Below are positions 1-23,462 of a stretch of DNA of 23,462 bases, in pieces. The notes under the pieces were generated by a model, which saw nothing but the letters and a program-made list of their open reading frames with translations, was not told where the DNA came from and did not search any database. Numbering within the stretch: position 1 is the stretch's first letter; the number at the start of each line of letters is the position of its first letter. Source of the stretch: a virus (lineage: Duplodnaviria > Heunggongvirae > Uroviricota > Caudoviricetes); the IMG/VR virus record IMGVR_UViG_2617270947_000006; one strand, written 5' to 3'. The position numbers were made by a program, and so were the translations under genes.

Positions 1-60
1 CCCGCCATTAAAACAGAAGCTGAATTTAACGCCATTAAATGGCCTGAGCAGCCACAGTAA
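1..60 (+). CDS. Partial CDS (3' end only): putative tail-fibre assembly (Tfa/U-like) chaperone C-terminus, convergent with the tail-fibre gene
   Basis: Frame 1 is open from window position 1 (PAIKTEAEFNAIKWPEQPQ) and ends at TAA 58-60. The terminal I-x-WPEQP motif matches the conserved C-terminal tail of phage Tfa chaperones as I recall them. The 5' end lies outside the window, so identity is tentative. Confidence 0.3.
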   Translation, partial: PAIKTEAEFNAIKWPEQPQ

Positions 61-63
61 TAA

Positions 64-83
64 AGAAGGCCGGAAGGCCTTCT
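64..83 (-). terminator. GC-rich hairpin between two convergent stop codons; likely intrinsic terminator of the minus-strand tail operon, possibly bidirectional
   Basis: Perfect inverted repeat AGAAGGCC (64-71) / GGCCTTCT (76-83) with a GGAA loop, read directly. On the minus-strand transcript it is followed by UCUUUAUUACU. It lies 8 nt beyond the tail-fibre stop (92-94) and 4 nt beyond the plus-strand stop (58-60). Confidence 0.5.
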
Positions 84-91
84 GAATATCA

Positions 92-973
92 TTATATACT
101 TGCAGCCGTCACCCATGCTCCATTTAACAGATACTGCAACGGCCGGTAATACACGCCGCCGACGTTATCTGCCGTATTCTTACCGACATCCTGTACTTTA
201 ATTCCGGTAAGAACATTGCCGCCCCCCAGATTCAGATCCCAGCTTTCCCATGTTCCGGGCATATGTGCGGTCACCGACCCCAGTCTTATGGCGGTTACTG
301 TTCCTGATGAGATAGTGATATCCTGCGTCCCGTCAAAGGGAACACCATTAATTGTGTGGGCATTTGCCAGCCTGTTCGCGGCAACGGCGGTGCCGTCCGA
401 TGGCAGGGCATTCGCCGCCCTGTTTACCGTTTCCCGTAAACCGACGTTATCGATAAAAGCCCCTTTATCCGGAATGTCTGCGCCGTTCTGCTCCCTGCGC
501 AGGTAACGGTTATCACCTTCGCTTTTGCTGTAAACATCCAGATTATTACGGGCGGTTCCCTTATTCTCCAGGTCGGCGAGATTCTGATCCTTCGCCAGGG
601 CATTAACGTCAGCGGGACCAAGACTGTTTTTTGTGGCAAGCGTCCCCAGACCAAGATAACCACGGGCCAGACGCTGGGCCTCCGCACCGGCATCAGCAAT
701 TTCTTTCAGGTTATTTTTCCGGGAAAAGGCATTCGCAGCGATAATGGCTTTAATGGACAGCGTAAGCTGGTTTAACTGCGCCTTATCCGGCTGAATACTG
801 GCTTCAGCCAGAATATTCAGCAGTTCGGCCTGGAGAATATTCAGCCAGTCCTGACCAATCCAGCTGATACCTTTTTGTCCGTCACCTTCGGTAAACCAGG
901 TGGTGGTATTACTCTGCGCTGGTGCCAGCGCAGGCATATTCGCCACGCCGGAATTATTATCAACATGAAACAT
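92..973 (-). CDS. Phage tail fibre protein (Mu S-like position), 293 aa
   Basis: Last gene of the tail operon. The N-terminus [38 protein letters not shown] is typical of the conserved N-terminal domain of myophage tail fibres. ATG at 971-973 overlaps the upstream stop (TAATG). Confidence 0.8.
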
Positions 974-1533
974 TAAATAGTCTCCTCTTCATGGCTGTTT
1001 GCATACACGTAAATAAACGTCTGCCATGCAGGCTTATAACGGTTCAGAATACATTCCAGCGCACCGCCTTCATAAATACGCAGCGGCGTGAGAATATCAT
1101 CCAGCACATTCATATTCCGGTAGCCGGTTTCACTGTTAATCGTGACAATACTGACCCACTGTGAATCCGGTGATGGCTGAATATCTATTTCATAACCAAA
1201 CTCTGCCGCAAACCGGATATAAAATTCACGGTTAAGAGAGGGTTTCATCCGGTATTTATTCCCGGCATAACGCTGACGCTCCTGAATGGTTGCGCCGGTC
1301 ATATCACATTCCGGTAACCCCAGATAACGCTCCCAGTCTTCCAGCAGCAGACGAGATGAATCAGGAAAACGTTCTGCCAGCATCTGGTTACCGGTCCAGG
1401 AAACACGCTCCGTGGAATGACTGAGGCCCAGGCACAAAGCCGCAAGAACGGATGACGGCCGCTTATCCCATGCCAGCCCATCAGGCAGCAACTGCAACAG
1501 GGCACGCTGATGCGGGGTCAGGGTTACAGCCAT
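973..1533 (-). CDS. Mu gp48-like tail/baseplate protein (P2 gpI-like), 186 aa
   Basis: Size and position between the baseplate J-like gene and the tail fibre match Mu gp48; start overlaps the upstream gene by 10 nt. Confidence 0.75.
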
Positions 1534-2609
1534 GTGATTTCCCCCACGGTCAGCAACTCTGTATCTCCGGCCATCACGGACTTCAGCGGGCTGCGAACTT
1601 CAAAATCCTCCAGTCCTTTCACCCCTGCAACAGCCCGCCAGAATGATGAAGGCAATACAAGTCCACCCGGCCGCGATTCGTTATAAAGCAGGTCCGTTAA
1701 TGCCTGTTTTACGGCAGCCTGATTTTCCGGCGTTTTGGGTACAATCCTGATCTCAAACGCCACCGGCTTATTGGTCAGCTTAAACACGCTGATTGTCGGC
1801 CCAAGTGGCTGACCAACGGGCTGGCCCGTCGCCGGATCATCATGACTGCGGATATAATCCGCCACCCGCTTCACATCACCTTCTCCGGGGAAAATGTCAG
1901 GGTTATTATCCTGAACAAAAGTCACACCAACACTACCCGCCTCAGGCCATTCAGGCTTACACCATGCCCGCGTCACGCCCGGTACTTCCCGTGCCCAGCG
2001 TTCAAAATCATACTGTGTTCCCCCTGATGGCGGGTTCTGTACCCGGAATACCAGCCTGGACAGCAACTCCGGCACCGTTTCCACATCCGCACCACCGGTG
2101 AGTCCCGTGCCGGTGACCGTGGCTGTCTGGTTGATGCCTGCCTGTGGCGTGATAAAGGACAGGCGGGTTCCGGTCGGGGGATTTCCAGCGCGCCCCGCAC
2201 TTTCCGCCTCCACATTAACATTCAGTGTTCCAGCTTTTCCGGTCGCAGAGCCGGTGATGCGGTACACAACACCATCGCTTCGCTGAAGGAGTACGCCTTC
2301 CGTGATCCCTGCATCCGTGGTCAGCATCAGTTGTACCGGTCCGTCAGCGCGGGAAGCCGGTTTACGGATGACACCCCAGAATGCGCAGTGTTTCAGGAGT
2401 TCGGCTTCATCAGCTTCTGTCGGAATTATCTGCCGGGAGATCCAGGCCAGATGTTCATGCTCCTGTGCTGACAGACCCGCCAGTGCATACGCAATGGCAT
2501 TCAGGGTGGTTTCATTCACGCCCGGCTGCGAACCGGGCAGGCGCTGGCTGATATCCTGTTGTGTCTGTGTGATCAGTTGCGCCAGTGGTAAGGGCTGATA
2601 AGGCATCAT
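1524..2609 (-). CDS. Baseplate J-like protein (Mu gp47-like), 361 aa
   Basis: Size and synteny; ATGA start/stop overlap with the gp46-like gene. Confidence 0.8.
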   Translation of the reverse strand: MMPYQPLPLAQLITQTQQDISQRLPGSQPGVNETTLNAIAYALAGLSAQEHEHLAWISRQIIPTEADEAELLKHCAFWGVIRKPASRADGPVQLMLTTDAGITEGVLLQRSDGVVYRITGSATGKAGTLNVNVEAESAGRAGNPPTGTRLSFITPQAGINQTATVTGTGLTGGADVETVPELLSRLVFRVQNPPSGGTQYDFERWAREVPGVTRAWCKPEWPEAGSVGVTFVQDNNPDIFPGEGDVKRVADYIRSHDDPATGQPVGQPLGPTISVFKLTNKPVAFEIRIVPKTPENQAAVKQALTDLLYNESRPGGLVLPSSFWRAVAGVKGLEDFEVRSPLKSVMAGDTELLTVGEITWL

Positions 2610-3043
2610 TCCCCCTTCATATCAGCATAAAAAATCATCGGATGTCTGCTTCCGTCCGGCAGGGTGATTTTCACGGAAAGCGAAAGGCGAGCATGCCCCA
2701 CACGCATGGCATGACATACCACGGATGTGGCAGCACCGCTTTTATGCAGCCACGCCAGCGCTTCATCAGCATAGGCCTGTGCACGGCTGACCACGGAGGA
2801 CAGCGTCTTTTCACGGCTTAACAGCCAGAGACGGGAGCCAACGGGGCGCTCCCGGAAACTGTCTCCCCACCATCCCCGACGGTCACGGGTGCCGTCAGGG
2901 ATTTCATCGGAATCCAGCGCCCGCCTGTCCGTAAACAGTGAAATAATGACCGCAGTCAGCAGGCTGTTATCCGTCAGAAGATCTGCGCCGTTCAGTTGCA
3001 GGGAACCGCAACCCTGATCCCAGACGACAGCAATATCAGCCAT
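2606..3043 (-). CDS. Mu gp46-like baseplate protein (P2 gpW-like), 145 aa
   Basis: Start placed at the internal ATG 3041-3043 (MADIAVVWDQ...) preceded by a GGGAGGA Shine-Dalgarno sequence. The longer track ORF (to 3256) would overlap the upstream gene by more than 200 nt and lacks a ribosome-binding site. Confidence 0.75.
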   Translation of the reverse strand: MADIAVVWDQGCGSLQLNGADLLTDNSLLTAVIISLFTDRRALDSDEIPDGTRDRRGWWGDSFRERPVGSRLWLLSREKTLSSVVSRAQAYADEALAWLHKSGAATSVVCHAMRVGHARLSLSVKITLPDGSRHPMIFYADMKGE

Positions 3044-3650
3044 TCTCTGGTCCTCCCGTTTTGCTGCCTTCACCGTTATCGTGATGCACATGACCTGAAT
3101 AGGTGATCCCGGCAATAACCGCTTCGGACATCGTGAACGTCCCCTGTGATCTTCCGGTGCCGTCAATGGACACATTGCCTTTGACATGCAGGTTCTTATC
3201 CACTGTGACATTACCGGTAAAGTGAGCCTCCGGTGTATCCACCTGAACACCTTCATCGGCGTAAATCTCCAGCGTCTTACAGGTCACAATGATCCGGCCG
3301 TTCTTTGTCAGACGTATACGGTGCCCCTCATGGTGATACACGCCGGTATCTCCGGCGGTAAGTCCGGTCGGGCGACTGCGGCGGTCTTCCACCACAAGCA
3401 CCACGGCCTGATCCCGTTGTCCGCCAGCACAGGCCAGAAAAACTTCCGCACCAGGCAGGGGGACGCTGATTTGCCCGTACTGCTGGGGGCGTTCAACGTC
3501 ATCAAAGGTTTCACCATCCATACCGGTGATTTGCACATTCTGGATTTTCAGCGTGTCCGTTGTGCCGGTCAGTACACCACGCCCGAACAGCAGACGAACA
3601 CCCCGCATCACGGGGGCCAGAAGGCGGCTGATGACTTCGTCATTCATCAT
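3036..3650 (-). CDS. Baseplate assembly protein V-like / tail spike-hub (Mu gp45-like), 204 aa
   Basis: Size and position after the gpP-like gene. Confidence 0.75.
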   Translation of the reverse strand: MMNDEVISRLLAPVMRGVRLLFGRGVLTGTTDTLKIQNVQITGMDGETFDDVERPQQYGQISVPLPGAEVFLACAGGQRDQAVVLVVEDRRSRPTGLTAGDTGVYHHEGHRIRLTKNGRIIVTCKTLEIYADEGVQVDTPEAHFTGNVTVDKNLHVKGNVSIDGTGRSQGTFTMSEAVIAGITYSGHVHHDNGEGSKTGGPENG

Positions 3651-4764
3651 TGAATTTAATCCCCTGTTTTTTCATCTGTGCCCGCACGAAGGCGTCCACG
3701 TCACCCGCATTTCCGCTTCCGCTGTTTCCCGGCTCTGCCGGAACAATAAAGCCGTCACGGGGTGCCAGAATCAGACGGGTGGTTTCGCCGTGATTTGCAT
3801 CCAGCGAAAACTCCACCTGACAGACAAGAAGATCACGCTCTTCCACTCCGGTGCGGGGAGCCGTGACAGCCGTCAGCAGGTTGATATCCCACAACTGGCC
3901 GTTCTCCCGAAACCAGTGCCGCACGGTGGCTGTCAGGCGCACAGAGCGGGCAACCGCCCGGCGCATTTCCCGGACAGCCCTCTGGCGTGCACCGTCTGCA
4001 TCAACAGCATGATCCGCCAGCACAATTTTCGGTCTGTAACGGTGGATGGCACTGTCTGTCACCGTACCAACGGGTGCGGCCAGCGTTCCGGCTGTCAGTG
4101 CATCCCCGGCATGACCACCACCACGCCCGTGCCCCCGTACACGGTATTCACTGTGGCGCAGACGGTGATCCACGTTGTGATCCAAATCCAGCAGATTTTC
4201 GCCCAGCGTCAGCGTGTCGCCACGCTGACTGCCGGCCTGAGTGAAAACCAGTTCACCGGCGGCATTACTGGTTACCAGGACGCCTCTGTGTCTCGCGGCC
4301 CGTGTCAGCGCATCTGCCACGGTTTCTGAGTTTTCCAGTGTGAAGGTGGAAAAGTGCCGGGCTGCCGTTGCATCATTTACCTGCCAGCGCACCGTGACCC
4401 CGAACGGAGCACACAAATCTGAAGCAATGTGCTCCAGCGTGCGGTTCCTCCACTGGCTGCCCGGATGAATGGCTGAACAGTCCACCAGGTCACCGGTTTT
4501 ATCCCGTCCGCTGAGCGTGATCTGAAAACGCGTGGCGCTGATGCGCTGCCGGACCTGATCCAGCCAGCCAGTGATCACAGGCTGACCGTCAATGCGCAAT
4601 TCCAGAGACTGACCGGCACGGACGGATGACGGAAGGCGTACACCGGGCATCATTACCCCCAGTTCAAAGGAGCCCGCCAGATGTTCAAGAGAGCGACGAA
4701 CACTCACCGTCAGCCAGCCGGAAAAAATCTCACCGCCCAGATACAGTTCAACCCTGCTGCTCAC
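3640..4764 (-). CDS. Mu gpP-like tail protein (P2 gpD-like), 374 aa
   Basis: Size (Mu P is about 379 aa) and position after the N-like gene; overlaps neighbours at both ends. Confidence 0.8.
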   Translation of the reverse strand: MSSRVELYLGGEIFSGWLTVSVRRSLEHLAGSFELGVMMPGVRLPSSVRAGQSLELRIDGQPVITGWLDQVRQRISATRFQITLSGRDKTGDLVDCSAIHPGSQWRNRTLEHIASDLCAPFGVTVRWQVNDATAARHFSTFTLENSETVADALTRAARHRGVLVTSNAAGELVFTQAGSQRGDTLTLGENLLDLDHNVDHRLRHSEYRVRGHGRGGGHAGDALTAGTLAAPVGTVTDSAIHRYRPKIVLADHAVDADGARQRAVREMRRAVARSVRLTATVRHWFRENGQLWDINLLTAVTAPRTGVEERDLLVCQVEFSLDANHGETTRLILAPRDGFIVPAEPGNSGSGNAGDVDAFVRAQMKKQGIKFNDE

Positions 4765-6097
4765 TAATCACCTCCACTGAATGGCCTCCGGGAATGAACA
4801 GCGGATCAACAATACCGTTACGGCGCACAAAACGTTGCCAGCCGGTACTGTTCCCGGTGGCACGGTACAGGGTCACCAGTGCAGGCTCGGTGGTACGTAC
4901 AGTCACTACTGTTGCACCGGGTAGCTGAACTCCCCGTGTATTCAGATCCTCTGTCAGTGCCAGTCTGGCATCACGAAGCGTCAGCGCCGTGGCGGTATAC
5001 CCCTGCCCGGACAGTGTCATCACCTGCCGTTCGAGCGCTTCGCTTAAGTCACGGTTAATGCGCTGAAGATCAACTGAACTTTCCAGCCAGACAGGCCAGG
5101 TACGGTGGGCTGCGTCACTGTCCGGCAGGGTTTCCTGACTGAGAACCTGATCCAGCAGTTTTCCCACGGTCTGTGCCTGGGCCACCACGGCAGCACTCTG
5201 CATTACCGCCCGTATCAGACGAATATTCTTTTGTGCTGCCGGTGTCAGACCGATGAGAGTCTGCGGATTATCCTGCTCATCCAGCACGTAACGCAGGGAA
5301 GATAATGTCCTGTACAGTTGCGGCATTCCCTGAGAGACGGCGGATGTCGTCCGGCCGATACTGCCTCCGGGCCGGGTATTCAGGCCTCCTGAAGACAGTG
5401 ACGGCAGCGATGGCAGGGTGATCAGGGCACTGAAAAGCCCCGCAAAAGATGAGGCCATGCGGGAAGGTGCTGTCAGTAATGCCGTGGCATTCCCTTTCAG
5501 CGCCGTGAACGTGGCAGTAAAGGCACTGATATCCTGTACAATCCCCATGCCGGAAACGGCATTTTCCAGGGCGGACACCTTATCGCTGATGGTTTCGGTC
5601 ATTGCCTGGACATCGTGCATTCCGTCAGAAATCACCGTCCAGCCCGCTTCCAGGGTTTCAAAAACCTTCCCGAGCGCGGTGGTACTCTTCTGCTCCAGAA
5701 TGGCGGCCGTGTCCTGTGTGACAGCAGGTGCGGTATCATCACTTACCGGCGTGACATTAATGGTGAACTCAACCACGCCCTGTTCAGCAGCGTTATAACG
5801 ACTTTCAAAGCTGTTTATCAGCACATTTAACGTGCCGTAATCCGGGTGAAGCAGCTCCCCGGCACCGGGAGCACGAAGGGCATCACGCAGACGATTTCGC
5901 TGTGTCTGAACATCATCCCCCATCACAAGTACACTGAACGTAAATTCAGCCAGTTTAGGTCCCAGATCGTCTGCACCACCGGTTTCCCGTAACGGATATT
6001 CCCGACGGACAATGTTTCGCCCGCCACGTTCGCGCTGCTCACGCCAGACGAGGAACGGCACACCACGGAACGCACCACGACCGTCACCAGAGGCCAT
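4748..6097 (-). CDS. Mu gpN-like DNA circularisation protein, 449 aa
   Basis: Start moved to ATG 6095-6097 (MASGDGRG...), which is preceded by GGAGGG 5 nt upstream; the track start at 6118 has no ribosome-binding site. Position directly after the tape measure gene. Confidence 0.8.
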   Translation of the reverse strand: MASGDGRGAFRGVPFLVWREQRERGGRNIVRREYPLRETGGADDLGPKLAEFTFSVLVMGDDVQTQRNRLRDALRAPGAGELLHPDYGTLNVLINSFESRYNAAEQGVVEFTINVTPVSDDTAPAVTQDTAAILEQKSTTALGKVFETLEAGWTVISDGMHDVQAMTETISDKVSALENAVSGMGIVQDISAFTATFTALKGNATALLTAPSRMASSFAGLFSALITLPSLPSLSSGGLNTRPGGSIGRTTSAVSQGMPQLYRTLSSLRYVLDEQDNPQTLIGLTPAAQKNIRLIRAVMQSAAVVAQAQTVGKLLDQVLSQETLPDSDAAHRTWPVWLESSVDLQRINRDLSEALERQVMTLSGQGYTATALTLRDARLALTEDLNTRGVQLPGATVVTVRTTEPALVTLYRATGNSTGWQRFVRRNGIVDPLFIPGGHSVEVISEQQG

Positions 6098-8159
6098 AAT
6101 TCCCTCCGTTCCAGACATTCACATCCAGTCCGTGACCGGACGTGTCATCAATATCAATACTGCGAGCCTGCCACCCTTCCGGGGCAACCAGCTCCACACG
6201 GGCAGAGGCTTTTTGTACCGCCTGTCCACTGCTTTCATCATCACTGCCCCGTAATTTCTGCCAGGCTTCAGTCAGCCATCCCCCCAGATAGTTACCGAGA
6301 TAGCTGCCCACCGTAGAACCAACGGCAATCCCCACAGGTCCGGCTGCCGCCCCCAGCGCACCACCGGCAATACTGCCTGCAAGAGAGCCGACCGCTTCTC
6401 CCTTGTCTGTGGCACTGGCGCTGCCATCCAGCAGAACCGGGGCTGCCATCGCGCCAGCCCACAGGGCACCTCCACCCAGCCGGCCGGCCAGTCCACCGGC
6501 ACTGCGGAAAAAGCCGGAGAAACGCCCCAGCCCCATGCGGCTACCGACAGACGAAAGTAACCCACCGGCGCGCCCCATCATGCGCCCCCAGAACCCTGCC
6601 CCACCAGAAGAGGGAGACGGTGGCACTGGGGACGGTGGCAGGGGAGGCGTGACCGGTCTTCCGCGCCCCGGTCCGCGTTTCCTGCGGCCCCGCCCCTGAC
6701 GTCCGCCTGAGGATGTATCGGTCGCGCCGGTGCCGGACAGTCCTCCTGTGGGCCAGTTTGTTACAAGTACTGGCTGAACGGCTGCCGGATTTACCCCGGT
6801 AAGAAAGTTTATAAAACGTTGCCCCCGTCCCTGAGATGTGCCTGGTGGTGTTCCGGCCGGAGGAGAGCGCCGGAAAGGTGAGGTCAGGAAGGCCGCCGCT
6901 GATAATCCGTATCCCAGCAATGCAGCACCCGGACGTATAATCCCCGTTCCGACAGCCCGCGCCATTTTCAGGGCACGGGTGGCGAGATACATGTACAGCA
7001 GGTATTTCGCGGCGGTCTGTGCCCCCTGACCAATGCGATCCAGCGCATCACCATAGCCCGCATCCCGCAGAGCCTGAAGCGTGTCGCGTACCTTTCTGAT
7101 CGCCTGATAAAACCCTGTCACTGCATCACGGGCATACTCAAAGCCCTGGTTCATGGCTGATGCCGTGCTTTCCGCCAGGGAATGGTAACTGCCATCAGAT
7201 TTGGCACTGTCAACCCATGAAAGAAATCCCCTGAGATTACCCTTCAGTTTTTCAAATGGCCCACTGTCCATCACATCCCGGGCAAACTGGTCCCAGACGT
7301 CACCCATCATGGCCGTCAGGCCACTCCAGGAATTCATTGCGTCCTTTTGTGCTCCCCTGGCCTGTTCCGCCAGCGTCTGAAATAACAGGCGAATACTGTC
7401 CGGCCCAAGCAGCCCTTTTTCACCAAGTTTTCTGACCACTTTCTGGTCCACACCCAGACGATCAGCCAGCACGCGGTAGGCATTAATGCCGTAGGTGGCA
7501 AGAATATTTGCATCCGCCGCCTGAATACTGCCTCTTGCATACATCTGTTTCAGTTGCAGGGATGCCCCCTGTGCATCGGACAGTGACCAGCCGCCCACGG
7601 CACCCTGATCCTGAAGCATGGTGACAAAATTTCGGGCCTCCCTGTCACTCATACCAAAGCCCAGACTGGACGTATATTCCTGCATGACGCCAGCCAGCCC
7701 CCAGGTGGTTTCCTTCGCATTCTGTATTGCCCACCTGCGGACATCATCAGTTTTCGCCCGATCCCCTTTGTAAAGGGAGTTCAGGCGAATCATATAGGTT
7801 TCCATCTCCGCTGCCGGGCGAATAAATCCCCGGTTAAAGCCATATACAGCAGCACCACCGGCCAGCATTCCGTAAAGATTGCTGATCCGCCCGATGGTGC
7901 CGGTAATACTGCCCTGAAGACGGTCAAAATCAGAAGTGACATGGCGGATACTGCCCCGCACCCCGGCCAGCGTGCGCTGCATCCTGCTTCCGAGTACATC
8001 TGTTTCCTGCCCGGCACGGCGGGCAGCATTTCCCAGGCCACCCAGCCCCGCCTGGCCGGAGCGTGAGAATGCCCCCAGCTCCTGTGACCACTGGCGGGAT
8101 TTGGCTGAGATATTGCCGAGCAAATCAACTATCAGAGATGCTCTGAGATTTCGGGCCAT
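6084..8159 (-). CDS. Tail tape measure protein (Mu gp42-like), 691 aa
   Basis: Largest tail gene, located after the tube and chaperone genes. Contains a Gly/Pro/Arg-rich low-complexity stretch (GRQGRGRRKRGPGRGRPVTPPLPPSPVPPSPSS) and Gly/Ala-rich segments typical of tape measure proteins. Confidence 0.85.
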   Translation of the reverse strand: MARNLRASLIVDLLGNISAKSRQWSQELGAFSRSGQAGLGGLGNAARRAGQETDVLGSRMQRTLAGVRGSIRHVTSDFDRLQGSITGTIGRISNLYGMLAGGAAVYGFNRGFIRPAAEMETYMIRLNSLYKGDRAKTDDVRRWAIQNAKETTWGLAGVMQEYTSSLGFGMSDREARNFVTMLQDQGAVGGWSLSDAQGASLQLKQMYARGSIQAADANILATYGINAYRVLADRLGVDQKVVRKLGEKGLLGPDSIRLLFQTLAEQARGAQKDAMNSWSGLTAMMGDVWDQFARDVMDSGPFEKLKGNLRGFLSWVDSAKSDGSYHSLAESTASAMNQGFEYARDAVTGFYQAIRKVRDTLQALRDAGYGDALDRIGQGAQTAAKYLLYMYLATRALKMARAVGTGIIRPGAALLGYGLSAAAFLTSPFRRSPPAGTPPGTSQGRGQRFINFLTGVNPAAVQPVLVTNWPTGGLSGTGATDTSSGGRQGRGRRKRGPGRGRPVTPPLPPSPVPPSPSSGGAGFWGRMMGRAGGLLSSVGSRMGLGRFSGFFRSAGGLAGRLGGGALWAGAMAAPVLLDGSASATDKGEAVGSLAGSIAGGALGAAAGPVGIAVGSTVGSYLGNYLGGWLTEAWQKLRGSDDESSGQAVQKASARVELVAPEGWQARSIDIDDTSGHGLDVNVWNGGNYGLW

Positions 8160-8161
8160 AC

Positions 8162-8344
8162 TTACTGCTTCGTTCTGATGATTTTTTCTGTCTGTCGGCA
8201 GTGCCGGTAAAGTTGCGACAGGGGGAGGTTAAGCGCCCATTCCGGACCGCTTTTTGTCACCATCCCCAGGATAATTGCCGCTTCTTCAATCTGATCCCGA
8301 CACTGCGCCTGATCGCCCCCGGTCAGCTGCCAGCTTTCCGGCAA
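8162..8344 (-). CDS. Possible frameshift-extension ORF of the tail assembly chaperone (no ATG start); hypothetical
   Basis: 60-codon open frame with no ATG (track start is TTG). It overlaps the 3' end of the chaperone gene in the +1 frame and ends 2 nt before the tape measure ATG. The arrangement resembles the chaperone/frameshift-product pairs upstream of tape measure genes in many tailed phages (for example P2 E/E'). Confidence 0.25.
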   Translation of the reverse strand: MPESWQLTGGDQAQCRDQIEEAAIILGMVTKSGPEWALNLPLSQLYRHCRQTEKIIRTKQ

Positions 8345-8762
8345 GCGCGGTATCCAGCAGGCTGACCGCTGCCATCAGGCGGGAGAGATCGCGCTCGCTT
8401 AACTGTCCAATCTGACGGGGTGACAACGGACCTTCAATGTCTCCCACTGCGGCAATCTGACGGCGCAGCAGTGCAACACCGCGTAACGACGGAGACGCTA
8501 TCAGCATCGGGCCATTGTTTGTCTCCACCACGCGCTCGGCTTCTGCTTCTGCGTCAATACTGTCTTTCGCTGTCAGTTCCCGGAACGTGACACGATATTC
8601 ACGGGTCTCACCAAACGGCAGACCATCAAGCAGATCCACATATCCCTTTGCCAGTTGCTCTGTCAGCCCGGCAGTGCGTGGATCAGCCCCCTCAAGTGCT
8701 TCCCGGATTGCCTCCATCACGACTGCCTCGGAAACTGCCGTTTTTTTCTTACGTGTGGTCAT
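8286..8762 (-). CDS. Tail assembly chaperone (Mu gp41-like), 158 aa
   Basis: Start placed at ATG 8760-8762 (MTTRKKK...) preceded by AGGAAAAATAAA; the track start is a GTG overlapping the tube stop. Position between tube and tape measure. Confidence 0.6.
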   Translation of the reverse strand: MTTRKKKTAVSEAVVMEAIREALEGADPRTAGLTEQLAKGYVDLLDGLPFGETREYRVTFRELTAKDSIDAEAEAERVVETNNGPMLIASPSLRGVALLRRQIAAVGDIEGPLSPRQIGQLSERDLSRLMAAVSLLDTALAGKLAADRGRSGAVSGSD

Positions 8763-8776
8763 TTTATTTTTCCTGA

Positions 8777-9142
8777 TCACTGAACACGGGTACTGGAGGC
8801 GCTGGCGAACTTCACGGAGATCTCCCCGCCACCGTCAAGCGAGGCCGGTTCACTGCTCCAGGCCTTCGTCATCATGTGGACTTCACCGGTATCGGCCACG
8901 AACTCAATCGTGACCGCAGTCCAGGTGTTGATTTCATCGGCAGCCGGTGAACCTTCTCCGCCAGCCGGAAATTTACAGTCCAGCGTCGCCTCACGGGGTT
9001 TCTCGCGATAGCCGTAGACTTTCGCGCCTTTCACCACTTCACGCTCAAAGCCGGACGGGGAGAACGTGGCTCCCTCAAGGGTGGCGTACTCCTGTCCGTT
9101 CACACGGATGGTGGCCGTGCCCTGATACTGTTTTCCGCTCAT
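8777..9142 (-). CDS. Tail tube protein (Mu gpM-like), 121 aa
   Basis: Small protein immediately downstream of the sheath gene; size matches the Mu tube protein. Confidence 0.8.
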   Translation of the reverse strand: MSGKQYQGTATIRVNGQEYATLEGATFSPSGFEREVVKGAKVYGYREKPREATLDCKFPAGGEGSPAADEINTWTAVTIEFVADTGEVHMMTKAWSSEPASLDGGGEISVKFASASSTRVQ

Positions 9143-9150
9143 GCCTTACC

Positions 9151-10653
9151 TCACAAAATGAAACGGATCTGCGCGGCCATGAAGCGGAACTGGTTAACCA
9201 GATCCGGTGTACACATCACATCCAGACGGTTACGGTCTTTTGTGTTGCGCTCCACGAGCAGATTCTTTTTAAAGGTGTCCAGATTTTCGACCAGTCCCAG
9301 CTCCACCCATTCTTCACCCAGCGAAATTAACTGAAGTTTCATGATCTCCGGCGTCACGATATTCTGACCTGCACGAACAGGCGTCCCGTCATCAGCCAGT
9401 TTATGGCGCGGAAAACGTTGCGTGATAAAGGTGCGCAGGGAATAACGCAGATATGACAGGGTGTAGATGGTTTCCACATCCAGATAGCTGGGATCGCTTT
9501 CGCCGTATGCATTCTGACGGTACATCGTCACCTGACGTTCAATCTGCACCATGTCAGCGGCCGCGACGGTCACCGTGGACATGCCGGTATAAAGCAGGCT
9601 GTTTCGCTCTTCCCGCGTCAGACGAGCTGGTGCTTCAGGTGCCATACGGGCAGGCAGCGCCAGTGTCTGTAATGGTCGGGCCGGATCCGTTGACAGGGAG
9701 GGCGCACAGACCGCACAAATGGAGGCCGCCCAGACATAATCCGGCTCTGGTGCTTTAGGAATAGAAGTGCAGGTAAACAGGAAGTCATTACGGGATTCAC
9801 CAAAACTGGTTGCCGTACCGAAGGTGCCGGTATGCGCCATCCAGACCATACCGTCCGACATTTTTACCGGTCCCCAGCGTTTCAGCAGTTCATCCGCCAG
9901 AATTTTGAGATTTGCCGCATCCTTATAGGGCATGACGATGTAGTTGTACTGACGATTCCCCATCCCTGAGACGCTACGGGTGATATCGGGGTTTGTTGCC
10001 TTCTGTGTTGGCGCGACGAGCTCCAGCGTAAGACCGGCCGGTGTAGTTTCACCGTCATAATAGTTCACCCGTAAATCATGAGCTGAGCATTCACCGATAA
10101 AGCGGGCGTTAACCCCCATGCTGCCTTTAAGTCCTTCAGCATTATCACCACTGACTTCAGCTGCGATAGCAGTGAATGGCGCATCAGTGTCAGCGTTAAT
10201 GACCTTAGCCAGCTCTTCCACAAGCTCTTTACCTTTTTTCCCCTTACTGACGGGCAGGAGGTAACGGCGACCGCCGATGTAAACACTTAACACCCCGTCT
10301 GCCAATGCTGTTCCAATGATATTCATCACGCATGCCCTGGACTGACCTGTTCCAGCCCCCTGTGCAATGGCATATAACTCTGTGTCAGGGTTAATGGCGA
10401 TAAATTCCTCTACCATCAGTGCAATCATGGAACCTCGCCCCCAGAGTTCTCTTGCTTGTGAAGCTCGGGTAATACGTACTGGTACATCAAGCTGACCGCG
10501 CCCCTGAATGGTGGTGTCTTTCATTGCAGCCTGACCAAACAACAGTACCGCCTGACGCTGTGGTGGAGTGCCGGTCACGGCCATTGAATTATTGATTTCA
10601 ATCTGTACCAGCGGAATGCGATTGTTATCGCCGATATAATCAAAGTTAATCAT
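9151..10653 (-). CDS. Contractile tail sheath protein (Mu gpL-like), 500 aa
   Basis: About 500 aa, immediately upstream of the tube gene in the canonical sheath-tube-chaperone-tape measure block. Confidence 0.9.
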   Translation of the reverse strand: MINFDYIGDNNRIPLVQIEINNSMAVTGTPPQRQAVLLFGQAAMKDTTIQGRGQLDVPVRITRASQARELWGRGSMIALMVEEFIAINPDTELYAIAQGAGTGQSRACVMNIIGTALADGVLSVYIGGRRYLLPVSKGKKGKELVEELAKVINADTDAPFTAIAAEVSGDNAEGLKGSMGVNARFIGECSAHDLRVNYYDGETTPAGLTLELVAPTQKATNPDITRSVSGMGNRQYNYIVMPYKDAANLKILADELLKRWGPVKMSDGMVWMAHTGTFGTATSFGESRNDFLFTCTSIPKAPEPDYVWAASICAVCAPSLSTDPARPLQTLALPARMAPEAPARLTREERNSLLYTGMSTVTVAAADMVQIERQVTMYRQNAYGESDPSYLDVETIYTLSYLRYSLRTFITQRFPRHKLADDGTPVRAGQNIVTPEIMKLQLISLGEEWVELGLVENLDTFKKNLLVERNTKDRNRLDVMCTPDLVNQFRFMAAQIRFIL

Positions 10654-10931
10654 CAGGACGTCCCCTTATCTGATGCTGCGGTTTTTTCAGCCACCGCCGC
10701 AGTTTTTTCTGCTGCCGCTCCCGCTGGTTTTGCCGCCGCGCCGGTATTACCTGTTGTGGCAGCCGGGGCAGGCTCCGCCGTTTTATCCACCACAATGACG
10801 TCGCCATCATTAAGACGGCGGCACCAGAACGGAGTGAAGGGTTTCTCTTCCCCGTCCTGAGAGAGCGGAGTCATCGTGTCGGGATCGCGGATCAGGCATC
10901 CCGGCGCAGGTTTAATAAAAATGGTTGTCAT
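10653..10931 (-). CDS. Mu gp38-like small protein, 92 aa, with an Ala/Lys-rich C-terminal tail
   Basis: Synteny between the gp37-like and sheath genes; low-complexity C-terminus AAEKTAAVAEKTAASDKG. Confidence 0.55.
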   Translation of the reverse strand: MTTIFIKPAPGCLIRDPDTMTPLSQDGEEKPFTPFWCRRLNDGDVIVVDKTAEPAPAATTGNTGAAAKPAGAAAEKTAAVAEKTAASDKGTS

Positions 10932-10934
10932 CTG

Positions 10935-11498
10935 TTATTCCTCTGACAGTCCGGCGTTTTCACCGGCGGCAGTTGCACCAGGCAGACGGATGTGTGCCTT
11001 AAATTCCGGCGTGCCTTCCGGTTCGGTAAAGGTTTCGTAATGGCGCAGGAAATCATCCAGCGAGCTGATATCCGTCAGCGGGTCGATCATTTCCTCGCAT
11101 GAGAAATACAGGGCGTACATCACGGCACCGCTGCCTGCCTGCGTTTCGGTGTAACCGTTGACCGCCTTTTCAAAGTAAAGCGGTGAGGTTTTTTCTGCTC
11201 TGAAGCCGTCCAGCACGGTAATCAGGCGGGCCACAATCTGATAAAGCCCGGGACGGCTGACCTCACGGCCATTGAGCATGTCGCCGATGACGTAGAACAC
11301 CCAGTGACTGACCAGACGCCCACGGGTACGCCCTTCACCGGCACCCAGCCAGGCAACATAGATAGCCGGGGCGTTAATCAGCATGGTGCGCAGCACGCTG
11401 TCGCTCCAGTCGCCGGGATGTGTGTCAACAGACACCAGTTCATTCCCGAAATACTCACGAATACGGGTGATATATGCCTGTTCGGTTTCCGTAATCAT
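10935..11498 (-). CDS. Mu gp37-like head-tail connector/completion protein, 187 aa
   Basis: Synteny and size. Confidence 0.65.
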   Translation of the reverse strand: MITETEQAYITRIREYFGNELVSVDTHPGDWSDSVLRTMLINAPAIYVAWLGAGEGRTRGRLVSHWVFYVIGDMLNGREVSRPGLYQIVARLITVLDGFRAEKTSPLYFEKAVNGYTETQAGSGAVMYALYFSCEEMIDPLTDISSLDDFLRHYETFTEPEGTPEFKAHIRLPGATAAGENAGLSEE

Positions 11499-11914
11499 AT
11501 AAAGCCCTTCTGGTTGCGCCCGAACACCGCCGCATCAGACTGCACCTGCGGTAAATCCCCGGATTCAGGGGCCGCACCGTCTGTATCCACGCCGACCGGC
11601 ACGTTACCGTTCATGACATCTTTCAGCCAGGCCAGCGCCTCACGGTAACGGTCACGCGCCTGATCGGATGCCCGCTGATCGCACAGGTAATAAAAGGCAA
11701 TCGTGCAGCAATGCTGAACAAGGACCGCCGGAACCACCGCCAGCGGCAGCGTGTAACGGGAAGACAGATAGCTGTCGATAAGGGCAGACGCGTCCGTCAG
11801 TGCCCGGTTCAGCTTGCGCGTGTCCGGTTCATCCGAACGGGGCACGGCCAGTAATGGCCTGAGCAAATCCTCGCGGTAACGTGCCCGCATATCGGTTTCG
11901 GTGGCGTAATTCAT
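11495..11914 (-). CDS. Mu gp36-like head-tail joining protein, 139 aa
   Basis: Synteny and size; ATGA-type overlaps with both neighbours. Confidence 0.65.
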   Translation of the reverse strand: MNYATETDMRARYREDLLRPLLAVPRSDEPDTRKLNRALTDASALIDSYLSSRYTLPLAVVPAVLVQHCCTIAFYYLCDQRASDQARDRYREALAWLKDVMNGNVPVGVDTDGAAPESGDLPQVQSDAAVFGRNQKGFI

Positions 11915-12270
11915 GCGCGCGCCTTTTTCGCCTGTCTGGCGTTATTGCCGGTCTTTTTCCGGGGAGCATCCTGTACGGTTTCGGCTTCGGCTAAATCTGC
12001 ACCGGTCTCTGCATGAACCACATCCGCCACGGCTCCCGCATCATCACCAGGCGTCTGTAGTATTCGTACAGTGAGGCATGGCTCCGCTTCCAGTCGGGCA
12101 AGCTGCTCCGGGGTGACGTCAACCTGCTGGCGTCCCCGCATGAACAGGAACCCCGCACGACGAAAATGCGTACGACTGCAACGCACTTCTGCCAGTACCG
12201 TGACAGGACTGTCACCACTGACCTGAAGGCCTGAATCATCTGTTGCTGCCACAGTGTGATGTTCATTCAT
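11911..12270 (-). CDS. Mu gp35-like hypothetical head protein, 119 aa
   Basis: ATG 12268-12270 preceded by GGAGGG 6 nt upstream; first gene after the hairpin that follows the major head gene. Confidence 0.55.
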   Translation of the reverse strand: MNEHHTVAATDDSGLQVSGDSPVTVLAEVRCSRTHFRRAGFLFMRGRQQVDVTPEQLARLEAEPCLTVRILQTPGDDAGAVADVVHAETGADLAEAETVQDAPRKKTGNNARQAKKARA

Positions 12271-12287
12271 ATTTGCCCTCCGCAGGG

Positions 12288-12306
12288 GCCGGGCCGTAAG
12301 CCCGGC
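12288..12306 (-). other. GC-rich stem-loop immediately 3' of the major head gene; candidate partial terminator or mRNA-stabilising hairpin
   Basis: Perfect 7-bp inverted repeat GCCGGGC (12288-12294) / GCCCGGC (12300-12306) with a CGTAA loop, in the 43-nt gap between the T stop and the next start. It is not followed by a U-tract on the minus-strand transcript. Confidence 0.4.
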
Positions 12307-12313
12307 TCACCGT

Positions 12314-13261
12314 TTACAGATAATCCGCGACAACCAGCTCCAGCTTGCCCTTCATCTCGTTAGAGACTGTGGCGTTACCGTCTGCGAACAGCTCGCGCTC
12401 CAGCAGCTGCACCGCCTGTTTTTCCAGCGAGGTGGGGACAACAATATGGGTGGGTTTGATGCCGAGTTTGCGGCCACCGTCAGCCTTAAAGTCACGCATG
12501 GCTGACCAGCCGTGCCACAGCGCATCCAGCGTCAGCGGTGACTGCATCATGTAGGCCATCTGCCAGAAGCCGTAGCCCACATTGCGACGGGCGGAAGCAC
12601 CGAACACAAACTCGTTATCAGTAAACGCACGGCCTTCATCGACTTTTGTCTGGGCAACCAGTTCGGCTTTGCGGCGATCCTGATAAATCAGCGGTTTTAC
12701 CGCGCGGGAGCAGTCAAGCAGATACCAGGCCGGGCCGCTGTAATCCGCCTGTGCACCGACAGAGCCGGTTTTTGCCACAAACATATTGCTGACCATCTGT
12801 GCATCACCGGAGCCATCCACTTTGGGGTAAACAGGGTGTTCGGTATCAAAGAAGTTCTGGCCGTCATAGCAGGCCGCATTCAGACCATCACGCAGTGCAG
12901 CAAAGACCAGTTCATCCGGTTGTGCCGCAGCGGCACGACCCATTTCCTGGAATAACGGGGAGTAGATGCCGAGATTGTCGTCTTCAAAGTCATCGCGGCT
13001 AATGGCAACGGTGCCTTCAAAGGTTTTGTTCACGATGGCGTAGCCATAGGCTTTCATCTTCTCGATGACGCGGGAGCCGATCCACTCACGGAACTGCGGG
13101 AACTGCCCCAGCCAGCCGTAGGTGTTGGATTTCGAGGTGGACGGCACGGTCATCGCAATTTTCTGGTACTGCGACGGAGCCATGGACATCCCGGCCTGAA
13201 AATCAGAACGGTAGCCCGTCATCAGGGCGGTGATCATCGCCGGTGTAATCGGGGTAGGCAT
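12314..13261 (-). CDS. Major head (capsid) subunit (Mu gpT-like), 315 aa
   Basis: Size (Mu T is about 305 aa) and position directly after the protease/scaffold gene; TAATG stop/start overlap with the upstream gene. Confidence 0.9.
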   Translation of the reverse strand: MPTPITPAMITALMTGYRSDFQAGMSMAPSQYQKIAMTVPSTSKSNTYGWLGQFPQFREWIGSRVIEKMKAYGYAIVNKTFEGTVAISRDDFEDDNLGIYSPLFQEMGRAAAAQPDELVFAALRDGLNAACYDGQNFFDTEHPVYPKVDGSGDAQMVSNMFVAKTGSVGAQADYSGPAWYLLDCSRAVKPLIYQDRRKAELVAQTKVDEGRAFTDNEFVFGASARRNVGYGFWQMAYMMQSPLTLDALWHGWSAMRDFKADGGRKLGIKPTHIVVPTSLEKQAVQLLERELFADGNATVSNEMKGKLELVVADYL

Positions 13262-14394
13262 TATTGCATTTCCTCTTTCATTTTCAGGAACTCGGCTTCG
13301 GTTTTACCCAACAGACGTGCGGCGGCGATATCTTCAGCCGACAGCACAGCGGTGGCGGTCTTTTTATCCGGCACGGTTACGGTGTCGGTCTGAAGAGTGG
13401 TCAGAGCCGCAACCGGCTGGCGGGCGTCAAGCTGTGCAGAAAGTGCCGCGACGCCAATCTGTTGTCCGAGTCCTTCCATGTATCCGCGTTCGCTTTTGAA
13501 AATGCGTCCTTCGGACTCGGCCTTATCCAGCAACTGCTCCAGCGTGGTGCTGCCGTGTTGTGCCGACAGCGCGGCATATTCGGTACGCAGGGCGTTATAC
13601 GTCTCAACGGGCACATATTTCGTCAGATCAATAGTGCCGCCAGTTGGTGTGCCTTTTGCGGTTTCCAGTTCTGCCGACAGGCTGGCAACCTGCGTTTTCA
13701 GGGTGTCGTGCGCATCCGCACGGGTTTTGATCCCGGTAAGGGCAGACAGCGCCGCCGTGCCCAGTTCCGGTGTAAATTCGTCACCGTCAGCCACGGTCAG
13801 ACCGAGCGCCGTCAGCAACTGGCGTAATTGCTCATTCATGGGGGATTGCTCCTGAGAAGGGGAAACGACATAGAGATCATCAGCACTGAGTGCCGCGACA
13901 GGGTTCATACCCGTAATACCCGGATCATTCGTCAGGGAAGCCATGCGCAACAGGTAGGGTTCCCCGGTGTCAGCGAAATAATGCATATATGCAGACAGAT
14001 AGGCATATTCACGGTCATCAATATGTTTTTGTGCCTGTGGTGTCCATTCAGGTTTAATGAAAATCCCCTGACCCTCACGCCATTCGATGTTTTCCGGCTT
14101 AACCCATCCTGCAGCAATAGCCTTGAATCCGTTTTTCTGCGCATTCACGGAGTGATGGTCATAATCAATCAGTAACGGCTGATGCAGGGCGGAAAGCCCG
14201 GCTTTCATCCGGTTACAGGCGGATTCGTTAATCAGCCAGCCTTCAGTCGGTTTTTCCGGGCGACCGTCACGGGCCTTTACCCGACCGGCTGGCAGTAACT
14301 GACACCATCCGTCGCCGGATGCAGTCAGCGAAGCTGAAAGCACGGCTAAACCGGAGGGGCGATTTGCGTCTTTTGGGTGATTTTCTGTCTTCAT
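13261..14394 (-). CDS. Head maturation protease/scaffold (Mu gpI-like), 377 aa
   Basis: Size (Mu I is about 361 aa) and position between the G-like and T-like genes; preceded by the 177-bp G-I gap. Confidence 0.85.
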   Translation of the reverse strand: MKTENHPKDANRPSGLAVLSASLTASGDGWCQLLPAGRVKARDGRPEKPTEGWLINESACNRMKAGLSALHQPLLIDYDHHSVNAQKNGFKAIAAGWVKPENIEWREGQGIFIKPEWTPQAQKHIDDREYAYLSAYMHYFADTGEPYLLRMASLTNDPGITGMNPVAALSADDLYVVSPSQEQSPMNEQLRQLLTALGLTVADGDEFTPELGTAALSALTGIKTRADAHDTLKTQVASLSAELETAKGTPTGGTIDLTKYVPVETYNALRTEYAALSAQHGSTTLEQLLDKAESEGRIFKSERGYMEGLGQQIGVAALSAQLDARQPVAALTTLQTDTVTVPDKKTATAVLSAEDIAAARLLGKTEAEFLKMKEEMQ

Positions 14395-14571
14395 ACCGGC
14401 AGCATAAGCCGGGTATTTTTGGGGCTGGTTTTGCGGGACTTCAGAAAGTGCTGACAGGGGGGGAATGAGAAAGGCGCTTCACGCAGATTTTAAAGCCCGT
14501 TAAATACAGGTTAGAAAATCACGACACGCGCCTGAAGGGGGTAAGGTAATACGTTTGCATACCTTAAACCA
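14395..14571 (-). promoter_or_regulatory. G-I intergenic region: candidate late promoter for the head/tail operon and candidate equivalent of the Mu centrally located strong gyrase site
   Basis: Largest non-coding gap in an otherwise overlapping operon. Contains a G7 run (14457-14463; C7 on the coding strand). In phage Mu the late promoter P_I and the strong gyrase site are both described in this interval. Confidence 0.35.
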
Positions 14572-15045
14572 TTACGGCGTTTCTGTGGCCTTTTTAAAGC
14601 GTTTTCTGATTTCGTCCATGATCTCCTGTTCTGCCACCTGATCAAAGCCCATATACGGACGTGCGCCAATGGCCGCCGGTCCCGGTGGCATACCAGGCAG
14701 GCCACCCCACTGATGAATGGCTGCATAAGGTTCATTTGATCCAATCAGCGCCCAGGTATCGCCATAATCCGTGGTCAGGCGGCGGGCCAGATCGCCGTTC
14801 AGCGTCAGGATTTTGCCGGGCGTGTATCCCTTACGGGTACGCCACTCACGGTAAGGATCTGACCAGTCATGCCAGCGTTCACCATCCGGCTCTTTTTCCT
14901 GCTCAAACGCCATTTCTGACGATGACAGAAGACTCGCCGCCACACTGCGGGCCAGGTCTTTTCCGCCGCCCACAAACTGAAGCCGGGCAAACACTCGCTG
15001 GAGACGCGTAACGTCAACAACGACAGCGGCATCAATGGATGACAT
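14572..15045 (-). CDS. Virion morphogenesis protein (Mu gpG-like), 157 aa
   Basis: Size matches Mu G (about 156 aa); ATG 15043-15045 preceded by GGAGG. Confidence 0.8.
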   Translation of the reverse strand: MSSIDAAVVVDVTRLQRVFARLQFVGGGKDLARSVAASLLSSSEMAFEQEKEPDGERWHDWSDPYREWRTRKGYTPGKILTLNGDLARRLTTDYGDTWALIGSNEPYAAIHQWGGLPGMPPGPAAIGARPYMGFDQVAEQEIMDEIRKRFKKATETP

Positions 15046-15166
15046 ATTGCCTCCGCATAAAGGATGAATATAAAATAAACAGGCGGTCAGTGTACGCTTA
15101 ACTGGTAAAGTCGGTGCCTGCCTCCGGGTGGATCATGTATGCGGGTTCGCCCCCCGCCACTGACCG

Positions 15167-16498
15167 TTAATCAATTTGTCCTTCCAGCACCTCAAGCATT
15201 CCGCCCCGGATATCCGATTTCAGCTTATCCATATTGATAACCCGGTAAGCATTCACAATCACATCCAGTTTGTCGGGCTGACGTTTCAGACTGTACGGTG
15301 CATTAACGGCAATCTGCACACTGCCATCCTGATTTTCCACGATATACATCAGATTGTTGTGCCGTTTGTCCCACAGTACCGCTTTTGGCTTTGCCAGCAT
15401 TGCCGGTAAGCGCCCGAAGTCCTCCGGCGTCAGAGCGATGCCGTCATTCTGATGTTTCACACTGTCCGCATGGAGCACATTTTTACCGCTCATCGCCAGC
15501 AGGCGGGCCGGTGGCGTTCCCGTCCGGCTTTCCACTGCCTGCGCAATGCTTTCAGTCATAAAGCCCAGCGTGCGGATATCGTTACCACCTCGCCGGGTCT
15601 GCATGATGTTTTTTGCCCAGATGCGGAACGCCAGCTGCCGCTCCGGGCTGTTGTTCATCTCCTGAACCACCATTTCCCGTAACGCCGGGCTTTTCACCTC
15701 GATCAGTTTGCGGATCAGCGCCTGGTCTGTGCCGAACGCTGCCGAGCCGGGGTTATATGACCAGCCCACATCCGGTGTCATGGTTCTGGTGCCATCTGAA
15801 TATGTGGTCACCGGCATTTCTCTGACTTCTCCGGTCTGTTTATCCACGCCAGCCTCAACATTGCGGGTGGAGAGATGATCCTCACCGGATGAAACGGATA
15901 ACCCCATTGCATCCAGACGGGCCTGAGACAATGGCCGCACACGGCAGCGGCAGTTCCAGCCATTGGGCGGGTAGTGTGTTTTCCAGAACGGATCGTCATA
16001 GCGGAATACCAGACCGTTAAGGGCGGAATGCGACGGGCGGGTACGGCTGTCCATGACCGCCACATACTGCCAGAACGGATGCGTGTCCGTGTTGTTCATC
16101 ATCTGCGTGTAACGCCCGGCATTGTAAGCCACACGGGTGTTCACGTTGTAAATCAGCGCCAGACGACGGGGACTGCCCAGCTGCACTTCTTCCGCGTTAC
16201 CGTCGCTGTCCACCACAATCTGCTTTCCCCACCATCCCAGCTTTTGCAGGCGTGGCGTCAGTGTGCGGATAAATTCTTTCTGTGAAATCCCCTCATCAAT
16301 GGCCCGCTGCACTTCGGCCTGTAATGTGGTTACCACATCCAGCCGTGCCGTTTTTGCTGCCGTGAATGAGCGGGCATGAACATCCGCGTCTGTTTCGAAC
16401 CAGTTCCAGCTGATATGCGCCCCTTTGGCGCGGAAGTATGCCACCGTCTCTTTTGAGGGAAGCGTGGCGGCATAACCTAAATCAATCCCCTGAGCCAT
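15167..16498 (-). CDS. Head morphogenesis protein (Mu gpF-like), 443 aa
   Basis: Size and position immediately after the portal gene (17-nt overlap). Confidence 0.85.
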   Translation of the reverse strand: MAQGIDLGYAATLPSKETVAYFRAKGAHISWNWFETDADVHARSFTAAKTARLDVVTTLQAEVQRAIDEGISQKEFIRTLTPRLQKLGWWGKQIVVDSDGNAEEVQLGSPRRLALIYNVNTRVAYNAGRYTQMMNNTDTHPFWQYVAVMDSRTRPSHSALNGLVFRYDDPFWKTHYPPNGWNCRCRVRPLSQARLDAMGLSVSSGEDHLSTRNVEAGVDKQTGEVREMPVTTYSDGTRTMTPDVGWSYNPGSAAFGTDQALIRKLIEVKSPALREMVVQEMNNSPERQLAFRIWAKNIMQTRRGGNDIRTLGFMTESIAQAVESRTGTPPARLLAMSGKNVLHADSVKHQNDGIALTPEDFGRLPAMLAKPKAVLWDKRHNNLMYIVENQDGSVQIAVNAPYSLKRQPDKLDVIVNAYRVINMDKLKSDIRGGMLEVLEGQID

Positions 16499-18080
16499 CC
16501 AGCATCCCCTTCATTTCCGCAGCAAACATGGCATCACTGAGCAGCGTCATCAGGCGGGAATCATCCATTTCACGGTAAAGGGCAGGCAGGTCTGCCAGTG
16601 CCTCCGCCAGCCCCCGCGTTCTGATGACATCAATGACCGGCTCCAGCACCGGATCGATGGCCTCCTGTAAGCGGCGGGCAGGCACCGCGTCCCCCATGTC
16701 GTCCAGTTCATCACGCGGCGTGTTTTTCGCTTCCGGCAGTCGGGCTGAAAGCGCCGTCTGTTCTGTCTTTTCCTGTTTTTCCGGTAGCGTTTCCCTGTCA
16801 GGCATGGCCGGTTCATTACTGTTCTGACGGACACGGAATATGGCTTCACCGGGCGTGGGCTGTGGAATACCGGTCTGCTCCCGTACCCAGGGATCAGGAA
16901 TATCCATCCCCGCACTGAGTTGCATCACCGCACTGGTTATTTTGGTGATATCCCCCGGTTCTTTGGTCTGGAAACAAATACGCGGCAGGCGACGGATATC
17001 AATGGCGTGGGCGGTGTTCAGGGCATACAGCGGATACACCAGATCGCGGTTCAGGGTTGCAGCCAGCTGGCGTAAATCAGAATCCCTGATTTCCCGGCGC
17101 ACCTCGTTATGCACCTCACCCAGCGAGCGCGCGCCTTTGTCTCCGGCTTCCGTGGTCAGCGTGCCGCCGAGTATTGCTTTGGAGATGGAACGCTCACCCC
17201 ACGAAATCATGGTTTCAAACGGATCGGCCTGACCGTTCGCTGCCGCCTGAAACTCCAGCGACATCCCGGCCGGGATGATCCCGCCTGTACGTCGCCCGAT
17301 ATCCATCACCGCCCGCATCAGGGCACTTTTCTGCTCCGGTGTTGCCCCGGACGGGTATTTCCCGACCTTCATTGGCAGGCCGTACACCTCCAGAAATTCC
17401 GCCAGATCGCGCACGGAATAGTTTTTGAAAATGAACGGCCAGATAAGCGTTCTGACAAGCCCCGTCGCACCACCGTAGCCGGTGCGTGAACGCGACTGAT
17501 GCACTATCCAGCCAAAGGGCTGAAACGCCACCCCGGCATGGCTGCCGTCACGCAGCCGCAGTTCGCTCAAATCATCCGGGTTAAGGCAGAAATGCCCGCT
17601 GTCACGCCAGCGGATGGCGCGGATGATGTGCATTTTACCGAGCATCCCGTGCTCAATTTCCATGCAGGAATAGCCCTTCAGGATGGCATCCGTGGCGTCA
17701 AACAGCATGGCATCAAACCAGTCTGCGGAATGCAGATATTCGTCGAGCATTTCCGCGTCCTTTTTCTCATTCGCGCTGGCGTTCGGTGGCGGCTCAATGC
17801 TCCATGGCACCCCCTGAATGGCAAGACGTCGCTTGCCCAGCTCCGCAAAAAGGTGGGTGTCCTTTTCTTCAATGTCAGCCGCCAGATCGGACTGGGCAAT
17901 CAGATCGCCACGTTCAGCCCCGCGAAGGCACTGCGCCGCCCGGTTCGGGGTGATACCCGAGGCGGGATGCTCAACATAACGGCTGGCAATCTGCGGAATA
18001 TCCAGCGCGGTACTTTGCATCTCCGGGTCAAAGGAGAAAGGTTTTCCGTCAAGATCAATTATGCGTCCCACTACCAGCAC
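16482..18080 (-). CDS. Portal protein (Mu gpH/gp29-like), 532 aa
   Basis: Size and position between TerL and F. The track start is a GTG overlapping the TerL stop, so the exact start is uncertain. Confidence 0.85.
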   Translation of the reverse strand: MLVVGRIIDLDGKPFSFDPEMQSTALDIPQIASRYVEHPASGITPNRAAQCLRGAERGDLIAQSDLAADIEEKDTHLFAELGKRRLAIQGVPWSIEPPPNASANEKKDAEMLDEYLHSADWFDAMLFDATDAILKGYSCMEIEHGMLGKMHIIRAIRWRDSGHFCLNPDDLSELRLRDGSHAGVAFQPFGWIVHQSRSRTGYGGATGLVRTLIWPFIFKNYSVRDLAEFLEVYGLPMKVGKYPSGATPEQKSALMRAVMDIGRRTGGIIPAGMSLEFQAAANGQADPFETMISWGERSISKAILGGTLTTEAGDKGARSLGEVHNEVRREIRDSDLRQLAATLNRDLVYPLYALNTAHAIDIRRLPRICFQTKEPGDITKITSAVMQLSAGMDIPDPWVREQTGIPQPTPGEAIFRVRQNSNEPAMPDRETLPEKQEKTEQTALSARLPEAKNTPRDELDDMGDAVPARRLQEAIDPVLEPVIDVIRTRGLAEALADLPALYREMDDSRLMTLLSDAMFAAEMKGMLDGSGD

Positions 18081-19735
18081 CCCCGATCAAATTCATGATA
18101 TGCCTCATCGTCATCACGATAACCGCCCTCCATTGCCCGCGACCGCTCCGGCAGCGCCTGACAGGCTGATTCATCCAGGATGAAACCCTCCATGTATGAC
18201 GCCCGGTTTGCCATACAGAGTGCCACGGCAAAATCACCATGGCGGCGGGCGTTCGCAGCCGTTGCGTTCTGGTCCTTCGTGCGCCCCTTGTCGATTTGCG
18301 GGATACCATTCACCACCTTCACATGGCGCAAATCATCAAGCGTGGTCTGATGGCGGGCGACGAGGATATTCTGATCTTCAAACTCGGCTTTCAGTTTTGG
18401 CATCCACTCGCCGTACCACTTCGGCGACAACATCACGCAGTCGATGATGTCCGGGCCAAAGGCCAGCAGTGCGGCCTCTGCCAGATAGCCGCCGTTACCG
18501 GTGGCGTCGAACGCCGCACCGACCAGCGCCGGAACGCGGGTCAGGATGTACATCATCACCTGTTCCTGCTGGGCATACGGCAGGTTGCGCAGCTCCACGC
18601 GAAACACCTCGCGCTTTGCCAGGAGTTCGGTGATTTCCAGCAGCACAAAGCAGGACAGGTCACCGGTGCGGGCAAAGTCTTCCCCGAAGCTGAAGCGGGA
18701 ACGGGGATTTAATTTCTCTAAAAGCGGTTTTAAATGTTCTTCACACCAGGTTAAAACTTCCGATTCACGCAGCCATGCGGCACGGCTGATGAAGTCGTCC
18801 GGGGCTTCAAACGTCAGAATCGGGATGTCACGAATCATCGCCATTTCAATAAGCGCGTGAGGAATATAGGCACCGCCGGATTTTTTCGGGATACAGCCGT
18901 ATTCCTCGTCGGCATCCTCACGGGTCGGGGCGTTTTTGTAGAGATCATCACGCCATTTCTGCTCGCTTTCCGGTGACCATTCCTGATCGGTGACGTAACA
19001 GATACGACGGTACAGCCCGTCCGCAATGGCATCATCCAGGGTTATGCGGTGGACGCTGTAATCCTTGCGCCCCTCGCGGGCTTCCTGAATGTACTGATTA
19101 AACAGATTATCGACGCCGTTATGCGTGGAAATAATGCGCACGCGTGCGCCCCACATAGTGAGCGCCATTGCCGCCTTGAGAAGCTCATCCAGTGACTCGT
19201 GGAACGCGGCTTCATCAATCACCACATCCCCCTGAAGACCGCGCAGGTTTGACGGACGGGAAGACAATGCCTGAATTTTGAATCCACTGTTCGGAAAGCG
19301 GATCATGTAGGTCAGAATTTCTTCTTTTTTATCCCGATCCCAGAATGTCTGCTCATACACATCAGCATCTGCCAGCTGGTTAAAGGCACGGGAGAACAGC
19401 GCGCAGGCAGAAATATATTCCAGCGCCATCTCCTGTTTTGACCCCACATAAAACACATTACGGCCACCACGACGCTTAGGCTTTGCGGCGGTAATGACGT
19501 TACGCCCGGCTTCCGCCCAGGTAAGCCCGGTGCGTCGGGATTTCTCCGCGATGCAGACCTGACTTTCATCTGCAAACCAGCGGGCCTGATAATCCAGAAA
19601 CACCGGCATATCACCGGGCAAATCAAGGCTGTCCGGCACATCCACGCCCAGCAGGGCTTTTTCACCGGACAGATCAATTTTGCGGGGAGGTGTCATTTGT
19701 ATCAGTGAAGGAGACTTTTCTTTGGCTTTGTTCAT
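18071..19735 (-). CDS. Terminase large subunit (Mu gp28-like), 554 aa
   Basis: Size and position upstream of the portal gene; ATG 19733-19735 overlaps the stop of the preceding small gene (ATGA). Confidence 0.9.
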   Translation of the reverse strand: MNKAKEKSPSLIQMTPPRKIDLSGEKALLGVDVPDSLDLPGDMPVFLDYQARWFADESQVCIAEKSRRTGLTWAEAGRNVITAAKPKRRGGRNVFYVGSKQEMALEYISACALFSRAFNQLADADVYEQTFWDRDKKEEILTYMIRFPNSGFKIQALSSRPSNLRGLQGDVVIDEAAFHESLDELLKAAMALTMWGARVRIISTHNGVDNLFNQYIQEAREGRKDYSVHRITLDDAIADGLYRRICYVTDQEWSPESEQKWRDDLYKNAPTREDADEEYGCIPKKSGGAYIPHALIEMAMIRDIPILTFEAPDDFISRAAWLRESEVLTWCEEHLKPLLEKLNPRSRFSFGEDFARTGDLSCFVLLEITELLAKREVFRVELRNLPYAQQEQVMMYILTRVPALVGAAFDATGNGGYLAEAALLAFGPDIIDCVMLSPKWYGEWMPKLKAEFEDQNILVARHQTTLDDLRHVKVVNGIPQIDKGRTKDQNATAANARRHGDFAVALCMANRASYMEGFILDESACQALPERSRAMEGGYRDDDEAYHEFDRGCW

Positions 19736-19983
19736 CAGGCTTTACCTGTCAGAATGCTTTTGATTCGGAACTCAAGCTCTTCAGTCATCACGTCCACGCC
19801 ACTCAACTCATCAGTGACAGCCCCTGCCAGCAGCGAATGCAGTTGTTCCAGGGATATTTCCCCGGCAATGCTGAGTTCAGTCAACTCACGACACGCTTTT
19901 ATGGTTTCAGGAGGTAACTGTGTTGCAAGACTGAATGCCTTCTGATGAGCACTACTCATCAGTGAGCGGTTATCTGTTACCAC
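19735..19983 (-). CDS. Small protein (82 aa) whose C-terminus is paralogous to the small-terminase C-terminal tail; possible terminase accessory factor
   Basis: GTG start at 19981-19983 preceded by AGGAGGTGA; stop overlaps the TerL ATG. C-terminus LAGAVTDELSGVDVMTEELEFRIKSILTGKA aligns with ANAVTDELRGVDGMSEQIEFRIRQMLLGKA at the end of the upstream 193-aa protein. Confidence 0.6.
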   Translation of the reverse strand: MVTDNRSLMSSAHQKAFSLATQLPPETIKACRELTELSIAGEISLEQLHSLLAGAVTDELSGVDVMTEELEFRIKSILTGKA

Positions 19984-19993
19984 GATTCACCTC

Positions 19994-20575
19994 CTACGCC
20001 TTACCAAGCAGCATCTGCCTGATACGGAATTCTATCTGCTCGCTCATGCCATCCACGCCGCGCAACTCGTCGGTGACGGCGTTCGCCATCTCTTCAGCAA
20101 ATGCGGCCCGGATTTCTTTTTCACGCTTAATGCTGCGCTCGGCGGCACTTTCCGCACGCTGTGCCGACAGGAGGATGTCCTTAATAAGGCGCATATCCAC
20201 ATCGCTGTCGCTGTTCAGGGATTCGGTGGCGGCACGCAGACGGCGGTACATCAGGGCACGGGACATCTCCAGAATCAGTGCCGTGGTTTCACCGGTCGGC
20301 TTATCCCCCAGTTCGGCCATCATGGCTTTTGTCTGCTCGCGTAAATCACGCAGATTACGGGCAATCAGCTCATTACGGGAGGCTTCCCGGCTGATGGCCG
20401 CCGGTGAAAGCTGCTGCTCTTCCGGCAGGCCTGCCTCACGGATCAGACGGTTGATTTCCTCGCGGATCTGGACCTGCGTCAGGCGTTTTTCACGCAGCAT
20501 TTCCAGCAGCGGCTTACGGATGCTGTCGGGGAGCAAATCCACCTTGCGTACACGGCCACGCGTCGGCTTATCCAT
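19994..20575 (-). CDS. Terminase small subunit / DNA-binding packaging protein (Mu gp27-like), 193 aa
   Basis: Charged, helical protein directly upstream of TerL. Confidence 0.75.
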   Translation of the reverse strand: MDKPTRGRVRKVDLLPDSIRKPLLEMLREKRLTQVQIREEINRLIREAGLPEEQQLSPAAISREASRNELIARNLRDLREQTKAMMAELGDKPTGETTALILEMSRALMYRRLRAATESLNSDSDVDMRLIKDILLSAQRAESAAERSIKREKEIRAAFAEEMANAVTDELRGVDGMSEQIEFRIRQMLLGKA

Positions 20576-20577
20576 CG

Positions 20578-20868
20578 TTACCCCCTTGCGCGTGGTTTCT
20601 TCACACCCGGAACAGTGGCACGACCTTCCGCCACATCCTGACCCCGGCCGGTCAGTTCAGCGATGAAATAACCGTTAACAAGCGTGCGCTTACGCACCAG
20701 TCCCTGCTCAGCAAGCCAGGCAATGTGGGTGTGAACGGTGTCGCGGGACACGCGGTGGCCGTAATCATCCAGGCAGTCCTGAAGCACGGATTCGCCCAGT
20801 TCGCCGTTGTAATCCGCCAGCGACCGCAGAATGACAAGACGCTGATCTTCAGTAATGAAATCACTCAT
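20578..20868 (-). CDS. Mu gp26-like small protein, 96 aa
   Basis: Synteny between the lysis-associated genes and the small terminase. Confidence 0.55.
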   Translation of the reverse strand: MSDFITEDQRLVILRSLADYNGELGESVLQDCLDDYGHRVSRDTVHTHIAWLAEQGLVRKRTLVNGYFIAELTGRGQDVAEGRATVPGVKKPRARG

Positions 20869-21172
20869 TGTGTTTTTTCCTTACAGCCTGCTCCAGCAGC
20901 AGTTCGTTCTGGTGGGAGACGGATTTCAGGGTGGCATTGGTGGCCTTAAGCTCACCGCGCAGGGTGGTGATTTCGATATTGAGTCTGTTCACCTCCTGCT
21001 GCGTGGGCAGGCCGGAAATCCTGCTCTCCACCCGCTCAACCCGGTCGGAGAGTTTTTCAAAGGCCTCGCGGGGGACAAAGGTTTTGCGCATCAGCGCCAT
21101 AAAGATCCCCCCGGCCGTGGCTGTTGCCGACAGGATCGGCACGACATAATCTTTAACGATGCTGACCCACAT
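20861..21172 (-). CDS. Membrane-anchored coiled-coil protein (Mu gp25-like; candidate releasin/holin-like lysis factor), 103 aa
   Basis: ATG 21170-21172 preceded by GGAGG. One N-terminal hydrophobic segment (VVPILSATATAGGIFMALM) followed by a coiled-coil-like region; sits in the lysis-cassette position. Confidence 0.6.
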   Translation of the reverse strand: MWVSIVKDYVVPILSATATAGGIFMALMRKTFVPREAFEKLSDRVERVESRISGLPTQQEVNRLNIEITTLRGELKATNATLKSVSHQNELLLEQAVRKKHNE

Positions 21173-21380
21173 GACCGGCCTCCATGATGCTCTGGCAGTT
21201 CACACAACGGATGGCATCCGGCACGGCAACCAGACGGGCGGCCGGAATGTCACCCCCGCAGTCTGCGCATACACGCCTGCCCGGAGTCTCCTCCACCCGG
21301 CACTTACGTGTCAGCCGGTCACAAAGGGCGCGTTCTGTTGCCCGCTCCACGACTGCCTGAGCACAATCTGAATCATCCAT
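21153..21380 (-). CDS. TraR/DksA-family C4 zinc-finger protein, 75 aa
   Basis: Start placed at ATG 21378-21380 (MDDSDCAQ...) preceded by AAGGA. Contains CADCGGDIPAARLVAVPDAIRCVNCQ, a CxxC-x17-CxxC motif typical of TraR/DksA zinc fingers. Confidence 0.75.
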   Translation of the reverse strand: MDDSDCAQAVVERATERALCDRLTRKCRVEETPGRRVCADCGGDIPAARLVAVPDAIRCVNCQSIMEAGHVGQHR

Positions 21381-21390
21381 ACCTTTTTCC

Positions 21391-21762
21391 TTACTTCGTC
21401 TTTCCTGCCGGAACAGCAGTCGTTCCGGCCATATCAGTAAATTCATGCTGTCGCTGTGCCTCCAGACGGCGGATGCTGGCCTTGTCCACGTTGCAGTTCT
21501 TAATCACCGCCAGCAGTTGCAGGTTGTAAGTGACCGATGCGCCAAACGTGAACGGCTGCGGCACAGGAGGAACCAGACAGTCAGCCAGCCATTCAGCGGG
21601 GATCGGCACCGGCTTCACCGGCACGTATTTCACAGACGGCCCGCCGCACCCGGTCAGCCACATCATCAGGCACAGGAACAGAGGCCGCAGGCACCGTTGC
21701 CAGCGACCGGCGGACAATGCTCTGCTGTTCCTCGCTGTGCTGCATGTTCTGCTGTTTTTCAT
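21391..21762 (-). CDS. Outer-membrane spanin lipoprotein (o-spanin, Rz1-like), overlapping the i-spanin gene in another frame
   Basis: Lipobox L-T-G-C preceded by a hydrophobic stretch (RCLRPLFLCLMMWLTGC); the mature part is proline-rich (VPVKPVPIPAEW, LVPPVPQPF). Start not certain: ATG 21760-21762 or an internal TTG. Confidence 0.6.
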   Translation of the reverse strand: MKNSRTCSTARNSRALSAGRWQRCLRPLFLCLMMWLTGCGGPSVKYVPVKPVPIPAEWLADCLVPPVPQPFTFGASVTYNLQLLAVIKNCNVDKASIRRLEAQRQHEFTDMAGTTAVPAGKTK

Positions 21763-22093
21763 TCGTGGCCGCCTTACTGATTTGTGAAATGAGTTGCAGG
21801 GTACGTTGCTGGTTTGCCAGCACCAGACGGGCTTCGTCCCGTTCACGCACAAGCACATGATTATTGTCTTCAAGGCGCTGCGTCTTCTGGTGCATTCCCC
21901 ATACCACGGCAGCCAGCACGCTCATCACCCCCAGCGCCGCCATACACCCTCCGGCAATCAGGGCCGGTAAGGGATTATTCACCGCAGCCACAGCACACCC
22001 CGGAGCACCACAACGACACACAACAGCGCAATCATGAGTGGTCGCCAGAAGCGGTTCAGACTTTCGGCAAATCGTAGCGACATAACCATTCAT
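21593..22093 (-). CDS. Inner-membrane spanin (i-spanin, Rz-like); start ambiguous
   Basis: Single transmembrane segment (ALIAGGCMAALGVMSVLAAVVWG) followed by a charged coiled-coil periplasmic domain; the o-spanin gene is embedded and overlapping. Start is either ATG 22091-22093 or GTG 21980-21982. Confidence 0.55.
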   Translation of the reverse strand: MNGYVATICRKSEPLLATTHDCAVVCRCGAPGCAVAAVNNPLPALIAGGCMAALGVMSVLAAVVWGMHQKTQRLEDNNHVLVRERDEARLVLANQQRTLQLISQISKAATNEKQQNMQHSEEQQSIVRRSLATVPAASVPVPDDVADRVRRAVCEIRAGEAGADPR

Positions 22094-22131
22094 CCGCCGA
22101 ACGGCGGGCCTCAAGACCGGGGAGTTTTACC

Positions 22132-23462
22132 CATAAGCGCTAACTTAAGGGTTGAACCATCTGAAGAATGCGACGCCTCGGTGCCTCGTTAAGACGATGC
22201 CTCGCGTTCTTCAATTGCGTTTTGTAGGCTGTCAGGGATACTGTCCCACGAATGGCCACCTGTAAGCTCCAGATGACCATTTTTGTTATTCTCCACAACG
22301 AGTTAGTTCTTCTTTTCGGATCCGGCACTTCTGGGGGGGAAATCCAGCGATGGCTGGATTATGTCGTCAATTAAAAATGCGGCGAGTAGATTAGCAAATA
22401 TCCACGCTTTCGCGAGTTCAGGTTCCTTTGCACGCAAAGCATCCAGGTGCAGCAAACTTTTGAGCCGCTTAAAAGCCAGTTCAATTTGCCATCGCAGACG
22501 GTAACAATCAGCCACTTGCTCTGCTGAATATTCATCTTCCGGTAATGATGTTAGCAATAACACATGGCCCGCTGCTTCCAGCGTTTCCGCCTGAACTACT
22601 CGTCCTTTTCGACGATTCTCGCTGAGCAGTCGGGTTTTACTGATTAATGCTTTTTCGGGAGGAAGTGATACGGCAATGAGACGTGCCGGAAAGGGAGCTC
22701 CGGCTTTTTTATTACCTGAATTGCCTATCATTACAGTGGTTTCACCGTTCTTACCGCAATCCAGCCCGCGCAGAAAACCCATCATGTCAAAGCGCATTCC
22801 TTCTGCAGTTAACCAGCGCAATCCTCGCCAGTGAACCCGGACGATATAATCAGCTTCTCCAAAAGCAAGTGAGCGGATACATTCGGGACGCGAACCGAAT
22901 CCCCGGTCAGCAATGCGTATCTCGTCTGCCGTTTGCGCAAATCGGTCCAGCCGTTCAGCGTCTCTGCTGTCGGTTAGCTCAAAATCAGTGAACTGACAGG
23001 TATGAGGATCATATCCCATATGTAGTCGCCATTCAGCGCTGCCGCCCCCGGGCGCACTGATTGCTGTTCCATCGACAAGACGCAATCTCTTTCCGCTTGT
23101 ACAACCCGTAACTGCGGCGCGTACAGCAAGTGTTTGTGCGGCAAGTATGCCAAACCAGTCGGCGGCATTCCGCAGCCGCTTCAGGAGAGCCACGTCAGAT
23201 AATGTTGCAACGTCATGGAGCTGAGCCCATGCAGTGACTTCACGTAATGACATCCCCCCGGGGCCGTAAGCCAGCCCCAGACGTAGCAGAGTTGCAGCAT
23301 CACGAATTTCGCGGCGGCGGGTTAGAGCCCCGGCATTACGTGCCGAAGTATCCAGTTCTTCGGGCTTACCAATATGGGCCAGAATTGCTGACCAGTTATC
23401 GTGAGAGTAATTCATCGGCACGTTAAATCATATCAGGCGTAATACCACAACCCTTAAGTTAG
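22132..23462 (-). mobile_element. IS186-type insertion sequence (IS4 family), truncated by the window end
   Basis: Terminal sequence CATAAGCGCTAACTTAAGGGTTG at 22132-22154; its 15-nt core (22141-22155) is mirrored by CAACCCTTAAGTTAG at 23448-23462 at the window edge. Encodes one 370-aa DDE transposase with the IS4-family Y-x2-R-x3-E-x6-K signature. About 8 bp of the right inverted repeat should lie beyond the window. Confidence 0.85.
22303..23415 (-). CDS. insL: IS186 transposase (IS4 family DDE), 370 aa
   Basis: The translation MNYSHDNWSAILAHIGKPEEL...DCYRLRWQIELAFKRLK matches IS186 InsL of E. coli as I recall it. Start placed at ATG 23413-23415; the track start is a GTG two codons upstream. 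Confidence 0.8.
   Translation of the reverse strand: MNYSHDNWSAILAHIGKPEELDTSARNAGALTRRREIRDAATLLRLGLAYGPGGMSLREVTAWAQLHDVATLSDVALLKRLRNAADWFGILAAQTLAVRAAVTGCTSGKRLRLVDGTAISAPGGGSAEWRLHMGYDPHTCQFTDFELTDSRDAERLDRFAQTADEIRIADRGFGSRPECIRSLAFGEADYIVRVHWRGLRWLTAEGMRFDMMGFLRGLDCGKNGETTVMIGNSGNKKAGAPFPARLIAVSLPPEKALISKTRLLSENRRKGRVVQAETLEAAGHVLLLTSLPEDEYSAEQVADCYRLRWQIELAFKRLKSLLHLDALRAKEPELAKAWIFANLLAAFLIDDIIQPSLDFPPRSAGSEKKN

What the first reader, a model, noticed from the sequence alone, without database searches (positions are those of the whole stretch)
8162..8762. Possible programmed translational frameshift joining the tail chaperone to a 60-codon extension upstream of the tape measure gene
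A 60-codon open frame with no ATG overlaps the last ~20 codons of the gp41-like chaperone gene in the +1 frame and ends 2 nt before the tape measure start. This is the classic geometry of chaperone/frameshift-product pairs of tailed phages. The overlap (8286-8344) contains rare arginine codons in the zero frame (CGG, CGA within GAC CGG GGG CGA UCA), which could promote a +1 slip. No canonical -1 slippery heptamer was seen, so the mechanism would be unusual.
Basis: inference. Interest (0 to 1): 0.5.

Follow-up and report, generated by a model that had tools for sequence, protein, structure and literature searches.

The report
Mu-type −2 tail-chaperone frameshift signal
This is the tail-assembly chaperone gene of a Mu-like prophage of E. 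coli; it carries the same rare two-bases-back ribosomal frameshift signal already proven in phage Mu, so the finding is real but the mechanism is known, and the only possibly new detail is a conserved RNA hairpin just downstream.

Summary
On the minus strand, a gp41-like chaperone gene (8762-8286) is overlapped by a second frame (+1, equivalent to −2) that stays open to 8162, 2 nt before the tape-measure ATG.

The site GAC CGG GGG CGA contains GG GGG CGA (8320-8313). This is the same octamer, at the same position, as in phage Mu gp41, where a −2 tandem slip was verified experimentally (Xu 2004; about 2 %).

- **Extension:** it is homologous to Mu's and under purifying selection (dN/dS about 0.05-0.2).
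- **Slip site:** G_GGG_CGA is in phase in about 178 of 182 related sequences, the only invariant block in the first 29 representatives.
- **Predicted product:** a 200-aa fusion that RefSeq does not annotate.

One addition goes beyond the finding. A 10-bp helix (8306-8297 with 8207-8198) starts exactly 6 nt after CGA and closes a 109-nt hairpin. A helix starts at that same spacing in divergent clades with unrelated sequences, and the region folds better than synonymous recodings. It is probably the frameshift stimulator. I found no description of it in the literature I could reach or in Rfam.

Verdict: a new member of a known kind, of modest interest.

The parts
8286..8762 (-). Tail assembly chaperone gene, 0 frame (158 aa plus stop). 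It is the gp41 homologue and the major product.
   Evidence: ORF and translation. Pfam PF23746 Gp41_Mu, E = 4.9e-31. PHROG 508 tail assembly chaperone, E = 1.2e-46. 49 % identity to Mu gp41 by tblastn. The exact protein is annotated as 'phage tail assembly protein' in E. coli.
8313..8320 (-). Slippery octamer GG GGG CGA. The codons are CGG 8321-8319, GGG 8318-8316 and CGA 8315-8313.
   Evidence: Identical octamer at the same phase and position as in Mu. Described as the Mu −2 tandem slip site in PMC3458567. The core G_GGG_CGA was found in phase in 100 of the first 102 sequences (the window plus 101 loci) and 78 of 80 further loci.
8307..8312 (-). 6-nt spacer (UCAGGC) between the A-site codon CGA and the downstream helix.
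   Evidence: Mean pairing probability is 0.36-0.58 at positions +1 to +6 and jumps to 0.85-0.96 at +7 to +16, in 29 representatives. A second set of 36 representatives shows the same jump at +7.
8297..8306 (-). 5' arm of the closing helix, GCAGUGUCGG (extension codons ..Q-C-R).
   Evidence: Pairs with 8207-8198. Pair probabilities are 0.83-1.0, and the helix is in the MFE and centroid structures. 99.8 % of cells are paired across 40 enterobacterial sequences, and 2 pairs show compensatory changes.
8198..8207 (-). 3' arm of the closing helix, CCGGCACUGC (extension codons R-H-C).
   Evidence: Same evidence as the 5' arm. Arg in ..CR is always CGG and Cys in RHC always TGC despite synonymous alternatives; His in RHC is CAC in 39 of 40.
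8198..8306 (-). Whole 109-nt irregular hairpin. Its apex lies at the G-P-E-W-A codons. It is the inferred 3' frameshift stimulator.
   Evidence: MFE −45 kcal/mol, z = −2.18 against dinucleotide shuffles, 3 of 200 shuffles as good. The Mu equivalent has z = −3.98, 0 of 200. Against synonymous recodings the window has z = −2.37, p = 0.013. The family mean z is −1.6 to −2.2, against −0.05 for an upstream control.
8162..8314 (-). Extension read after the −2 shift: GAU at 8314-8312 through to TAA at 8164-8162, 50 codons. The fusion product M1-R150 plus D151-Q200 is 200 aa.
   Evidence: Translation. Homologous to the Mu FS-gp41 extension, sharing KSGPEWAL.LPLS..RHC. PHROG 12783, E = 1.3e-36. dN/dS is 0.05-0.08 against the three closest relatives compared, and about 1 or above in the other frames wherever dS was measurable.
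6084..8159 (-). Tape measure protein gene (691 aa). It starts 2 nt after the extension stop.
   Evidence: Pfam PF20155 TMP_3, E = 1.9e-18. ORF list.
8777..9142 (-). Tail tube gene immediately upstream (context).
   Evidence: Pfam PF10618 Tail_tube, E = 8e-31.
9151..10653 (-). Tail sheath gene (context).
   Evidence: Pfam Phage_sheath_1 and Phage_sheath_1C.

Best explanation
The region is the sheath, tube, chaperone and tape-measure block of a Mu-like prophage of E. coli.

Most ribosomes translate the chaperone gene to its stop at 8286 and make the 158-aa gp41-like chaperone. A small fraction slip two bases backwards when GGG (8318-8316) is in the P site and CGA (8315-8313) is in the A site. 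In Mu that fraction is about 2 %.

In the slip, tRNA-Gly re-pairs with GGG at 8320-8318 and tRNA-Arg (ICG) re-pairs with GGC at 8317-8315. Translation then continues with GAU at 8314 in the overlapping frame, up to TAA at 8164-8162. The result is a 200-aa fusion (..AADRGR|DQAQCRDQIEE..) whose extra 50-residue C-terminal domain corresponds to the T part of lambda gpGT. By analogy with lambda G/GT, the two products together chaperone the tape-measure protein and recruit tube subunits during tail assembly, and neither ends up in the virion.

The slip is most likely stimulated by a stable hairpin whose 10-bp closing helix begins 6 nt after CGA. That places it at the ribosome's mRNA entrance when the slippery codons occupy the P and A sites.

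Basis of each step:
- Shown here: anatomy, homology, conservation of the site and frame, purifying selection, and conserved placement of the helix.
- Taken from the literature on Mu: the −2 direction, tandem slippage and efficiency.
- Inferred: that this prophage behaves like Mu, and that the hairpin is the stimulator.
For: 1. Gene order and family. Sheath, tube, gp41-like chaperone (PF23746, 4.9e-31) and TMP.
2. Identical octamer. It sits in the same phase and position as in Mu. The Mu CDS Mu_56 is annotated 'verified -2 translational frameshift in PMID 15469818'. The literature agrees: PMC5009743; PMC3498833, about 2.2 %; PMC3458567, tandem −2 on GG GGG CGA.
3. Mu junction recovered. My −2 reading of Mu reproduces UniProt P0DJY4 FS-gp41 exactly.
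4. Extension conserved. It is homologous across enterobacterial, Vibrio, Shewanella, Alteromonas and Pasteurella relatives and matches PHROG 12783.
5. Purifying selection. For window vs L004, dN is 0.022 and dS 0.416. For window vs L034 they are 0.029 and 0.553. For window vs L006 they are 0.084 and 1.089. The median dN/dS over 58 pairs is 0.20 in the extension frame and 2.28 in one alternative frame; the summary for the other alternative frame was undefined.
6. Site conservation. G_GGG_CGA is the only invariant block within −30 to +45 nt among 29 representatives below 90 % identity. This includes sites that are synonymous in the 0 frame: the G before GGG, the third G of GGG, and C-to-A in CGA/AGA. 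It is in phase in 78 of 80 further loci.
7. No usable start. In several lineages the second frame opens only 2-3 codons before the site and has no start codon there, which excludes independent initiation.
8. Hairpin. Pairing probability rises to 0.85-0.96 at +7 to +16 in the first set of representatives and to 0.82-0.99 at +7 to +13 in the second, against about 0.55 in controls (Mann-Whitney p = 3e-12 and 6e-16). Helix sequences are unrelated between clades. The 6-nt spacer matches the optimum reported for stem-loop-stimulated −2 shifting (PMC3458567).
Against: - No experiment exists on this prophage. Direction and efficiency are carried over from Mu, whose chaperone is only 49 % identical.
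- Public annotations of Mu itself disagree on the junction residue. UniProt has ..ERGG|EW.. and GenBank UIW09302.1 has ..ERGR|EW... Sequence alone therefore does not settle tandem slippage against P-site-only slippage.
- Some clades have AAG, UCG or AGG before GGG CGA, where −2 re-pairing of tRNA-Gly would have a first-position mismatch. Two loci have CGG GGG GAG instead.
- For the window alone the hairpin statistics are moderate: z = −2.18, and the synonymous-permutation test gives p = 0.077.
- Seven of the ten closing pairs never vary within the enterobacterial clade, so covariation there is thin.
- A control region in the TMP gene also shows mild excess structure, mean z = −0.8.
- I could not read Xu 2004 or Baranov 2006, so I cannot say whether the hairpin has been described before.
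Confidence: 0.85

Rival explanations
1. +1 ribosomal frameshift. With GGG in the P site, the ribosome stalls on the rare A-site codon CGA. tRNA-Gly then slips one base forward onto GGC and reading resumes at GAU. This gives a 199-aa fusion with one residue fewer (..DRG|DQAQ..).
For: It reaches the same frame. CGA is rare here, at 5 % of Arg codons, and is invariant at the site. In clades with AAG or UCG before GGG, the −2 re-pairing is imperfect.
Against: The Mu homologue is recorded as a verified −2 shift. The G preceding GGG is a synonymous third position in the 0 frame, yet it is invariant in every slip site recovered here. A +1 slip does not need that G. A structure 6 nt downstream is typical of backward shifts, not forward ones (PMC3458567).
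Confidence: 0.06
2. Transcriptional slippage on the G5 run. RNA polymerase adds two Gs or drops one G in a fraction of transcripts, and standard translation of the edited mRNA then gives the fusion.
For: A homopolymer is present. Genomic variants with one G fewer are directly in frame (L052; P0112 and P0118). This shows that a 1-nt change in the run suffices to fuse the frames.
Against: The run is only 5 G, and only 4 G in the AAG and UCG clades. From general knowledge, that is much shorter than the A/T runs known to give productive slippage. It also would not explain the invariance of CGA or the precisely spaced downstream helix.
Confidence: 0.03
3. The downstream frame is an independent small gene. 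It would be started at TTG 8344 or at the internal ATG 8263, as gene callers have sometimes annotated it (D108 gp41.5; PHROG 12783).
For: D108 carries a separate CDS '41.5'. A PHROG family of about 54-aa proteins matches the extension.
Against: No start codon is conserved. In Mu, the Erwinia and Citrobacter relatives (L009, L010) and Shewanella relatives, the frame opens only 2-3 codons before the slip site and has no ATG, GTG or TTG there. The window's ATG 8263 corresponds to Val or Ile in relatives. The conserved peptide begins right at the slip site.
Confidence: 0.03
4. The hairpin is real but serves another purpose, such as mRNA stability or control of tape-measure translation. The slip would then need only the octamer.
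For: The structure spans most of the extension and ends about 38 nt before the TMP start. A TMP control region also shows some excess structure.
Against: Its 5' edge is fixed at +7 from CGA in clades whose helix sequences and 3' partners differ. That pattern is expected for a frameshift stimulator and not for a stability element.
Confidence: 0.2

Closest known systems
Phage Mu gp41 / FS-gp41 (Mup41, Mu_56; UniProt P0DJY4): −2 programmed frameshift, Xu, Hendrix & Duda 2004
   Same: Same Pfam family. Same gene position between tube and tape measure. Identical GG GGG CGA octamer in the same phase near the 3' end. A homologous extension of about 50 aa that ends just before the tape-measure gene. 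The same closing helix (GCGGUGCCGG / CCGGCACUGC in Mu) after a 6-nt spacer.
   Different: The chaperone is only 49 % identical and has an N-terminal segment of about 30 aa with no counterpart in Mu. The 0-frame tail after the site is 2 codons longer. The inner helices of the hairpin differ. There is no experimental evidence for this prophage, and RefSeq does not annotate its fusion product.
Lambda gpG / gpGT and P2 gpE / gpE+E' tail assembly chaperones (−1 frameshift)
   Same: Same genomic position, same two-product logic (abundant short form, rare extended form) and the same presumed role with the tape-measure protein (PMC5009743; PF10109 weak hit).
   Different: Those use a −1 slip on an X_XXY_YYZ-type heptamer. 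Here the target frame is −2/+1 and no −1 heptamer is present.
Arterivirus nsp2TF and Trichomonas vaginalis virus 1: the other documented −2 frameshifts
   Same: A backward shift by two bases reaching the +1 frame (PMC5009743).
   Different: These are eukaryotic ribosomes with different slip sites (G_GUU_UUU; CC_CUU_UUU). The arterivirus stimulator is a protein bound to a C-rich motif, not a hairpin.
E. coli dnaX and IS911-type −1 signals, and engineered U6A plus stem-loop signals
   Same: A slippery site followed by a short spacer and a stable stem-loop. −2 shifting on U6A peaks at 6-7 nt spacers (PMC3458567), matching the 6 nt seen here.
   Different: A different slip sequence and direction. 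The hairpin here is long (about 60-110 nt), irregular and lies entirely in coding sequence.

Membership tests
Mu-type −2 frameshifted tail assembly chaperone (gp41 / FS-gp41) | The 0-frame protein belongs to the gp41 family. | tested here: met
   PF23746 Gp41_Mu, 107 bits against a cut-off of 27. PHROG 508. tblastn to Mu, D108 and SfMu, 49-51 % identity.
Mu-type −2 frameshifted tail assembly chaperone (gp41 / FS-gp41) | The gene lies between the tail tube gene and the tape-measure gene. | tested here: met
   Tube 8777-9142, chaperone 8286-8762, TMP 6084-8159.
Mu-type −2 frameshifted tail assembly chaperone (gp41 / FS-gp41) | [quoted passage not shown] | tested here: met
   8320-8313, with GGG and CGA as 0-frame codons, 8 codons before the stop. 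The site is as given in PMC3458567.
Mu-type −2 frameshifted tail assembly chaperone (gp41 / FS-gp41) | An overlapping −2/+1 frame is open from the site to just before the tape-measure gene, and it encodes a conserved extension. | tested here: met
   50 codons, with the stop 2 nt before the TMP ATG. Alignment with the Mu extension. PHROG 12783. dN/dS well below 1.
Mu-type −2 frameshifted tail assembly chaperone (gp41 / FS-gp41) | The fusion protein is actually made, and the shift is −2 (one residue more than a +1 shift would give). | not testable with these tools
   Shown only for Mu (annotation note). This needs mass spectrometry or a reporter assay.
G/GT-type −1 frameshifted chaperones (lambda, P2 and most tailed phages) | A −1 slippery heptamer X_XXY_YYZ with the extension in the −1 frame. 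| tested here: not met
   The −1 frame at the site closes after 21 codons and is not conserved. The extension is in the +1/−2 frame. The element works like this family but uses a different shift.
+1 'hungry codon' frameshift sites (prfB / Ty1 type) | A slow or rare A-site codon, plus a P-site tRNA able to re-pair one base forward. No upstream base is required. | tested here: inconclusive
   CGA is rare and invariant, and GGG to GGC re-pairing is possible. But the preceding G is invariant as well, and the Mu precedent is −2.
Frameshift signals with a 3' RNA stimulator | A stable helix begins 5-9 nt after the slippery codons, is conserved in position, and is supported by covariation. | tested here: met
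   6-nt spacer. Pairing probability is 0.85-0.96 at +7 to +16 in the first set and 0.82-0.99 at +7 to +13 in the second, against about 0.55 in controls. The region is more stable than synonymous recodings. Two compensatory pairs occur in the enterobacterial clade, and helices are unrelated in other clades. The functional effect on shifting was not tested.

The most novel reading that the evidence does not exclude
The Mu-family −2 frameshift signal may be tripartite: G_GGG_CGA, a fixed 6-nt spacer, and a long stem-loop. The stem-loop would be maintained by selection across Enterobacteriaceae, Vibrio, Shewanella, Alteromonas and Pasteurella phages with unrelated helix sequences, and it appears not to have been described. 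It is not in Rfam, and I found nothing on it in the literature I could reach. If so, it would be a natural bacterial test of the 'mRNA tension' model, in which short spacers favour −2 over −1 shifting. Natural slip-site variants (AAG/UCG/AGG GGG CGA and CGG GGG GAG) provide ready-made mutants.
Probability: 0.4. Interest if true: 0.5.

Novelty: new member of a known kind. Interest (0 to 1): 0.3.

Why it matters
**Annotation.** This prophage is at least 99 % identical over the 701-bp region searched (8100-8800) in about 195 of 5,426 complete E. coli genomes, many of them O26 or O103 STEC strains. RefSeq shows a 126-nt 'gap' where the essential second chaperone product is encoded. The same is true of most relatives. 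PHROGs files the extension as a separate protein of unknown function.

**Recoding biology.** Natural −2 frameshifts are very rare: Mu, arteriviruses and one totivirus. The comparative picture obtained here is an invariant heptamer, tolerated variation in the preceding codon, an exact 6-nt spacer and a positionally conserved hairpin. It gives a concrete, testable definition of the bacterial −2 signal. It could also improve frameshift predictors, which currently treat such cases as +1.

Tried and rejected
- **Truncated fold.** The first fold, of 8222-8335, gave no significant structure (z = +0.74). That window cut off the 3' arm. Folding 8192-8312 recovered the hairpin.
- **Genome-contig scan.** A scan with the single fusion protein found no relatives. 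I used the look-up of encoding contigs, phage records and two alignment-based scans of viral contigs instead.
- **DNA search against phages.** It reached only two Stx-phage records carrying an inserted Mu-like element, at 83.5 % identity. Mu itself is reachable only at protein level.
- **Primary papers.** Xu 2004 could not be read. A full-text search for the octamer found only Lin 2012 as relevant.
- **Octamer count.** It is not significant on its own.
- **Rfam and NCBIfam.** Neither gave a match.
- **RNAalifold.** On the enterobacterial alignment it kept only the closing and apical helices. On the Vibrio/Shewanella set it kept almost nothing. The reason is that 3' partners sit in different alignment columns in different sub-clades. 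I therefore used per-sequence pairing-probability profiles with internal controls.
- **dN/dS anchoring error.** One sequence (L008) was anchored at the wrong GGGGCGA, so its pairs are noise.
- **Explanations rejected.** Independent initiation of the small ORF, transcriptional slippage and a chance ORF; see the rival explanations.
Full report
**What is there.** All relevant genes are on the minus strand, in this order:
- tail sheath, 9151-10653;
- tail tube, 8777-9142;
- a 158-aa gene from ATG 8762 to the stop at 8288-8286;
- a 691-aa tape-measure gene starting at ATG 8159.

The 158-aa protein belongs to Pfam PF23746 (Gp41_Mu, E = 4.9e-31) and PHROG 508, 'tail assembly chaperone'. A second frame, one base 3' of the chaperone frame, is open from 8374 to TAA 8164-8162. 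That is 70 codons stop-to-stop, or 60 from the TTG at 8344. It ends 2 nt before the tape-measure ATG. The one exception is an internal ATG at 8263-8261.

**Where it comes from.** The 701-bp region is at least 99 % identical in about 195 of 5,426 complete E. coli genomes, many of them O26 or O103 STEC strains. The chaperone protein is identical to E. coli entries named 'phage tail assembly protein'. RefSeq annotates the chaperone, then a 126-nt gap, then the tape-measure gene, with no fusion product. Neither the −2 nor the +1 fusion sequence exists in the 15-billion-protein collection. The nearest phage records at DNA level are Mu-like elements inserted in Stx phages, at 83.5 %. Mu, D108 and SfMu are 49-51 % identical at protein level.

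**The known precedent.** Mu's CDS Mu_56 is annotated 'verified -2 translational frameshift in PMID 15469818; tail assembly chaperone frameshift product'. Three papers agree:
- Atkins et al. 2016 list Mu among the few users of −2 frameshifting (PMC5009743).
- Firth et al. 2012 call it the only known natural programmed −2 case as of 2012, with an efficiency of about 2.2 % (PMC3498833).
- Lin et al. 2012 describe it as tandem −2 slippage on GG GGG CGA, with A-site tRNA-Arg (anticodon 3'-GCI-5') re-pairing better in the −2 frame than in the −1 frame (PMC3458567).

Mu reads ..GAA CGG GGG CGA GUG.. and the window reads ..GAC CGG GGG CGA UCA... The octamer is identical and in the same phase, a few codons before the 0-frame stop. 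My −2 reading of Mu reproduces UniProt P0DJY4 (FS-gp41, 188 aa) exactly, whereas a +1 reading (187 aa) is not on record. GenBank's version differs at the junction residue..ERGR|EW.. against UniProt's ..ERGG|EW... These correspond to the tandem and P-site-only versions of a −2 slip.

**Conservation of the frame.** I collected 182 related loci from phage records, assemblies and IMG/VR; the conservation counts below use the window plus the first 181 of them.

In every complete locus the +1/−2 frame stays open for about 30-48 codons beyond the chaperone stop and ends at or close to the tape-measure start; in the non-enteric clades the gap is about 10-20 nt or a short overlap. The −1 frame does not. 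The extension peptides align from the slip site onward (GG[DE]....KSGPEWAL.LPLS..RHC in enterobacterial phages), and they remain recognisable in the Pasteurella, Alteromonas and Vibrio clades.

In the non-overlapping part of the extension:
- window vs L004: dN 0.022, dS 0.416;
- window vs L034: dN 0.029, dS 0.553;
- window vs L006: dN 0.084, dS 1.089;
- median dN/dS over 58 pairs: 0.20 in the extension frame and 2.28 in one alternative frame; the summary for the other alternative frame was undefined, and the window's own pairs give about 1 or more there.

One mis-anchored sequence, L008, adds noise to these medians.

In Mu, the Erwinia and Citrobacter relatives (L009, L010) and Shewanella relatives, the frame opens only 2-3 codons before the site and has no start codon there. 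This rules out a conserved independent gene, even though D108 '41.5' and PHROG 12783 treat it as one.

**Conservation of the site.** G_GGG_CGA is in phase in 100 of the first 102 sequences. The two exceptions are a truncated locus and one with a G run shorter by one base. It is also in phase in 78 of 80 further loci. Among 29 representatives below 90 % identity, it is the only invariant block from −30 to +45 nt.

Several of the invariant bases are synonymous in the chaperone frame:
- the G that ends the preceding codon (CGG, AGG, AAG or UCG);
- the third G of GGG;
- the A of CGA.

C-to-A in CGA would be synonymous in both frames. The constraint therefore acts on the nucleotides themselves. A −2 re-pairing of tRNA-Gly needs the invariant upstream G. 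A +1 slip does not.

**A conserved downstream structure.** This part goes beyond the finding I was given.
- *Position.* Six nucleotides after CGA, GCAGUGUCGG (8306-8297) pairs with CCGGCACUGC (8207-8198). The helix closes a 109-nt irregular hairpin whose apex lies at the G-P-E-W-A codons.
- *Stability.* It is the MFE and centroid structure, with pair probabilities of 0.83-1.0. For the window, z = −2.18 and 3 of 200 dinucleotide shuffles fold as well. For Mu, z = −3.98 and none do.
- *Enterobacterial clade.* In 40 sequences, 99.8 % of cells in the 10-bp helix are paired. Two pairs change on both sides. One runs C-G / U-G / U-A and is never C-A. The other is G-C to A-U in L054, where both amino acids change (Cys to Tyr and His to Tyr). 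None of 500 shuffles reach these values.
- *Synonymous recoding.* Against recodings that keep the protein, the region is more stable in 28 of 29 representatives under the permutation null. Mean z is −1.6 by permutation and −2.2 by resampling. The window has z = −2.37, p = 0.013 by resampling, and z = −1.35, p = 0.077 by permutation. An upstream control of equal length gives mean z = −0.05, and a TMP control gives −0.8.
- *Position-specific pairing.* This is the most telling test. I folded only what lies 3' of the A-site codon. Mean pairing probability is 0.36-0.58 at +1 to +6 and 0.85-0.96 at +7 to +16. Control positions are flat at about 0.55. 23 of 29 representatives are at or above 0.8, against 17 % of controls (Mann-Whitney p = 3e-12).
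- *Replication.* An independent set of 36 representatives from non-enteric clades gives the same step at +7. 29 of 36 are at or above 0.8, against 15 % of controls (p = 6e-16). Their helix sequences are unrelated, for example GGCGCUAGC, ACUGAUGG, GGGGAUGGG, UCAGCUGG and AAUCACUUGC.

A 6-nt spacer is the optimum reported for stem-loop-driven −2 shifting on U6A (PMC3458567). I infer that the hairpin is the stimulator. No Rfam family matches the region, and I found no mention of the hairpin in the papers I could read. I could not read Xu 2004.

**Mechanism proposed.** With GGG in the P site and CGA in the A site, the helix sits at the mRNA entrance. Both tRNAs then slip back two bases, GGG onto GGG and CGA onto GGC. 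Reading resumes at GAU 8314. The product is a 200-aa protein..LAADRGR|DQAQCRDQIEEAAIILGMVTKSGPEWALNLPLSQLYRHCRQTEKIIRTKQ. If only the P-site tRNA slips, the junction reads ..RGG|DQ.. instead. By analogy with lambda G/GT (PMC5009743), the short and long forms coat the tape-measure protein and recruit tube subunits.

Homology, anatomy and selection are shown here. The direction and efficiency of the shift are taken from Mu. The role of the hairpin is inferred.

**Rivals.**
- A +1 'hungry codon' shift reaches the same frame, and CGA is rare at 5 % of Arg codons. It does not explain the invariant upstream G or the downstream helix, and it contradicts the Mu data.
- Transcriptional slippage is unlikely on a run of 4-5 G, and it does not explain the invariance of CGA.
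- An independent small gene lacks any conserved start codon.

**Verdict.** This is an unannotated member of the known Mu-type −2 chaperone frameshift family. Its interest is modest. The exception is the family-wide spacer-plus-hairpin architecture and the natural slip-site variants, which may be new and are easy to test.

Noticed in passing
L006, L008, L011, L043-L049, L053 (AAG GGG CGA); L069, L083, L084 (UCG GGG CGA); L018 and 7 loci of L103-L182 (AGG GGG CGA): There are natural variants of the codon before GGG CGA. The Salmonella, Serratia and K. oxytoca clades have AAG, and some loci have UCG. In both, a −2 re-pairing of tRNA-Gly would mismatch at the first position. The third-position G is always kept.
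   Followed up: partly
L143 and L149, last 20 nt of the chaperone ORF: These two IMG/VR relatives lack CGA. They read CAG/CAA CGG GGG GAG (a run of six G) followed by a 44-codon +1/−2 extension. This is a different slip site in the same gene family.
   Followed up: no
L052 about 1547-1640; proteins P0112 and P0118: Some assemblies have one G fewer in the run (GAC CGG GGC GAG). This fuses the chaperone and extension directly in frame (..RGEW.., 187 aa). L052 has a second 1-nt loss further on. These are either homopolymer sequencing errors or decayed prophages.
   Followed up: partly
window 10435-10442, minus strand (sheath gene): A second in-phase GG GGG CGA octamer (codons UGG GGG CGA, W-G-R) lies in the tail sheath gene. 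By hand translation (the scripted −2 read-out was mis-anchored), a −2 shift there would stop after 3 codons (GAG GUU CCA UGA). The predicted downstream pairing starts at +2, not +7. A third copy at 15147-15154 lies between ORFs.
   Followed up: partly
Mu records: UniProt P0DJY4 and GenBank UIW09302.1 (P0111, P0116): The two public sequences of the Mu frameshift product differ at the junction residue (..ERGG|EW.. against ..ERGR|EW..). They reflect the P-site-only and tandem versions of the −2 slip.
   Followed up: partly
L102 (NZ_AP018808.1, E. coli E2865) and the equivalent window positions 8162-8285: RefSeq/PGAP leaves a 126-nt unannotated gap where the extension lies. The locus tags skip a number (RS12980 to RS12990). 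In that strain the neighbouring sheath gene is flagged as a frameshifted pseudogene.
   Followed up: no
L002 1371-1517 (phage D108 gene 41.5); PHROG 12783: The extension has been annotated as a free-standing small gene. In D108 it is given a start at what is a CUG codon. In PHROGs it is filed as a family of unknown function.
   Followed up: partly
window about 7980-8100 and the equivalent in relatives (start of the tape-measure gene): A 39-codon control region, starting about 20 codons after the extension stop, is also somewhat more structured than its synonymous permutations. The mean z is −0.8 over 29 representatives, and the window has z = −2.2. This is unexplained.
   Followed up: no
window 8155-8175, minus strand: The tape-measure ATG (8159) follows the extension stop by 2 nt, and I saw no obvious Shine-Dalgarno sequence in ..ACGAAGCAGUAAGUAUG... 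Mu has AGGA upstream. Whether initiation here is coupled or otherwise unusual was not examined.
   Followed up: no

Follow-up and report, generated by a model that had tools for sequence, protein, structure and literature searches.

The window, a 23,462-nt stretch of DNA, carries the terminase region of a Mu-like E. coli prophage, in which a small terminase gene (TerS), an open reading frame of 82 codons (hereafter the ORF) and the large terminase gene (TerL) all lie on the minus strand (Table 1). TerS matched the Pfam family PF11985 (Phage_Mu_Gp27/DUF3486) over residues 12-193 (E=3e-33) and PHROG 426, "terminase small subunit" (E=9e-55), and is 57% identical to Mu gp27; TerL fills the equivalent of the Mu gp28 position. 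The small ORF that an initial annotation of this DNA had placed between the 193-aa TerS-like gene and TerL was confirmed. Its family has already been catalogued, without a function: the PHROG 30922 profile, 82 positions long, matched the ORF end to end (residues 1-82, E=7.6e-57), and in relatives the ORF is annotated by PGAP as a hypothetical protein. The ORF starts with GTG in the window and with ATG at the same position in relatives, and it is open in 9/9 distinct variants, with the ATG/GTG start at a constant position. Searches with the ORF gave no match in Pfam at E<=0.1 or in NCBIfam, and neither the ORF nor a related 67-aa protein (P0012) matched a known defence family in PADLOC. tRNA and Rfam scans of the window returned no match, and the literature searches turned up no work dealing with the ORF or the C-terminus of gp27. 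Three plus-strand ORFs (19690-19917, 19754-19945 and 19935-20666) were discounted as antisense shadows of minus-strand genes that are themselves well supported.

Table 1. Features of the terminase junction, in order of transcription; coordinates are positions in the window.
Feature	Position	Strand	Remarks
TerS, small terminase, Mu gp27 family, 193 aa	19994..20575	-	Pfam PF11985, PHROG 426
Tail 1, genuine TerS C-terminal module, codons 163-193, MANAVTDELRGVDGMSEQIEFRIRQMLLGKA	19997..20089	-	Conserved across the gp27 family
Shine-Dalgarno AGGAGG of the ORF	19990..19995	-	Overlaps TerS stop TAG (19994-19996)
82-codon chimeric ORF, PHROG 30922 (function unknown)	19735..19983	-	ORF listing
N-terminal orphan module, codons 1-52, predicted three helices	19828..19983	-	Unrelated to TerS
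Tail 2, degenerate second TerS tail, codons 53-82, AGAVTDELSGVDVMTEELEFRIKSILTGKA	19738..19827	-	BLASTP E=1e-12 vs tail 1
TerL start and variable first 17 TerL codons	19685..19735	-	ATG shares one base with the ORF TGA
TerL, large terminase, 554 aa	18071..19735	-	PHROG 2 "terminase large subunit", E=6e-43

The ORF ends in a second copy of the TerS tail. The homology of its last ~30 residues to the TerS C-terminus, as first reported, was upheld by pairwise BLASTP (20/31 residues identical) and by the ORF's PHROG profile, which matched TerS residues 162-193 (E=6e-8); the ORF tail is 65% identical to the resident TerS tail and 57% identical to that of Mu gp27. When the ORF family was aligned to 54 gp27 sequences with hhalign, residues 53-82 paired with residues 164-193 and nothing else aligned, indicating that the N-terminal ~52 residues are indeed unrelated to TerS and that the ORF is not a full-length PF11985 small terminase. 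The initial annotation had also held that the two tails were too diverged for a recent duplication, and this was correct, because their DNA is identical at 61/93 positions (65.6%), with no shared run longer than 8 nt. The differences between tails 1 and 2 fall mostly on third codon positions (7/6/19 at first, second and third positions), which suggests that over most of the time in which it diverged, tail 2 belonged to a functional TerS.

Scored over 54 distinct TerS sequences, residues A164, G176, I185 and G191 of the tail are invariant in the gp27 family, and L190 is present in 53/54. Tail 2 keeps A164, I185, G191 and the amphipathic helix; G176 is replaced by V and L190 by T, and neither V at 176 nor T at 190 occurs in any of the 54 sequences. 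The family motif is still fitted by 20-22/30 positions of the ORF tail, and a tail HMM gave 20-31 bits for ORF tails versus 54 bits for genuine tails. To judge from these residues, the tail copy in the ORF is decaying and is no longer maintained as a TerL-docking element.

The AlphaFold2 (AF2) model of the ORF was of moderate quality (pLDDT 70.5), with four helices, and the N-terminal helices (residues 5-22, 25-39 and 45-60) were predicted at pLDDT 75-85; a Foldseek search of the model against the PDB gave a best E of 1.5. The TerS model was poor (mean pLDDT 54, from a shallow alignment) and was used for secondary structure only. At this low confidence the TerS tail comprises the end of a long helix, a loop (173-178) with the invariant Gly and a terminal helix (179-189), so that the gp27 C-terminal module and the ORF tail would have a common helix-loop-helix layout. 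No solved structure was found for any gp27 relative. The ORF tail further resembles the gp27 module in abutting the TerL start, as is usual for genuine tails, but the ORF differs from gp27 in lacking the N-terminal DNA-binding region, the long central helices and the invariant EKEIRAAFA motif.

The N-terminal module had no match in Pfam, NCBIfam or PADLOC that could point to its origin. In a word-indexed search of 5.8 billion proteins, its 52 residues were found only in E. coli copies, at no less than 79% identity. An exhaustive profile search of 1.84 billion representative proteins added the 67-aa P0012 and two frameshifted copies; P0012, which is tail-less, was the only homologue outside the prophage group among these representatives. 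Two other matches from the profile search were to repeat proteins and were judged spurious.

The ORF is preceded by strong translation signals. Its AGGAGG Shine-Dalgarno sequence (SD) lies 6 nt upstream of the start, and the strength claimed for it was borne out by a predicted SD:anti-SD free energy of -11.5 kcal/mol, compared with -11.8 for TerS and -3.8 for TerL, whose SD is weak. The same SD and the same first codons of the ORF are present in two related loci, L005 and L016. The reported overlap between the ORF stop and the TerL start is real, although the sequence is TGATG, with 1 nt shared (19735), rather than ATGA. The proposed translational coupling of the ORF to TerL has its support in sequence, from this overlap and the weak TerL SD that mark the two genes as a putative coupled pair. 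In 59/77 distinct junctions across the family, the stop of TerS overlaps or directly adjoins the start of TerL. Coupling is not obligatory in the group, since in L005 TerL begins 119 nt past the preceding stop; L016, a deletion derivative, has kept the SD, followed by a 9-codon mini-ORF that overlaps the TerL ATG. A read-through or frameshift fusion of TerS and the ORF was rejected, as the ORF lies in another frame, 10 nt past the TAG, with its own SD and no sign of recoding. Because the ORF SD is strong, the TerL SD is weak and the TerL start overlaps the ORF stop, the present role of the ORF is most likely that of a relay of translational coupling into TerL.

We compared the junction across about 150 related loci (79 from IMG/VR and 72 genome loci) and found three alleles: an empty one (O157 Sp18-type), the window's ORF with a second tail, and a tail-less 67-aa gene (L005). 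The O157 Sp18-type allele without the ORF is exactly 259 nt shorter, and the L005 gene, homologous at its N-terminus, lacks the tail and is separated from TerL by 119 nt. In all forms the flanks of the variable segment are 96-98% identical. Within the segment, the 3' half of tail 1 together with the SD is 96-100% identical to L005/L016 and 63% identical to O157; ORF codons 1-35 share 79% DNA identity with L005; the 3' half of tail 2 shares 79% with the O157-type TerS tail; and the stretch 19685..19735 is 62-65% identical to relatives, which is the background level of the alignment. From TerL codon 18 to codon 200 identity returns to 96-97%. The suggestion that the ORF is the footprint of a mosaic recombination joint thus found good support: a variable segment lies inside flanks of 96-98% identity, its 5' part matching the tail-less 67-aa L005 gene, and its 3' part and the TerL 5' end matching a junction of TerS tail and TerL without an ORF.

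The short O157 form cannot be explained as a simple deletion between the two tails; in its 3' half and TerL 5' end it is 65-79% identical to the window, against 96% in the flanks. The 5' end of its tail resembles tail 1 and the 3' end resembles tail 2, and the 259-nt difference is in register. Because of these identities, we interpret the short form as a separate old allele that is not a recent derivative of the long form.

On balance, we favor the view that the ORF is a real, lineage-restricted chimeric gene that arose by out-of-register recombination between two diverged Mu-like phages at the TerS/TerL junction, a site prone to recombination, and that now serves as a mechanical relay. The left part (the SD and codons 1 to ~52-55) would derive from a small orphan gene downstream of one TerS allele, whose tail ends in IEFRIRQMLLGKA, followed by TAG. 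The right part (30 codons) would be the 3' end of a small-terminase gene from the other lineage, which probably came in along with the TerL 5' end, its existing partner in translational coupling. In most relatives, translation of TerS itself would feed ribosomes to TerL; here the ORF would be translated from its strong SD, and termination at TGATG would pass ribosomes on to the SD-poor TerL start. The frame is probably kept open because ribosomes must cross the ORF to reach TerL. The peptide itself would be dispensable and drifting, and any binding to TerL residual. A donor TerS carrying exactly tail 2 was not found, and a second tail copy was found in none of the other loci surveyed (79 IMG/VR and 72 genome loci in all). 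The tail may have been captured by the orphan gene or lost in L005.

The premise that small-terminase tails contact TerL received indirect support from the way in which tails are inherited. Between L049 and L075 the TerS bodies are 97% identical, while the tails are 33% and TerL 48% identical; between the window type and L049 the pattern is reversed, with TerS bodies 32%, tails 76% and TerL 66% identical. GKA-type tails occurred with a "PRKIDL"-type TerL in 17/18 unique cases, and GIA-type tails occurred with the other TerL type in 58/58. The break-point of the tail lies just past the invariant EKEIRAAFA motif. To judge from these sequences, the tail is an exchangeable module that co-segregates with TerL and not with the TerS body, and because it travels with TerL, genuine TerS presumably uses it to dock on TerL. 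In lambda gpNu1 and P22 gp3, a flexible C-terminal element of TerS binds the TerL N-terminus (PMC9611059), which lends the premise further support. The Mu-like case is similar in that tail and TerL are exchanged together, the variable segment consisting of the tail 3' half and the first ~17 TerL codons, but the Mu-like tails have no sequence relationship to those of lambda and P22, and docking by gp27-family proteins is putative. The last ~30 residues of gp27-family proteins as a TerL-linked module constitute a concrete, testable prediction for the Mu-like TerS-TerL interface, whose structure is unsolved and whose biochemistry has hardly been studied, and this by-product of the analysis may be more useful than the ORF itself.

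Selection on the ORF is much weaker than on its neighbors. The dN/dS of the ORF was mostly 0.4-0.6 (pairwise range 0.10-1.60), compared with 0.00-0.05 for TerS and 0.05-0.07 for TerL among relatives; within the ORF it was 0.2-0.45 in the tail and 0.5-0.7 in the N-terminal module. Variable sites were spread over the three codon positions as 12/14/20 in the ORF versus 1/2/44 in TerS (Fisher p=1e-7), and, among long-form prophages, as 4/5/6 in tail 2 versus 1/1/13 in tail 1 (p=0.02). Tail 2 has five amino-acid variants, one of which is a Leu-to-Pro change in the terminal helix. Of the 58 substitution events in the ORF, a small sample in which recombination among variants may also have skewed the parsimony counts, 20 were synonymous and 38 non-synonymous; a neutral simulation predicted 16.8 +/- 3.4 synonymous changes (P=0.21). 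The substitution pattern of the whole ORF is not distinguishable from neutral. A weakly selected protein function may nevertheless exist, as the frame is open in all nine variants, 20-22 of the 30 motif positions are kept and dN/dS is lower in the tail.

The ORF is also rare. It was present in 25/5426 complete E. coli genomes (about 0.5%) and in 25/~230 E. coli genomes with this terminase region, and it was found in none of 50,697 deposited phage records. With respect to the conservation that had been asked of it in related prophages, the ORF is open in all nine distinct variants and is absent from ~90% of the closest prophages. Among the prophages without it is Sp18, which is predicted to be intact (PMC2669165). 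The ORF thus seems to be dispensable and under little constraint. Being rare, dispensable and free of detectable constraint at the protein level, it is of small importance as a gene; it is better seen as a neat case of phage mosaicism than as a new packaging factor, and its value lies in showing how mosaicism gives rise to new ORFs, here as a dated, dissectable in-frame fusion of an orphan module to the end of an essential gene.

The initial annotation had raised the possibility of a TerL-binding accessory or competitor, for which we found no positive support: two invariant residues are lost, and codon-level constraint is not detectable. In its fullest form this explanation holds that the 82-aa protein is a functional packaging accessory whose tail docks on TerL where the TerS tail does, possibly co-translationally, as the protein is made just before TerL on one mRNA, and whose three-helix module acts as a competitor, timer or TerL chaperone. 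The significant tail homology, with most motif positions kept (including A164, I185, G191 and the amphipathic helix), is consistent with such a function, as are the strong SD and tight coupling to TerL, the co-segregation of tail type with TerL type across the family, the binding of TerL by the lambda and P22 TerS C-termini (PMC9611059), the open frame in nine variants and the predicted N-terminal helices. However, G176V and L190T affect sites that are invariant in TerS tails, one variant carries a Pro in its terminal helix, and the flat codon-position pattern and neutral-like counts contrast with strong purifying selection on tail 1 in the same genomes. Moreover, most of the nearest prophages lack the ORF, as do all isolated phage genomes searched; the sister allele has the N-terminal module without a tail, and stoichiometric competition with TerS for TerL should be detrimental to packaging. 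We therefore regard a packaging accessory as unlikely.

Small proteins that act on terminase subunits do exist. SaPI Ppi and PICI Rpp are satellite-encoded packaging-interference proteins that bind TerS and are not known to bind TerL. In herpesviruses, pUL33 is a small third terminase subunit (PMC9611059). The ORF would resemble all three as a small binder of a terminase subunit if its tail still binds TerL, but Ppi and Rpp are encoded by satellites, whereas the ORF sits in the phage's own late operon, and no sequence similarity of the ORF to Ppi, Rpp or pUL33 was detected in any library searched. A more specific and rather improbable version is that the ORF is a free-standing TerL-docking decoy tail which, joined to a new three-helix domain, would occupy the TerL N-terminus ahead of TerS. 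If true, packaging initiation would be tuned or gated, or TerL shielded from hijacking, and G176V and L190T would be adaptive changes instead of decay.

At the other extreme, the ORF might be an untranslated or functionally irrelevant recombination scar, with TerL using its own weak ribosome-binding site. The statistically neutral substitution pattern fits such a scar, the chance of meeting no stop codon under neutrality being 0.17, as do public frameshifted and in-frame-deleted versions (P0002, P0003, P0010 and P0011) and the distance of TerL from the preceding stop in L005. Against it, the ORF has an SD at 6-nt spacing that equals the TerS one in strength, the ATG/GTG start position is kept, and the L016 deletion derivative retains the SD, which drives its 9-codon ORF over the TerL ATG; given the weak TerL SD, an ORF with such features would be expected to be translated whenever the late mRNA is made. 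A scar of this kind thus seems quite improbable, and an in-place tandem duplication of the resident TerS 3' end, with the N-terminal 52 codons as frame-shifted or diverged TerS, barely credible: the tails are in register exactly 259 nt apart, and in a Shewanella relative (L104) a short piece of the TerS 3' end is present three times in tandem, but the N-terminal module has no profile-level similarity to TerS and occurs tail-less in L005, the 3' half of tail 2 and the adjoining TerL 5' end resemble the O157 allele and not resident tail 1, and the mainly synonymous tail differences fit two separate working TerS tails, not the drift of a redundant copy.

We compared the ORF with morons, prophage accessory genes that are expressed autonomously. 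Like a moron, it is present or absent among near-identical genomes (25 with and ~205 without it, between the conserved flanks). Unlike classical morons, it has no promoter-like site: no sigma-70-like promoter was found within 19500-20900, and the ORF begins 10 nt past the TerS stop and overlaps the TerL start instead of standing as a unit with its own promoter and terminator. The nearby terminator-like matches, at 19603-19617 (minus strand, inside TerL) and 20315-20327 (plus strand, inside TerS), are at chance level, with no excess over the shuffle expectation of 1.4 +/- 1.2. Our survey of Mu-like loci for a gene between gp27 and gp28 revealed independent small ORFs in this slot, among them a 63-68-aa gene in Vibrio, Enterovibrio and Oceanospirillum, a 118-aa membrane protein in Shewanella and an 84-aa gene in Endozoicomonas. 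None of these "moron"-like inserts carries a copy of the TerS tail, in which they differ from the ORF; they resemble it in that most stand within the translational coupling chain, with independent junction inserts in tight serial coupling spaced at -4 (L153), -8 (L104), -8 (L016) and +5 nt (L077/L156).

The 82-codon ORF between the small and large terminase genes (TerS and TerL) reads, on balance, as a chimeric, lineage-restricted and dispensable gene whose current role is likely to be the relay of translational coupling into TerL. The window corresponds to the late region of a Mu-like prophage of E. coli, with a minus-strand order of TraR/DksA-like, DUF2730, VpaChn25_0724-family (gp26-like), TerS, ORF, TerL, Mu portal, and MuF; in phage Mu, gp28 directly follows gp27. 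The initial annotation had described a strong Shine-Dalgarno (SD) sequence on the ORF and a stop overlapping the TerL start as ATGA. The SD was borne out: AGGAGG lies 6 nt before the GTG, overlaps the TerS stop codon, and pairs with the anti-SD at -11.5 kcal/mol, comparable to TerS (-11.8 kcal/mol), whereas TerL reaches only -3.8 kcal/mol. The overlap also stood, but the actual sequence is TGATG, with one base common to TGA and ATG. PGAP labels the ORF a hypothetical protein, and PHROG 30922, a catalogued family of function unknown, matches it end to end. TerL was recognized solely by the PHROG 2 profile (E=6e-43), with zero matches in Pfam or NCBIfam, and over its first ~17 codons it is hypervariable in relatives that are otherwise 96-97% identical.

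Features of the window and of related loci (L-numbers)
Feature	Location	Coordinates	Strand	Remarks
TerS, Mu gp27-family small terminase, 193 aa	window	19994-20575	(-)	
82-codon ORF	window	19735-19983	(-)	GTG start
TerL, large terminase	window	18071-19735	(-)	
IS4-family transposase gene	window	22303-23421	(-)	NCBIfam NF033592, Pfam DDE_Tnp_1
Sister junction allele	L005	4001-4324		Logan SRR34397675 contig
Deletion derivative of L005-type junction	L016	3580-3622		IMG/VR UViG_2654587996_000001
63-68-aa helical protein gene between TerS and TerL	L073, L077, L078, L152, L156, L157			Vibrio, Enterovibrio, Oceanospirillum
84-aa protein gene between TerS and TerL	L153			Endozoicomonas
30-nt tandem triplication	L104	3541-3630		uncultured Shewanella sp.
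PGAP 'tRNA-OTHER'	L091	16132-16211		~window 15050-15165
PGAP 'tRNA-OTHER'	L164	15257-15336		~window 15050-15165

The second copy of the TerS tail (the last ~30 residues) is real. By BLASTP, ORF residues 52-82 align with TerS 163-193 (20/31 identical, E=1e-12); the ORF tail has a further match in Mu gp27 (E=5e-9), and the PHROG profile of the ORF matches the TerS tail (E=6e-8). As had been claimed, the N-terminal part is unrelated to TerS: when its profile was compared with that of 54 distinct gp27 proteins, only residues 53-82 aligned, with 164-193. Both tails have the same predicted secondary structure in the ORF model and a low-confidence TerS model: a long helix finishes, a loop carrying the invariant Gly follows, and a short helix closes the chain.

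It had been suggested that the ORF product might be a TerL-binding accessory or competitor. No result supported this reading and several point to decay, leaving it unlikely. The ORF departs from two of the five (near-)invariant tail residues: G176 is V and L190 is T, substitutions absent from those positions in 54 TerS sequences. The tail HMM scored the ORF copy at 20-31 bits vs 54 bits for TerS tails. Pairwise dN/dS for the ORF, taken over nine distinct variants of the long form (prophages with the ORF), lay mostly at 0.4-0.6 and ranged from 0.10 to 1.60, with the extreme values arising in pairs that had very few changes; TerS gave 0.00-0.05 and TerL 0.05-0.07. Variable sites by codon position numbered 12/14/20 in the ORF, 1/2/44 in TerS (Fisher p=1e-7 against the ORF), and 12/9/73 in TerL. 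A parsimony count gave 20 synonymous and 38 non-synonymous events in the ORF, with 16.8 +/- 3.4 synonymous events in a neutral simulation (P=0.21), and the probability of the ORF having no stop codon under neutrality was 0.17. The cleanest control is internal to the same prophages, where the TerS tail varies 1/1/13 by codon position with two protein variants, and the copied tail 4/5/6 (p=0.02) with five, one carrying a Pro in the terminal helix. In public data some ORF copies are frameshifted, and others carry small in-frame deletions where the two modules meet. Together these results indicate that the copied tail is not maintained like a genuine tail.

The ORF is probably still translated, and it seems improbable that it is a pure untranslated scar: its strong SD and ATG/GTG start are conserved, and even the L016 deletion has left the SD in place. 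Of 77 distinct gp27-family junctions, 59 have a TerS stop that overlaps or adjoins the TerL start, and after other inserts the last gene is nearly always placed against TerL in this way (L153, -4 nt; L104 and L016, -8 nt; L077/L156, +5 nt), with L005 as the exception. As the SD of TerL itself is weak, TerL most likely depends on ribosomes from the preceding ORF, which in the window would be the 82-codon ORF. A scan of the surrounding region found no promoter-like site and two terminator-like matches, no more than expected by chance, and so gives no evidence for an independent transcription unit.

At the DNA level the tails are diverged (65.6% identical, longest identical run 8 nt), consistent with the earlier statement that this is not a recent tandem duplication, and any origin of the second tail by in-place tandem duplication is very improbable. 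The differences fall mainly at third codon positions (7/6/19), which argues against a redundant copy that drifted where it now lies: for most of its existence the copied tail served as a functional TerS tail in a diverged lineage.

A mosaic recombination joint is the better supported of the two readings initially offered. Of 231 complete E. coli genome records carrying this terminase region, ~208, including O157:H7 (Sp18-type prophage), are shorter by exactly 259 nt and couple TerS to TerL directly; only 25/5426 complete E. coli genomes, and 0/50,697 deposited phage genomes, contain the N-terminal part of the ORF. The sister prophage L005 has, at this position and preceded by the same SD, a gene for a 67-aa protein (P0012) that shares homology with the ORF over its first ~55 residues and lacks the tail; a 119-nt gap and a TerL with a different N-terminus follow. 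L016 retains the strong SD and a 9-codon mini-ORF, MATDWFSYE*, whose stop overlaps the TerL ATG by 8 nt; this deletion seems to have re-created translational coupling to TerL. The flanks (TerS codons 1-162, TerL codons 18-200) are 96-98% identical across all junction forms. Between them, identity to L005/L016 is 96-100% over the 3' half of the TerS tail and the SD, where identity to O157 is at background level. ORF codons 1-35 share 79% identity with L005; the 3' half of the ORF tail has its match, likewise at 79%, in the O157 TerS tail. These segment identities point to an L005-like left side joined in frame to an O157-like 'tail + TerL start'. The ORF is one allele of a variable TerS/TerL junction. 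On the opposite strand of the L005 gap lies a 39-codon ORF with GGAGAG upstream, MMLQTQLELLERYLSGTFRQLTFAWKKRSLIALCFSPAG, possibly a small antisense gene.

More useful than this phage mosaic ORF itself is the finding that, in gp27-family terminases, the tail behaves as a module that goes with TerL. Our survey, covering 79 loci from IMG/VR and 72 from GTDB genomes, showed two tail types, ending LLGKA or ILGIA, each pairing with one TerL type. L049 and L075 have TerS bodies 97% identical, tails 33%, and TerL 48%; for the window type and L049 the values are 32%, 76%, and 66%. Across the natural domain swaps (L049 vs L075/L079 and L096 vs L112/L114), bodies are 93-97% identical, tails only 33%, and TerL 48-52%, with the break-point directly after the family-invariant motif EKEIRAAFA. 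This pairing agrees with lambda and P22, in which the TerL N-terminus is bound by the TerS C-terminus (PMC9611059); no structure has been solved for any gp27 relative. The comparative evidence suggests that the tail is a TerL-matched module, although co-pairing could also come from linkage alone because tail and TerL are adjacent.

The TerS/TerL junction is a recurrent insertion slot. The small genes found there in other hosts (see table) are unrelated, open with a TAATG that overlaps the TerS stop, and in most cases finish at the TerL start or no more than 5 nt from it; in some Vibrio/Enterovibrio/Oceanospirillum loci, a 43-aa hydrophobic peptide follows the 63-68-aa gene. The L104 triplication comprises the last 8 TerS codons and stop (KREILGIA*V x3), and is followed by a 118-aa predicted membrane protein whose stop overlaps the TerL start. 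Here the TerS 3' end has been duplicated on a small scale, independently, at the equivalent junction; L105 and L110 have a single copy of the unit.

Homology to the E. coli AST198 prophage (L091), the closest intact-looking relative, ends at 22132 inside the endolysin gene, and in the remainder (22133-23462) lies the transposase; the lysozyme gene therefore appears IS-truncated. AST198, also the nearest complete-genome relative, lacks most of the protease/scaffold and major-head region (window 11364-14227), with both genes PGAP-marked partial; this region is intact in the window, so the defects of these two near-identical prophages lie at different sites. In L091 and L164, PGAP places a 'tRNA-OTHER' between MuF and the virion-morphogenesis gene; ARAGORN and Rfam found nothing in the window. 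The related E. coli JE86-ST05 and JE86-ST02 (NZ_AP022815.1, NZ_AP022811.1) carry the ORF's N-terminal part at 3 and 2 places, which suggests several copies, or recent transposition, of a long-form Mu-like prophage; one prophage copy interrupts the citrate lyase alpha-subunit gene.

Follow-up and report, generated by a model that had tools for sequence, protein, structure and literature searches.

The stretch of DNA analysed here (the window, 23,462 nt) carries the late region of a Mu-like prophage, which ends at its right side in a copy of IS186. Late gene families were assigned by Pfam searches on the identical or near-identical genes of relatives and from their PGAP annotation. The open reading frames of the window are colinear with these genes and comprise the Mu-type late set of Gp27, TerL, Portal_Mu, Mu F, G, protease I, gpT, Gp36, and Gp37, followed by the sheath, tube, tape measure, and baseplate proteins. 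The late region is 94–99.8% identical to that of Mu-like prophages of E. coli and Shigella chromosomes, and the layout is that of the prophages of strains AF39 and 23CRST047. A preliminary description of this DNA had taken it for a Mu-like prophage and suggested an Escherichia/Shigella host, and our results agree on both points. The prophage is distinct from Mu; the only DNA-level matches in the phage collection were Mu-like inserts in Stx phages (89%). Members of the Mu-like family were present in 228–231 of the 5426 complete E. coli genomes, O157:H7 strains included.

The relative closest to the window overall was the prophage of 23CRST047 (99.2% identity, no gaps over 22 kb). PGAP calls the late genes of this relative intact, except for an ISEc43 insertion of its own, and from the ungapped 22-kb alignment we conclude that the late genes of the window are intact. 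The 23CRST047 prophage (locus L002) contains two IS66-family elements, at positions 17830–20246 and 42361–44696: ISEc43 interrupts the DNA-circularization gene, and ISEc22 has inserted into the early region. A frameshift affects the MuA transposase gene of this prophage. At the left end, the window starts inside a plus-strand tail-fibre assembly gene of a Gin-type invertible segment (positions 1–91 and 321–461). The neighbouring tail-fibre fragment matches it in inverted orientation at 87%, and relatives carry a recombinase gene immediately next to this end. Together with the IS186 end, this suggests that the window represents a complete short-read contig, interrupted on either side by a repeat (the invertible segment and IS186). 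An 80-nt stretch on the plus strand (15086–15165), opposite to the late genes and located between the G-like (14572–15045) and F-like (15167–16498) genes, is annotated by PGAP as 'tRNA-OTHER' in relatives. It can be drawn as a rough cloverleaf with a 7-bp acceptor stem, a 5-bp T-arm whose loop reads TTCGCCC, and an 'anticodon' loop of 4 nt; its fold was no better than that of shuffled sequences (z=-0.84), and neither ARAGORN nor Rfam found RNA genes in the window, this stretch included.

The lysis genes lie at the promoter-proximal end of the late region, on the minus strand. In phage Mu, the holin-less lysis cassette consists of the SAR endolysin gp22, the spanins gp23/23.1, gp24, and the releasin gp25; its promoter, Plys, is located past the C activator gene (Chamblee et al., 2022; PMC9239132). 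In the relatives of the window prophage, the gene order is GemA/gp16, Mor/C-family activator, endolysin, and i-spanin, so the claim of the preliminary description that an endolysin and a C activator precede the spanins in Mu-type genomes was borne out. In all relatives examined, 71 bp separate the endolysin gene from an upstream gene for a 140-aa Mor/C-family protein, whose family bears the PHROG label 'late transcriptional activator'. Downstream of the endolysin position, the window carries, in order, genes for the i-spanin, the o-spanin, a TraR/DksA protein, DUF2730, Gp27, TerL, portal, F, G, protease, major head, and tail. The Mu-type cassette of SAR endolysin, two-component spanin, and DUF2730 is thus represented in the window, with the endolysin as a remnant. 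The family shares with Mu the Mor/C activator, a GH24 SAR endolysin whose SAR helix is preceded by basic residues, i- and o-spanin genes that overlap, the TraR/DksA protein, and DUF2730, after which the Mu-type genes for terminase, portal, F, and G are located. It differs from Mu in that the closest solved relative of its endolysin is R of phage 21 and, for the window prophage, in that the endolysin gene is broken.

The Rz-like i-spanin gene (21593–21943, minus strand; 116 aa from the ATG at 21943) was recognized by phrog_214 (E=1.3e-29) and, on the identical protein of relatives, by PF10828. Gene callers place its start in relatives either at this ATG or at an upstream GTG at 22021. Two further starts, TTG 22114 and ATG 22093, represent the outer limits of the open reading frame and were rejected since they lie in the endolysin remnant. 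The end of the IS is therefore approximately 110–190 nt upstream of the i-spanin start, and the distance of 17–40 nt given previously has to be corrected. The o-spanin gene lysC (21391–21666, minus strand; PF23793, E=3.5e-17; phrog_3001) is Rz1-like, has the lipobox LTGC, and overlaps the i-spanin gene. The starts assigned to lysC by PGAP in relatives (72–80 aa) fall after the lipobox, and translation from the upstream in-frame TTG at 21717 would give the protein a plausible lipoprotein signal peptide (…RWQRCLRPLFLCLMMWLTGC). PGAP thus probably calls the gene too short, and TTG 21717 may be the true start. The DUF2730 gene (20861–21172, minus strand; PF10805 on the identical gene in relatives, phrog_736) encodes a homologue of the Mu gp25 releasin, which frees SAR endolysins (PMC9239132), and is also located downstream of the IS186 insertion. 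Between the endolysin stop codon and the i-spanin start, a small open reading frame of 18 codons (21979–22035, minus strand) encodes the very hydrophobic sequence MIALLCVVVVLRGVLWLR. It is in a frame different from that of the i-spanin, is unannotated in relatives, and could be either a chance frame or a small membrane peptide.

To the right of the lysis genes, the window is occupied by the insertion sequence, 22132–23462, minus strand. The reverse complement of this segment aligned with IS186A of E. coli K-12 MG1655 over approximately 1330 nt with one synonymous mismatch and no gaps, and phage homology stops at 22132. The element contains the intact insL gene (22303–23415, minus strand), which encodes the single 370-aa DDE transposase InsL characteristic of IS186 (PF01609 DDE_Tnp_1, E=1.6e-26) and is codirectional with the phage late genes. 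The identity of the element proposed in the preliminary description was therefore correct; the interval 22056–22131, which had been counted within the IS, belongs instead to the phage. The transposase-distal end has the complete 23-bp terminal inverted repeat CATAAGCGCTAACTTAAGGGTTG (22132–22154). Of the second, transposase-proximal repeat, 15 of the 23 nt are within the window (23448–23462); they form a perfect complement of the first repeat, and the last 8 nt of the element (CGCTTATG) lie past the window end. The three K-12 copies of this IS4-family element (IS186A, IS186B, and IS186C) have the same 23-bp terminal repeats and 370-aa transposase, and the flank geometry is common to both, with IS186A of K-12 located in GGGG(ATCACT)CCCC. 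The window copy differs from those of K-12 only by its location in a prophage endolysin gene and by a 7-nt target core vs. a 6-nt core.

To locate the junction, segment 20500–23462 was compared by megablast with the 5426 complete E. coli genomes. Many Mu-like prophages matched, and all these matches ended at query position 1633, corresponding to 22132 of the window; the boundary of prophage homology is thus 22131/22132. For the junction segment, the closest relative was strain AF39, 99.8% identical and uninterrupted, in which the equivalent position is located 76 nt before the stop codon of a gene for a 166-aa protein annotated as 'lysozyme'. The corresponding 76 nt of the window (22056–22131, minus strand) comprise 2 nt of codon 142, codons 143–166 (VKLPGLEARRSADEWLCRYDLPKV), and the stop codon, and have no start codon. 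The preliminary description had listed three minus-strand stop codons next to the junction, and all of them were found: TAA at 22129–22127, TGA at 22113–22111, and TGA at 22058–22056. The last one closes the relevant frame, and the translation of this frame, VKLPGLEARRSADEWLCRYDLPKV followed by a stop, is identical to the C-terminus of the 166-aa lysozyme of relatives. It had also been proposed that a gene cut by the IS could end just inside the junction, and this frame, with the last 24 codons of the endolysin, is such an end. IS186 is located at codon 146 of 166, near the 3' end of the gene.

Alignment to uninterrupted Mu-like relatives, which had been suggested as a check, consequently places the element inside the endolysin gene. 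The possible truncation of the endolysin raised in the preliminary description is confirmed as an interruption of the 166-aa SAR endolysin gene. The alternative of a clean insertion at an intergenic site does not hold, as the site is within a gene. The expectation that IS186 occupies the place of the endolysin and the late activator held in part: the endolysin gene is split, and neither gene was replaced. Replacement of both genes by IS186 was rejected since the 3' end of the endolysin gene is still there, in register. Location of the IS outside the prophage boundary does not hold either. In all relatives MuA, MuB, and the Mor/C activator are encoded beyond the endolysin gene, in a region corresponding to positions past the window end, and approximately 11 kb of early region (Gam, MuB, MuA, and repressor) follow the activator, which places IS186 well inside the prophage, approximately 11 kb from its boundary.

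The gene split by IS186 is a P21-R-like SAR endolysin gene, intact in relatives. The intact 166-aa protein is a GH24 phage lysozyme, with PF00959 covering residues 33–154. It has the catalytic triad E-x8-D-x5-T within the region WEGKENTTYLDPTGTPT, and its N-terminal segment is basic and weakly hydrophobic. Residues 5–161 align with the structure of the SAR endolysin of phage 21 (3HDE, E=4e-26), and residues 147–166 correspond in this alignment to the GLxxRRxxE helix conserved at the C-terminus of phage 21 R. The window itself contains only codons 143–166 and hence neither the full GH24 domain, nor the triad, nor the N-terminal SAR helix.

The position of the insertion is explained by the target site. 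IS186 is known to insert almost exclusively at 5'-GGGG(N6/N7)CCCC-3', a motif with only 54 copies in the K-12 genome, and a single site can receive repeated insertions of either orientation (Lee et al., 2016; PMC5009759). At the position equivalent to the junction, the uninterrupted target of AF39 reads GGGGAGTTTTACCCC, which contains the perfect IS186 motif GGGG(AGTTTTA)CCCC; the same reading was obtained for the uninterrupted relatives. In the window, the 7-nt core AGTTTTA occupies 22123–22129 and belongs to one half of the split target. The copy of the target-site duplication on the late-gene side is GGAGTTTTACC (22121–22131, plus-strand reading), 11 bp long if the IS starts at CATAAG; the second copy would lie past the window end. 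No intact GGGG(N6/N7)CCCC motif is left in the window, since IS186 splits it. The motif is encoded by endolysin codons 141–147 (K-G-V-K-L-P-G). Among the 15 related prophage stretches scanned (13–48 kb), each contained one motif, in the endolysin gene, with the exception of L019 (CP103972.1), in which two further matches were found at 20204 and 20325, near the end of the locus. This prophage has also lost the terminase-to-baseplate region, so that DUF2730 is directly followed by tail-fibre genes. The motif is also conserved in the more distant O157:H7 relative. Target specificity alone accounts for the position of the insertion. The hotspots described by Lee et al. (2016; PMC5009759), e.g., fimA and menC, likewise consist of a perfect motif in a coding sequence and were struck repeatedly; they are located in core genes, whereas the site in the window is on a mobile prophage. 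In a literature search, we found no paper on the endolysin gene as a hotspot or on a link between IS186 and prophage endolysins.

The same junction was found in two further assemblies of the same lineage, L008 (GCA_000601155.1) and L009 (ENA ERZ1743135), which are 99.97–99.99% identical to the window over 14 kb and whose contigs likewise end inside IS186. This finding bears on the possibility that phage and IS were joined chimerically at a repeat during assembly, with no real insertion. The window does resemble a repeat-bounded short-read contig, with an invertible tail-fibre segment on the left and IS186 on the right. However, the join falls at the exact terminus of the IS and within a perfect IS186 target motif, it is repeated in the independently made NCBI and ENA assemblies, and a complementary truncated protein of 146 aa exists (see below). 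We therefore regard an artefact as extremely improbable. The presence of the junction in both NCBI and ENA contigs indicates that the insertion is a real allele of the sequenced lineage.

In a simple insertion, the edge of the element, CATAAGCGCTAACTTAAGGGTTGTGG, would be followed past the IS by GGAGTTTTACC and the reverse complement of endolysin codons 1–142, and then by Mor. The length of the duplication, 11 bp, was assumed by analogy with K-12 and corresponds to GGTAAAACTCC on the coding strand. The promoter-proximal part of the gene would then read …GTA AAA CTC C/CA TAA (the slash marks the junction), its stop codon coming from the end of the IS, and the predicted N-terminal product would be 146 aa long, ending with VKLP. 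Exact look-up in a public protein collection recovered this 146-aa product (P0013) from three endolysin alleles, encoded on 29, 8, and 3 contigs, respectively; one of the contigs is 5.27 Mb long. The products expected from duplications of 10, 12, or 13 bp were absent from the same collection by exact look-up. As both termini of the IS are identical, the 146-aa products are uninformative on its orientation. We infer that the far junction in the genome of the window has this structure, and the activator is expected to be intact and to lie outside the window, approximately 0.5 kb from the far IS end.

A less simple history would be recombination between IS copies after the insertion, by which the far side was deleted or inverted, so that the IS would no longer be followed by the 5' part of the endolysin gene, Mor, and the early region. 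The window, L008, and L009 all end inside the IS, and the adjacency was never observed in them. IS copies of E. coli recombine frequently (4.5e-5 per genome per generation; PMC5009759), and relatives have decayed in other ways, such as the loss of the head-tail region in L019 and a lysozyme-LysC deletion fusion in P0002. On the other hand, contigs ending in a multi-copy IS are to be expected from short-read assembly and are uninformative in this respect, and the exact 146-aa product of a simple insertion is present on approximately 40 contigs, one of them of 5.27 Mb. A subsequent rearrangement thus appears unlikely in comparison with a simple insertion. The fusion in P0002 (a 21.9-kb Logan contig) is in-frame and encodes 196 aa, joining endolysin residues ~1–126 to the C-terminal part of LysC with deletion of the i-spanin.

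The endolysin gene was also interrupted independently at a second site. In L017 (CM127658.1, GCA_052766285.1), a complete IS186 (8179–9522) is located in the same gene at codons ~47–50, inside the catalytic D-x5-T region and in the opposite orientation, with Mor intact upstream. A duplication of 10 bp (ACCGGCACCC) flanks the element, which lies in a GC-rich target other than the canonical motif. Among complete genomes, such alleles were not encountered: the 5426 complete RefSeq E. coli genomes did not contain the window junction, and the endolysin-Mor region was uninterrupted in all 231 that have it. Neither the left junction nor the predicted right junction had an exact match in GTDB representative genomes or in JGI metagenomes, a result attributable to the absence of the source lineage from those collections. 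Disrupted endolysin alleles are thus rare, though recurring on three allele backgrounds at the window site.

Such recurrence could in principle reflect selection, either through domestication of the prophage by a block in lysis or through transcription from IS186 that drives the spanin, releasin, and packaging genes without the phage activator. The repeated strikes on the endolysin gene, at the window site on three allele backgrounds and at the second site in L017, would fit this explanation, as would the codirectional transposase gene with no strong terminator predicted before the spanin genes. Yet the hotspot motif predicts recurrence without any selection, since 16 independent IS186 insertions hit one site in mutation-accumulation lines (Lee et al., 2016; PMC5009759). 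The allele is moreover rare, being absent from all 231 complete genomes with the region, and no promoter-like site was found in 21300–23462. Selection for the insertion is therefore very unlikely.

Taken together, the data very probably reflect a simple insertion of IS186 at its own motif, which split the SAR endolysin gene and probably left a lysis-defective prophage with intact structural genes. According to this scheme, IS186 would have transposed into GGGG(N7)CCCC within the endolysin gene of a Mu-like prophage in an E. coli or Shigella chromosome. Residues 1–146 would remain encoded on the promoter-proximal side, with the last 24 codons left as a dead remnant at 22056–22131, and the spanin, releasin, terminase, portal, and head genes would now be approximately 1.34 kb, the length of the IS, further from the promoter preceding the endolysin gene.

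The 146-aa enzyme is probably inactive, judging from its sequence, since without residues 147–166 it would lack the GLxxRRxxE helix and the last positions of PF00959. Endolysin mutants of Mu are lysis-defective (PMC9239132), and by analogy the window prophage is likely unable to lyse its host. Expression of the late operon may be reduced as well, with the structural genes themselves intact. A promoter scan of 21300–23462 found no sigma-70-like promoter. On the late-gene strand, no convincing intrinsic terminator was found, the only candidate being a weak 5-bp hairpin inside the transposase open reading frame. With a codirectional transposase gene and no convincing terminator, transcriptional read-through is possible, the structural region that the preliminary description proposed to be perhaps silent may still be transcribed, and any polarity on the downstream genes may be incomplete.

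The insertion represents ordinary prophage decay. IS186, its motif, Mu-like prophages, and IS-driven decay are all already known, current understanding is unchallenged by the insertion, and the missing literature on IS186 and endolysins is a cataloguing gap rather than a new phenomenon. For annotation, the 76-nt stretch 22056–22131 should be labelled as an endolysin pseudogene fragment and the prophage scored as probably lysis-defective instead of intact. The motif in the endolysin gene may also explain the recurring 146-aa 'lysozyme' in public assemblies on different alleles, and the narrow target motif of IS186 can predict which prophage gene gets struck. It is conceivable, though we consider it unlikely, that through the conserved motif the host IS186 recurrently and predictably 'disarms' this widespread Mu-like family, given at least three allele backgrounds at the window site and a second site, and that lysis-dead but structurally intact prophages might be kept for a benefit to the host. 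If this were true, the benefit could be, e.g., immunity, Mom, or IS-driven expression of the downstream genes.
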